This document shows, piece after piece, positions 1-25,552 of a DNA stretch of 25,552 bases; position 1 is the first letter of the stretch, and every line of letters starts with the position of its first letter. Below the pieces are notes generated by a model, which was given only the letters and a program-made list of their open reading frames with translations, made no database searches and was not told the origin of the DNA. The DNA comes from a virus (taxonomy: Duplodnaviria; Caudoviricetes). The translations under genes were made by a program, and so were the position numbers. The DNA is taken from the IMG/VR virus record IMGVR_UViG_3300014872_000008, positions 1 to 25,552 of that record; one strand, written 5' to 3'.

Positions 1-1
1 A

Positions 2-727
2 CGCGGCTTTATCGCCTATCGAGGTCCGTCACGACTGGACGGTGCGCCGATCGTCGCGATCGTCACGCTTGGATCGACGAACACGAAAACCGGCGACATG
101 GCCCAGGCGTGGGTCCTGCGGTCCGACATGAGCCCGCAGGCGGCCATCGGCGCTGGCGCGGATCGGTCCATCTGCGGCGGGTGCGTGCATCGGAGCGGCC
201 AGGCGCTCGGGCGGTCCTGCTACGTCGTGACGTGGTTCGGCCCGCAGGCGGTGTATCGCGCGTTCGACGCAGGGGACTATCCGCCCGTCTCTCCAGATCG
301 AGGGTCAGAGCTGCTGCGCGATGAGCTCGTGCGGGTCACGGCCTACGGCGATCCGGCGGCTGTGCCGTTCGAGGTCTGGCGGGCGCTGCTCGCCGGCGCT
401 GGCGGCCACACGGCCTATACCCACCAGTGGCGCACGTGTGACCAACGGTTCCAGGCGTTCACGATGGCCAGCGTCGAGTCAGAGGGTGAGGTTGACGACG
501 CCGCGCGCTTGGGCTGGCGCACGTTCCGCACGCGGTTGGCGACGGAGCGCGTCCGCGCCGACGAGATCGTGTGCCCGGCGAGCGAGGAAGCCGGCCACCA
601 GACCACCTGTCAAAACTGTCGTCTCTGCGTCGGACGGCAACGGCCATCCGCGCGCCACATCGTCATCCAGGCGCACGGCCAGCGGGTGCGCCACTTTGCC
701 GCCCAGAAAGCGTTGGTGACCGCATGA
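2..727 (+). CDS. Cys-rich phage protein, radical-SAM/Gp88-like (5' truncated)
   Basis: Frame is open from the window edge (RGFIAYRGPSRLDGAPIVAIVTLGSTNTKTGDM...). Motifs: NxKTG, CxxCxH...CY, YGDP, YTH and C-terminal CP...CxxCxLC. Family is inferred from motif recall. Confidence 0.55.
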   Translation, partial: RGFIAYRGPSRLDGAPIVAIVTLGSTNTKTGDMAQAWVLRSDMSPQAAIGAGADRSICGGCVHRSGQALGRSCYVVTWFGPQAVYRAFDAGDYPPVSPDRGSELLRDELVRVTAYGDPAAVPFEVWRALLAGAGGHTAYTHQWRTCDQRFQAFTMASVESEGEVDDAARLGWRTFRTRLATERVRADEIVCPASEEAGHQTTCQNCRLCVGRQRPSARHIVIQAHGQRVRHFAAQKALVTA

Positions 728-1758
728 CGCCGTCTGTCTCGCCGGCTGATCGTGACTATCTCGCGCACGTGGAAGCCCAGGCCAGGGCGCACGAGACGAT
801 CGCGGGCAAATACCGCGACGTCGCCAGTATGTTGCGCGAGATTCTAGGCGTGTCCACGATCGCGGCGCCGGGCGGTGTCTCAGACGTGCGCATGGAACTC
901 GTAGCCACCGACCGGGCGATTGCTCTACTCAAGACGCCGGACGCAGCCCCGGTCGATTTCCATCCACTCGATCCCGATCCGTTCCGCGTCCCGTCACGGG
1001 CGCCAATGTCGACCGATGCGGCCCGCGCCCATGCCGATGTGCCGCCCCGCCGTGCGCACCAACAGCCACACGAACTCAGCATCAAGATCCTTGCGAAAGT
1101 TACGGAGGCCGGCGGGGAGATCAGGTGCCAAGACTTGATCAATAGCGTCGGGTCAAATAGATCGGTCGTTCGGTATCACATTGCGCAACTCCTCGCCGAT
1201 CAGCGTCTCTTAAAGCGTGGCCGGACGGTCAGCACGGTGTATTTCTTGCCGCCCGCGGCGCCGCCAGCCGCGCCAGTTCCCGAGTTGACACGCGCTGATC
1301 CACCACCGACTGTGGCCGTGGTGGGCACGGATGCGTGGCGCGCGAAGGTCTCGTTTCTCTTGCTGCGGGATGTGCTCACCAACGCCCCGATACACGTCGG
1401 CGACATCGTCATCGCGCTCAGTGAGACATTGGGCGTGGCGCCGTACGCCGATGTGGTGGTGGTTCTGGACGCCCTCATCGCGGAAGGTGCCGTGCGGCTC
1501 GTCATGAAGGGCCGCGAAAAGCACTACGCCAAGACGACGGACCGCGTCAGCCGCGCGGATCTCAAAGGGACACTCCTGCGCGAGGCGTTCAACGGCCCAT
1601 CGAGTTGGTCGATGACGCGGTTGACCGAGATGACCCGTGCGGACAAAGGCGGCACGGGTAGCGATCTCGGACGCGTACTCGACGAGCTGGTGCGTGAAGG
1701 CCGGATCGCCGTGCGCACAGTGGGGAGCGAACGACACTACGCCCGGAAAGCGTCATGA
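724..1758 (+). CDS. Protein with ~3 tandem winged-helix-like repeats, putative DNA binding
   Basis: ATG at 724 overlaps the previous TGA. Three segments end in a helix + wing pattern: QLLADQRLLKRGRTVSTVY, LDALIAEGAVRLVMKGREKHY, LDELVREGRIAVRTVGSERHY. Confidence 0.6.
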   Translation: MTPSVSPADRDYLAHVEAQARAHETIAGKYRDVASMLREILGVSTIAAPGGVSDVRMELVATDRAIALLKTPDAAPVDFHPLDPDPFRVPSRAPMSTDAARAHADVPPRRAHQQPHELSIKILAKVTEAGGEIRCQDLINSVGSNRSVVRYHIAQLLADQRLLKRGRTVSTVYFLPPAAPPAAPVPELTRADPPPTVAVVGTDAWRAKVSFLLLRDVLTNAPIHVGDIVIALSETLGVAPYADVVVVLDALIAEGAVRLVMKGREKHYAKTTDRVSRADLKGTLLREAFNGPSSWSMTRLTEMTRADKGGTGSDLGRVLDELVREGRIAVRTVGSERHYARKAS

Positions 1759-1967
1759 GATCTACTGACCAGCACGCGCGCCTCCACCGGGCAGCCGACA
1801 TTCTCCGCCGGCAGTCCTTGACCCGGTCGCAGCTCGCGTATCGCTTCGGGATCTCCGTGCAGTCAGTGGACAAGATGCTCCGCACTATCGAGACCCACTG
1901 GCGCGTGGTGAAGGACGTCGACGACGGGCAGACCCGGTACCGGATCGGGCAGGAGCGGACGGCGTGA
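1755..1967 (+). CDS. Small HTH DNA-binding protein
   Basis: ATGA overlap; HTH pattern LTRSQLAYRFGISVQSVDKML. Confidence 0.7.
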   Translation: MRSTDQHARLHRAADILRRQSLTRSQLAYRFGISVQSVDKMLRTIETHWRVVKDVDDGQTRYRIGQERTA

Positions 1968-2392
1968 TCGAGATCACCCTGCGCTGCGTGCCGCCCAAGA
2001 CGACGGCGCAGATGAAGCGCGCGACGTGGCGCCACGGCAAGCCGCGGTTCTTCAAGTCGCAGGCTCAGCGGGCGGCCGAGCACACGTTTCTCTCACTGCT
2101 CGCGCCGCATCGCCCCGAGGCTCCGCTGCGGGGGGCGCTTGTGTTGAACGTGGCGTTCACATGGCCGCACCTGGCCAGCACGCCGAAGCGTCGACGCGCT
2201 GAGGTGTTGCCAAAAGTCACGAGGCCAGACGCGGACAACCTCGTGAAGGCGCTGCAGGACTGTCTCGTCGGCCTGCGGTTCATGGAAGACGACGGGCAGA
2301 TCGCCCGCCTGGTGTTTGAGAAGTTTCACGGCCCAGAGGCCACCGTTGGGATTTGGATTCAGATCGCGCCGTTCGGCGCAGAAGGAGTGTAG
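1964..2392 (+). CDS. rusA: RusA-family Holliday junction resolvase
   Basis: RPDADNLVKALQD...EDDGQI matches the RusA catalytic motif; GTGA overlap. Confidence 0.88.
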   Translation: MIEITLRCVPPKTTAQMKRATWRHGKPRFFKSQAQRAAEHTFLSLLAPHRPEAPLRGALVLNVAFTWPHLASTPKRRRAEVLPKVTRPDADNLVKALQDCLVGLRFMEDDGQIARLVFEKFHGPEATVGIWIQIAPFGAEGV

Positions 2393-2394
2393 TC

Positions 2395-3048
2395 ATGTAT
2401 CGATCGAAAGACGTCTGGATGGTGCTGAAGTCCGCGAAGTTGACGACCGGGAAAGACGACAAGGGCGTCGAGCACAAGCTCGCGGAGGTCCAACTCGTGA
2501 TCGATGAGTTGCCGCGCGAACTGGCCCTTGAGATGGGCGAGGAGGTGTCCGTCCATTTGTTCTCTGACGATGGGGCGATCAGGACGAACCTGGAAACCGT
2601 GACGCTGGACCCGCGGATCCCGAACCAGCGCATGACCGTGCGCGGCGGGATCGATATGGTACACACGGCCATCGAGAACGTCGAGATCGTGGCGTTGACG
2701 GCCCGGCGTCAAGTGAACGAGGACACCGGCAAAGAGTGGATCTCCCTCACCACCAAGGCCCGGTTCGACTTCGCGCCCAAGGGCCACCGTGAATGGCTCG
2801 CCATGCATTTCGGCTACGGCCAGCACTTCACGTTCGAGGCCGAGCAGGGCGATCTCTTGGGTCAGGCCGTGATCGACGCGGCGATCGACAGCGTCAAGGC
2901 TGGAGGAGAAGCGTTCGACATCCTCATGGGCCGCGGCGACGGGATCACGTCTGTGGAGATGACCACCTCAGATGGCAAGGGCCGGCGCAAGGGCGTGAAG
3001 ATCACCAAGGACAAGGTCGAGGACGTCGATCGGCCAGAGGCGCGGTGA
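2395..3048 (+). CDS. Hypothetical phage protein
   Basis: AAGGAG SD upstream of ATG 2395; strong GC3 codon bias. Confidence 0.75.
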   Translation: MYRSKDVWMVLKSAKLTTGKDDKGVEHKLAEVQLVIDELPRELALEMGEEVSVHLFSDDGAIRTNLETVTLDPRIPNQRMTVRGGIDMVHTAIENVEIVALTARRQVNEDTGKEWISLTTKARFDFAPKGHREWLAMHFGYGQHFTFEAEQGDLLGQAVIDAAIDSVKAGGEAFDILMGRGDGITSVEMTTSDGKGRRKGVKITKDKVEDVDRPEAR

Positions 3049-3072
3049 ATGGGGATGCCGCGACTAGAGCAA

Positions 3073-3591
3073 CTACAACGCGGCTGGCTTAGGATGCCAG
3101 CGATTGAATCCGCGGTCGCGCCGATTGTTCGCTTGCTCTGTGGGTGTCGCCCATCGGCAATTGTCGGGCGAGTATGGCCCGTCGTTGTCGCGTCGGTCGA
3201 TCGAATGGCTCGGAGAAGGACGTGGCCCCATATCGGCGAGGAAGTGTTCGAAGTGGTCTCGCCATCGGTCGCAGACCATGATTCCGCGTCCACCGTACTC
3301 AGCATAGTCAGGCGTGCGCGGGTTCAGGCAGCGGTTCTTCAGCCGTTCCCACGTGTGGTACTCGACCGTGCGGCTCTGTCCGTGAGTGCTGTTCGCTGCG
3401 CTCGTTTGCTCCGCGTTGAAGCACCCGCACGACGTCGACTGCTTACCGAGATGGTCCTGGCGAATGGTTGTCAGTCGGCCGCAATCACATCGACATGCCC
3501 ACGCCCGGTGCCGGGCAGATGCCCGCGGGGCCTCGCCGATCACCGTCAACCGTCCAAACCGTTGCCCGGACACGTCTTTCAACGCTCGCAT
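3073..3591 (-). CDS. HNH homing endonuclease
   Basis: [35 protein letters not shown] and [26 protein letters not shown], typical of phage free-standing HNH endonucleases. Start 3591 preferred (3600 alternative). Confidence 0.88.
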
Positions 3592-3598
3592 GCAGAGC

Positions 3599-3604
3599 AT
3601 TTTA
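3599..3604 (-). promoter_or_regulatory. Putative -10 element (TAAAAT) for a leaderless HNH transcript
   Basis: Minus strand reads TAAAAT-gctctgc-ATG(3591), a 7-nt spacing with no SD. Confidence 0.45.
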
Positions 3605-3638
3605 CAGCGGAATACGTAATCAATGGGGAGTGTGTTGC

Positions 3639-5519
3639 GTGAAGTTGAAGATAGCTGAAGGTCTGAGTCTCCCTCTTGATGCTGTCACGCAGACGTTTCT
3701 CATCGTCGGTAAACGGGGCAGCGGTAAGAGCAATACCGCCGCTAGGTTCGTCGAGCAGCTCTACCACGCCCGGTTGCCCTTCGTGGTCCTCGACCCTGTC
3801 GACACATGGTGGGGCCTGAAAGCCGGACGCGATGGCGGGCGCGGGCTGGATGTCTACGTGTTCGGCGGCCGGAAAGCCGACCTACCGCTCGAAGCAGGAG
3901 CGGGCGCGCTAATCGCCGAGGTGTTATGCGAGCACCGGATGCCGATGGTGCTCTCGGTCAAGCACCTGTCAGGCCGTGAGCGGAGCGCGTTCATGGTCGC
4001 CTTCGCGCAGACGCTGTTCCAGAAGTGGGGCGGTGGTCCGTTGCACGTCGTGCTTGAGGAAGCGCACGAACTCGCGCCGCAAATGTCTGGCGGTCGTGGT
4101 GGCAGCAACCAGGACAACGAAGCGGCGATGCTGGGCGCCTTCAAACGCCTGTGGAAGCTCGGCCGGTCGTCGGGTATCGGCGGCACGGCGGTCACGCAGC
4201 GCCCGGCGTCGCTGTCGAAGGACATCACGACTCAGTCTGAGATCCTGATCGCGCACCGCACCATTGGCCCGCAAGACGTCAAGGCGATCGGCGAGTGGGT
4301 GAAGTACCACGGTCAGCGCGACGACATCTTGGCGGATCTACCGTCGATGCCGACCGGTGAAGCCGTTGTGTGGGCGCCGGAGTTCCCGGAAGGGAAGCCG
4401 CTCGGCCTGATGCGGACGCGCGTGCTCCTGCGCGAAACGTACGACTCGGCCTCGACGCCGAAGGTGGGCGAGCAGCGCGTCGAGCCGAAGGAACTCGCGG
4501 CCGTGGACCTAGATCGTCTGCGGTTGAAGATGGCGGCCACGATCGCGAAGGCCCAAGCCGACGACCCACGCGAACTAAGGAAGCAGCTCGCGGAGGCGAT
4601 GCGGGAACTGAACGCCTTGCGTTCAGCCGCGAAAGTGAACGCTGTGCTTGACAAGGCGGCGCCGGTCGGCAAGCCCGTGCCGGTCCTGACGGACGCCGAC
4701 CGCGAGACACTGGCGACCGTTCAGCGGTATCTGAAAAATATCGAGGCCGCGCTGGGCGCAGAGTCCGAGGCTTTGATCGCGACCTTCGAACACAAGGCCG
4801 AGAAGGTCTTCGCGCCCATCTTGGCGCGGTTCCACCAGGACGCCGAGACGATCCATCTCAACGGCCGGCAGGAGTTCGAAGCCATCCTGAATCGCGTTGG
4901 GTTCCAGCGCGTACTCGACAAGCTCGACCGCGTCACGGCCGTTCCGGCGCCGGCTCCACGACATACCCATACCCCACCACCACGCACGGCTCAGCCGTCA
5001 CCGGCTCCAACGCGTCAGGCGACGCCACGGACGCCGGTGGCGGCTGGCGATCGTGACCTCGGGAAGTGCGAGCGCACCATTCTCGGCGTGCTGTCCACGC
5101 ACGGCGCGTCCACGTCTGGACGGTTGACGCTGCTCGCCGGCTACCGGTACAGCGGAGGGTTCAAGAACAGCCTGAGCGCGTTGCGCCAGGCCGGCTACAT
5201 CGTGGGCGAGAACACCGGCGTCATGAGCATCACGGATGCCGGACAGGCCGCGCTGGGAGACATCCCGACGCTACCGACGAACGGATCGCTGGGCCAGTAC
5301 TGGCTGAACCATCCGTCGTTCGGGAAAGCCGAGCGGGCCATCCTGGAGGTCCTACTCGCGTCGCCGCGCGGTCTGACATCTGAGGCGATCTGTGCAGCGA
5401 CCGGCTACGCATACTCAGGCGGCTTCAAGAACTCGCTGTCGGCGCTACGCACGGCCGGCGTCATTGTCGGCAAGAACACCGAGGTCATGCGTCCCAACGA
5501 AGAACTGGTTCAGCCATGA
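3639..5519 (+). CDS. HerA/FtsK-like P-loop ATPase (DUF87-like) with coiled coil and two C-terminal wHTH repeats
   Basis: GTG start after GGGGAG; Walker A GKRGSGKS, Walker [22 protein letters not shown]; duplicated [20 protein letters not shown]. Confidence 0.82.
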
Positions 5520-5824
5520 CACCCCCGGACGCCCGCGTGCCGTTGGGGGCGTTGATTGCGAGGCTGCGTGAGGTAGTACCAGACGCGGATGAGGAGTTCA
5601 ACGCTCAGTGCGCCGTGCGCGATGACGCGGCGGATCGGCTGGCGGCCCTGGAGGCGCTGCTTGAGCGTGCCACGGCAGTCTGGATTGATGACAGTTGGGA
5701 AAATGGCGATAAACAATGCGCCGTATGTCTCGAAGACAAGCCATCACACGCCCCGGACTGCTGGCTGCGCGACCTGCTCGCGCTGGCGGGATCTGATGCT
5801 AAAATAAGCGGAGCGTCCGAGTGA
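5516..5824 (+). CDS. Hypothetical Zn-binding protein, 3' end possibly replaced by the TnpB element
   Basis: ATGA overlap; CAVC...HAPDC motif. Confidence 0.65.
   Translation: MTPPDARVPLGALIARLREVVPDADEEFNAQCAVRDDAADRLAALEALLERATAVWIDDSWENGDKQCAVCLEDKPSHAPDCWLRDLLALAGSDAKISGASE
5797..5805 (+). promoter_or_regulatory. Extended -10 promoter (TGcTAAAAT) upstream of tnpB
   Basis: TGnTAAAAT in an otherwise GC-rich context, followed by a hairpin leader. Confidence 0.45.
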
Positions 5825-6989
5825 TGGTGTCACTCGAAACGCCCCTCACCACTCGGACCGTTGAAGGCGGCCACGACATGGCTAGAACAAAGCCTACCAA
5901 ATCGATCATTCAGTGCCAGTTAAAGTTGAAGCTCCGGCCGGCTCAGGAGCGGATGCTGAACCGCTGGCTCTGGCACCTCACGGCCGTGTTCAATTGGGCG
6001 TACAAGACCGTTGAGCATAACGCCAACCAAGGGATCTATCTATCTCGTTACGATTTAGAGTCGCGTCTTGCTTTCCACTCAGGACGCATGGGTATTCCAG
6101 CCAGGGTGTTGGATGGTGCAGCTCGAACCGCGCACGATGCGTGGCAGCGGTGCTTTCAGCGCCTGGCTCGACGGCCGCGCATGAAAGGTCGTAGAAATCG
6201 CCTGAACAGCATCCTGTTTCGACAGGTGATTAATCGCGTGGAATGCGACCGGATCTTCGTGTCCGGGTTTGGCATGGTGCGATTTCATCGGCAAGAGATT
6301 CCGGCTGGACGGATCACAGGCGCGCGACTGATACGTCGCTCGTCTGGCTGGTATTTCAGTCTATTCGTTGAGGCCAGTCCTCGTTCCATTCCCGTCCTGT
6401 CGAGCGGAGAGATAGGCATCGATCCTGGTTTTGTGTCGCTGATCTCTCTGTCCACCGGAGAGAAAGTCGAACAGGCTCTCGAACTGAAACAAACCGCGAT
6501 GCGGTTGGCGCAGTCTCAGCGAGGCAGCGACAGGCGGCTCACGGCCAGACTCAAAGAGCGTGAAGCGAATCAGAGGAAAGACCGCAATCATAAACTCTCG
6601 CGCCGGCTTCTATCTGAGAATGCGTTGATCTGTTGGTCGAAGGATTCTCATCGAGCCATCGCGCGCACGTTCGGTAAAAGCGTGGCTAGCGCCGCGCATG
6701 GGCAGCTTCGGCAAATGCTCGCGTACAAATGCCGTGCAGGCGGTCGCGAGTTCATCGAAGTGCCCAACCGGTATTCCACTATGACCTGTTCAGCATGTGG
6801 GGCGAGAAGTGGCCCGACTGGCTACGCAGGCTTGTCAGTAAGGCAATGGACGTGTGGCTGTGGAGCCAGTTGGGACCGCGACGTCAACGCCGCGCTCAAC
6901 ACACTGATTGCCGGGCGCGGACTGCGCCTCGAACGAGTCGGCGACGGCTCATCAGGAATCGTCACGTGATGCAATACGACGATAGTCAC
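5798..6989 (+). mobile_element. Non-autonomous IS200/IS605-type (tnpB-only) element; boundaries inferred
   Basis: tnpB ORF, left hairpin 5818-5836 and right-end-like GGAATC-hairpin-GTCAC at 6955-6989; no tnpA in the window. Confidence 0.55.
5878..6969 (+). CDS. tnpB: TnpB RNA-guided nuclease family protein
   Basis: N-terminal LKLRP..Q HTH, RuvC-I GIDPG, RKDRNHKLSRRL, LRQMLAYK, Zn ribbon CSACG..WTCGCG, RuvC-III DRDVNAALN. GTG 5821 is an alternative start. Confidence 0.92.
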   Translation: MARTKPTKSIIQCQLKLKLRPAQERMLNRWLWHLTAVFNWAYKTVEHNANQGIYLSRYDLESRLAFHSGRMGIPARVLDGAARTAHDAWQRCFQRLARRPRMKGRRNRLNSILFRQVINRVECDRIFVSGFGMVRFHRQEIPAGRITGARLIRRSSGWYFSLFVEASPRSIPVLSSGEIGIDPGFVSLISLSTGEKVEQALELKQTAMRLAQSQRGSDRRLTARLKEREANQRKDRNHKLSRRLLSENALICWSKDSHRAIARTFGKSVASAAHGQLRQMLAYKCRAGGREFIEVPNRYSTMTCSACGARSGPTGYAGLSVRQWTCGCGASWDRDVNAALNTLIAGRGLRLERVGDGSSGIVT

Positions 6990-7010
6990 CCCAGCGGAGA
7001 CGCAGCCTCG
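6905..7010 (+). ncRNA. Putative omegaRNA (reRNA) 3' scaffold plus guide
   Basis: Stems ggcgc/gcgcc, gagtcg/cggctc and atcgtc(6958-63)/gacgat(6978-83) end in GTCAC and overlap the tnpB 3' end, as known for TnpB omegaRNAs. The 5' boundary is unknown. Confidence 0.45.
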
Positions 7011-7040
7011 CGTCCACATCCAGCGGAGACGGAGCGGTAG

Positions 7041-7217
7041 ATGGCCAAGACGACGATTGAAACGCACGAGGAGATTTGCTCGCTGTGCGTCGGGAGCGGC
7101 ACGCTTCTGGAGTATCCATATCCACCACACGAGACGACGACTGCCGGGCCATTCTCCGTGCAGTGCCGTCAATGCGGTGGGCGGGGGTTCGTGGTGACAA
7201 AGCGCGTGATTCGATAG
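7041..7217 (+). CDS. Small DnaJ-type zinc-finger protein (58 aa)
   Basis: Translated by hand: MAKTTIETHEEICSLCVGSG...CRQCGGRGFVVTKRVIR, with two CxxCxGxG motifs; GGAG upstream. Confidence 0.75.
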   Translation: MAKTTIETHEEICSLCVGSGTLLEYPYPPHETTTAGPFSVQCRQCGGRGFVVTKRVIR

Positions 7218-7406
7218 GTGGAGGACTAGCTAGTCGTGGGAAAGAATCGAGCGATCACGTTCGGCAAATGCACGATCTGTGGCAAGAAGACGCAGGCGGC
7301 TGACCCGTTCTGGTTGAAGCGGTGCCCAGCCTGTTGAAAGAAGCTATGGAAGTCTCGCAACAATAAATACGACGGCAGCGATTAGTGCGCAAGGTGGAGG
7401 ACTAGC
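7216..7406 (+). repeat. 15-bp direct repeat AGGTGGAGGACTAGC (7216-7230, 7392-7406), each containing an SD
   Basis: Exact match read from the sequence. Confidence 0.85.
7236..7385 (+). CDS. Small Zn-ribbon protein with in-frame TGA at 7335-7337 (33 aa, or 49 aa if read through)
   Basis: GTG start after GGAGG: MGKNRAITFGKCTICGKKTQAADPFWLKRCPAC*KKLWKSRNNKYDGSD*. Confidence 0.6.
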
Positions 7407-7408
7407 CC

Positions 7409-7549
7409 ATGCTGACCCCCAATGACACGAGCGGAAGCGTGTGGCGCGATGACTGGCGCGTCGTGACGACGAGTCGCATTGTGCAGATGATCATGGTGCG
7501 CGTGACGACACGAGCGCCGCAACCGTTGGAGACGAGGACAGACCGATGA
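7409..7549 (+). CDS. Hypothetical 46-aa protein
   Basis: GGAGG SD; stop overlaps the next ATG (7546). Confidence 0.55.
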   Translation: MLTPNDTSGSVWRDDWRVVTTSRIVQMIMVRVTTRAPQPLETRTDR

Positions 7550-7933
7550 CCCCCGAGGATCTCCAGCGGCTCCAGGACCTGGCGCGGAAGGCGACACCTG
7601 GACCGTGGGCGGCCGAATGCGATGACCAGGACGGAAACATTCGCAGCCGTCATGTTCGAGGTGCGCGACAGCAAGACGGAGCATATGGCCGTGGCTGATT
7701 CGTGCTTTACAGAGGATGCCGACTTCATCGCCGCCTGCGATCCCCAGACCATCTTGGCCCTGTGCGCGATGGCGGCCGGTACAACGCTCGCCTCTTTCCG
7801 CCCCCTACTGGAGCGGGCGCTGACGGATGAGGTGTTGCAGTGGGCGCTGAATGACGCCATCAACGAGGGCTTTCCAGAGATGCGCAACGTCCTCCTGACC
7901 GCCCTCCTCGCGGCGCTGACGGAGGGACGATGA
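7546..7933 (+). pseudogene. Ead/Ea22-like protein split by a frameshift
   Basis: LQRLQDLARKATPGPW (frame of 7546, stops ~7698) and DADFIAACDPQTILAL (frame of 7622) are the two halves of one family signature. Confidence 0.7.
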
Positions 7934-8250
7934 AACTGACCGACGCCGTGCTCATTGAGGCGCTGAATCGAGGGACTGATGCGCTGGCGGACGGGCGACC
8001 AACGTCGCGCGAGCGACGGTACGCTGATGCGGCCGATGCGATGCGTGAGGTCATCATCGCTGCCCAACCCGACGCGCCCGCGCCGACGTGCGCGACGTGC
8101 CAGCAATTTCGTGGCGACAAGGCGACAGGGAGACGCCATGACGGCGGATGGTGCGCCTTCGGCGTTCAACGACCGGATGCTTCGCTGCTGATGTTTCCGG
8201 CGCATGAGCACTTCGGCTGCATGCTGCACACGCCACGGACCACCCAATGA
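7930..8250 (+). CDS. Hypothetical protein, Cys-rich C-terminus
   Basis: GGAGG SD, ATGA overlap; CATC...WC...FGCxLH. Confidence 0.7.
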   Translation: MKLTDAVLIEALNRGTDALADGRPTSRERRYADAADAMREVIIAAQPDAPAPTCATCQQFRGDKATGRRHDGGWCAFGVQRPDASLLMFPAHEHFGCMLHTPRTTQ

Positions 8251-8468
8251 CGCTGACCCGCCTGAACCGCTTCTACTCACTCTACCTCTGGCGCACCCAC
8301 TACGTCTGCCGGTGCGGGGCGTTCCTGCCGAAGGATGGGCGCGAACTGCACGAGCAGTTCCACGCCGCGGCCAGAGAGTTCTTCCAACCACCGACTGGCA
8401 ACGACCTGGCGTGGATACGGCAGGCGCTTGAGGCTCAGCCCACGCCAAAAACGGAGACACCGCGATGA
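8247..8468 (+). CDS. Hypothetical protein (C2H2-like CRCG...HEQFH)
   Basis: ATGA overlaps at both ends. Confidence 0.65.
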   Translation: MTLTRLNRFYSLYLWRTHYVCRCGAFLPKDGRELHEQFHAAAREFFQPPTGNDLAWIRQALEAQPTPKTETPR

Positions 8469-8905
8469 TCCAGCCCATTTCACGACGCGGCTTTCTCTCA
8501 GCTCTGATGGCCGCGACGGCGTCAGCCTCCGTGCTGGCGATTGAGGACCCTGAGCGGTTGCTCTGGGAGCCCGGGAAGAAGACCATCATCGATCTCGGCG
8601 CCCAGATCGCGCCAGCGACGCTCCAAGAAACCACGCAGATCACGTCTGGCTTCCAGGCGATGCTGTTACAGGAGCTAGCGCAGGGGCGAGCACCGTTGCC
8701 AGTTCGGCCGCTGTATATGCCGGACCGCTACCGGATGACGCTAGGCAATGGGACCGAAATGAACTTCGATTCGGACTGGAAGCTACAGCGCGGCGCCGTG
8801 GGCGGACGGCCCATGAATGATCGCGAGAAGGCGAAGATGGCGGCCGAGTTCGATCACGCTCGACGCCAGAAGATCAACCTGCGCACCTTTCGACTGGAGG
8901 ATTGA
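8465..8905 (+). CDS. Twin-arginine signal peptide protein
   Basis: N-terminus MIQPISRRGFLSALMAATASASVLA fits S-R-R-x-F-L plus an Ala-rich h-region; followed by DPERLLWEPGKKT. Confidence 0.75.
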   Translation: MIQPISRRGFLSALMAATASASVLAIEDPERLLWEPGKKTIIDLGAQIAPATLQETTQITSGFQAMLLQELAQGRAPLPVRPLYMPDRYRMTLGNGTEMNFDSDWKLQRGAVGGRPMNDREKAKMAAEFDHARRQKINLRTFRLED

Positions 8906-8907
8906 GA

Positions 8908-9066
8908 ATGCCGAATCTAGGAATGACGGAGATGTTGATCATTGGCGGGATTGCGCTGCTCATCTTTGGGCCGAGTCAACTCCCGAAACTGGGTCGTTCG
9001 TTGGGGGCGACGATCCGAGAGTTCCGTGGCGTCGCCAAGGAGCTGCACGGCAAGGACGAGGAGTAG
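8908..9066 (+). CDS. tatA: TatA/E family twin-arginine translocase subunit (52 aa)
   Basis: Translated by hand: MPNLGMTEMLIIGGIALLIFGPSQLPKLGRSLGATIREFRGVAKELHGKDEE. It shows GxxE, a TM helix, the FG hinge and the LPxLGRSLG..IREFR amphipathic helix; GGAGG SD at 8896-8900. Confidence 0.93.
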   Translation: MPNLGMTEMLIIGGIALLIFGPSQLPKLGRSLGATIREFRGVAKELHGKDEE

Positions 9067-9070
9067 GCGC

Positions 9071-9484
9071 ATGGTGATGTCAGCCGAGAATGTCGCGAGT
9101 CCGCCGGCCGAGCCGCTCAGCGTCGAAACCCTTCTCCTCGAGGTCCAGGCGCTCTCGACGAAACTCGCGGAACGTGGGGCGGCGTTAGGCGGCCTGAAGG
9201 CCGAAATTGCCGAGAAGGTGGTCCGCGAAGTGCAGGGCGCGATCACCGCCCAGACGGTCTCGATCATCGGCCGGGAAGTGGCGCACCGGTTCGAGCAGGA
9301 ACTCGACAAGCGCGTCATCGCCGCGGTTGCGGACCTATTGCCGGCGGTCATGCGGGCTCATGCGCTGGTGCCGCTTGCGGATGTGACCGAAGCCGTTGAG
9401 CGGGCCGTGGACGCCAGCATCTCGCGTCGGTTGGCGCAACTCATCGGCGGCGGCGAACTGCACATCGGCCTGAAGCGGGCCTAA
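9071..9484 (+). CDS. Hypothetical helical/coiled-coil protein
   Basis: GAGGAG upstream; ATG 9071 or 9077. Confidence 0.65.
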   Translation: MVMSAENVASPPAEPLSVETLLLEVQALSTKLAERGAALGGLKAEIAEKVVREVQGAITAQTVSIIGREVAHRFEQELDKRVIAAVADLLPAVMRAHALVPLADVTEAVERAVDASISRRLAQLIGGGELHIGLKRA

Positions 9485-9519
9485 GGGACGAACCAGGGGT
9501 AGGCTAGAGGACCGCGCTG

Positions 9520-9771
9520 ATGCCCAAAACCGCTGACTACGACGTGCTGCGCCAGGTCCTCGCGCTCTTAAAGGCGATGGCCAGGCGCCCGCACACCAGG
9601 TTGGACGTGGCCGAGCTCATGGGCTGCACCGATCGGCAAGGCTCTCGGCTGTTGGCCACGCTCCAGCGGCTCCGGCTGGTCAGGGCGGTCCCAGGCTCAG
9701 CCAAGCGTGGGCCCGGCGGCACGAGCCAGGCGTATGTCGCGGCCGTCCGCGTGACCAACCTCAAGCCATAG
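9520..9771 (+). CDS. Small winged-HTH protein
   Basis: HTRLDVAELMGCTDRQGSRLLATLQRLRLV; GAGG SD. Confidence 0.7.
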   Translation: MPKTADYDVLRQVLALLKAMARRPHTRLDVAELMGCTDRQGSRLLATLQRLRLVRAVPGSAKRGPGGTSQAYVAAVRVTNLKP

Positions 9772-9875
9772 GCAAATGAACCGGTGATCAAGAGGACTTG
9801 ACAGGCGTGCGAAGATAGAGACGTAAGAAGTCTGAAATACGCTTACCCTGGCGAATAGGGCTGGAGCTACCCACC

Positions 9876-10175
9876 ATGAAAGTCACGTTCTCTATCAACG
9901 ACAAAGGCACCCCGACCGGCAAGCTCGCGGACGCCGAGCTGCACTTCGACCAGAACGGTCTCGCGGGCCTGAAGCTCGTCGGCTTCGGCATCTGGGAGCG
10001 GAAGGGCGGAGGCCGGAACGTCACGTTCCCGGCGCGGCAGTTCTCCATCAACGGCGAGCGGCGCTCGTACGCCCTGCTGCGGCCGACCGTGGACGCAACC
10101 GCGCAGGACCGGCTGCGCGACCTCATCCTCGACGCCTACAGGGTGCATGAGGACGACCTCGCGACCGCACTCTGA
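9876..10175 (+). CDS. SpoVG-like nucleic-acid-binding protein
   Basis: KLADAELHF..LKLVGFGIWE..GRNVTFPAR..YALLRP..RLRDLILDAY parallels the SpoVG pattern; GGAG SD. Confidence 0.55.
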   Translation: MKVTFSINDKGTPTGKLADAELHFDQNGLAGLKLVGFGIWERKGGGRNVTFPARQFSINGERRSYALLRPTVDATAQDRLRDLILDAYRVHEDDLATAL

Positions 10176-10254
10176 GCGCAGAGGGACGGGGCCAGACCAT
10201 CGGCCCCGGCAATGCGGCAGGCGCTCGTCCCAAGCCGAGCCCAAGGAGACCCGA

Positions 10255-10446
10255 ATGAGAACACTCGCCGTTGTCACCTACGTCGTGCTGGTCCTGAGCC
10301 TCGTGCTCTTCGCGCTCGGCACGGATCCCGTCACGCAGGCCGTGTGCGGCTCAGACGCGGACTGCGCCAGGTGGGAAGTCATCAATGGGGTTCCGGACGC
10401 CGAGCGGTGCTACGGGGCGCCATGCCCGGGAGGAGATCGCCGATGA
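10255..10446 (+). CDS. Small membrane-anchored/secreted Cys-rich protein
   Basis: AAGGAG SD; hydrophobic N-terminus followed by 4 Cys. Confidence 0.7.
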   Translation: MRTLAVVTYVVLVLSLVLFALGTDPVTQAVCGSDADCARWEVINGVPDAERCYGAPCPGGDRR

Positions 10447-10670
10447 ACCGACGCTACGAAGACGTCAAGGCTCGGCTGGTCGATCTCGTGGAGAGCGTCG
10501 GCGGCGTCATTGACGTCGCGGGTAAGCCCACGCACCCGGACAGTCGCTTGCCGATTCTCTACCCTGCGGTGACCATCACGCTCGGGGCCAAGTCCTTCTC
10601 GACGCACCGGGCCACGTTGACCCTGTGCGCCGAGGACGTGCAGCGATGGCTGCAGGAGGTCGTTCGATGA
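10443..10670 (+). CDS. Hypothetical protein
   Basis: GGAGGAG SD; ATGA overlaps at both ends. Confidence 0.7.
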   Translation: MNRRYEDVKARLVDLVESVGGVIDVAGKPTHPDSRLPILYPAVTITLGAKSFSTHRATLTLCAEDVQRWLQEVVR

Positions 10671-12223
10671 GCCCGCAGAACCCACGGCAGCGACCGCCGG
10701 TTATTCGGCTCTACGAGGGGGAGGTTGGCGTCGATCTCTTCGCCGGCGGCGGCGGCGCCTCGACCGGTATCGAGCAGGCGACAGGCCCGTCTCCGATCAC
10801 CGAGCTAAACCACGAACGGGAAGCCTTGGCGATGCACCACGCCAATCACCCCGAGACGATCCATCTGCGCGAGGACGTGCGCGACGTCAACCCGCGGACC
10901 GCCCTGCAGGGCCGGAAGTGCGGCTTCGCGTGGTTCTCCCCAGACTGCACGTTCTTCTCGAAAGCCAAGGGGGGCCAGCCATTCCGTGACCCGGAGCGCG
11001 CCCGCAAGATCCGCGGGCTGATCGGCGTCGTGCTGAAGTGGGCGGATGCCGTGCGACCGCGCGTCATCTTCATCGAGAACGTCGAGGAGATCGAGTTCTG
11101 GTGCCCGCTCGGCCAGGACGGCCGGCCCGACCCCGCTAAGCGCGGTGCGAGCTTCAGGCGCTGGGTCGCGCGTCTCCGCACGATGGGCTACGTCGTCGAG
11201 TGGCGCCAACTGCGAGCGAGCCACTATGGCGACCCGACGTCACGCAAGCGCCTGTTCATCATCGCCCGCTGCGACGGGCAGCCCATCGTCTGGCCGGCGA
11301 AGACCCACGGCCCGCGCGCGGCGCAGCCCTACCGCACCGCGGCCGAGTGCATCAACTTCAGCCGGCCGATCCCGTCCATCTTCCTGACGCCCAAGCAGGC
11401 CAGGGCGTGGGGCAAGCAGCACGGCGTCCCATCGCCGAGACGTCCGCTGGCGACCGCCACCAAGCGCCGCATCGCGCGTGGCATTCAGCGGTTCGTGCTG
11501 GACGCGGCGACGCCGTTCATCATCCCGTCCGGGGAGTTCGCGCTGGTCGCCCCGACGCTCATCAACACGCGCAATGGCGAGCGGGCCGGTCAGGCGCCGC
11601 GGGTCTACGACATCCAGCAGCCCTTCGCCACGGTGACGGCGCATGGGAGCCAAGGGGCGCTCGTCGCGGCCTTCCTCGCCAAGCACAACGCGGGGCACGA
11701 GGCGACGGGGCAGCCGCTCCTGAAGCCCTGTGACGCGGTTACGACCCGGGACTCGAAGGCGCTCGTCACGTCGCATCTCGTGAAACTGCGCGGCGGGCTG
11801 TCTGACCACGTCGTGACCGGCCAGGACCTAGACGTGCCAGCGCCGACGCTGACAGCCGGCGGGACGCATCTCGCCGAGGTCCGAGCGTTCCTGGTGAAGT
11901 TCTACGGTTCGAAGAAGGACGGCTGCCAGATCGGGCTGCCGCTCGACACGGTGACCACGAAAGGCCGGTTCGGACTCGTCACGGTCACCATCAGCGGCGA
12001 GGACTACTACATCGCGGACATCGGCATGCGGATGCTGACGCCGCGCGAACTCTTCCTCTGTCAGGGCTTCCCAGCCGACTACCAGATCGAAGCCGGCATC
12101 GACGTCGCCACCGGGGCGGCCGTGAAGTTCACCAAGCAGACACAAACGCGTCTCGTCGGCAATTCGGTCCCGCCGAAGACGGCGGCGGCCATCCTCGCGG
12201 CCAACCTGGAGCGCAGCGCATGA
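10667..12223 (+). CDS. dcm: DNA cytosine-C5 methyltransferase (phage type)
   Basis: Motif I DLFAGGGG, IV FSPDC, VI ENV, VIII SRKRLF, IX RMLTPRE..CQGFP, X GNSV. Confidence 0.93.
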   Translation: MSPQNPRQRPPVIRLYEGEVGVDLFAGGGGASTGIEQATGPSPITELNHEREALAMHHANHPETIHLREDVRDVNPRTALQGRKCGFAWFSPDCTFFSKAKGGQPFRDPERARKIRGLIGVVLKWADAVRPRVIFIENVEEIEFWCPLGQDGRPDPAKRGASFRRWVARLRTMGYVVEWRQLRASHYGDPTSRKRLFIIARCDGQPIVWPAKTHGPRAAQPYRTAAECINFSRPIPSIFLTPKQARAWGKQHGVPSPRRPLATATKRRIARGIQRFVLDAATPFIIPSGEFALVAPTLINTRNGERAGQAPRVYDIQQPFATVTAHGSQGALVAAFLAKHNAGHEATGQPLLKPCDAVTTRDSKALVTSHLVKLRGGLSDHVVTGQDLDVPAPTLTAGGTHLAEVRAFLVKFYGSKKDGCQIGLPLDTVTTKGRFGLVTVTISGEDYYIADIGMRMLTPRELFLCQGFPADYQIEAGIDVATGAAVKFTKQTQTRLVGNSVPPKTAAAILAANLERSA

Positions 12224-12585
12224 CACCCTCAATCGCGACCCAACGCACGCAGCCGTGCGGCCACCGCTACTCCGACCTGTTCGACCGTTGCCCCTTCTGC
12301 GACTTCGGGGACCAGATGTTCAGGTCCGTGGTCAAGGGCATGGCCCCAGGCGTCACGATGGCCTACGCGGTCGAGGACGGCGGCGAGCACCCGCGCTCCA
12401 TCATCGTCTGCACCAAGCCGCCCTGTGTGTCTCCTGGGCCCAAGGACGGGCCGCCGACGATGCAGCATCCCCTAGACCAGGCCGACCTCAACGAGCTGGC
12501 TATGGCCCAGAACGCCCCAGTGGCCTGCGACCGCTGCGGGGCCTTCCTGACTGAGGTCGTGGCCGGCAGCGACCCTCGCGACTGA
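12220..12585 (+). CDS. Hypothetical Zn-binding protein
   Basis: ATGA overlap; CGH..CPFC, CDRC. Confidence 0.65.
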   Translation: MTPSIATQRTQPCGHRYSDLFDRCPFCDFGDQMFRSVVKGMAPGVTMAYAVEDGGEHPRSIIVCTKPPCVSPGPKDGPPTMQHPLDQADLNELAMAQNAPVACDRCGAFLTEVVAGSDPRD

Positions 12586-12598
12586 AGAAGGACAACCC

Positions 12599-12853
12599 GT
12601 GGGAGACAAGAAACAGATCACCGACTACATCAGCAATCAACAGGCACACGAGTGCCTCCATGAGATCGTGACTCTCATGCGGACACTGCAAGATCAGGGG
12701 TATCGCAACCCACAGATCACCGTGGCGCTCGTCCAGGCCGTCGCCCTCCTCGTGGGCCAATTCGACAGCCCCGAACGCGAGGAAGTGGCCGGTGAGTGCA
12801 TTACCCTGTTTCAACGCGCGATCACCGCGGTTCACCAGGGGATGGTGTCATGA
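12599..12853 (+). CDS. Hypothetical protein
   Basis: AAGGA SD, GTG start. Confidence 0.65.
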   Translation: MGDKKQITDYISNQQAHECLHEIVTLMRTLQDQGYRNPQITVALVQAVALLVGQFDSPEREEVAGECITLFQRAITAVHQGMVS

Positions 12854-12886
12854 GTCGGTTGCTCGACGCCTCTACACAGCCCCATC

Positions 12887-13534
12887 ATGGGCGTTGTGCC
12901 CGTCAAGAAATCGAAGAAACTCGCCCGAAAGGCCCGCCCGGCGCCGACGGTCCGCGTCCAGGACGGCTTGAGGCCCAAGCAGCAGCGCTTCATCGCCGAA
13001 TACCTCATCGACCACAACGCCAGGCAGGCGGCTATTCGCGCCGGCTACAGCCCGAAGACGGCCGGAGCCATTGGGTCAGAGAACCTCACGAAACCGGCAA
13101 TAGTCGAGGCCATCATCGCCGGGATGAGGCAGCTCATCGACCAGCCGATGGCCGAAGCTGAGCGCATCGTGCTTGAGGCCGGGCGCTTGGCACTCAGCGA
13201 CGTGCGGCATCTGTTCGACGAGGCCGGCAACCTCCGGCCAGTGAACGAGTTGGGCGACGACATCGCGGCGGCCGTGGCGTCCGTGGAGGTCATCGAACGG
13301 CGCACCGGGAAGGACCGTGACGAGGTCGAGGTCACGCGCAAGGTCCGGCTCTGGGACAAGAACGCGGCGCTTGGCTTCCTCGGGAAACACCACAAGCTCC
13401 TGACCGACAAGATCGAGTCGAGCGTCACGCACAACCTGCCACCGGTACGGAGCATGTCGACCGAGGCGCTAGAGGCCGAGCTGCTCGCAGCGGCTGATGC
13501 CATCAGGGCCCGCCAGGCGCTCGACAAGCGATGA
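12887..13534 (+). CDS. terS: Terminase small subunit
   Basis: KQQRFIAEYLID.NARQAAIRAGYSPKTA..IGSENL.KP and KVRLWDK.AAL..LGKH, typical of the Terminase_2 family. Confidence 0.92.
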   Translation: MGVVPVKKSKKLARKARPAPTVRVQDGLRPKQQRFIAEYLIDHNARQAAIRAGYSPKTAGAIGSENLTKPAIVEAIIAGMRQLIDQPMAEAERIVLEAGRLALSDVRHLFDEAGNLRPVNELGDDIAAAVASVEVIERRTGKDRDEVEVTRKVRLWDKNAALGFLGKHHKLLTDKIESSVTHNLPPVRSMSTEALEAELLAAADAIRARQALDKR

Positions 13535-13550
13535 GTCGAGACATGGACCA

Positions 13551-13880
13551 GTGACGATCCTGTGCTTCGAAGCGCATCACGCTGACGGCCGGGTGTGGGC
13601 CATCAGGCACCGTGGGAAGTGGACGCGCTGGCGCGCGGTGGTCATCCAGGGCGTGACCGTCGATACCGACTACCGCGGCCCGAAGGCGCGGCAGCCGAAG
13701 GCGGCGCTGGCGATGTGGGGGCCCGTGCAGGTCATCGGTGACCGGCGTCGAGGCGGCATCGCGGTGATCCAGCCGGCGCTGAGTGCGCGGAGGTCTCGCC
13801 GCACACTCCCGCGCACTCGCGCACTGGGGGATATCCCAACCAAGGCCCGGGTGTCGATCGCCGCTCCTGGGGCATCCTGA
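13551..13880 (+). CDS. Hypothetical basic protein
   Basis: GTG start overlaps the stop of a 7-codon mini-ORF (13531-13554). Confidence 0.55.
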   Translation: MTILCFEAHHADGRVWAIRHRGKWTRWRAVVIQGVTVDTDYRGPKARQPKAALAMWGPVQVIGDRRRGGIAVIQPALSARRSRRTLPRTRALGDIPTKARVSIAAPGAS

Positions 13881-13990
13881 GCCGCCGTTTCATCCGAAAA
13901 CTGGTGACTTGCACCTTTTTCTCGTCGCGAGGCACGATCCGCGGCATGGACGACGTCGCGCTTGATCCCGTCGCGGTAGAGACCTAGCCG

Positions 13991-14197
13991 ATGGCCAAGA
14001 AGGCACGTAACCCAACCGACACCACGCTCCGGAACACCCGGGCGGCGAACAAGCGGCTCGCGGCGTTGCTGCGAGAGGTAGCCGAGCTGCGCCAGCGCGT
14101 CACGCGTCTCGAAGCTGTTGAGGTGCTGCCGAAGGCGATGGCGCTCGAGGCACGGGTCGCGGCGCTGGAGAGTCGGCTCTCCTGGCCACTAGGTTGA
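13991..14197 (+). CDS. Hypothetical coiled-coil protein
   Basis: Heptad pattern LAALLREVAELRQRVTRLE. Confidence 0.6.
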   Translation: MAKKARNPTDTTLRNTRAANKRLAALLREVAELRQRVTRLEAVEVLPKAMALEARVAALESRLSWPLG

Positions 14198-14305
14198 TCT
14201 TCGCGCGCGGCATGGTGCCCGGGGAGATCCCGGGACGGGTCTTCCTCTATCGCACCCCTTGAAACACCGCGCGCGAACTGTCTCGTCCAACAAAGGAGCC
14301 GTTAC

Positions 14306-14500
14306 ATGACGTCCATCTTCTTGCGTGTGATCATCGCCATCGTCGCGTTCCTGTTCTTCATGGCCCTCATGCCGCCGGTCCTGGCTGTCCTCGGGCTGAA
14401 CTTGGACGGCAACGTCCTGCGCATCATCCAGTTGTGCGCGGCTGGCATCGCCCTGTTCTACATCGTCCGTGGACCTGGACCGTGGAAAGTAGGGCCGTGA
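14306..14500 (+). CDS. Small two-TM membrane protein (holin-like topology)
   Basis: AAGGAG SD; two hydrophobic segments. Confidence 0.7.
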   Translation: MTSIFLRVIIAIVAFLFFMALMPPVLAVLGLNLDGNVLRIIQLCAAGIALFYIVRGPGPWKVGP

Positions 14501-14832
14501 AGGGCTGGATCGCCGTCGATCTCGACGGCACACTCGCGCACGAGGACGGCTGGAAGGGCGAGGACCACATCGGCGCGCCAATCCCGGCGATGGTCGCATT
14601 CGTCAAGGCCCTGATCTCGGCCGGCGAGGACGTGCGGATCTTCACGGCGCGGGTCGGGATGTGGCCCGAAGGTAGTGACGATCACGAGCGCAACCGGCGC
14701 ATCGTGCAGGCGTGGTGCCTCGAGCATCTCGGGCAAGCGTTGGAGGTCACGGCCATCAAGGACATGGGGATGCACGCGCTCTACGACGATCGCGCCATCC
14801 AGGTCGAGACGAACACCGGACGGATCCTATGA
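14497..14832 (+). CDS. HAD-superfamily phosphatase-like protein
   Basis: IAVDLDGTL, IFTAR, K..LYDDRA motifs; GTGA overlap. Confidence 0.85.
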   Translation: MKGWIAVDLDGTLAHEDGWKGEDHIGAPIPAMVAFVKALISAGEDVRIFTARVGMWPEGSDDHERNRRIVQAWCLEHLGQALEVTAIKDMGMHALYDDRAIQVETNTGRIL

Positions 14833-15266
14833 CCCTTCACGCCTTGCTCGTCATCCTCTGGCTGCTGGCCCTGCACTTTCTGGCCGACTTCGTCCTGCAG
14901 AGCGATCGGGTCGCCCAGGCGAAGTCCAAGGACTGGGGGATGCTTGGGATGCACGCCTCGTTCTACGCCGGCATCGTTGGGGTTGGGCTGTTCTTGGCCG
15001 TTGGCGTCGGCGCCGCGCTCTTGACGTTCTATCTCATCACGCTCGCCGCCCACTTCCTGACGGACGCGGTCACGAGCCGGGTCAACGCGAAGCTCTGGCC
15101 GCTGACACCTCTGAGCCATATCCATCAGCAAGACGCCTTCGAGCCTGTGTTCGCGCTGCGCTACGGTAAGGGGTTTCACAACTTCTTCGTCGGCGTCGGC
15201 TTCGACCAACTGCTGCACCAGGCGCAGCTCATCCTCACGGCCTACGGGCTGGGGCTGCTCAGATGA
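14829..15266 (+). CDS. DUF3307-like membrane protein
   Basis: HFLADFVLQ, H..Y, HFLTD and GFDQLLH motifs within TM helices. Confidence 0.75.
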   Translation: MTLHALLVILWLLALHFLADFVLQSDRVAQAKSKDWGMLGMHASFYAGIVGVGLFLAVGVGAALLTFYLITLAAHFLTDAVTSRVNAKLWPLTPLSHIHQQDAFEPVFALRYGKGFHNFFVGVGFDQLLHQAQLILTAYGLGLLR

Positions 15267-15790
15267 TCGTCACCTGTCCTCACGCGGAGTGCGGCAAAAC
15301 CTACAACGACGCGCGGCGCTGGACGATCTGTCCGCATCGGTCGCTTGACGAGTCGCCAACGACGGCCGAGACACGGCTCGCGCGATGTCTGAATTGCGGC
15401 GCAGACTACGACTACGACAACAAGTCGCCGATGTGCCCGCATCTGGTGTCGCGACCAGAGTCGCTACCGCCGCCGCTACCAGACAGTGTTGAGGTCGTGG
15501 GGGTAGTGGCCTCGCACGGGCGCGGCCAGGTCCTCTCCATCGTCGACCGCGTCAAGCCAGTGGACGTCACCGACAACCGGAAATGGACCGCGGAGACCAT
15601 GCTCCTGGAGCTGCTCGAGGAGATCCGATCGGGCAAGACCGTCCCTGTCAACCTGATGCTGTTCTTCTCCACCCAGGACGCGGACGGGACGCTTCGGCCG
15701 AACACGTGGTTCCAAAACGTCACCACGACCGAGCGTATCGTCTACTTGAACTTCGGGATCGCGCAGGCCATCGACGAATGGCGGAGTTGA
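15263..15790 (+). CDS. Hypothetical protein with two small Zn-ribbon repeats
   Basis: CPHAECGKTY...ICPH and CLNCGADY...MCPH. Confidence 0.7.
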   Translation: MIVTCPHAECGKTYNDARRWTICPHRSLDESPTTAETRLARCLNCGADYDYDNKSPMCPHLVSRPESLPPPLPDSVEVVGVVASHGRGQVLSIVDRVKPVDVTDNRKWTAETMLLELLEEIRSGKTVPVNLMLFFSTQDADGTLRPNTWFQNVTTTERIVYLNFGIAQAIDEWRS

Positions 15791-15971
15791 GTCGGTCGAC
15801 AGCAGGTCCGGACGTATCGCACGATTGGTCCCGTGGACGTCGAGCGCTGCGCCGTTAACTCCCCGGTCAGCCCTCACCCAGTTGACTGCCATGGCGTCGC
15901 GGCGTTCTGGCGTCCATCTTCGTCGCTCCCTCACGGCCAGGATCAGGCCGAACTATCAGGAGTCATACACC

Positions 15972-16235
15972 ATGCGCGCATCCTTCTCGATCGATAGCCT
16001 CCACGAACTTGAGATCACCGGTGACGTGCCACGGCACGAGCACGACCCGGCGAGCGTGTGTCTCAACGTCCTCCGCACGCCGCTCCCGGTGAAGAACGTC
16101 TATGGGCCGAAGGAGGCCGGACCGGAATACACCCAGGGACCGACCGAGACGATCATCTCGGTGAGCCTGCGTCCGAGCCATGCTCGGGCCATCGCGAGCG
16201 CGATGCTCTCGGCGGCCACAGAGGCGCGCGGATGA
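15972..16235 (+). CDS. Hypothetical protein
   Basis: AGGAG SD upstream of ATG 15972. Confidence 0.7.
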   Translation: MRASFSIDSLHELEITGDVPRHEHDPASVCLNVLRTPLPVKNVYGPKEAGPEYTQGPTETIISVSLRPSHARAIASAMLSAATEARG

Positions 16236-16513
16236 TGCGTGCCGGGCCTGTTCCGACGGATCTCCTGGCGGCGTCAGCCCGGGCGACCAGGCTCGCGGAC
16301 GAGCTCCATCGGCACGCGGACTGGTTGCAATCGATCCATCGCTGGGACGACGCCAGGGCGATCCGTGGCGCCGCGAGAAGCGCGGCCCAGATCGCGTGGC
16401 TGGCATCCGGCCGCGGCCAGCGCCGGGCGAGGCGCGTCGTCCACCCAGCAGACACGCCGGCCACGCGCGGCCTGCGTGCGCCGTTCCGCCCGTGGTGGCG
16501 CTTCTGGTGGTGA
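16232..16513 (+). CDS. Hypothetical protein with C-terminal PWWRFWW
   Basis: ATGA and GTGA overlaps with both neighbours. Confidence 0.6.
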   Translation: MMRAGPVPTDLLAASARATRLADELHRHADWLQSIHRWDDARAIRGAARSAAQIAWLASGRGQRRARRVVHPADTPATRGLRAPFRPWWRFWW

Positions 16514-17298
16514 CGCGCCACGACGCCGTTCTCGTGGAACTGGCGACCCGAACGAACGTCAAGTTCAACCGCTACTTCCCGACCTGCACGCCCGCGTGTC
16601 ACCCGACGTCCCTACGGAAGGAGGATCACAGCGGCCTGTGCCGGGCGCTCTACGTGAAGCATGCGCAGTTCATGGCCGCCGGCGCCATCCATCGGGAGCG
16701 GCTGTTCATGGCGGCCAACCGGATCGGGAAGACGGAGACGGTCTCGTTCGAGGTCGCGGCGCACATGACGGGCCTGTACCCGACATGGTGGAGGGGACGC
16801 GAGTTCGACCGACCGGTGCGCGCCTGGGCCTCTGGCGACACGATGCTGACCACGCGCGACATCCTCCAGGTCGCGCTGCTCGGGCCGGTGGACTGCGTCG
16901 ATACCAGAGACTGGCGCGGCATGCTCCCCGTCCACTTGATCGTCGACACGACCCGAAAGAGCGGTGGGGTGTCGAAGTGCCTCGACCAGGTGTGGGTTAA
17001 GCACGTCAGCGGTGGGCGCTCGATCTTGGAGTTCAAGAGCCATGACCAGGGTCGGCGGGCCTTCCAGGGCACCGAACAGGACGTCATCGTGCTCGACGAG
17101 GAGCCGCCGGACGACGTCTACACGGAGTGCCTGCTACGCACGATGACGACCGATGGCCTGATCCTGTGTTCCATGACGCCGCTCCAAGGGCTGACGCCGT
17201 TCGTGCAGCAATACCTCGAGACAGCCACGATGATTGATAGCGATGGCCTCGCCCAGAAGGCGAGCGAAGCGGTGTGGCCGAGTGGGAGTGCGGCATGA
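16510..17298 (+). CDS. terL: Terminase large subunit, N-terminal ATPase part
   Basis: Walker A AANRIGKT, TGLYPTWW.G, Walker B VIVLDEE, coupling motif MTPLQG; P22 gp2-like. Confidence 0.9.
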   Translation: MTRHDAVLVELATRTNVKFNRYFPTCTPACHPTSLRKEDHSGLCRALYVKHAQFMAAGAIHRERLFMAANRIGKTETVSFEVAAHMTGLYPTWWRGREFDRPVRAWASGDTMLTTRDILQVALLGPVDCVDTRDWRGMLPVHLIVDTTRKSGGVSKCLDQVWVKHVSGGRSILEFKSHDQGRRAFQGTEQDVIVLDEEPPDDVYTECLLRTMTTDGLILCSMTPLQGLTPFVQQYLETATMIDSDGLAQKASEAVWPSGSAA

Positions 17299-17486
17299 GC
17301 CGCTGTCCCATTTGCGACGGGGAGGGTTGTATTACTCCACATGAAGACGAGATCCCGTGGGGACTCGGACCCGCGCTGAGACCGGCGACAGTCAGGCGAC
17401 CACCGGTGCAAGTCGCTGATCCTCGCGTCCCAAGCGGCATACCGGCACCTGATGACGACGACCTCGACGGGGCGAGGATCTATTGA
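17295..17486 (+). CDS. Small protein (CPICDGEG) between the two terL halves
   Basis: GGGAG SD; ATGA overlap with terL-N and TTGA overlap with terL-C. Confidence 0.6.
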   Translation: MSRCPICDGEGCITPHEDEIPWGLGPALRPATVRRPPVQVADPRVPSGIPAPDDDDLDGARIY

Positions 17487-18229
17487 GTCGATTGGTCGTG
17501 TCCGCCACGTGGGATGACGCCCCGCACCTCGATGAGGCGACCAAGGCGCAGCTCTGGAACTCCATCCCGGCGTATCAGCGTGACGCTCGGACAAAAGGGA
17601 TCCCCCAACTGGGGTCCGGCGCGATCTACCCGTTTCCGGAAAGCCAGTTCAAGGTCGCGATCGCCGACGAGTTCGAACCGCCGAAGCACTGGCCGAGGGC
17701 GTTCGGCGGAGACTGTGCCCTCTCGGGCGTCACGGCGGCTGCGTGGGGGGCTCTCGATCGCGACAGCGACACGCTCTACGTCTACTCGGTCTACCGGCGA
17801 TCCCAGGCCGAGACGGCCGTCCATGCGGACGCCATCAAGGCGCGCGGGGTCTGGATCCCAGGCGTCATGGACGCCGCCGACGTGCTCGACCATGACCGGA
17901 CGCAGTTCATCACCCTCTACAAACGCCACGGGCTGGACGTCATGTTGCCGGACAAGGCGGTCGAGGCTGGCATCCAGGACGTCTACGACCGGATCAGCGC
18001 CGGGCGTCTGAAGGTGTTCGCGTCCTGCGTAGCGTTCTGGGACGAGTTCAGGCTCTACCAGCGCGACGAGCGCGGGCGCGTGGTGAAGAAGAACGATCAC
18101 GTCCTCGACGCGGTCCGTTACCTCGTGCGCACGGGCCTACGGCACGCGAAGGTGAAGCCCGAGCCGAAGGAGGAGGTCACGCATCTTGAGTATGAGCAGG
18201 GGCGCGCCAACCTCACGTGGATGCAGTAG
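17483..18229 (+). CDS. terL: Terminase large subunit, C-terminal (nuclease) part
   Basis: TWDDAPHL, RDARTKGIPQLGSGAIYP, GGDC, EFRLYQRD..VKKNDHVLDAVRY; TTG start. Confidence 0.9.
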   Translation: MSRLVVSATWDDAPHLDEATKAQLWNSIPAYQRDARTKGIPQLGSGAIYPFPESQFKVAIADEFEPPKHWPRAFGGDCALSGVTAAAWGALDRDSDTLYVYSVYRRSQAETAVHADAIKARGVWIPGVMDAADVLDHDRTQFITLYKRHGLDVMLPDKAVEAGIQDVYDRISAGRLKVFASCVAFWDEFRLYQRDERGRVVKKNDHVLDAVRYLVRTGLRHAKVKPEPKEEVTHLEYEQGRANLTWMQ

Positions 18230-18269
18230 CGTGGAGTTCTCGGAACGTGCCACCCTGTCCGCGTTCACG

Positions 18270-18788
18270 ATGTGCTCTCCAGCACGACGTACACCATGTT
18301 GCACGGCGACGGTGCAGAGCTATCGGCGAGGGTGTCGCTGCTTGCTGTGCCGGGCGGCGAATGCGGCAGATGAACGGCACCGTCGGCACACGCGCGAGCC
18401 GAGACTGGTGCCGACGACTGACCTGCGCGTGACGATTCAAACCTTACGCGCCAAAGGGATCGGGCTGAAGCAGATCGCGCGGCTGGCACAGGTGAGCCTG
18501 TTCACGATCAGTAGCGTGGCCAGTGGACGCTCTCGGCGCGTCCGGCGCAACACCGCCGAGCGCATCCGCACGATACGGCCGGTGCGCGCGGCGAGTGCCA
18601 AGGTGTCGGCGTGGCGCAGTCGGCGTCTGGTCGAGGCCCTGGTCGCCGAGGGCTACTCGATCGAGACCATCCGGGCGCGCGCGCGCCTCTCGCGGTTCGT
18701 TATGAGCCGGTTGGTCCAGCGTCAGTTGAGGGTCTACGTCAGCACGCAGAGTCGCTTGGCGATGGCCCATGACGCGATGACCACGTAG
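18270..18788 (+). CDS. Zn-finger + HTH DNA-binding protein
   Basis: YRRGCRCLLC followed by GIGLKQIARLAQVSLFTISSVASG and a second HTH-like segment; start uncertain. Confidence 0.7.
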   Translation: MCSPARRTPCCTATVQSYRRGCRCLLCRAANAADERHRRHTREPRLVPTTDLRVTIQTLRAKGIGLKQIARLAQVSLFTISSVASGRSRRVRRNTAERIRTIRPVRAASAKVSAWRSRRLVEALVAEGYSIETIRARARLSRFVMSRLVQRQLRVYVSTQSRLAMAHDAMTT

Positions 18789-18870
18789 CGATGCGCGTTG
18801 GGGGTGTGAATAACCACGTTCACGCGAATCACCCTCACGATGTTCGTGGGGGGTATGAATAACCACGTTC
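18789..18870. repeat. Imperfect 33-bp direct repeat (18789-18821, 18838-18870)
   Basis: 29/33 identical; core GGGGGTRTGAATAACCACGTTC; 49-bp period. Confidence 0.85.
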
Positions 18871-18888
18871 TACAAACGGAGACGACTG

Positions 18889-19224
18889 ATGGATGCAACG
18901 ACCGCCCAGAAGCCCGACTCGATGGTGTCCATGACCGCGCCGAAAGCGGCGCCAGACGCGAAGTCGAGCGGCACCATTCGATCCGTGCGCGTCGAGCCGG
19001 CCGACGGCGGCTTCATCGTGAACATCGACCGCGAGAGCGGCGATGGTGGCATGGGCTCCATGCCGAAGCCGCACGTCTGCAAGGACGCCGCGGAACTGCA
19101 CGCCTACATCGACGAGGCACTCGGCCTGGCGGCAGCGCCTGAGCCGGCGCCGGCGATGGAGGACGAGAACATCCGCATGGACGCCTACGAGGCGCCCGAG
19201 CCGTCGAGCCAGTTCCGCGGGTAG
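18889..19224 (+). CDS. Hypothetical protein
   Basis: GGAG SD; GC3 bias. Confidence 0.7.
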   Translation: MDATTAQKPDSMVSMTAPKAAPDAKSSGTIRSVRVEPADGGFIVNIDRESGDGGMGSMPKPHVCKDAAELHAYIDEALGLAAAPEPAPAMEDENIRMDAYEAPEPSSQFRG

Positions 19225-19237
19225 GTGGTCGTCTGCG

Positions 19238-19525
19238 ATGGCGAAGCCCAAGCCTGACTACGGCGCAGTGGCGAACCACGGTCTGCGCCGGCAAGCCCAT
19301 CTCGAGCGTCTCGCCACGCTCGAACGGCAGCGCGATGAGGACTGGCCACGTGTCCAGGCAGCGCTCGAACGGGCCGAGGAAGCTCGAATGATCACGCTCG
19401 CGCAGGGCATCCATACGGAGCAATTGCTCCAACAGATCTTCGCCCAGGTGCCAGAGGACCGACGGTCGCAGGTCGAAGCGCGGATTCGTCCGTTCACGAA
19501 GATCCAGGTGTCGGTCGATGGATAG
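19238..19525 (+). CDS. Hypothetical helical protein
   Basis: AGGTGG upstream; overlaps the next gene. Confidence 0.6.
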   Translation: MAKPKPDYGAVANHGLRRQAHLERLATLERQRDEDWPRVQAALERAEEARMITLAQGIHTEQLLQQIFAQVPEDRRSQVEARIRPFTKIQVSVDG

Positions 19526-19832
19526 ACGCGCGTTCTTGAAGGCGATTGGGATAGGTGCCGCCAGCATGGCTGGTGCCATGACCCTTGATCCCGAACTGGC
19601 GCTCTGGGTGCCAGGGCGCAAGACGTTCTTTCTGCCGACTACTGTTGTGCTTGGGCCAGGCAACACGTTCCTGACCATCGAACAGATCACGCGCGAAGCG
19701 CTCCGCATGTTAGAGAGCAACGTGTCGTTCGCTCGGCGCATCAATCGTCGCTACGATGAGCCGTTCACTGCCGGGGCCGGGACGATCGTCAGCATTCCAG
19801 CGCCCCCGCGATACGTATACGCACTCACGTAG
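19518..19832 (+). CDS. Twin-arginine signal protein fused to a copy of the coat-protein N-terminus
   Basis: MDRRAFLKAIGIGAASMAGAM + DPELALWVPGRKT + NTFLTIEQITREALRMLESN...PPRY, which aligns with the coat ORF in this window. Confidence 0.82.
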   Translation: MDRRAFLKAIGIGAASMAGAMTLDPELALWVPGRKTFFLPTTVVLGPGNTFLTIEQITREALRMLESNVSFARRINRRYDEPFTAGAGTIVSIPAPPRYVYALT

Positions 19833-19844
19833 GAGAGACACCCA

Positions 19845-19937
19845 ATGGCTGGAGCCACAGCAGGTTCGAAGGGCAGCATGAAGACGGTCGCCAAGGTTGC
19901 CGGTGGCCGGGTCGACTCGGGCAAGAAAAGCAAGTAG
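19845..19937 (+). CDS. 30-aa basic Gly/Lys-rich peptide
   Basis: AGGAGA SD; MAGATAGSKGSMKTVAKVAGGRVDSGKKSK. Confidence 0.6.
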   Translation: MAGATAGSKGSMKTVAKVAGGRVDSGKKSK

Positions 19938-19949
19938 CGTGCGTCCTGG

Positions 19950-20025
19950 TGCTGGGTAGAGCAGTGGCCAGCTCGTTCGGCTCATAACCGAAAGGTCGCG
20001 GGTTCGAATCCCGCCCCAGCTACCA
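19950..20025 (+). tRNA. tRNA-Met (CAT), initiator-like
   Basis: Full cloverleaf: acceptor tGCTGGG/CCCAGCt, D stem GAGC/GCTC, anticodon stem TTCGG/CCGAA with CAT at 19983-85, T arm GCGGG-TTCGAAT-CCCGC, encoded ACCA. Confidence 0.95.
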
Positions 20026-20174
20026 ACTTCAACGACGCCAGCGCCCGGTGACGCTGGCCTCTCGACGCCCATTCACTGTCTTCGCGTTGATTGTTCTGTT
20101 CGGACTCGCGACCCGGACGATGGTTTGGCTGACGTTCCCCGTGGAACATCGGCCGAAGGATCGCCCGATTCGCG

Positions 20175-20447
20175 ATGCTCGAGCAGCTTCCCAAGCACCT
20201 GTCCCGCCAGGACGCAGACTCGCGCGAGCGATGGTCGATCGCTGCGTACAAGGTCCTCTCGGACCAACTGAGTGACGACGGGCTGTTACTCCTGATCGCG
20301 GCCGGCCGTCAGAAGTTCCTGAAAGACTCCCGGCTGGCGTTCCGTGGTCAGGACTTCCGCGAGGATGACCACGAGCGGATCTGGCAGCTCCTCATGAGAC
20401 GGGCCAGAAAGTTAGCGTCGAACGGTCCGGTTACGATCTATGGCTGA
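20175..20447 (+). CDS. Hypothetical protein
   Basis: Helical ORF overlapping the portal start; start uncertain. Confidence 0.55.
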   Translation: MLEQLPKHLSRQDADSRERWSIAAYKVLSDQLSDDGLLLLIAAGRQKFLKDSRLAFRGQDFREDDHERIWQLLMRRARKLASNGPVTIYG

Positions 20448-22824
20448 CCCACGCACGGTCCGCCTGACCGAGCCGGCGCTGCAGCTCGGCGCGCAGGTGC
20501 CCGATGGCCAAGTCAGCCTGACGCTATCCGACACGGACGTCTCGCCCGCGCAGGCCAAACGGGAGAAGATCGCCGCGTTCCTGGCGCTCGCCAAGACACG
20601 CTTCAAGCTCGTCTCCTCGACCGAGTCTCAGCTACGCCAGGACATGCTCGACGACCTAAAGTTCCGGGCGTCCGAGCAGTGGGACGCGACGGCGATTGCC
20701 GATCGGCAGGCGGACGGACGGCCGTGCCTGACGATCAACCGGCTCGCGCAGTTCGTGCGGCAGGTCACCAACGCCCAGCGGGCGGCCAACTTGGCCGTGA
20801 AGGTCACGCCGGTGGATGACGGGGCCGACGTCAAGACGGCCGAGACGATGCAGGGCTTGGTGCGGCACATCGAGCAGCAGAGCGACGCGCAGGTGGCCTA
20901 CGCGACCGCCAGCGACCATCAGACCACGATGGGTCGTGGCTACTGGATCGTCGATACCGAGTACGAACACGAGAAGAGCTTCGTCCAGGGCATCAGGATC
21001 AAGCGCATTCGTAACCCGTTCACGGTGTTCATGGACCCAACGGCGCAGGAAGCGGACGGGTCAGACGCCCGGTTCGGGTTCATCGTCGAGGATGTCCCGA
21101 AGGACGAGTACAAGGTCCGCTTTGGCGACGCCGCCATGGCGAGTCTTGAGGAGTTCATGGGCGCCGGCAGCCGCGAGCCAGACTGGCTGCCCGAGGGGAA
21201 GGTCAAGATCGCGCTGTACTGGTATGTCGCGCAGGAGACCACGACCCTCTACCTGGTCGAGTACAAGAACGGGCAGCAGGAAGCGCTGACGAAGGAAGAA
21301 CTGGAGCAGATCCCAGCACCATTGGCCGTCTACACGGTCGTCAATTCGCGGCCAGTGACACTCAAGCGCGTGAAACGCGCCTTGATCAACGCCGCCGAGA
21401 TCCTCGAGGGGAACAACGACCTGACAGAGGGCCGTGACTGGCCTGGCAAGTGGATCCCGATTGTGCCGGTGCTCGGCGACGAGCTGGACATCAATGGGCA
21501 AGTGGACTACCGCGGCATGATCCGCGATGCCAAGGACCCGCAGCGGCTCTACAACTTTCAGAACTCCGCCCTGGCCGAGACGTTGGCGCTCGTGCCGAAG
21601 GCGCCGTTCATCGGGGCTGAGGGGCAGTTTGAAGGGCACGAGGCGAAGTGGAAGTTGGCGAATCGTCGCGCCTTCCCCTACCTCGAATACAAGGTCAAAG
21701 ACATCAACGGGGTCGCTCTGCCGCCACCGCAGCGGAGTTCCGCCGGCGCCGACATCGGCGCGATCATGACGGCCATCCAACAGTCGGACCAGGACCTCAA
21801 GGCGACGATGGGGCTGTTCGAGCCATCGCTCGGCATCCGCGACAGTAACCAGCAGTCTGGCCGGGCCATCCAGGCGCTCCAGAAGCAGGGCGAGCAGGCC
21901 AACTCCAACTTCCTCGACAACCTGAGCCGGGCGATCCGGTTCACGGGCCGGATCATCGTCGACCTCGTGCCGCACATCTACGACGTGCCGCGGGTGTTGC
22001 GGATCATCGGCGACGACGAGACGGACCGGAAGGTCATGGTGATGTCGGGCCCGAACGCGCCGGCCAGCATGACGCCAGAGGCCATGGAAGAGCAGGAGAT
22101 CGACGGGATCTTCGACCTGTCCATTGGCCGCTACGACGTGATCTGCCAGGCCGGCCCATCGACCGCAACGAAGCGCGACCAGGCGCTCCAGGCGCTCACC
22201 GGGTTCGTGCAAGCCTACCCGGCGGCATTCCCACTGCTCGGGGACCTGCTCGTCGGCAGCTTGGACTGGCCAGGGGCCCAGGCGGCGGCCAAGCGTCTCA
22301 AGGCCGCCATCCCGCCAGAAGTGCGCGACCAGGACGGCGCCAGCGAGACCGACCCGCAGCAGCTCATGGCGCAGATACAGCAACTCATGCAGCAACTGGA
22401 GATGGCGAACGTCGCCCTGCAGGAGGCGCAGCAACTCGTCCAGGGCAAGCAATTGGAACTCCAGGCCCAAGAGCGGATGAAGCAGATGGAACTCGACTCG
22501 CGCGAGCGGATCGAGGGCATCAAGGCGGAGGTCTCCGCGCTGCAGGTGCTGACGAAGGTCAAGGCCGACGCCGCCATCGCGGACCGGAAGATCGGGGCCG
22601 AGATGCTCGAGCAACGGATCGACCACGCCCATGAGCGGGCGATGGCGGCGCAGGCCCGCGCCGACGACCGAGTCGAAGCCGAGGAGGGCCGAGAGGCGAA
22701 CCGGGAGGATGCGCAACGCACTCGGTTCGATGACCGGGTGGACGCGACCGTGAACCGGGTGCGCGACCGCACTGACGCGGACCGACAAGGCGAGCGAGAC
22801 CGCGCGAGCGGGCCGCCCGCATGA
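20440..22824 (+). CDS. Portal protein, P22-like
   Basis: DDLKF..EQW..R..DGRPCLTINRL, WIPIVPV.G, GMIRDAKDPQRLYN, SGRAI and a Q-rich C-terminal coiled coil; lies between terL and scaffold. Confidence 0.92.
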   Translation: MADPRTVRLTEPALQLGAQVPDGQVSLTLSDTDVSPAQAKREKIAAFLALAKTRFKLVSSTESQLRQDMLDDLKFRASEQWDATAIADRQADGRPCLTINRLAQFVRQVTNAQRAANLAVKVTPVDDGADVKTAETMQGLVRHIEQQSDAQVAYATASDHQTTMGRGYWIVDTEYEHEKSFVQGIRIKRIRNPFTVFMDPTAQEADGSDARFGFIVEDVPKDEYKVRFGDAAMASLEEFMGAGSREPDWLPEGKVKIALYWYVAQETTTLYLVEYKNGQQEALTKEELEQIPAPLAVYTVVNSRPVTLKRVKRALINAAEILEGNNDLTEGRDWPGKWIPIVPVLGDELDINGQVDYRGMIRDAKDPQRLYNFQNSALAETLALVPKAPFIGAEGQFEGHEAKWKLANRRAFPYLEYKVKDINGVALPPPQRSSAGADIGAIMTAIQQSDQDLKATMGLFEPSLGIRDSNQQSGRAIQALQKQGEQANSNFLDNLSRAIRFTGRIIVDLVPHIYDVPRVLRIIGDDETDRKVMVMSGPNAPASMTPEAMEEQEIDGIFDLSIGRYDVICQAGPSTATKRDQALQALTGFVQAYPAAFPLLGDLLVGSLDWPGAQAAAKRLKAAIPPEVRDQDGASETDPQQLMAQIQQLMQQLEMANVALQEAQQLVQGKQLELQAQERMKQMELDSRERIEGIKAEVSALQVLTKVKADAAIADRKIGAEMLEQRIDHAHERAMAAQARADDRVEAEEGREANREDAQRTRFDDRVDATVNRVRDRTDADRQGERDRASGPPA

Positions 22825-23125
22825 GTCGTTTGCGCACCGCGAGCATCTTTGCCACGATCACGCGCATGAGCTAGACCGTGTTTGGACCAGTCAGCTAGAC
22901 CTCGGCGACGGTCGAGGCGACGCTCCGCTCCCTGGCGGGCTGATTGAGACAAAGGGATTCGCAGGGGAAGGGGCCTTGCCGATGCGCCGGTGGATACCGG
23001 TGAGTTGGCTCGGCCTTTTTCCTTTGCGGGCCCCATACCCCCAGGGAACCGTTTTCATCGTCGGCCATTCAGGGAGCGTGGCCTTTGTCGCTGGCGGCAA
23101 CGTCGGCGCGAGATGCACGCTTCGT

Positions 23126-24244
23126 ATGCCTGACATTCGACTCGACTCGACGACGAACACACGTGAAGAGGTCGCGGCTGCGCTCGGCGTGACGCCCGTG
23201 ACGCCTGAGACCGTGCCCGTGGTCGCACCGGTGGCCGCGAGCGAGACCGTTGTCGCGCCAAAAGCCACGCCAGAGACGCCAGCGGTCGAGAAACCGGTGG
23301 CCGCAAGCGAGACCAAGCCAGCCGAGACGGACGACGACGACTCGGACGACGAACCCGATCCGCAGGACAGTTCCGAGGCTGGACGCGCCCTCTCGACGCG
23401 CCGCCGGAAGATGCAGCATCGCATCGACAAGCTGACCTTCGAGAAGCACACGAGCGTGGCCGAGCGCGACCGCGCGCTGGCGAAGGCCACTGAGCTGCAG
23501 GCCAAACTCGACGCCCTCACGAGCGGCAAGCCGGCCACCGATCCAGTTAGCGATCCGGTCAAGACGGCCGATCCGGTCAAGCCGGCGACGTTCGATACGC
23601 CGCGGCCAAAGCAGGGCGACTTCGACGACTACGAGAAGTACGAAGAGGCGCGCGACGCCTGGGTCGAAGCCAAGACGGCGTTCAACATGAACGCGGCGCT
23701 GGCCGAGCGCGACCGCAAGGCCGCCGAAGCCGTGCTCGCCGCAGAAGAAGTCCAGCGGCGAGCGACGCTCGCCCGCGAGATCGCGGACGAGGACGCCGCT
23801 TATCAGCGGCGCCTGGTCGCCGCGAAGGCGAAGCATCCGGACTTCCAGGACGTGTTCGAGCAGGCGAAGGACCTCGCGGTCAGCCGCCCGATGCTCGACC
23901 ACATGCGGTTCTCCGAGATGGGCGCCGAATTGACGTACTACTTCGCGACCCATCCGACCGAGGCCGAGCGCGTGGCGCAGATGGCACCGGCGCCGGCGAT
24001 TGCCGAGATGGGACGCCTGGAAGCGCGCATCGAGGCCGGGCTGATTGGTGGTGCCTCTGACGCGCCACCGACTGCCGGCATGGCCACCGTGTCAGCGCCG
24101 GCACGCGTGCCCGTCAGCAAGGCCCCGGCGCCGATGACGCGCCCGGGCGGTGGATCCACGACCTCGAGCAAGCCGCTCGACGAAGAGGACTACCAGACGT
24201 TCAAGCAGCGCCGACAGGCCGCCATCGCGGGCTCCCGTCGGTAA
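23126..24244 (+). CDS. Scaffolding protein
   Basis: Acidic/Pro-rich N-terminus, RIDKLT coiled coil, PKQGDFDDYEKYEEA, KHPDF..V, GAELTYYFATHP; between portal and coat. ATG 23126 preferred over 22976. Confidence 0.82.
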   Translation: MPDIRLDSTTNTREEVAAALGVTPVTPETVPVVAPVAASETVVAPKATPETPAVEKPVAASETKPAETDDDDSDDEPDPQDSSEAGRALSTRRRKMQHRIDKLTFEKHTSVAERDRALAKATELQAKLDALTSGKPATDPVSDPVKTADPVKPATFDTPRPKQGDFDDYEKYEEARDAWVEAKTAFNMNAALAERDRKAAEAVLAAEEVQRRATLAREIADEDAAYQRRLVAAKAKHPDFQDVFEQAKDLAVSRPMLDHMRFSEMGAELTYYFATHPTEAERVAQMAPAPAIAEMGRLEARIEAGLIGGASDAPPTAGMATVSAPARVPVSKAPAPMTRPGGGSTTSSKPLDEEDYQTFKQRRQAAIAGSRR

Positions 24245-24249
24245 CAGGT

Positions 24250-24323
24250 TCGCGAGCTTCGGCTCGTGTTGCTCGGTTCGACTCGTGTTCGTTGCGCATC
24301 ACTCGCGGGCTCCGGCCCGTGTT
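24250..24323 (+). promoter_or_regulatory. Duplicated UNCG-tetraloop hairpins in the scaffold-coat spacer
   Basis: CGCGAGC-TTCG-GCTCGTG (24251-68) and CGCGGGC-TCCG-GCCCGTG (24304-21). Confidence 0.65.
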
Positions 24324-24442
24324 CGTGGCTTCGATGGCCCACCGCGCACCCGCCATCGTCTTTGCCGTTCTTGCCCGTCGCGTCGGCTGCGACCCCGTTG
24401 CATTTTTCCAGGGGCGCGGTGCGTCCCGCAAAGGCTCGAACG

Positions 24443-25552
24443 ATGACTCCTACCTCGCTCTCCAAGTTCTGGGTGCATGACTCGCTGTTCGTGCGCCTCG
24501 GCACACTGCTCGTCGTGGCCCTTATGGTGGCCCTGTCGTGGGCGACCCCGGCCAGCACGATCAGTTTGGCCGACAACGTCCTGCTCACGATTGCGATGAT
24601 CACGCGCGAGGCATTGCGCGTGCTCGAGAACAACCTCACCTTCACGAAAAAGGTGAACCGGCAGTTCGATGACAAGTTCGGGGTCGAAGGCGCTAAGATC
24701 GGCACCGTCGTGAACGTGCGGAAGCCACCCCGCTACGTCACGCGCACCGGCCAGGCCCTGCAGGTCCAGGACGCGGTCGAAACGCAGGTACCGGTCACGC
24801 TCAATCAGCAGATTGGCGTGGACCTGTCGTTCTCATCGGCTGACCTCGCGCTGTCGATCGATGACTTCTCGCAGCGGTTCATCTCCCCAGCGATTGCCGC
24901 CGTGGCGAACCGGATCGACCAGCTCGGGCTGCAGCAGTACATCAACCTGAACCAGATCGTGGGCACGCCCGGCACGGTGCCGAACGCGCTCCTGACGTAT
25001 CTGCTCGCTGGCGTGGCGCTCGACAATAGCGCGGCGCCCATGGACGGCCAGCGGTCGATCACGATCAATCCGCTCATGCAGGCGACGATCGTCGACGCCC
25101 TGAAGGGACTCTTTCAGCAGGCGACGGCCATCGCGAGCCAGTACGAGAAGGGCGTGATGGGCACGGCGGCCGGCTTCGACTGGCAGATGGACCAGAACAT
25201 CGCCACGAACACGATCGGCCCGCTCGGCGGGACCCCGCTCGTGGCTGGCGCTGGCCAAACGGGCGCGACCCTGGCCACCGACGGCTGGACCGCCGCGGCA
25301 GCGAATCGACTCCTGCGTGGCAACACGTTCACGATCGCTGGGGTCTACCAGGTGAACCCGCAGAGCCGCGAGTCCACCGGCGTGCTCCAGTCGTTCCTCG
25401 TGACGGCGGACACAGCCAGCGACGGCGCGGGACTGGCCTCCATCCCGATCTTCCCGTCGATCATCACGTCCGGTCAGTTCCAGACGGTGACTGGATCCCC
25501 GGCCGACAATGCGGTGATCACGGTCCTCGGCGCGGCCAACACGGTCTCGCCG
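24443..25552 (+). CDS. Major capsid protein, P22 coat-like (3' truncated)
   Basis: Translated by hand: ...ADNVLLTIAMITREALRVLENNLTF...KIGTVVNVRKPPRY...FSSADLALSIDDFSQRFI.PA...GFDWQMDQN; runs off the window. Start is ATG 24443 or TTG 24566. Confidence 0.9.
   Translation, partial: MTPTSLSKFWVHDSLFVRLGTLLVVALMVALSWATPASTISLADNVLLTIAMITREALRVLENNLTFTKKVNRQFDDKFGVEGAKIGTVVNVRKPPRYVTRTGQALQVQDAVETQVPVTLNQQIGVDLSFSSADLALSIDDFSQRFISPAIAAVANRIDQLGLQQYINLNQIVGTPGTVPNALLTYLLAGVALDNSAAPMDGQRSITINPLMQATIVDALKGLFQQATAIASQYEKGVMGTAAGFDWQMDQNIATNTIGPLGGTPLVAGAGQTGATLATDGWTAAAANRLLRGNTFTIAGVYQVNPQSRESTGVLQSFLVTADTASDGAGLASIPIFPSIITSGQFQTVTGSPADNAVITVLGAANTVSP

What the first reader, a model, noticed from the sequence alone, without database searches (positions are those of the whole stretch)
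8465..9066. Phage-encoded TatA directly downstream of a twin-arginine substrate
Seen: a 52-aa ORF (below the ORF-track cutoff) with the full TatA signature and its own SD starts 3 nt after a gene beginning SRRGFL plus an h-region. Known: TatA is the channel-forming subunit of the Tat folded-protein exporter and needs TatC, which is absent from this window. Inference: the phage supplies TatA to boost, redirect or jam the host Tat translocase for its own substrates. Alternatively TatA oligomers could depolarise the membrane (exclusion or lysis).
Basis: partly seen in the sequence, partly recalled or inferred. Interest (0 to 1): 0.9.

Follow-up and report, generated by a model that had tools for sequence, protein, structure and literature searches.

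The report
Phage TatA with twin-arginine cargo family
An uncultured phage carries an intact-looking gene for TatA, the membrane-opening subunit of the bacterial folded-protein exporter, packed against a gene with a twin-arginine export-type leader; the pairing recurs in many phage-like fragments and likely helps the phage send its own small proteins, some carrying pieces of its coat protein, through the host's exporter.

Summary
Observation confirmed. 8908-9066 is a TatA (Pfam 64 bits, cut-off 21; above the TatA/E cut-off, below TatB's) in a P22-like phage record without tatC. The upstream gene has a twin-arginine leader, just under the curated cut-off. The link recurs: 16 of 25 other phage-type tatA loci have an adjacent twin-arginine gene, half upstream and half downstream, against 4 of 133 other tatA loci. 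The partner belongs to a large phage family: leader, fixed DPERLLWxPG motif, then variable cargo, which in 15 of 47 motif-picked cases is a piece of coat protein. The window holds such a fusion at 19518-19832. The TatA keeps the residues needed for function, so boosting host TatC-dependent export is likelier (0.6) than jamming or lysis. Against a strict requirement: only 1 of 49 motif-picked records has tatA. Export itself is untested and the host unresolved. Eight literature searches found no description; this scan's own unchecked notes report similar pairs on other DNA.

The parts
8465..8905 (+). 146-aa twin-arginine protein, the tatA-coupled partner; its start overlaps the previous gene's stop
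   Evidence: TIGR01409 15.9 bits vs cut-off 16.7; family
8480..8539 (+). twin-arginine motif SRRGFL and Ala-rich hydrophobic helix (residues 6-25); possible signal peptidase site after residue 25 (inferred)
   Evidence: sequence; predicted helix 7-23; the family profile's weak PDB hits are mostly to N-terminal signal stretches
8546..8593 (+). family motif DPERLLWEPGKKTI (residues 28-43), fixed across otherwise unrelated cargoes
   Evidence: W34 invariant; D28, L33, P36, G37, K39 in at least 90% of 69 sequences
8702..8869 (+). small predicted three-stranded sheet plus helix (residues about 80-135); among fetched loci this cargo type was found only in records that carry tatA
   Evidence: model, block pLDDT 88-97; profile hits in window, G002/G003, G005 and L042
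8896..8901 (+). ribosome-binding site of tatA inside the end of the upstream gene (translational coupling inferred)
8908..9066 (+). TatA, 52 aa: membrane helix 5-20 with E8, FGP hinge, amphipathic helix 25-42 with F39-R40, very short tail
19518..19832 (+). second family member, 104 aa: twin-arginine leader and motif fused to a copy of the N-terminus of the phage's own coat protein
   Evidence: 45% identity over 64 aa to own coat, E 2e-17; hits annotated P22-type coats in 10 GenBank phage records; PHROG 283
24566..25552 (+). the phage's own P22-type coat gene (runs off the contig end; start codon inferred), source of the fragment in 19518-19832

Best explanation
The phage encodes a TatA with its key residues intact directly behind a twin-arginine gene, and this TatA likely joins the host's TatC-containing translocase to add capacity for moving the phage's own twin-arginine proteins across the inner membrane. 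Shown: TatA identity, no phage tatC, repeated adjacency to twin-arginine genes, and a large client family with a fixed post-leader motif and variable cargo. Inferred steps: (1) the two genes are co-translated; (2) the leader is recognised by host TatC; (3) phage TatA oligomerises alone or mixed with host TatA, like a substrate-tuned TatE/TatAc paralogue; (4) the roughly 55-residue folded cargo crosses the membrane and stays anchored by the leader or is cut after residue 25; (5) there it most likely acts on the envelope against competing phages or host sensors. Step 5 is the weakest. TatA would be an optional booster, kept mainly beside long-leader members.
For: TatA above TatA/E cut-offs, below TatB's. 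Conserved residues in 25 relatives, with 421 of 759 codons for unchanged residues differing silently, which points to purifying selection. Twin-arginine gene within 230 bp on the same strand in 16 of 25 phage-type loci (12 within 30 bp; 8 upstream, 8 downstream, differing cargoes), against 4 of 133 other tatA loci and 29 of 1049 other ORFs in 10 twin-arginine-bearing phage records. All 5 distinct viral records picked by this tatA carry such genes. tatC in 0 of 26 phage-type loci and 0 of 29 viral records. A second, differently shaped TatA overlaps a twin-arginine gene of another family in a complete 100-kb viral record and sits beside one in a related record, neither with tatC. RR is kept in 48 of 48 members found by the downstream motif alone. 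Leaders beside tatA are longer: RR-to-D spacing of 20 or more in 7 of 12, against 2 of 48. TatA is used in large excess over TatC and stand-alone paralogues improve transport of particular substrates (PMC13673990, sections 5 and 8).
Against: Only 1 of 49 motif-picked viral records, and 0 of 12 near-complete ones, has tatA, so most such phages manage without it. The window's leader misses the TIGR01409 and Pfam cut-offs. In 46 of 48 motif-picked members only 13-18 residues separate RR from the motif, short for a membrane-spanning signal (recalled). Four of 25 loci show no twin-arginine gene, two have one only 2.6 kb or over 10 kb away, and one neighbour has the motif but no RR. The 230-bp limit and the spacing cut were set after seeing the data, and the loci are related, so the p-values overstate. 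The family was found in 0 of 401 genomes of the suspected host phylum, so the host and its Tat type are unknown. Why small proteins would need extra TatA is unexplained.
Confidence: 0.6

Rival explanations
1. Jamming: the leaders are dead-end ligands that occupy host TatC, and the phage TatA traps or diverts host TatA, shutting down export of host envelope and respiratory proteins.
For: Most leaders are short; cargo is highly variable while leader and motif are fixed; tatA is dispensable; K27 is kept in 24 of 25 phage-type TatA where most of the close cellular ones printed have E.
Against: The residue whose loss gives a dominant-negative TatA is retained in 23 of 25. Extra working TatA would relieve a jam rather than cause it (inference). 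A chromosomal tatA beside tatC has the same K27 stretch.
Confidence: 0.13
2. Membrane weakening: signal-triggered TatA assembly depolarises the membrane, for superinfection exclusion or to time lysis, and export is incidental.
For: TatA assemblies destabilise membranes (PMC13673990 section 8) and signal binding alone recruits TatA (PMC13186574, passage). One earlier AI note places a phage tatA before a lysin (untested here).
Against: No endolysin or holin family among 49 window ORFs or 77 neighbours of metagenome loci. The pair sits among early genes here, and near terminase or DNA-metabolism genes elsewhere. The record is only 67% complete, so a distant lysis module is not excluded.
Confidence: 0.12
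3. Bait-and-export: leader-plus-coat-fragment proteins bind capsid-sensing host proteins or a rival phage's coat subunits and carry them to or across the membrane as Tat hitchhikers; TatA is there because such complexes are large.
For: Coat-like cargo in 15 of 47 (0 in 10 shuffles) and 26 of 149 (0-1 in shuffles), drawn from several parts of the coat. The fragments are about 30-65% identical to the phage's own coat, yet still keep its motifs. The window has one.
Against: Only 2 of 14 tatA-adjacent partners tested are coat-like, and the window's partner is not. Coat-fragment fusions abound in records without tatA. Short fragments may not fold, and may be recombination debris behind a useful leader.
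Confidence: 0.1
4. Passive linkage: tatA and a Tat substrate were captured together from a host once and travel as a neutral cassette.
For: 24 of 26 phage-type TatA fall in one group with two chromosomal tatA genes, compatible with a single capture.
Against: The partner changes side and cargo type, a second TatA type shows the same pairing, silent sites are diverged while key residues are fixed, and the partner family was not found in the cellular genomes searched.
Confidence: 0.05

Closest known systems
TatA/TatE family (PF02416, TIGR01411); best solved relatives chloroplast TatA 7b7o and TatAd 2l16
   Same: Membrane helix, FGP hinge, amphipathic helix with conserved Phe; minimal length, the tail being non-essential (PMC13673990 section 5).
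   Different: Phage-borne, no tatC or tatB in the record, FR instead of FK, translationally packed against a phage substrate.
Stand-alone paralogues E. coli TatE and B. subtilis TatAc
   Same: Extra TatA outside a tatC operon; reported to prefer or improve transport of particular substrates (PMC13673990 sections 5 and 8).
   Different: Those are chromosomal; TatAc is monocistronic. Here the gene is viral and coupled to its presumed client.
B. subtilis TatAdCd, a substrate-dedicated two-component system
   Same: Translocase part dedicated to particular substrates (its linkage to phoD is recalled).
   Different: That operon includes tatC; this one depends on a host TatC.
P22-type coat protein (PHROG 283)
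   Same: 19518-19832 and many relatives carry recognisable coat segments.
   Different: Only short segments, fused behind a twin-arginine leader; they cannot form a whole coat fold (inference).
TatC annotation in a marine virus with a P22-like portal (PMC10564846, figure legend only)
   Same: A Tat component annotated in a phage genome.
   Different: TatC rather than TatA, an automatic label, and no other mention in that paper's main text.

Membership tests
TatA/TatE | Score above curated family cut-offs | tested here: met
   PF02416 64 vs 21; TIGR01411 57.9 vs 53.9; NF011430 64.5 vs 62
TatA/TatE | Short N-terminal membrane helix, hinge, amphipathic helix | tested here: met
   Residues 5-20 mean hydropathy 2.0; FGP at 20-22; residues 25-42 hydrophobic moment 0.57
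TatA/TatE | [quoted passage not shown] | tested here: met
   F39 present, K replaced by R; F in 23 of 25 and R in 24 of 25 relatives. The effect of R is untested; the TatB chain of 9e03 also has FR.
TatA/TatE | Supports transport together with TatC; N-out topology | not testable with these tools
   Needs complementation and topology assays
TatB | Score above TIGR01410 cut-off | tested here: not met
   37.3 vs 56.5
Tat substrate (8465-8905) | Z-R-R-x-hydrophobic-hydrophobic motif near the N-terminus (definition) | tested here: met
   S-R-R-G-F-L at 6-11; RR in 48 of 48 motif-picked relatives
Tat substrate (8465-8905) | Hydrophobic h-region after the motif | tested here: met
   Mean hydropathy 1.4 over 13 residues; predicted helix 7-23
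Tat substrate (8465-8905) | Score above curated Tat-signal model | tested here: not met
   TIGR01409 15.9 vs 16.7; PF10518 15.6 vs 22.7; 54 of 69 relatives hit TIGR01409 at E up to 0.05
Tat substrate (8465-8905) | Signal peptidase site or lipobox | tested here: inconclusive
   AxA-like triplets in 126 of 146 relatives, expected in Ala-rich sequence; Cys in 2 of 146, so not lipoproteins. SignalP/TatP not on hand.
Tat substrate (8465-8905) | Folded passenger domain | tested here: inconclusive
   Confident local model for residues 80-135, pTM 0.48 overall
Tat substrate (8465-8905) | TatC- and RR-dependent export | not testable with these tools
   Needs a reporter assay
Self-contained TatAC operon | tatC encoded with tatA | tested here: not met
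   0 of 26 phage-type loci; none in own record (67% complete) or in two complete records with another TatA type
Lysis cassette | Endolysin or holin beside the gene | tested here: inconclusive
   None among 49 window ORFs or 77 neighbours scanned; divergent lysis genes may be missed and contigs are partial

The most novel reading that the evidence does not exclude
A phage-run export system: a family of hundreds to over a thousand clusters of phage proteins puts a twin-arginine leader and a fixed docking motif in front of swappable cargo, often pieces of the phage's own coat, and uses host TatC plus phage TatA to drag bound partners (capsid-sensing immune proteins or a rival's coat subunits) out of the cytoplasm, or to display capsid mimics in the periplasm.
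Probability: 0.2. Interest if true: 0.95.

Novelty: new variant of a known kind. Interest (0 to 1): 0.8.

Why it matters
Tat is treated as a housekeeping pathway of cells and organelles; neither 2026 review consulted mentions a phage-encoded Tat component. A viral TatA tied to viral clients would show phages extending a host secretion machine rather than merely blocking it. It gives a natural minimal TatA and many natural leader variants, spaced in steps of about one helix turn, for asking what TatC accepts and when TatA is limiting. The coat-fragment fusions point to a possible new route of counter-defence or phage-phage exclusion.

Tried and rejected
Fold searches of the partner's model gave nothing usable: 0 matches at E up to 0.001 in PDB and in viral models, best Z 4.2 among 48,161 chains; this does not show a new fold. 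The ESM Atlas gave only signal-driven look-alikes. No longer or fused form of the cargo domain was found (weak evidence). No RNA holder listed. No GenBank phage matches either gene. No promoter found; two terminator-like sites equal chance. A single-sequence search for the partner in viral contigs failed; alignments were needed. Host search: the family was not found in 5 and then 401 genomes (only 8 candidates scored per genome); cluster look-ups gave no taxon. Portal-fragment cargo: 6 of 149 (shuffles 0-2) but 0 of 47, so treated as weak. My early guess that tatA partners are mostly coat fusions was rejected (2 of 14), as was the guess that K27 is phage-specific. The careful tree did not finish; the quick tree was used. 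A terminase profile did not hit the three records with the second TatA types, so their viral status rests on the collection's classing. Chimeric assembly: not supported. Look-ups of earlier notes by sequence and by place were empty.

Full report
OBSERVATION. The window is a whole virus record of 25,552 bases, estimated 67% complete, with terminase, P22-like portal and scaffold genes and a P22-type coat gene that runs off the end. ORF 8465-8905 (146 aa) carries SRRGFL at residues 6-11. After its stop and two further bases, ORF 8908-9066 (52 aa) begins, with GGAGGA 6 nt upstream inside the first gene. The small ORF scores 64 bits on PF02416 (cut-off 21), passes TIGR01411 tatA/E and fails TIGR01410 tatB. 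Its best solved relatives are chloroplast TatA and TatAd. The upstream protein falls just short on TIGR01409, 15.9 against 16.7. No tatC is present.

THE TATA LOOKS FUNCTIONAL. It has a hydrophobic helix 5-20 with E8, the FGP hinge and an amphipathic helix ending in F39-R40. I gathered relatives with an alignment of 51 close homologues: 6 viral loci, the best 80 of 278 metagenome loci and the best 80 of 154 genome loci. 'Phage-type' means 80 bits or more on that profile among viral and metagenome loci: 35 rows, 25 after dropping the window, its copy L033 and 8 duplicates. At least two genome loci also pass 80 bits but lie beside tatC (L126, L145) and were counted as cellular. In the 25, G5, E8, F20, G21, P22, P26, G29 and G33 are invariant, F39 is kept in 23 and R40 in 24; 421 of 759 codons for unchanged residues differ silently. 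F39A makes E. coli TatA inactive and dominant-negative (PMC13186574, passage). Neighbours were scanned for 17 of the 20 metagenome-only loci: 12 have phage-family hits, 5 of them terminases. A quick tree on 54 columns puts 24 of 26 phage-type sequences in one group (SH-aLRT 94) with the two Acidobacteriota-labelled tatA genes and L104. Because the label came from a similarity score this is partly circular; it hints at a donor and proves none.

THE PAIRING RECURS. A twin-arginine gene lies within 230 bp on the same strand in 16 of 25 loci, 12 of them within 30 bp, 8 upstream and 8 downstream. Three more have a family neighbour without visible RR: two cut by the contig start, one lacking RR. Two have such genes 2.6 kb and over 10 kb away, and four short contigs show none. 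The same rule gives 4 of 133 other tatA loci and 29 of 1049 other ORFs in 10 twin-arginine-bearing phage records (my ORF caller over-calls, so the true background may be about twice that 2.8%). The limit was chosen after seeing the data and the loci are related, so I rely on the contrast and on the changing partners, not on the p-value. tatC occurs in 0 of 26 phage-type loci but in 42 other loci, and in 0 of 29 viral records (the six with tatA are 18-81% complete). A scan for a host-like TatA motif gave 11 viral loci, 3 encoding TatA; in 2 related complete 100-kb records a twin-arginine gene of another family abuts it, without tatC. So the pairing appears to have arisen at least twice.

THE PARTNER FAMILY. 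After the hydrophobic helix comes a fixed motif, DPERLLWxPGxKTI. Searching viral contigs by that motif alone gave 49 loci; 48 of 48 distinct hits have RR plus two hydrophobic residues 13-21 residues upstream. A profile search found 1706 clusters at E up to 0.001 and 92 at 1e-10 (the weak tail may include ordinary Tat signals); 147 of the best 150 match the RR pattern. Spacing clusters at 13-14, 17-18 and 20-22, about one helix turn apart. Leaders beside tatA are more often long: 7 of 12 at 20 or more, against 2 of 48. Records carry 1-5 such genes. What follows the motif varies widely. Against a profile of 19 coat proteins from these phages, 15 of 47 motif-picked cargoes match (0 in 10 shuffles), as do 26 of 149 from the profile search (0-1 in shuffles), from the N-arm, middle and C-terminal parts of the coat. 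Where the own coat is known, identity is about 30-65% and the own coat ranks 1st to 9th of 19: old captures that keep the motifs. The window's second member, 19518-19832, is 45% identical over 64 residues to its own coat's N-terminus. The tatA-coupled partner is not coat-like. Its cargo is a small predicted sheet-plus-helix domain that, among fetched loci, occurred only in tatA-bearing records.

LIMITS. tatA is rare in the family: 1 of 49 motif-picked records, 0 of 12 near-complete ones. The implication runs from tatA to twin-arginine gene, not the reverse. The family was not found in 401 genomes of the suspected host phylum. Nothing here shows expression, binding or export.

MECHANISM. Best reading (0.6): co-translated phage TatA adds to the host pool and helps host TatC move the phage's clients, as TatE and TatAc do for particular substrates (PMC13673990, sections 5 and 8). 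Small proteins without exposed hydrophobic stretches are tolerated by Tat even if unfolded (section 10). Jamming (0.13) fits the short leaders but not the intact TatA. Depolarisation or lysis (0.12) fits TatA biophysics but not the gene context. Bait-and-export (0.10) fits the coat fragments but not the tatA-adjacent cargo. Neutral linkage (0.05) fails on partner turnover. These are not fully exclusive: short-leader members may bind or anchor while long-leader members are exported.

WHAT IS KNOWN. Eight full-text searches (listings and abstract starts) showed no paper on a phage TatA or this family. PMC13673990: outline, keyword passages and sections 5-10 read; its four 'phage' mentions concern other matters. 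PMC13186574: passages read; 'phage' does not occur. PMC10564846: one passage, a figure legend listing a TatC annotation in a marine virus. bioRxiv 10.64898/2026.09.13.751334: passages, host Tat only. I saw no supplements; viromics annotation tables may list tatA, and most subscription papers are outside the library. This scan's earlier AI notes describe phage tatA with twin-arginine cargo, and coat-fragment fusions, on other DNA. I had reached both points before that look-up and do not count the notes as support.

VERDICT. Real, non-random and apparently undescribed in print. The TatA is a member of a known family in a new setting; the client family has no curated model beyond the generic signal. 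Novelty: new variant of a known kind, with a 0.2 chance of a categorically new decoy-export system. Interest 0.8.

Noticed in passing
window 19518-19832 and 24566-25552: Second twin-arginine gene carries a diverged copy of the phage's own coat N-terminus.
   Followed up: yes
window 16180-17298, 17274-17486, 17483-18229: Terminase large subunit is in two ORFs with a short ORF between; the Pfam N-terminal domain is shared across the break (positions 1-153 and 164-214). A similar N-terminal piece followed by short ORFs appears in L038.
   Followed up: no
window 5821-6969: TnpB-like gene (IS200/IS605 family hits) with lower G+C inserted among early genes.
   Followed up: no
window 19950-20025: tRNA-Met gene between the second twin-arginine gene and the portal.
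   Followed up: no
window 3468-5519: 683-aa HerA/FtsK-like ATPase.
   Followed up: no
L007 6905-10072: Array of five twin-arginine genes directly downstream of tatA, two with coat C-terminal pieces.
   Followed up: partly
L250 954-1976: Three tandem twin-arginine genes, one with the coat N-terminus and one with the coat C-terminus, about 16 kb from tatA in record G006.
   Followed up: partly
L046 1348-1884: tatA-adjacent family member that has the downstream motif but no twin arginines.
   Followed up: partly
L374 2332-3092: Different TatA type overlapping a twin-arginine gene, next to genes that look like glycosyl- and methyltransferases (by eye), in a complete 100-kb viral record.
   Followed up: partly
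proteins P0003/P0007 and P0058/P0049: Partner-family and TatA proteins share identical longest-contig lengths (11597; 11558), suggesting two more pairs; contigs not seen.
   Followed up: no
proteins P0091, P0188, P0201: Cargoes with portal-protein segments; not seen in the motif-picked set.
   Followed up: partly

Follow-up and report, generated by a model that had tools for sequence, protein, structure and literature searches.

The fusion gene and its surroundings

The window, by which we mean the whole stretch of 25,552 nucleotides analysed here, carries on its plus strand a terminase large subunit divided over two ORFs (16180-18229; ATPase part to 17298, nuclease part from 17483, by Pfam/profile match), a P22-like portal gene (20440-22824, PF16510), a head scaffolding gene (23126-24244, phrog_8865) and a P22-like major coat gene truncated by the contig end (24443-25552; BLASTP, PHROGs and Pfam). 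Placed between the two-part terminase and the portal, which begins about 0.6 kb downstream of it, is the fusion ORF that forms our subject (P0001, 19518-19832, plus strand), beside a tRNA-Met (CAT) lying within the head module just downstream (19950-20025, plus strand). About 185 bp separate the two terminase ORFs; a split terminase also occurs on L001, L012, L043 and L120 among the related loci, a leader gene sometimes lying between the halves. At 18800-18870, 5' of a 111-aa ORF, stand two near-identical copies of a ~25-bp G-rich/AATAACCACGTT motif that are possibly regulatory, and 110 bases at 15237-15346 are skipped by one contig of DNA run X1, which is either a variant or an assembly difference.

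The fusion ORF encodes 104 aa beginning with MDRRAFLK, and its ATG overlaps the stop of a 95-aa upstream ORF (19238-19525). Residues 1-23 (19518-19586) form a Tat-like leader, D-R-R-A-F-L-K followed by a short Ala/Gly-rich hydrophobic stretch; the N-terminus scores 19.9 bits against the Tat signal model TIGR01409, above the cut-off of 16.7, so that the Tat motif noticed in a preliminary description from the letters alone passes a formal model. Residues 24-40 (19587-19637, DPELALWVPGRKTFFLP), delimited by leader alignment, are a family-specific box with the consensus DPExLLWxPGxKTxFLP between signal and arm; its D, L, W and P are invariant in 46 leaders, and among the sequences surveyed here it is found in phage-like contexts only. 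Residues 49-99 (19662-19814) copy the N-terminus of the window's own coat, whose donor segment lies at 24575-24736. The same two segments had been paired in the preliminary description, and the pairing holds: residues 40-100 share 29 of 64 positions with the window coat (BLASTP, E 1e-17), residues 48-99 correspond to positions 2-53 of the phrog_283 major head protein (PHROGs), and the coat-profile match covers positions 1-54 of 403, the ORF ending 5 residues beyond. Because the accessible part of PMC9965877 sets the limits of the P22 coat N-arm at 2-30 and of its F-loop at 34-50, the copy is taken to comprise the N-arm helix and F-loop.

Over 52 aligned codons the arm and its own coat are 58% identical in DNA; 28 residues are identical, 17 of them through different codons, and pS (0.73) and pN (0.31) are near saturation. 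The earlier suggestion that diverged DNA with a kept protein implies selection is borne out by these 17 of 28 residues and by the omega values of coat cargos given below. Resemblance to the P22-like coat (PF11651, phrog_283; HK97 fold) is thus confined here to N-arm and F-loop, whereas the complete HK97 fold with its P- and A-domains is absent and a Tat-like leader is added; lacking both domains, the protein should be unable to form a capsomer alone. Pfam returned no match at E 0.1, and the predicted structure (pTM 0.36) has a long helix at 54-83 and no compact fold. One database record calls an 88-aa form instead (P0004, 19566-19832), starting at the second Met and without the RR motif; AGGTG stands 8 bases 5' of this Met, which is not kept across the leader-fusion family. 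The window coat ORF, from its ATG at 24443, opens with a 42-aa hydrophobic N-terminal extension (24443-24568) containing a transmembrane-like stretch, with TTG at 24566 as an alternative start; such extensions occur in 6 of 17 coats of these loci, the window's included, several of which have no start codon right before the conserved N-terminus, and a membrane-anchored coat precursor is possible.

One metatranscriptome contains 40% of sampled window words. Contigs of RNA run X2 partly cover the scaffold gene and the coat gene; they also span 19778-20440, which takes in the last 55 bases of the fusion ORF as well as the tRNA-Met; the contig gaps at 19518-19777 and 7000-9475 do not show absence of transcript. 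The library may contain DNA and its contigs carry no strand information; expression of the fusion ORF is barely shown, these contigs giving a weak hint of it. No promoter-like (sigma-70-type) site was found in 17400-21000. Elsewhere in the window, a second leader gene (P0002, 8465-8905, plus strand, 146 aa) has the same leader and box ahead of a cargo that matches no coat profile, and its stop is overlapped by a phage-borne TatA/E gene (8902-9066, plus strand; PF02416 at E 8e-18, TIGR01411 above cut-off). Neither the conserved box, nor this second leader gene, nor the TatA gene directly behind it had figured in the preliminary description.

A leader with many cargos

A phmmer search of 1.84 billion representatives returned 640 matches at E<=1e-3, 97 of them at 1e-10, where each match stands for a cluster at 50% identity. 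The search of viral databases for fusions of a Tat motif and a coat arm, which had been proposed as a check, therefore yields a family with homologues and without the picture of neutral decay. All members examined share one layout, namely leader, box, then cargo. The best 150 of the 640 are 77-314 aa long; among 150 proteins inspected (the query and 149 matches), RRx(F/L)(hydrophobic) is present in 148, the two exceptions appearing N-terminally cut, and a coat profile made from 14 full coats of related loci is matched by 147 of 149 cargos. Conserved positions agree between the 150 arm fusions and 17 coats (Spearman 0.74), Gly/Pro and buried-looking positions included, an agreement that is inflated because the sets were chosen by likeness to the query or the coat profile. 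The glutamate of the REAL motif is present in 92% of arm fusions, and their match to the coat stops at a median coat position of 53.

Members of 160-310 aa continue through the E-loop and spine helix and then jump to the C-terminal strands of the P-domain. The predicted structure of a long member (pLDDT 76, pTM 0.67) compares with major capsid proteins at best at E 3e-5 and TM 0.53, and with the CUS-3 coat at Z 7.6 and rmsd 5.0 over 135 residues; on this model the long members would represent an HK97 core without A-domain. Foldseek with the long form gave nothing in the PDB at E<=0.001, with capsids top-ranked, and a PDB sequence search retrieved weakly matching Tat leaders only (best E 0.014). 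The ESM Atlas held hypothetical proteins only (scores up to 0.83), with no structural match above TM 0.36. A single-protein scan of viral contigs gave no match, and a search for longer fused forms with an 80-row alignment found none, likewise missing the known members of 241-314 aa, so that it carries no weight against a full-length coat behind this leader. P0085, P0084, P0149 and others look like a leader followed by a mini-coat without A-domain, and several mini-coat fusions have an extra amphipathic-looking stretch of 30 residues ahead of the RR motif.

The range of cargos becomes apparent when the leader, not the arm, is followed. With three scans and a DNA pattern, 168 loci were collected; the window's own record, which was among them, was dropped. 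Their 184 leader ORFs comprise 153 different cargos. At E<=0.05, 56 of the 151 cargos that reach 25 aa match one or another of five coat profiles (47 at 1e-3), against 0-0.2 matches per set for shuffled and 0-1 for reversed cargos. Where loci had been found by the leader motif alone (50 loci), 28 of 44 cargos are coat pieces. A leader-only profile recovered 888 clusters at E<=1e-5 among 7,999 scored; 51 of the best 120, a set overlapping the earlier ones in part, have coat cargo (44 at 1e-3), and 69 have no assignment. Besides the P22-like type, coats of the phrog_14242, phrog_212, phrog_9953 and phrog_133 types are represented, five families in total. The pieces come from the N-arm, spine helix, I-domain and C-terminal strands; the A-domain (positions 140-235) is covered by none of the 31 locus cargos and none of the 147 protein cargos matching the profile. 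By eye, L081 is a possible A-domain exception, its own coat being the best-scoring one yet below the profile threshold. A terminase Walker-A region was recognised in 2 of 59 proteins without coat match, and a head-tail adaptor in 1 of 150 locus cargos. At least two leader genes occur in 17 of 135 non-redundant loci, among them L083 (1493-2530), where three tandem overlapping genes upstream of the portal carry N-arm, I-domain and C-terminal pieces.

Judged from these sequences, the leader is a mobile module whose cargos are virion and packaging pieces far beyond their genome share. The preliminary idea of a capsid-arm mimic was right in seeing a selected, conserved fusion and too narrow in its subject, since the arm is one of many cargos. 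A cellular origin of the leader found no support: when 400 other genomes were drawn from either of two phyla and up to 18 candidates were scored in each genome, no match appeared. None of 50,697 GenBank phage records contains the whole fusion, and the 11 that match do so via their coats. Seven loci fall into bins assigned to Acidobacteria, Pyrinomonadaceae, Bryobacteraceae, Pseudomonadota (two), Casimicrobiaceae and Armatimonadota, the binning of phage contigs being weak evidence of host.

Capture, selection and Tat features

Are the coat pieces heirlooms of a single fusion event, or have they been acquired more than once? In a tree of 33 arm fusions (out of 85 long enough) and 17 coats over 56 columns, fusions interleave with coats, with 7 label changes and an AU p of 0.033 against a single fusion clade, and end branches are 0.77 for the fused arm versus 0.076 for the coat. 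Coat cargos have thus probably been captured repeatedly, as far as such short alignments tell. A second cargo group of 18 sequences, of which 5 records were searched, points the same way as regards the source of its cargo: in 5 of 5 the cargo aligns with the N-terminal end of a ~420-aa ORF encoded by its own phage, and of three such ORFs tested two are phrog_14242 major head proteins. In all five the leader gene lies on the strand opposite the coat gene, and in five annotated loci it sits among DNA polymerase and primase genes, in the replication arm, a placement suggesting that its product is made before the coat. The window arm scores best on its own coat among 18 (145 versus a median of 90); across the P22-type cases, the window included, the phage's own coat ranks best in 4 of 9, 2-4 in three, and 10 and 12 in the other two, and it is the sole best in none of six cases of the second group. 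Tracking of each phage's own coat by the cargo is therefore only partial.

Selection was gauged on 49 pairs; these were required to share >=52% cargo identity, which biases omega downwards. Among the 8 non-identical pairs with pS below 0.5, omega is below 0.5 in 7; four coat-cargo pairs give 0.08, 0.18, 0.27 and 0.39, and one non-coat pair gives 0.98. By this measure the coat cargos are under purifying selection.

The leader conforms to the Tat consensus Z-R-R-x-hydrophobic-hydrophobic as stated in the accessible part of a 2026 Tat review (PMC13673990), and the motif is present in 120 of the best 120 leader-only clusters, the query profile itself having contained it. Like Tat signal peptides (TIGR01409/PF10518), the leaders carry this motif at the N-terminus, and the stretch that follows would be their h-region; this candidate h-region is hydrophobic (mean Kyte-Doolittle 1.73) but short, and, counted from the F of RRxFL, it differs from ordinary Tat signals in being only 14 residues long in 145 of 255 leaders and 18 in 47, that of the window's fusion having 18. 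Two further departures are the phage-specific DPExLLWxPG box and the passenger, a piece of a cytoplasmic virion protein in place of a folded periplasmic enzyme. AxA directly precedes the box in 66 of 255 leaders, so that a conserved cleavage site is absent from the family; the window's protein has A-G-A at 18-20 and might therefore be cleaved, though this is no family trait. Leader-region Cys (lipobox) occurs in 3 of 255 and not in the window's fusion. Given these AxA and Cys counts, an uncleaved anchor would be the likelier form, as in the class III Tat anchors, e.g. Rieske proteins (excerpt of PMC13673990), in which neither AxA nor lipobox is conserved. TatA is encoded on 8 distinct contigs, the window included, and on 6 of these it lies directly beside a leader gene or overlaps one; pairs like that at 8465-9066 recur on L002, L031, L121, L124 and L163. 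In these 6 cases the leader gene carries no recognised coat cargo, and among the 65 loci that measure at least 8 kb, only 4 have TatA. The window's fusion is, on all these comparisons, the coat-N-arm version of a real, selected phage module, firm in its architecture, whose function we infer.

Readings of the module and their significance

Why would a phage set a piece of its own coat behind an export signal? One might suppose a decaying duplication or a chance ORF without function, seeing that no family model names the protein and RNA support for the ORF is slight; but the 640 related clusters, the near-invariant RR, the low omega in 7 of 8 close cargo pairs and the recurrence of the same layout with five coat families make this highly improbable. 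Alternatively, the leader itself may be the active part and, with phage TatA, occupy or stall the host Tat or leak ions, the cargo being a sticky passenger from nearby genes. Leader and box are the sole constant parts, many cargos are unrelated to coats, TatA adjoins leader genes with non-coat cargos, one non-coat pair shows an omega of 0.98, and Tat substrates that expose unfolded hydrophobic parts stall at a late step and impair growth (excerpt of PMC13673990). We nevertheless consider such jamming quite unlikely, for coat cargos from five families make up 43-64% of leader-only samples, occur even where the coat gene is far off on the other strand, and keep coat-specific residues under purifying selection. 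Less improbable, though still unlikely, is an attack on competitors, in which the fragment would be exchanged into the coat subunits of a related phage in the same cell, or cap them, and would pull them to the membrane or out of the cytoplasm: conservation tracks structural positions of the coat and ends near position 53, the three tandem genes of L083 supply N-arm, I-domain and C-terminal pieces, and for several cargos the coat of some other phage scores as high as that of their own phage, or higher. Yet the genes lie on the sense strand of head or replication modules and would be made during the phage's own assembly, the lack of a sigma-70-type site at 17400-21000 speaks against separate expression, and for the window arm, closest to its own coat of 18, the result would be self-poisoning.

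A role in the phage's own assembly ranks above these while remaining unlikely. Anchored at the membrane, the arm would engage scaffold or coat subunits of its own phage and determine where or how fast procapsids assemble; in the accessible part of PMC9965877, D14, E15 and E18 of the P22 N-arm bind the scaffold C-terminus, which fits the glutamate kept in arm fusions. Of 28 loci that have a P22-like portal, 26 place the nearest leader gene on the portal's strand and upstream of it, the coats with hydrophobic extensions might themselves reach the membrane, and the long members are predicted to fold as an HK97 core. When arm residues 44-104 and the scaffold C-terminus were modelled as a complex, from alignments of 80 and 13 rows respectively, the score was 0.00, which is counted neither way. 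Against this role, a true Tat substrate would exit the cytoplasm, the fused arm drifts far more than the coat does, and absence of the fusion from GenBank phages means that it is not needed to build such a head. Moreover, cargos from the I-domain, the C-terminal strands, terminase or adaptor would each call for a partner of another kind and cannot all nucleate a procapsid or bind scaffold, and in the second group the gene is found in the replication arm, on the other strand from the capsid gene. Of the roles floated in the preliminary description, the procapsid tether is weakened by these varied cargos and this placement, and the decoy is favoured.

What the cargos have in common is a likeness to virion and packaging proteins and not a shared binding partner, and for that reason we favour, tentatively (probability about 0.38), a reading of the window's fusion as a membrane-docked bait for host sensors of virion proteins, which would be held at the Tat translocon or exported through it. 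Host TatC would read the RRxFL of the leader, and the short, probably uncleaved hydrophobic stretch would anchor the protein in the membrane; before export, the cargo would face the cytoplasm and bind a putative sensor of a short or partial coat pattern without firing it; the caught sensor might then be parked at the membrane or exported as a passenger, phage TatA helping. Host sensors are reported to respond to coat, to terminase and to portal adaptor (excerpts of bioRxiv 10.64898/2026.01.04.697583 and PMC13728456), and the varied pieces share no single phage partner. Also counted for the bait are the origin of the cargo in the phage's own coat family (5 of 5 in the second group; own coat best of 18 in the window), the interleaving of fusions with coats, the probable production of second-group cargos ahead of the coat, the TatA genes adjoining leader genes, and the tolerance of small unfolded Tat substrates described in the accessible part of PMC13673990. 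Cargos without A-domain are what would be expected of a bait that avoids triggering.

That same absence cuts the other way, however: the best-described coat sensors, Avs7, Avs8 and Avs10, bind the folded A-domain (excerpt of bioRxiv 10.64898/2026.01.04.697583), so that the target would have to be another, short-motif sensor, of the kind that Lit and CapRel are said to be (excerpts of the same preprint and of PMC13728456). Arm fusions keep the conserved residues of the coat, which binding to a coat-like body would explain at least as well; own-coat tracking is loose, TatA-abutting genes lack coat cargo and TatA itself is rare, half or more of the cargos have no assignment, and a mimic could also turn the sensor on. 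More doubtful than the bait reading of the single gene is its extension to the entire family, in which the leader would be a modular platform capturing coat, terminase and adaptor pieces, sometimes in tandem, and together with phage TatA would expel capsid-sensing immune proteins from the cytoplasm through the host's exporter of folded proteins.

Were the bait reading correct, how would it relate to what is known? An analogy may be drawn with phage counter-defence binders, likewise small optional phage proteins for which binding to defence proteins is proposed; Tad3-6 bind ThsB, and ICP1 Gp145 is an antitoxin mimic, but in the accessible part of PMC13728456 such binders do not duplicate the protein by which their phage triggers the defence, and they have no export signal. 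PMC13728456, PMC13673990, PMC9965877, PMC13128918 and bioRxiv 10.64898/2026.01.04.697583 contain, in their accessible parts, no description of the fusion family, and in that of PMC13673990 phage come up only in connection with the phiX174 lysis protein and in titles of cited works. In the published literature searched, supplements and most subscription papers aside, no description of a leader-coat fusion family came up either, nor any comparable employment of the Tat pathway by a phage; within that scope the module is undescribed.

The export step proposed for the partner of the bait would resemble hitchhiker co-export by Tat, in which, as Rodrigue et al. reportedly found in 1999, a subunit with a signal takes a partner that lacks one along with it across the membrane; the cases known concern cellular enzyme complexes, whereas removal of a target is only proposed here. 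Whichever reading applies, a widespread, selected module in which an export signal precedes copies of the phage's own virion pieces must bear on the sensing of phage by the host, on head assembly or on competition between phages, and fusion proteins of about 100 residues are testable in E. coli. If the bait reading is true, removal by export would be a new counter-defence route, and the list of cargos would be a map of the virion epitopes that bacteria detect, in uncultured soil and sediment hosts.

Follow-up and report, generated by a model that had tools for sequence, protein, structure and literature searches.

Tailed-phage coats are regarded as soluble cytoplasmic proteins, and a membrane leader on a shell that is built in the cell would be unexpected. 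The DNA studied here (the window, the whole 25.6-kb stretch of a virus record with a GC content of 65% and an estimated completeness of 67%) contains at its right end genes for a P22-like portal, a scaffold and then a coat running off the edge, and the coat frame opens with a hydrophobic extension (Table 1). The question is whether this extension is a real part of the protein and, if so, what it may do to a coat of this type.

Table 1. Coordinates of the features discussed, numbered from the first letter of the window
Feature	Coordinates	Strand	Basis or remark
Tat-signal-like DPERLLWxPG gene	8465..8905	+	TIGR01409 15.9 bits (cut-off 16.7, just under); directly upstream of tatA
Phage TatA/E	8908..9066	+	PF02416 E 7.4e-18; TIGR01411 above cut-off
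Fusion gene: Tat signal, DPExxLWxPG segment, copy of the N-terminal ~55 coat residues	19518..19832	+	TIGR01409 19.9 bits, cut-off 16.7
P22-like portal	20440..22824	+	PF16510 E 3.3e-167; no signal-like N-terminus (hydropathy screen, unflagged)
Head scaffolding protein	23126..24244	+	phrog_8865; no hydrophobic leader
Weak SD-like AAAGG	24430..24434	+	8 nt before leader ATG 24443
Coat leader M1-A43, 43 aa	24443..24571	+	In-frame ATG, homologue alignment, GC3
Predicted membrane helix, residues 15-33	24485..24541	+	AlphaFold helix; Kyte-Doolittle hydropathy
Polar linker ending I-S-L-A	24542..24571	+	Predicted cut after A43; motif G-[VTLI]-x-x-A|[DAG]-N
P22/Sf6-type major coat body	24572..25552, off window edge	+	PF11651, phrog_283, Foldseek

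The coat belongs to the P22 type by its sequence, by its HK97 fold and by the separate scaffold and P22-like portal encoded upstream. It matched PF11651 from residue 43 onwards (E 1.8e-20, 73.6 bits, Pfam cut-off 24), and its best Foldseek matches were the Sf6, CUS-3 and P22 coats (E 1.7e-24, TM ~0.65-0.70). The complete coat is found as a database protein (P0002) of 444 aa, whose model (pLDDT 73.8) consists of a separate helix at residues 15-33, a low-confidence linker at 36-43 and the HK97-fold body. The P22 coats (P22 gp5, Sf6, CUS-3) share the fold, PF11651 and the portal-scaffold-coat gene order with ours, and to our knowledge the P22 coat has no propeptide. Cultured relatives, namely Xanthomonas phage PBR31, Vibrio phage VvAW1 and Rhodoferax phage P26218, are 30-50% identical; the PBR31 coat, the one relative whose annotation was inspected, has its annotated start 6 nt before the match to residue 45 and thus no leader. 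The 40 phage matches listed begin at query residues 32-48. The large terminase subunit in the window is present as two ORFs, 16180-17298 (N-terminal ATPase) and 17483-18229 (RNaseH-like), with ~180 nt between them.

GC3 of the leader was 0.86 versus 0.89 for the coat body. The duplex scan gave SD energies of -3.2 kcal/mol for ATG 24443, -1.7 for TTG 24566 and -5.7 for GTG 24419, and the last of these, 8 codons upstream of the ATG, is a possible alternative start. The nearest homologue (P0003) starts at the Met equivalent to 24443. When 16 leader loci were compared by eye, a GAGG/GGAG-type SD preceded the leader start in 14, the exceptions being a locus at a contig edge (L184) and one whose chosen start is without SD (L008). 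At the position of TTG 24566, 34 of 56 leader coats have neither M nor V nor L and hence no codon that could serve as a start. Two loci (L178 and L192) encode identical leader proteins with pS of 0.19 and pN of 0.00. Each of the 15 leader pairs of >45% identity had a pN lower than its pS, with a ratio well under 1. Contigs of the probable source run span the leader with no differing letter, and an RNA-library assembly covers 24009-24511 without differences, although contigs cannot show transcription. The leader, with its ATG in frame with the P22-type coat, its conservation among homologues and a pair at zero pN, is a genuine coding part of the coat ORF, as the original prediction supposed, and it is conserved and under purifying selection. 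That prediction gave its length as 41 aa. Because leaderless coats have their initiator Met aligned to A43 and not to L42, the part that could be removed is 43 aa long.

To see how widely the leader occurs, we used the best 120 of 5535 protein matches, the window protein included. Sixty-six of these start with M-x-N, three with M-N and eight at an internal Met equivalent to M52, and 43 have extra residues. All but one of the 43 (the window protein among them) carry hydrophobic leaders of 37-54 aa; the exception, P0108, has a long extension that is not hydrophobic and was kept out of the leader counts. Conservation of the extension among the best-matching proteins thus holds for 42 of 120, or 41 of 119 when the window is excluded, and most of the remaining proteins begin with a Met of their own. 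The closest homologues retain the leader and do not begin at the equivalent of 24566 behind upstream stops or frameshifts. Among more distant anchorable representatives only 4 of 145 have such a leader, a metagenome scan with P0003 added one distant locus, and an ESM Atlas search with residues 1-60 gave no usable feature match. At the DNA level, leaderless coat genes begin with a start codon and an SD of their own, and in most of them stops lie just upstream. The eight proteins beginning at the M52 equivalent indicate that gene callers sometimes choose an internal Met. The scaffold-coat gap in the window (24245-24442) is 198 nt, that of L001 is 199 nt, and in most leaderless loci it is <45 nt.

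On a 45-row tree, from which 'leaderless' database proteins lying inside leader clades without DNA support were excluded, the long leader requires at least 6 changes, 3 of them forced by well-supported branches. A single leader clade was not rejected by the AU test (p 0.13), and repeated origin of the leader is therefore not established. Losses are as likely as gains on this tree. One leaderless coat within a leader group (L195) was verified from DNA.

We then compared pooled leaders (n = 56: 42 from the best-120 list, 4 distant representatives and 10 loci, some of them near-copies). All follow one plan (56/56): the N-terminus is basic, the hydrophobic helix after it is long enough for a membrane, the linker is acidic and an Ala marks the boundary. 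The median length to the conserved Asn position was 44. The best 17-residue hydropathy was higher in the leader than in the coat body in every case; for the window the Kyte-Doolittle means are 2.49 and 1.42, respectively. The hydrophobic core had been put at ~14 aa: hydrophobic it is, and the model helix is longer, covering residues 15-33 with L19-W33 uncharged. Net charge was +2.4 on the n-side and -1.0 on the c-side, and the n-side was the more positive in all 56. The n-region of the window leader contains K8, D13 and R18 and has a net charge of 0 by the residue range used, and a value above 0 was obtained for 54 of the 56 leaders. Amphipathicity of the n-region was slightly higher than in shuffled sequences (moment 1.01 vs 0.89, 7 of 300 shuffles being as high), the window's own value being 0.61. 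Median identity of the window leader to the others was 25% compared with 70% for the coat body; as judged from these comparisons, what is conserved is hydropathy, length and flanking charge, not sequence. The coat bodies of leader and leaderless forms showed no separating adaptation in Cys count or early charge.

The boundary Ala is present in 56/56, located two residues before the conserved Asn position in 51 and directly before it in 5, whereas Ala at any of the 16 preceding positions occurs in at most 14. In all 56 it aligns with the initiator Met of leaderless coats. The usual pattern around it is G-V-x-x-A followed by D, A or G and then N, with Gly four residues before the Ala in 38/56 and Val three before in 29/56, and the residue immediately preceding the Ala is of 12 types. 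An SWA-type cleavage site had been predicted in the window. This did not hold, because a proximal small-x-A occurs in 27/56 leaders against a shuffle mean of 28.1, which is not above chance, and SWA was rejected as the conserved cut; the conserved site is ISLA|DN. Removal of the initiator Met is permitted when the second residue is A, P, S, T or G, and leaderless M-x-N coats have only these residues at that position (66/66 proteins, 84/84 loci), while in the leader forms Asp follows the boundary Ala in 19/56. A cut after the Ala and removal of the Met would yield the same mature N-terminus. Taken from these alignments, the leader is probably removed at Ala43.

Is the leader a signal peptide? 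A membrane-anchored precursor, the central claim of the original prediction, is plausible because the leader is conserved coding sequence with membrane-like hydropathy and an N-in charge asymmetry (56/56), the SWA site being the part of that claim that was lost, and the leader very probably inserts into the membrane. As a control for host signals we took 800 kb of an Acidobacteriota genome (G446; 550 ORFs), a choice to be read with the true host only hinted at. In it, a single N-terminal hydrophobic segment of non-lipoprotein type was present in 95 of the 550 ORFs, of which 47 also have an [AG]|Q site, some of them by chance since the background of this heuristic is 54 of 266 windows. Hydropathy was similar (median KD17 2.19 in leaders vs 2.06 in the control). 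The distance from the end of the uncharged run to the Ala was not: its median is 12 in leaders vs 4 in the control, the gap is at least 10 residues in 45/56 leaders vs 4/47 control signals, and D or E lies within the last 10 residues in 41/56 vs 5/47. P3 is S, L or M rather than A or V; it falls in the strict set A/V/S/T/G in 27/56 and is small or aliphatic, with L/I/C allowed, in 41/56. The n- and h-regions thus agree with a Sec/signal peptidase I substrate, and the short non-acidic c-region is missing. The window leader is nearer to a canonical signal than most, with a gap of 8 and an S-L-A that fits the -3/-1 rule. Judged by these features the leader is not quite a textbook Sec signal, because the Ala is ~12 residues past the helix and because portal and scaffold are without signal. 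Two other signal classes were tried and rejected: a Tat signal (RRx[FL][LI] in 0/56, any RR within the first 25 residues in 6/56, no NCBIfam match for P0002) and a lipoprotein signal (lipobox pattern anywhere in 4/56, Cys at the boundary in 0/56).

A more positive n-side corresponds to an N-in/C-out topology by the positive-inside rule, and the charge pattern therefore would place the Ala on the outer side of the membrane. DNA packaging needs cytoplasmic ATP and DNA. Because packaging takes place in the cytoplasm and neither portal nor scaffold carries a signal, the coat must end there too, and a sequence of insertion, cut and return of the N-arm would fit both an outer-side Ala and a cytoplasmic coat. 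We consequently favor, with a probability of about 0.4, N-in insertion followed by a signal-peptidase-type cut and aborted translocation, the coat body being cytoplasmic. The 43-residue leader would enter the inner membrane of the host, keep its N-terminus on the cytoplasmic side and be cut after Ala43 by a host enzyme of the signal-peptidase type; the coat body, never having left the cytoplasm or having returned to it, would assemble with portal and scaffold. Only a short exposed N-arm would have to return after the cut, as in hepatitis B precore p25/p22, where a capsid protein carries a signal and an abort of translocation after cleavage can leave a cytosolic product (PMC9973328). The likely purpose would be to collect coat that is not yet assembled and keep it at the membrane, or to control how fast it is released, and in this way to make heads nucleate at that site.

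In support of this reading, the leader plan is constant in 56/56 despite the median identity of 25%. That a host enzyme makes the cut is supported by Firmicutes loci from Selenomonas/Schwartzia MAGs (L079, L080, L085), in which this position of the P22-type coat is occupied by a Prp/L27-type leader that ends LQRF|A[DG]N and is of a kind known to be cut by the host, and by the failure to find a phage protease. No HK97/T4-type prohead protease was found beside the coat, scaffold and portal being directly upstream in the window. Pfam detected no maturation protease in 103 ORFs of G019, in two segments taken from the giant ORF of that record or in 78 ORFs from G005, G009 and G006, in scans that omitted ORFs <70 aa, low-GC3 frames, already identified ORFs and shadow frames over the giant ORF; the sole peptidase match in the scanned ORFs was an S74 tail-chaperone domain. 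G019 (94.5 kb, 93% complete) is the only leader-bearing record >90% complete, most of the protease-searched records being fragments, and a phage protease of another family is a possible alternative. Signal peptidase I paralogues gave 3 and 4 matches in the two Acidobacteriota MAGs tested. Acidobacteriota are weakly hinted at as host: an Acidobacteria MAG includes a 6.4-kb contig that bears one leader coat, the best tatA match among the sequences scanned is in a Vicinamibacterales MAG (58%, with Thermus close behind), and 5 of 401 Acidobacteriota genomes matched, only G001 closely. No second copy of the leader was found: the scaffold N-termini of 14 leader loci share no leader ahead of the STTD-type motif, and in the window, G005 and G019 a 13-row leader profile matched nothing but the coat. 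A host protein with a like leader was sought and rejected, the best non-coat match being an unconvincing secreted-looking protein of G001 (E 0.0097). Against the favored reading count the gap, the acidic linker and P3, which are unlike those of the control signals, and the lack of adaptation in the coat body; moreover, we found no bacterial precedent for aborted translocation of hundreds of coat copies.

The translocation problem is avoided if the coat is always cytoplasmic and the leader is a membrane tether lying in-plane, re-entrant or N-out, which another host protease cuts or which is left uncut until maturation. In one variant the releasing enzyme, intramembrane or cytoplasm-facing, reads G-V-x-x-A. 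The long acidic linker and the P4/P5 preference, which differ from host Sec signals, and the mild amphipathicity of the n-region would suit such a tether; on the other hand, the charge asymmetry favors N-in/C-out in 56/56, and the n-region of the window itself is only weakly amphipathic. Rhomboid motifs have a hydrophobic P4, a small P1 and a hydrophobic P2'. The leaders resemble this at P4 (V/L/I in 40/56) and at P1 (Ala in 56/56), but not at P2', where Asn is found in 49/56. Rhomboid matches numbered four in the Acidobacteria MAG G001, and no phage rhomboid was present in 39 virus records or in the 33 scanned ORFs of the window. We consider the tether somewhat unlikely.

Still less likely is a soluble assembly propeptide, of the type of the 80alpha capsid leader or a minimal delta domain, which a soluble protease cuts and whose helix has a chaperone, the scaffold or further leaders as its binding partner, without entering a membrane. 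Many relatives are leaderless, as this would allow, and Prp-type leaders occur at the same position in the same coat family. Prp cuts LQxF|A in both the capsid protein and the scaffold of 80alpha (PMC9405229, PMC5744158), and the 80alpha leader is removed by a soluble host enzyme with cleavage of the capsid protein being dispensable (PMC5744158). However, a binding helix should keep its sequence, and here identity is ~25% with only hydropathy, length and flanking charge kept; the residue before the Ala is variable, unlike the F|A of Prp sites, and the scaffold has no matching leader. The motif (D/N)LQ(F/L)F|A is absent from the 56 leaders, Phe precedes the Ala in 3/56, and no phage Prp was found in 40 virus records. 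In the same coat family, a further leader type is seen in L059:9333-10694 and L060:7250-8578 (Anaerolineae- and Burkholderiaceae-labelled MAGs), where it is 29 residues long and its last residues are GLVL[GA]N.

The window also encodes Tat functions, and a parallel between its Tat::coat fusion and the leader had been drawn. The fusion is present, and so is TatA. The fused fragment begins near the mature start and copies the N-arm, the first helix and the start of the next loop of the coat, and like fusions occur in L172 (1118-1399), P0273 and P0274. The leaders themselves lack RRx[FL][LI], and the association is loose: TatA, which besides the window is encoded in virus records G005 and G022, was found in 2/16 leader vs 1/24 leaderless records, and DPExLLWxPG Tat genes in 5/16 vs 1/24 (Fisher p 0.03), the model for the latter having been built from five of the six positive records and the records as a whole being non-independent and in many cases short. 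From these counts the link between leader and Tat appears loose, and a shared host lineage explains it as well as a shared function. The Tat::coat fusions in the window and three other sequences, the TatA of the window, the signal-like topology of the leader and the Sec-signal-like ORFs among the head genes of G005 would all be compatible with true export, with the coat partly or wholly periplasmic and acting as a decoy or exclusion factor or joining particles at lysis. This is improbable, since an internal start from which a cytoplasmic pool could be made is not conserved, neither portal nor scaffold bears a signal while packaging requires cytoplasmic ATP and DNA, and the leader forms have no extra cysteines.

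An annotation artefact, in which TTG 24566 or ATG 24596 is the true start and the absence of stops before it is fortuitous, would agree with the weak SD before 24443 and with the excess of leaderless forms (77 of the best 120 of 5535 matches), but it is highly improbable and both internal starts were rejected on conservation, start-codon and SD evidence, since frame, SD and leader plan are kept in dozens of homologues with pN/pS <1 in 15 pairs, the internal position has no conserved start codon, and a start at ATG 24596 would lose the invariant L48 and I50.

Among known systems, 80alpha is similar in having an N-terminal leader on an HK97-fold coat that is removed next to an Ala with no prohead protease in the phage. 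It differs in that its leader is 13-14 aa, soluble, has a fixed LQxF|A and is also on the scaffold, whereas our leader, of ~44 aa, contains a helix of membrane type, lacks LQxF and is not repeated on the scaffold. In Cp-1, a capsid extension of ~40 aa is cut by a phage cysteine protease. T4 head assembly is membrane-sited. The M13 procoat, like ours, is a major coat with a cleavable signal, the 23-aa signal of pVIII being cut by host leader peptidase (PMC10480500); M13 differs in being filamentous, with a mature coat that is a membrane protein and no preformed head, while our phage has a soluble coat of the HK97 fold and encodes portal, scaffold and terminase. The hepatitis B case differs in that it is eukaryotic and that precore is extra and dispensable beside a leaderless core; in our phage the leader form is apparently the only form. 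Empty capsids of jumbo phages assemble at the host cell membrane, and the passages on this assembly describe no membrane leader on the major capsid protein (PMC9365700), ours being a small podovirus-type phage. Searching outside subscription journals and supplements, we found no published signal-type or membrane leader on a tailed-phage capsid. Compared in this way, the leader appears to resemble host-processed capsid leaders.

Because the leader is of membrane type, conserved and under selection, and stops exactly where the mature coat begins, it suggests that heads mature by a route not described so far, via the host membrane protein machinery. In its broadest form the proposal would be that soil and sediment podoviruses build heads from a membrane-inserted procoat, with host secretion and a signal-peptidase-type enzyme maturing an HK97-fold capsid, and that phage-encoded TatA and coat fragments exported by Tat belong to one envelope-linked programme with it; this is conceivable but rather doubtful as a whole. 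The coat family is in effect a natural experiment, with no leader, a Prp-type, a short hydrophobic or a long membrane leader at one position, and the reason why phages add host-cut leaders to their coats becomes testable by heterologous expression.

Several other genes were observed in the window and in leader-bearing records. The window has an IS605-type TnpB/Cas12f-like gene at 5821-6969 (PF07282, PF01385) and, at ~14829-15266, a DUF3307 membrane protein with HxxxD motifs, of which a close homologue is absent from the leader loci compared. In virus record G005, four ORFs with Sec-signal-like N-termini (120-801 aa) are located in the terminase-portal interval (L222:10710-16062). In G019 (L220), one frame is open throughout a 20-kb stretch (>6,600 aa) and contains polyvalent-protein domains, namely LPD14, a helicase, PBECR5 and ART-PolyVal.
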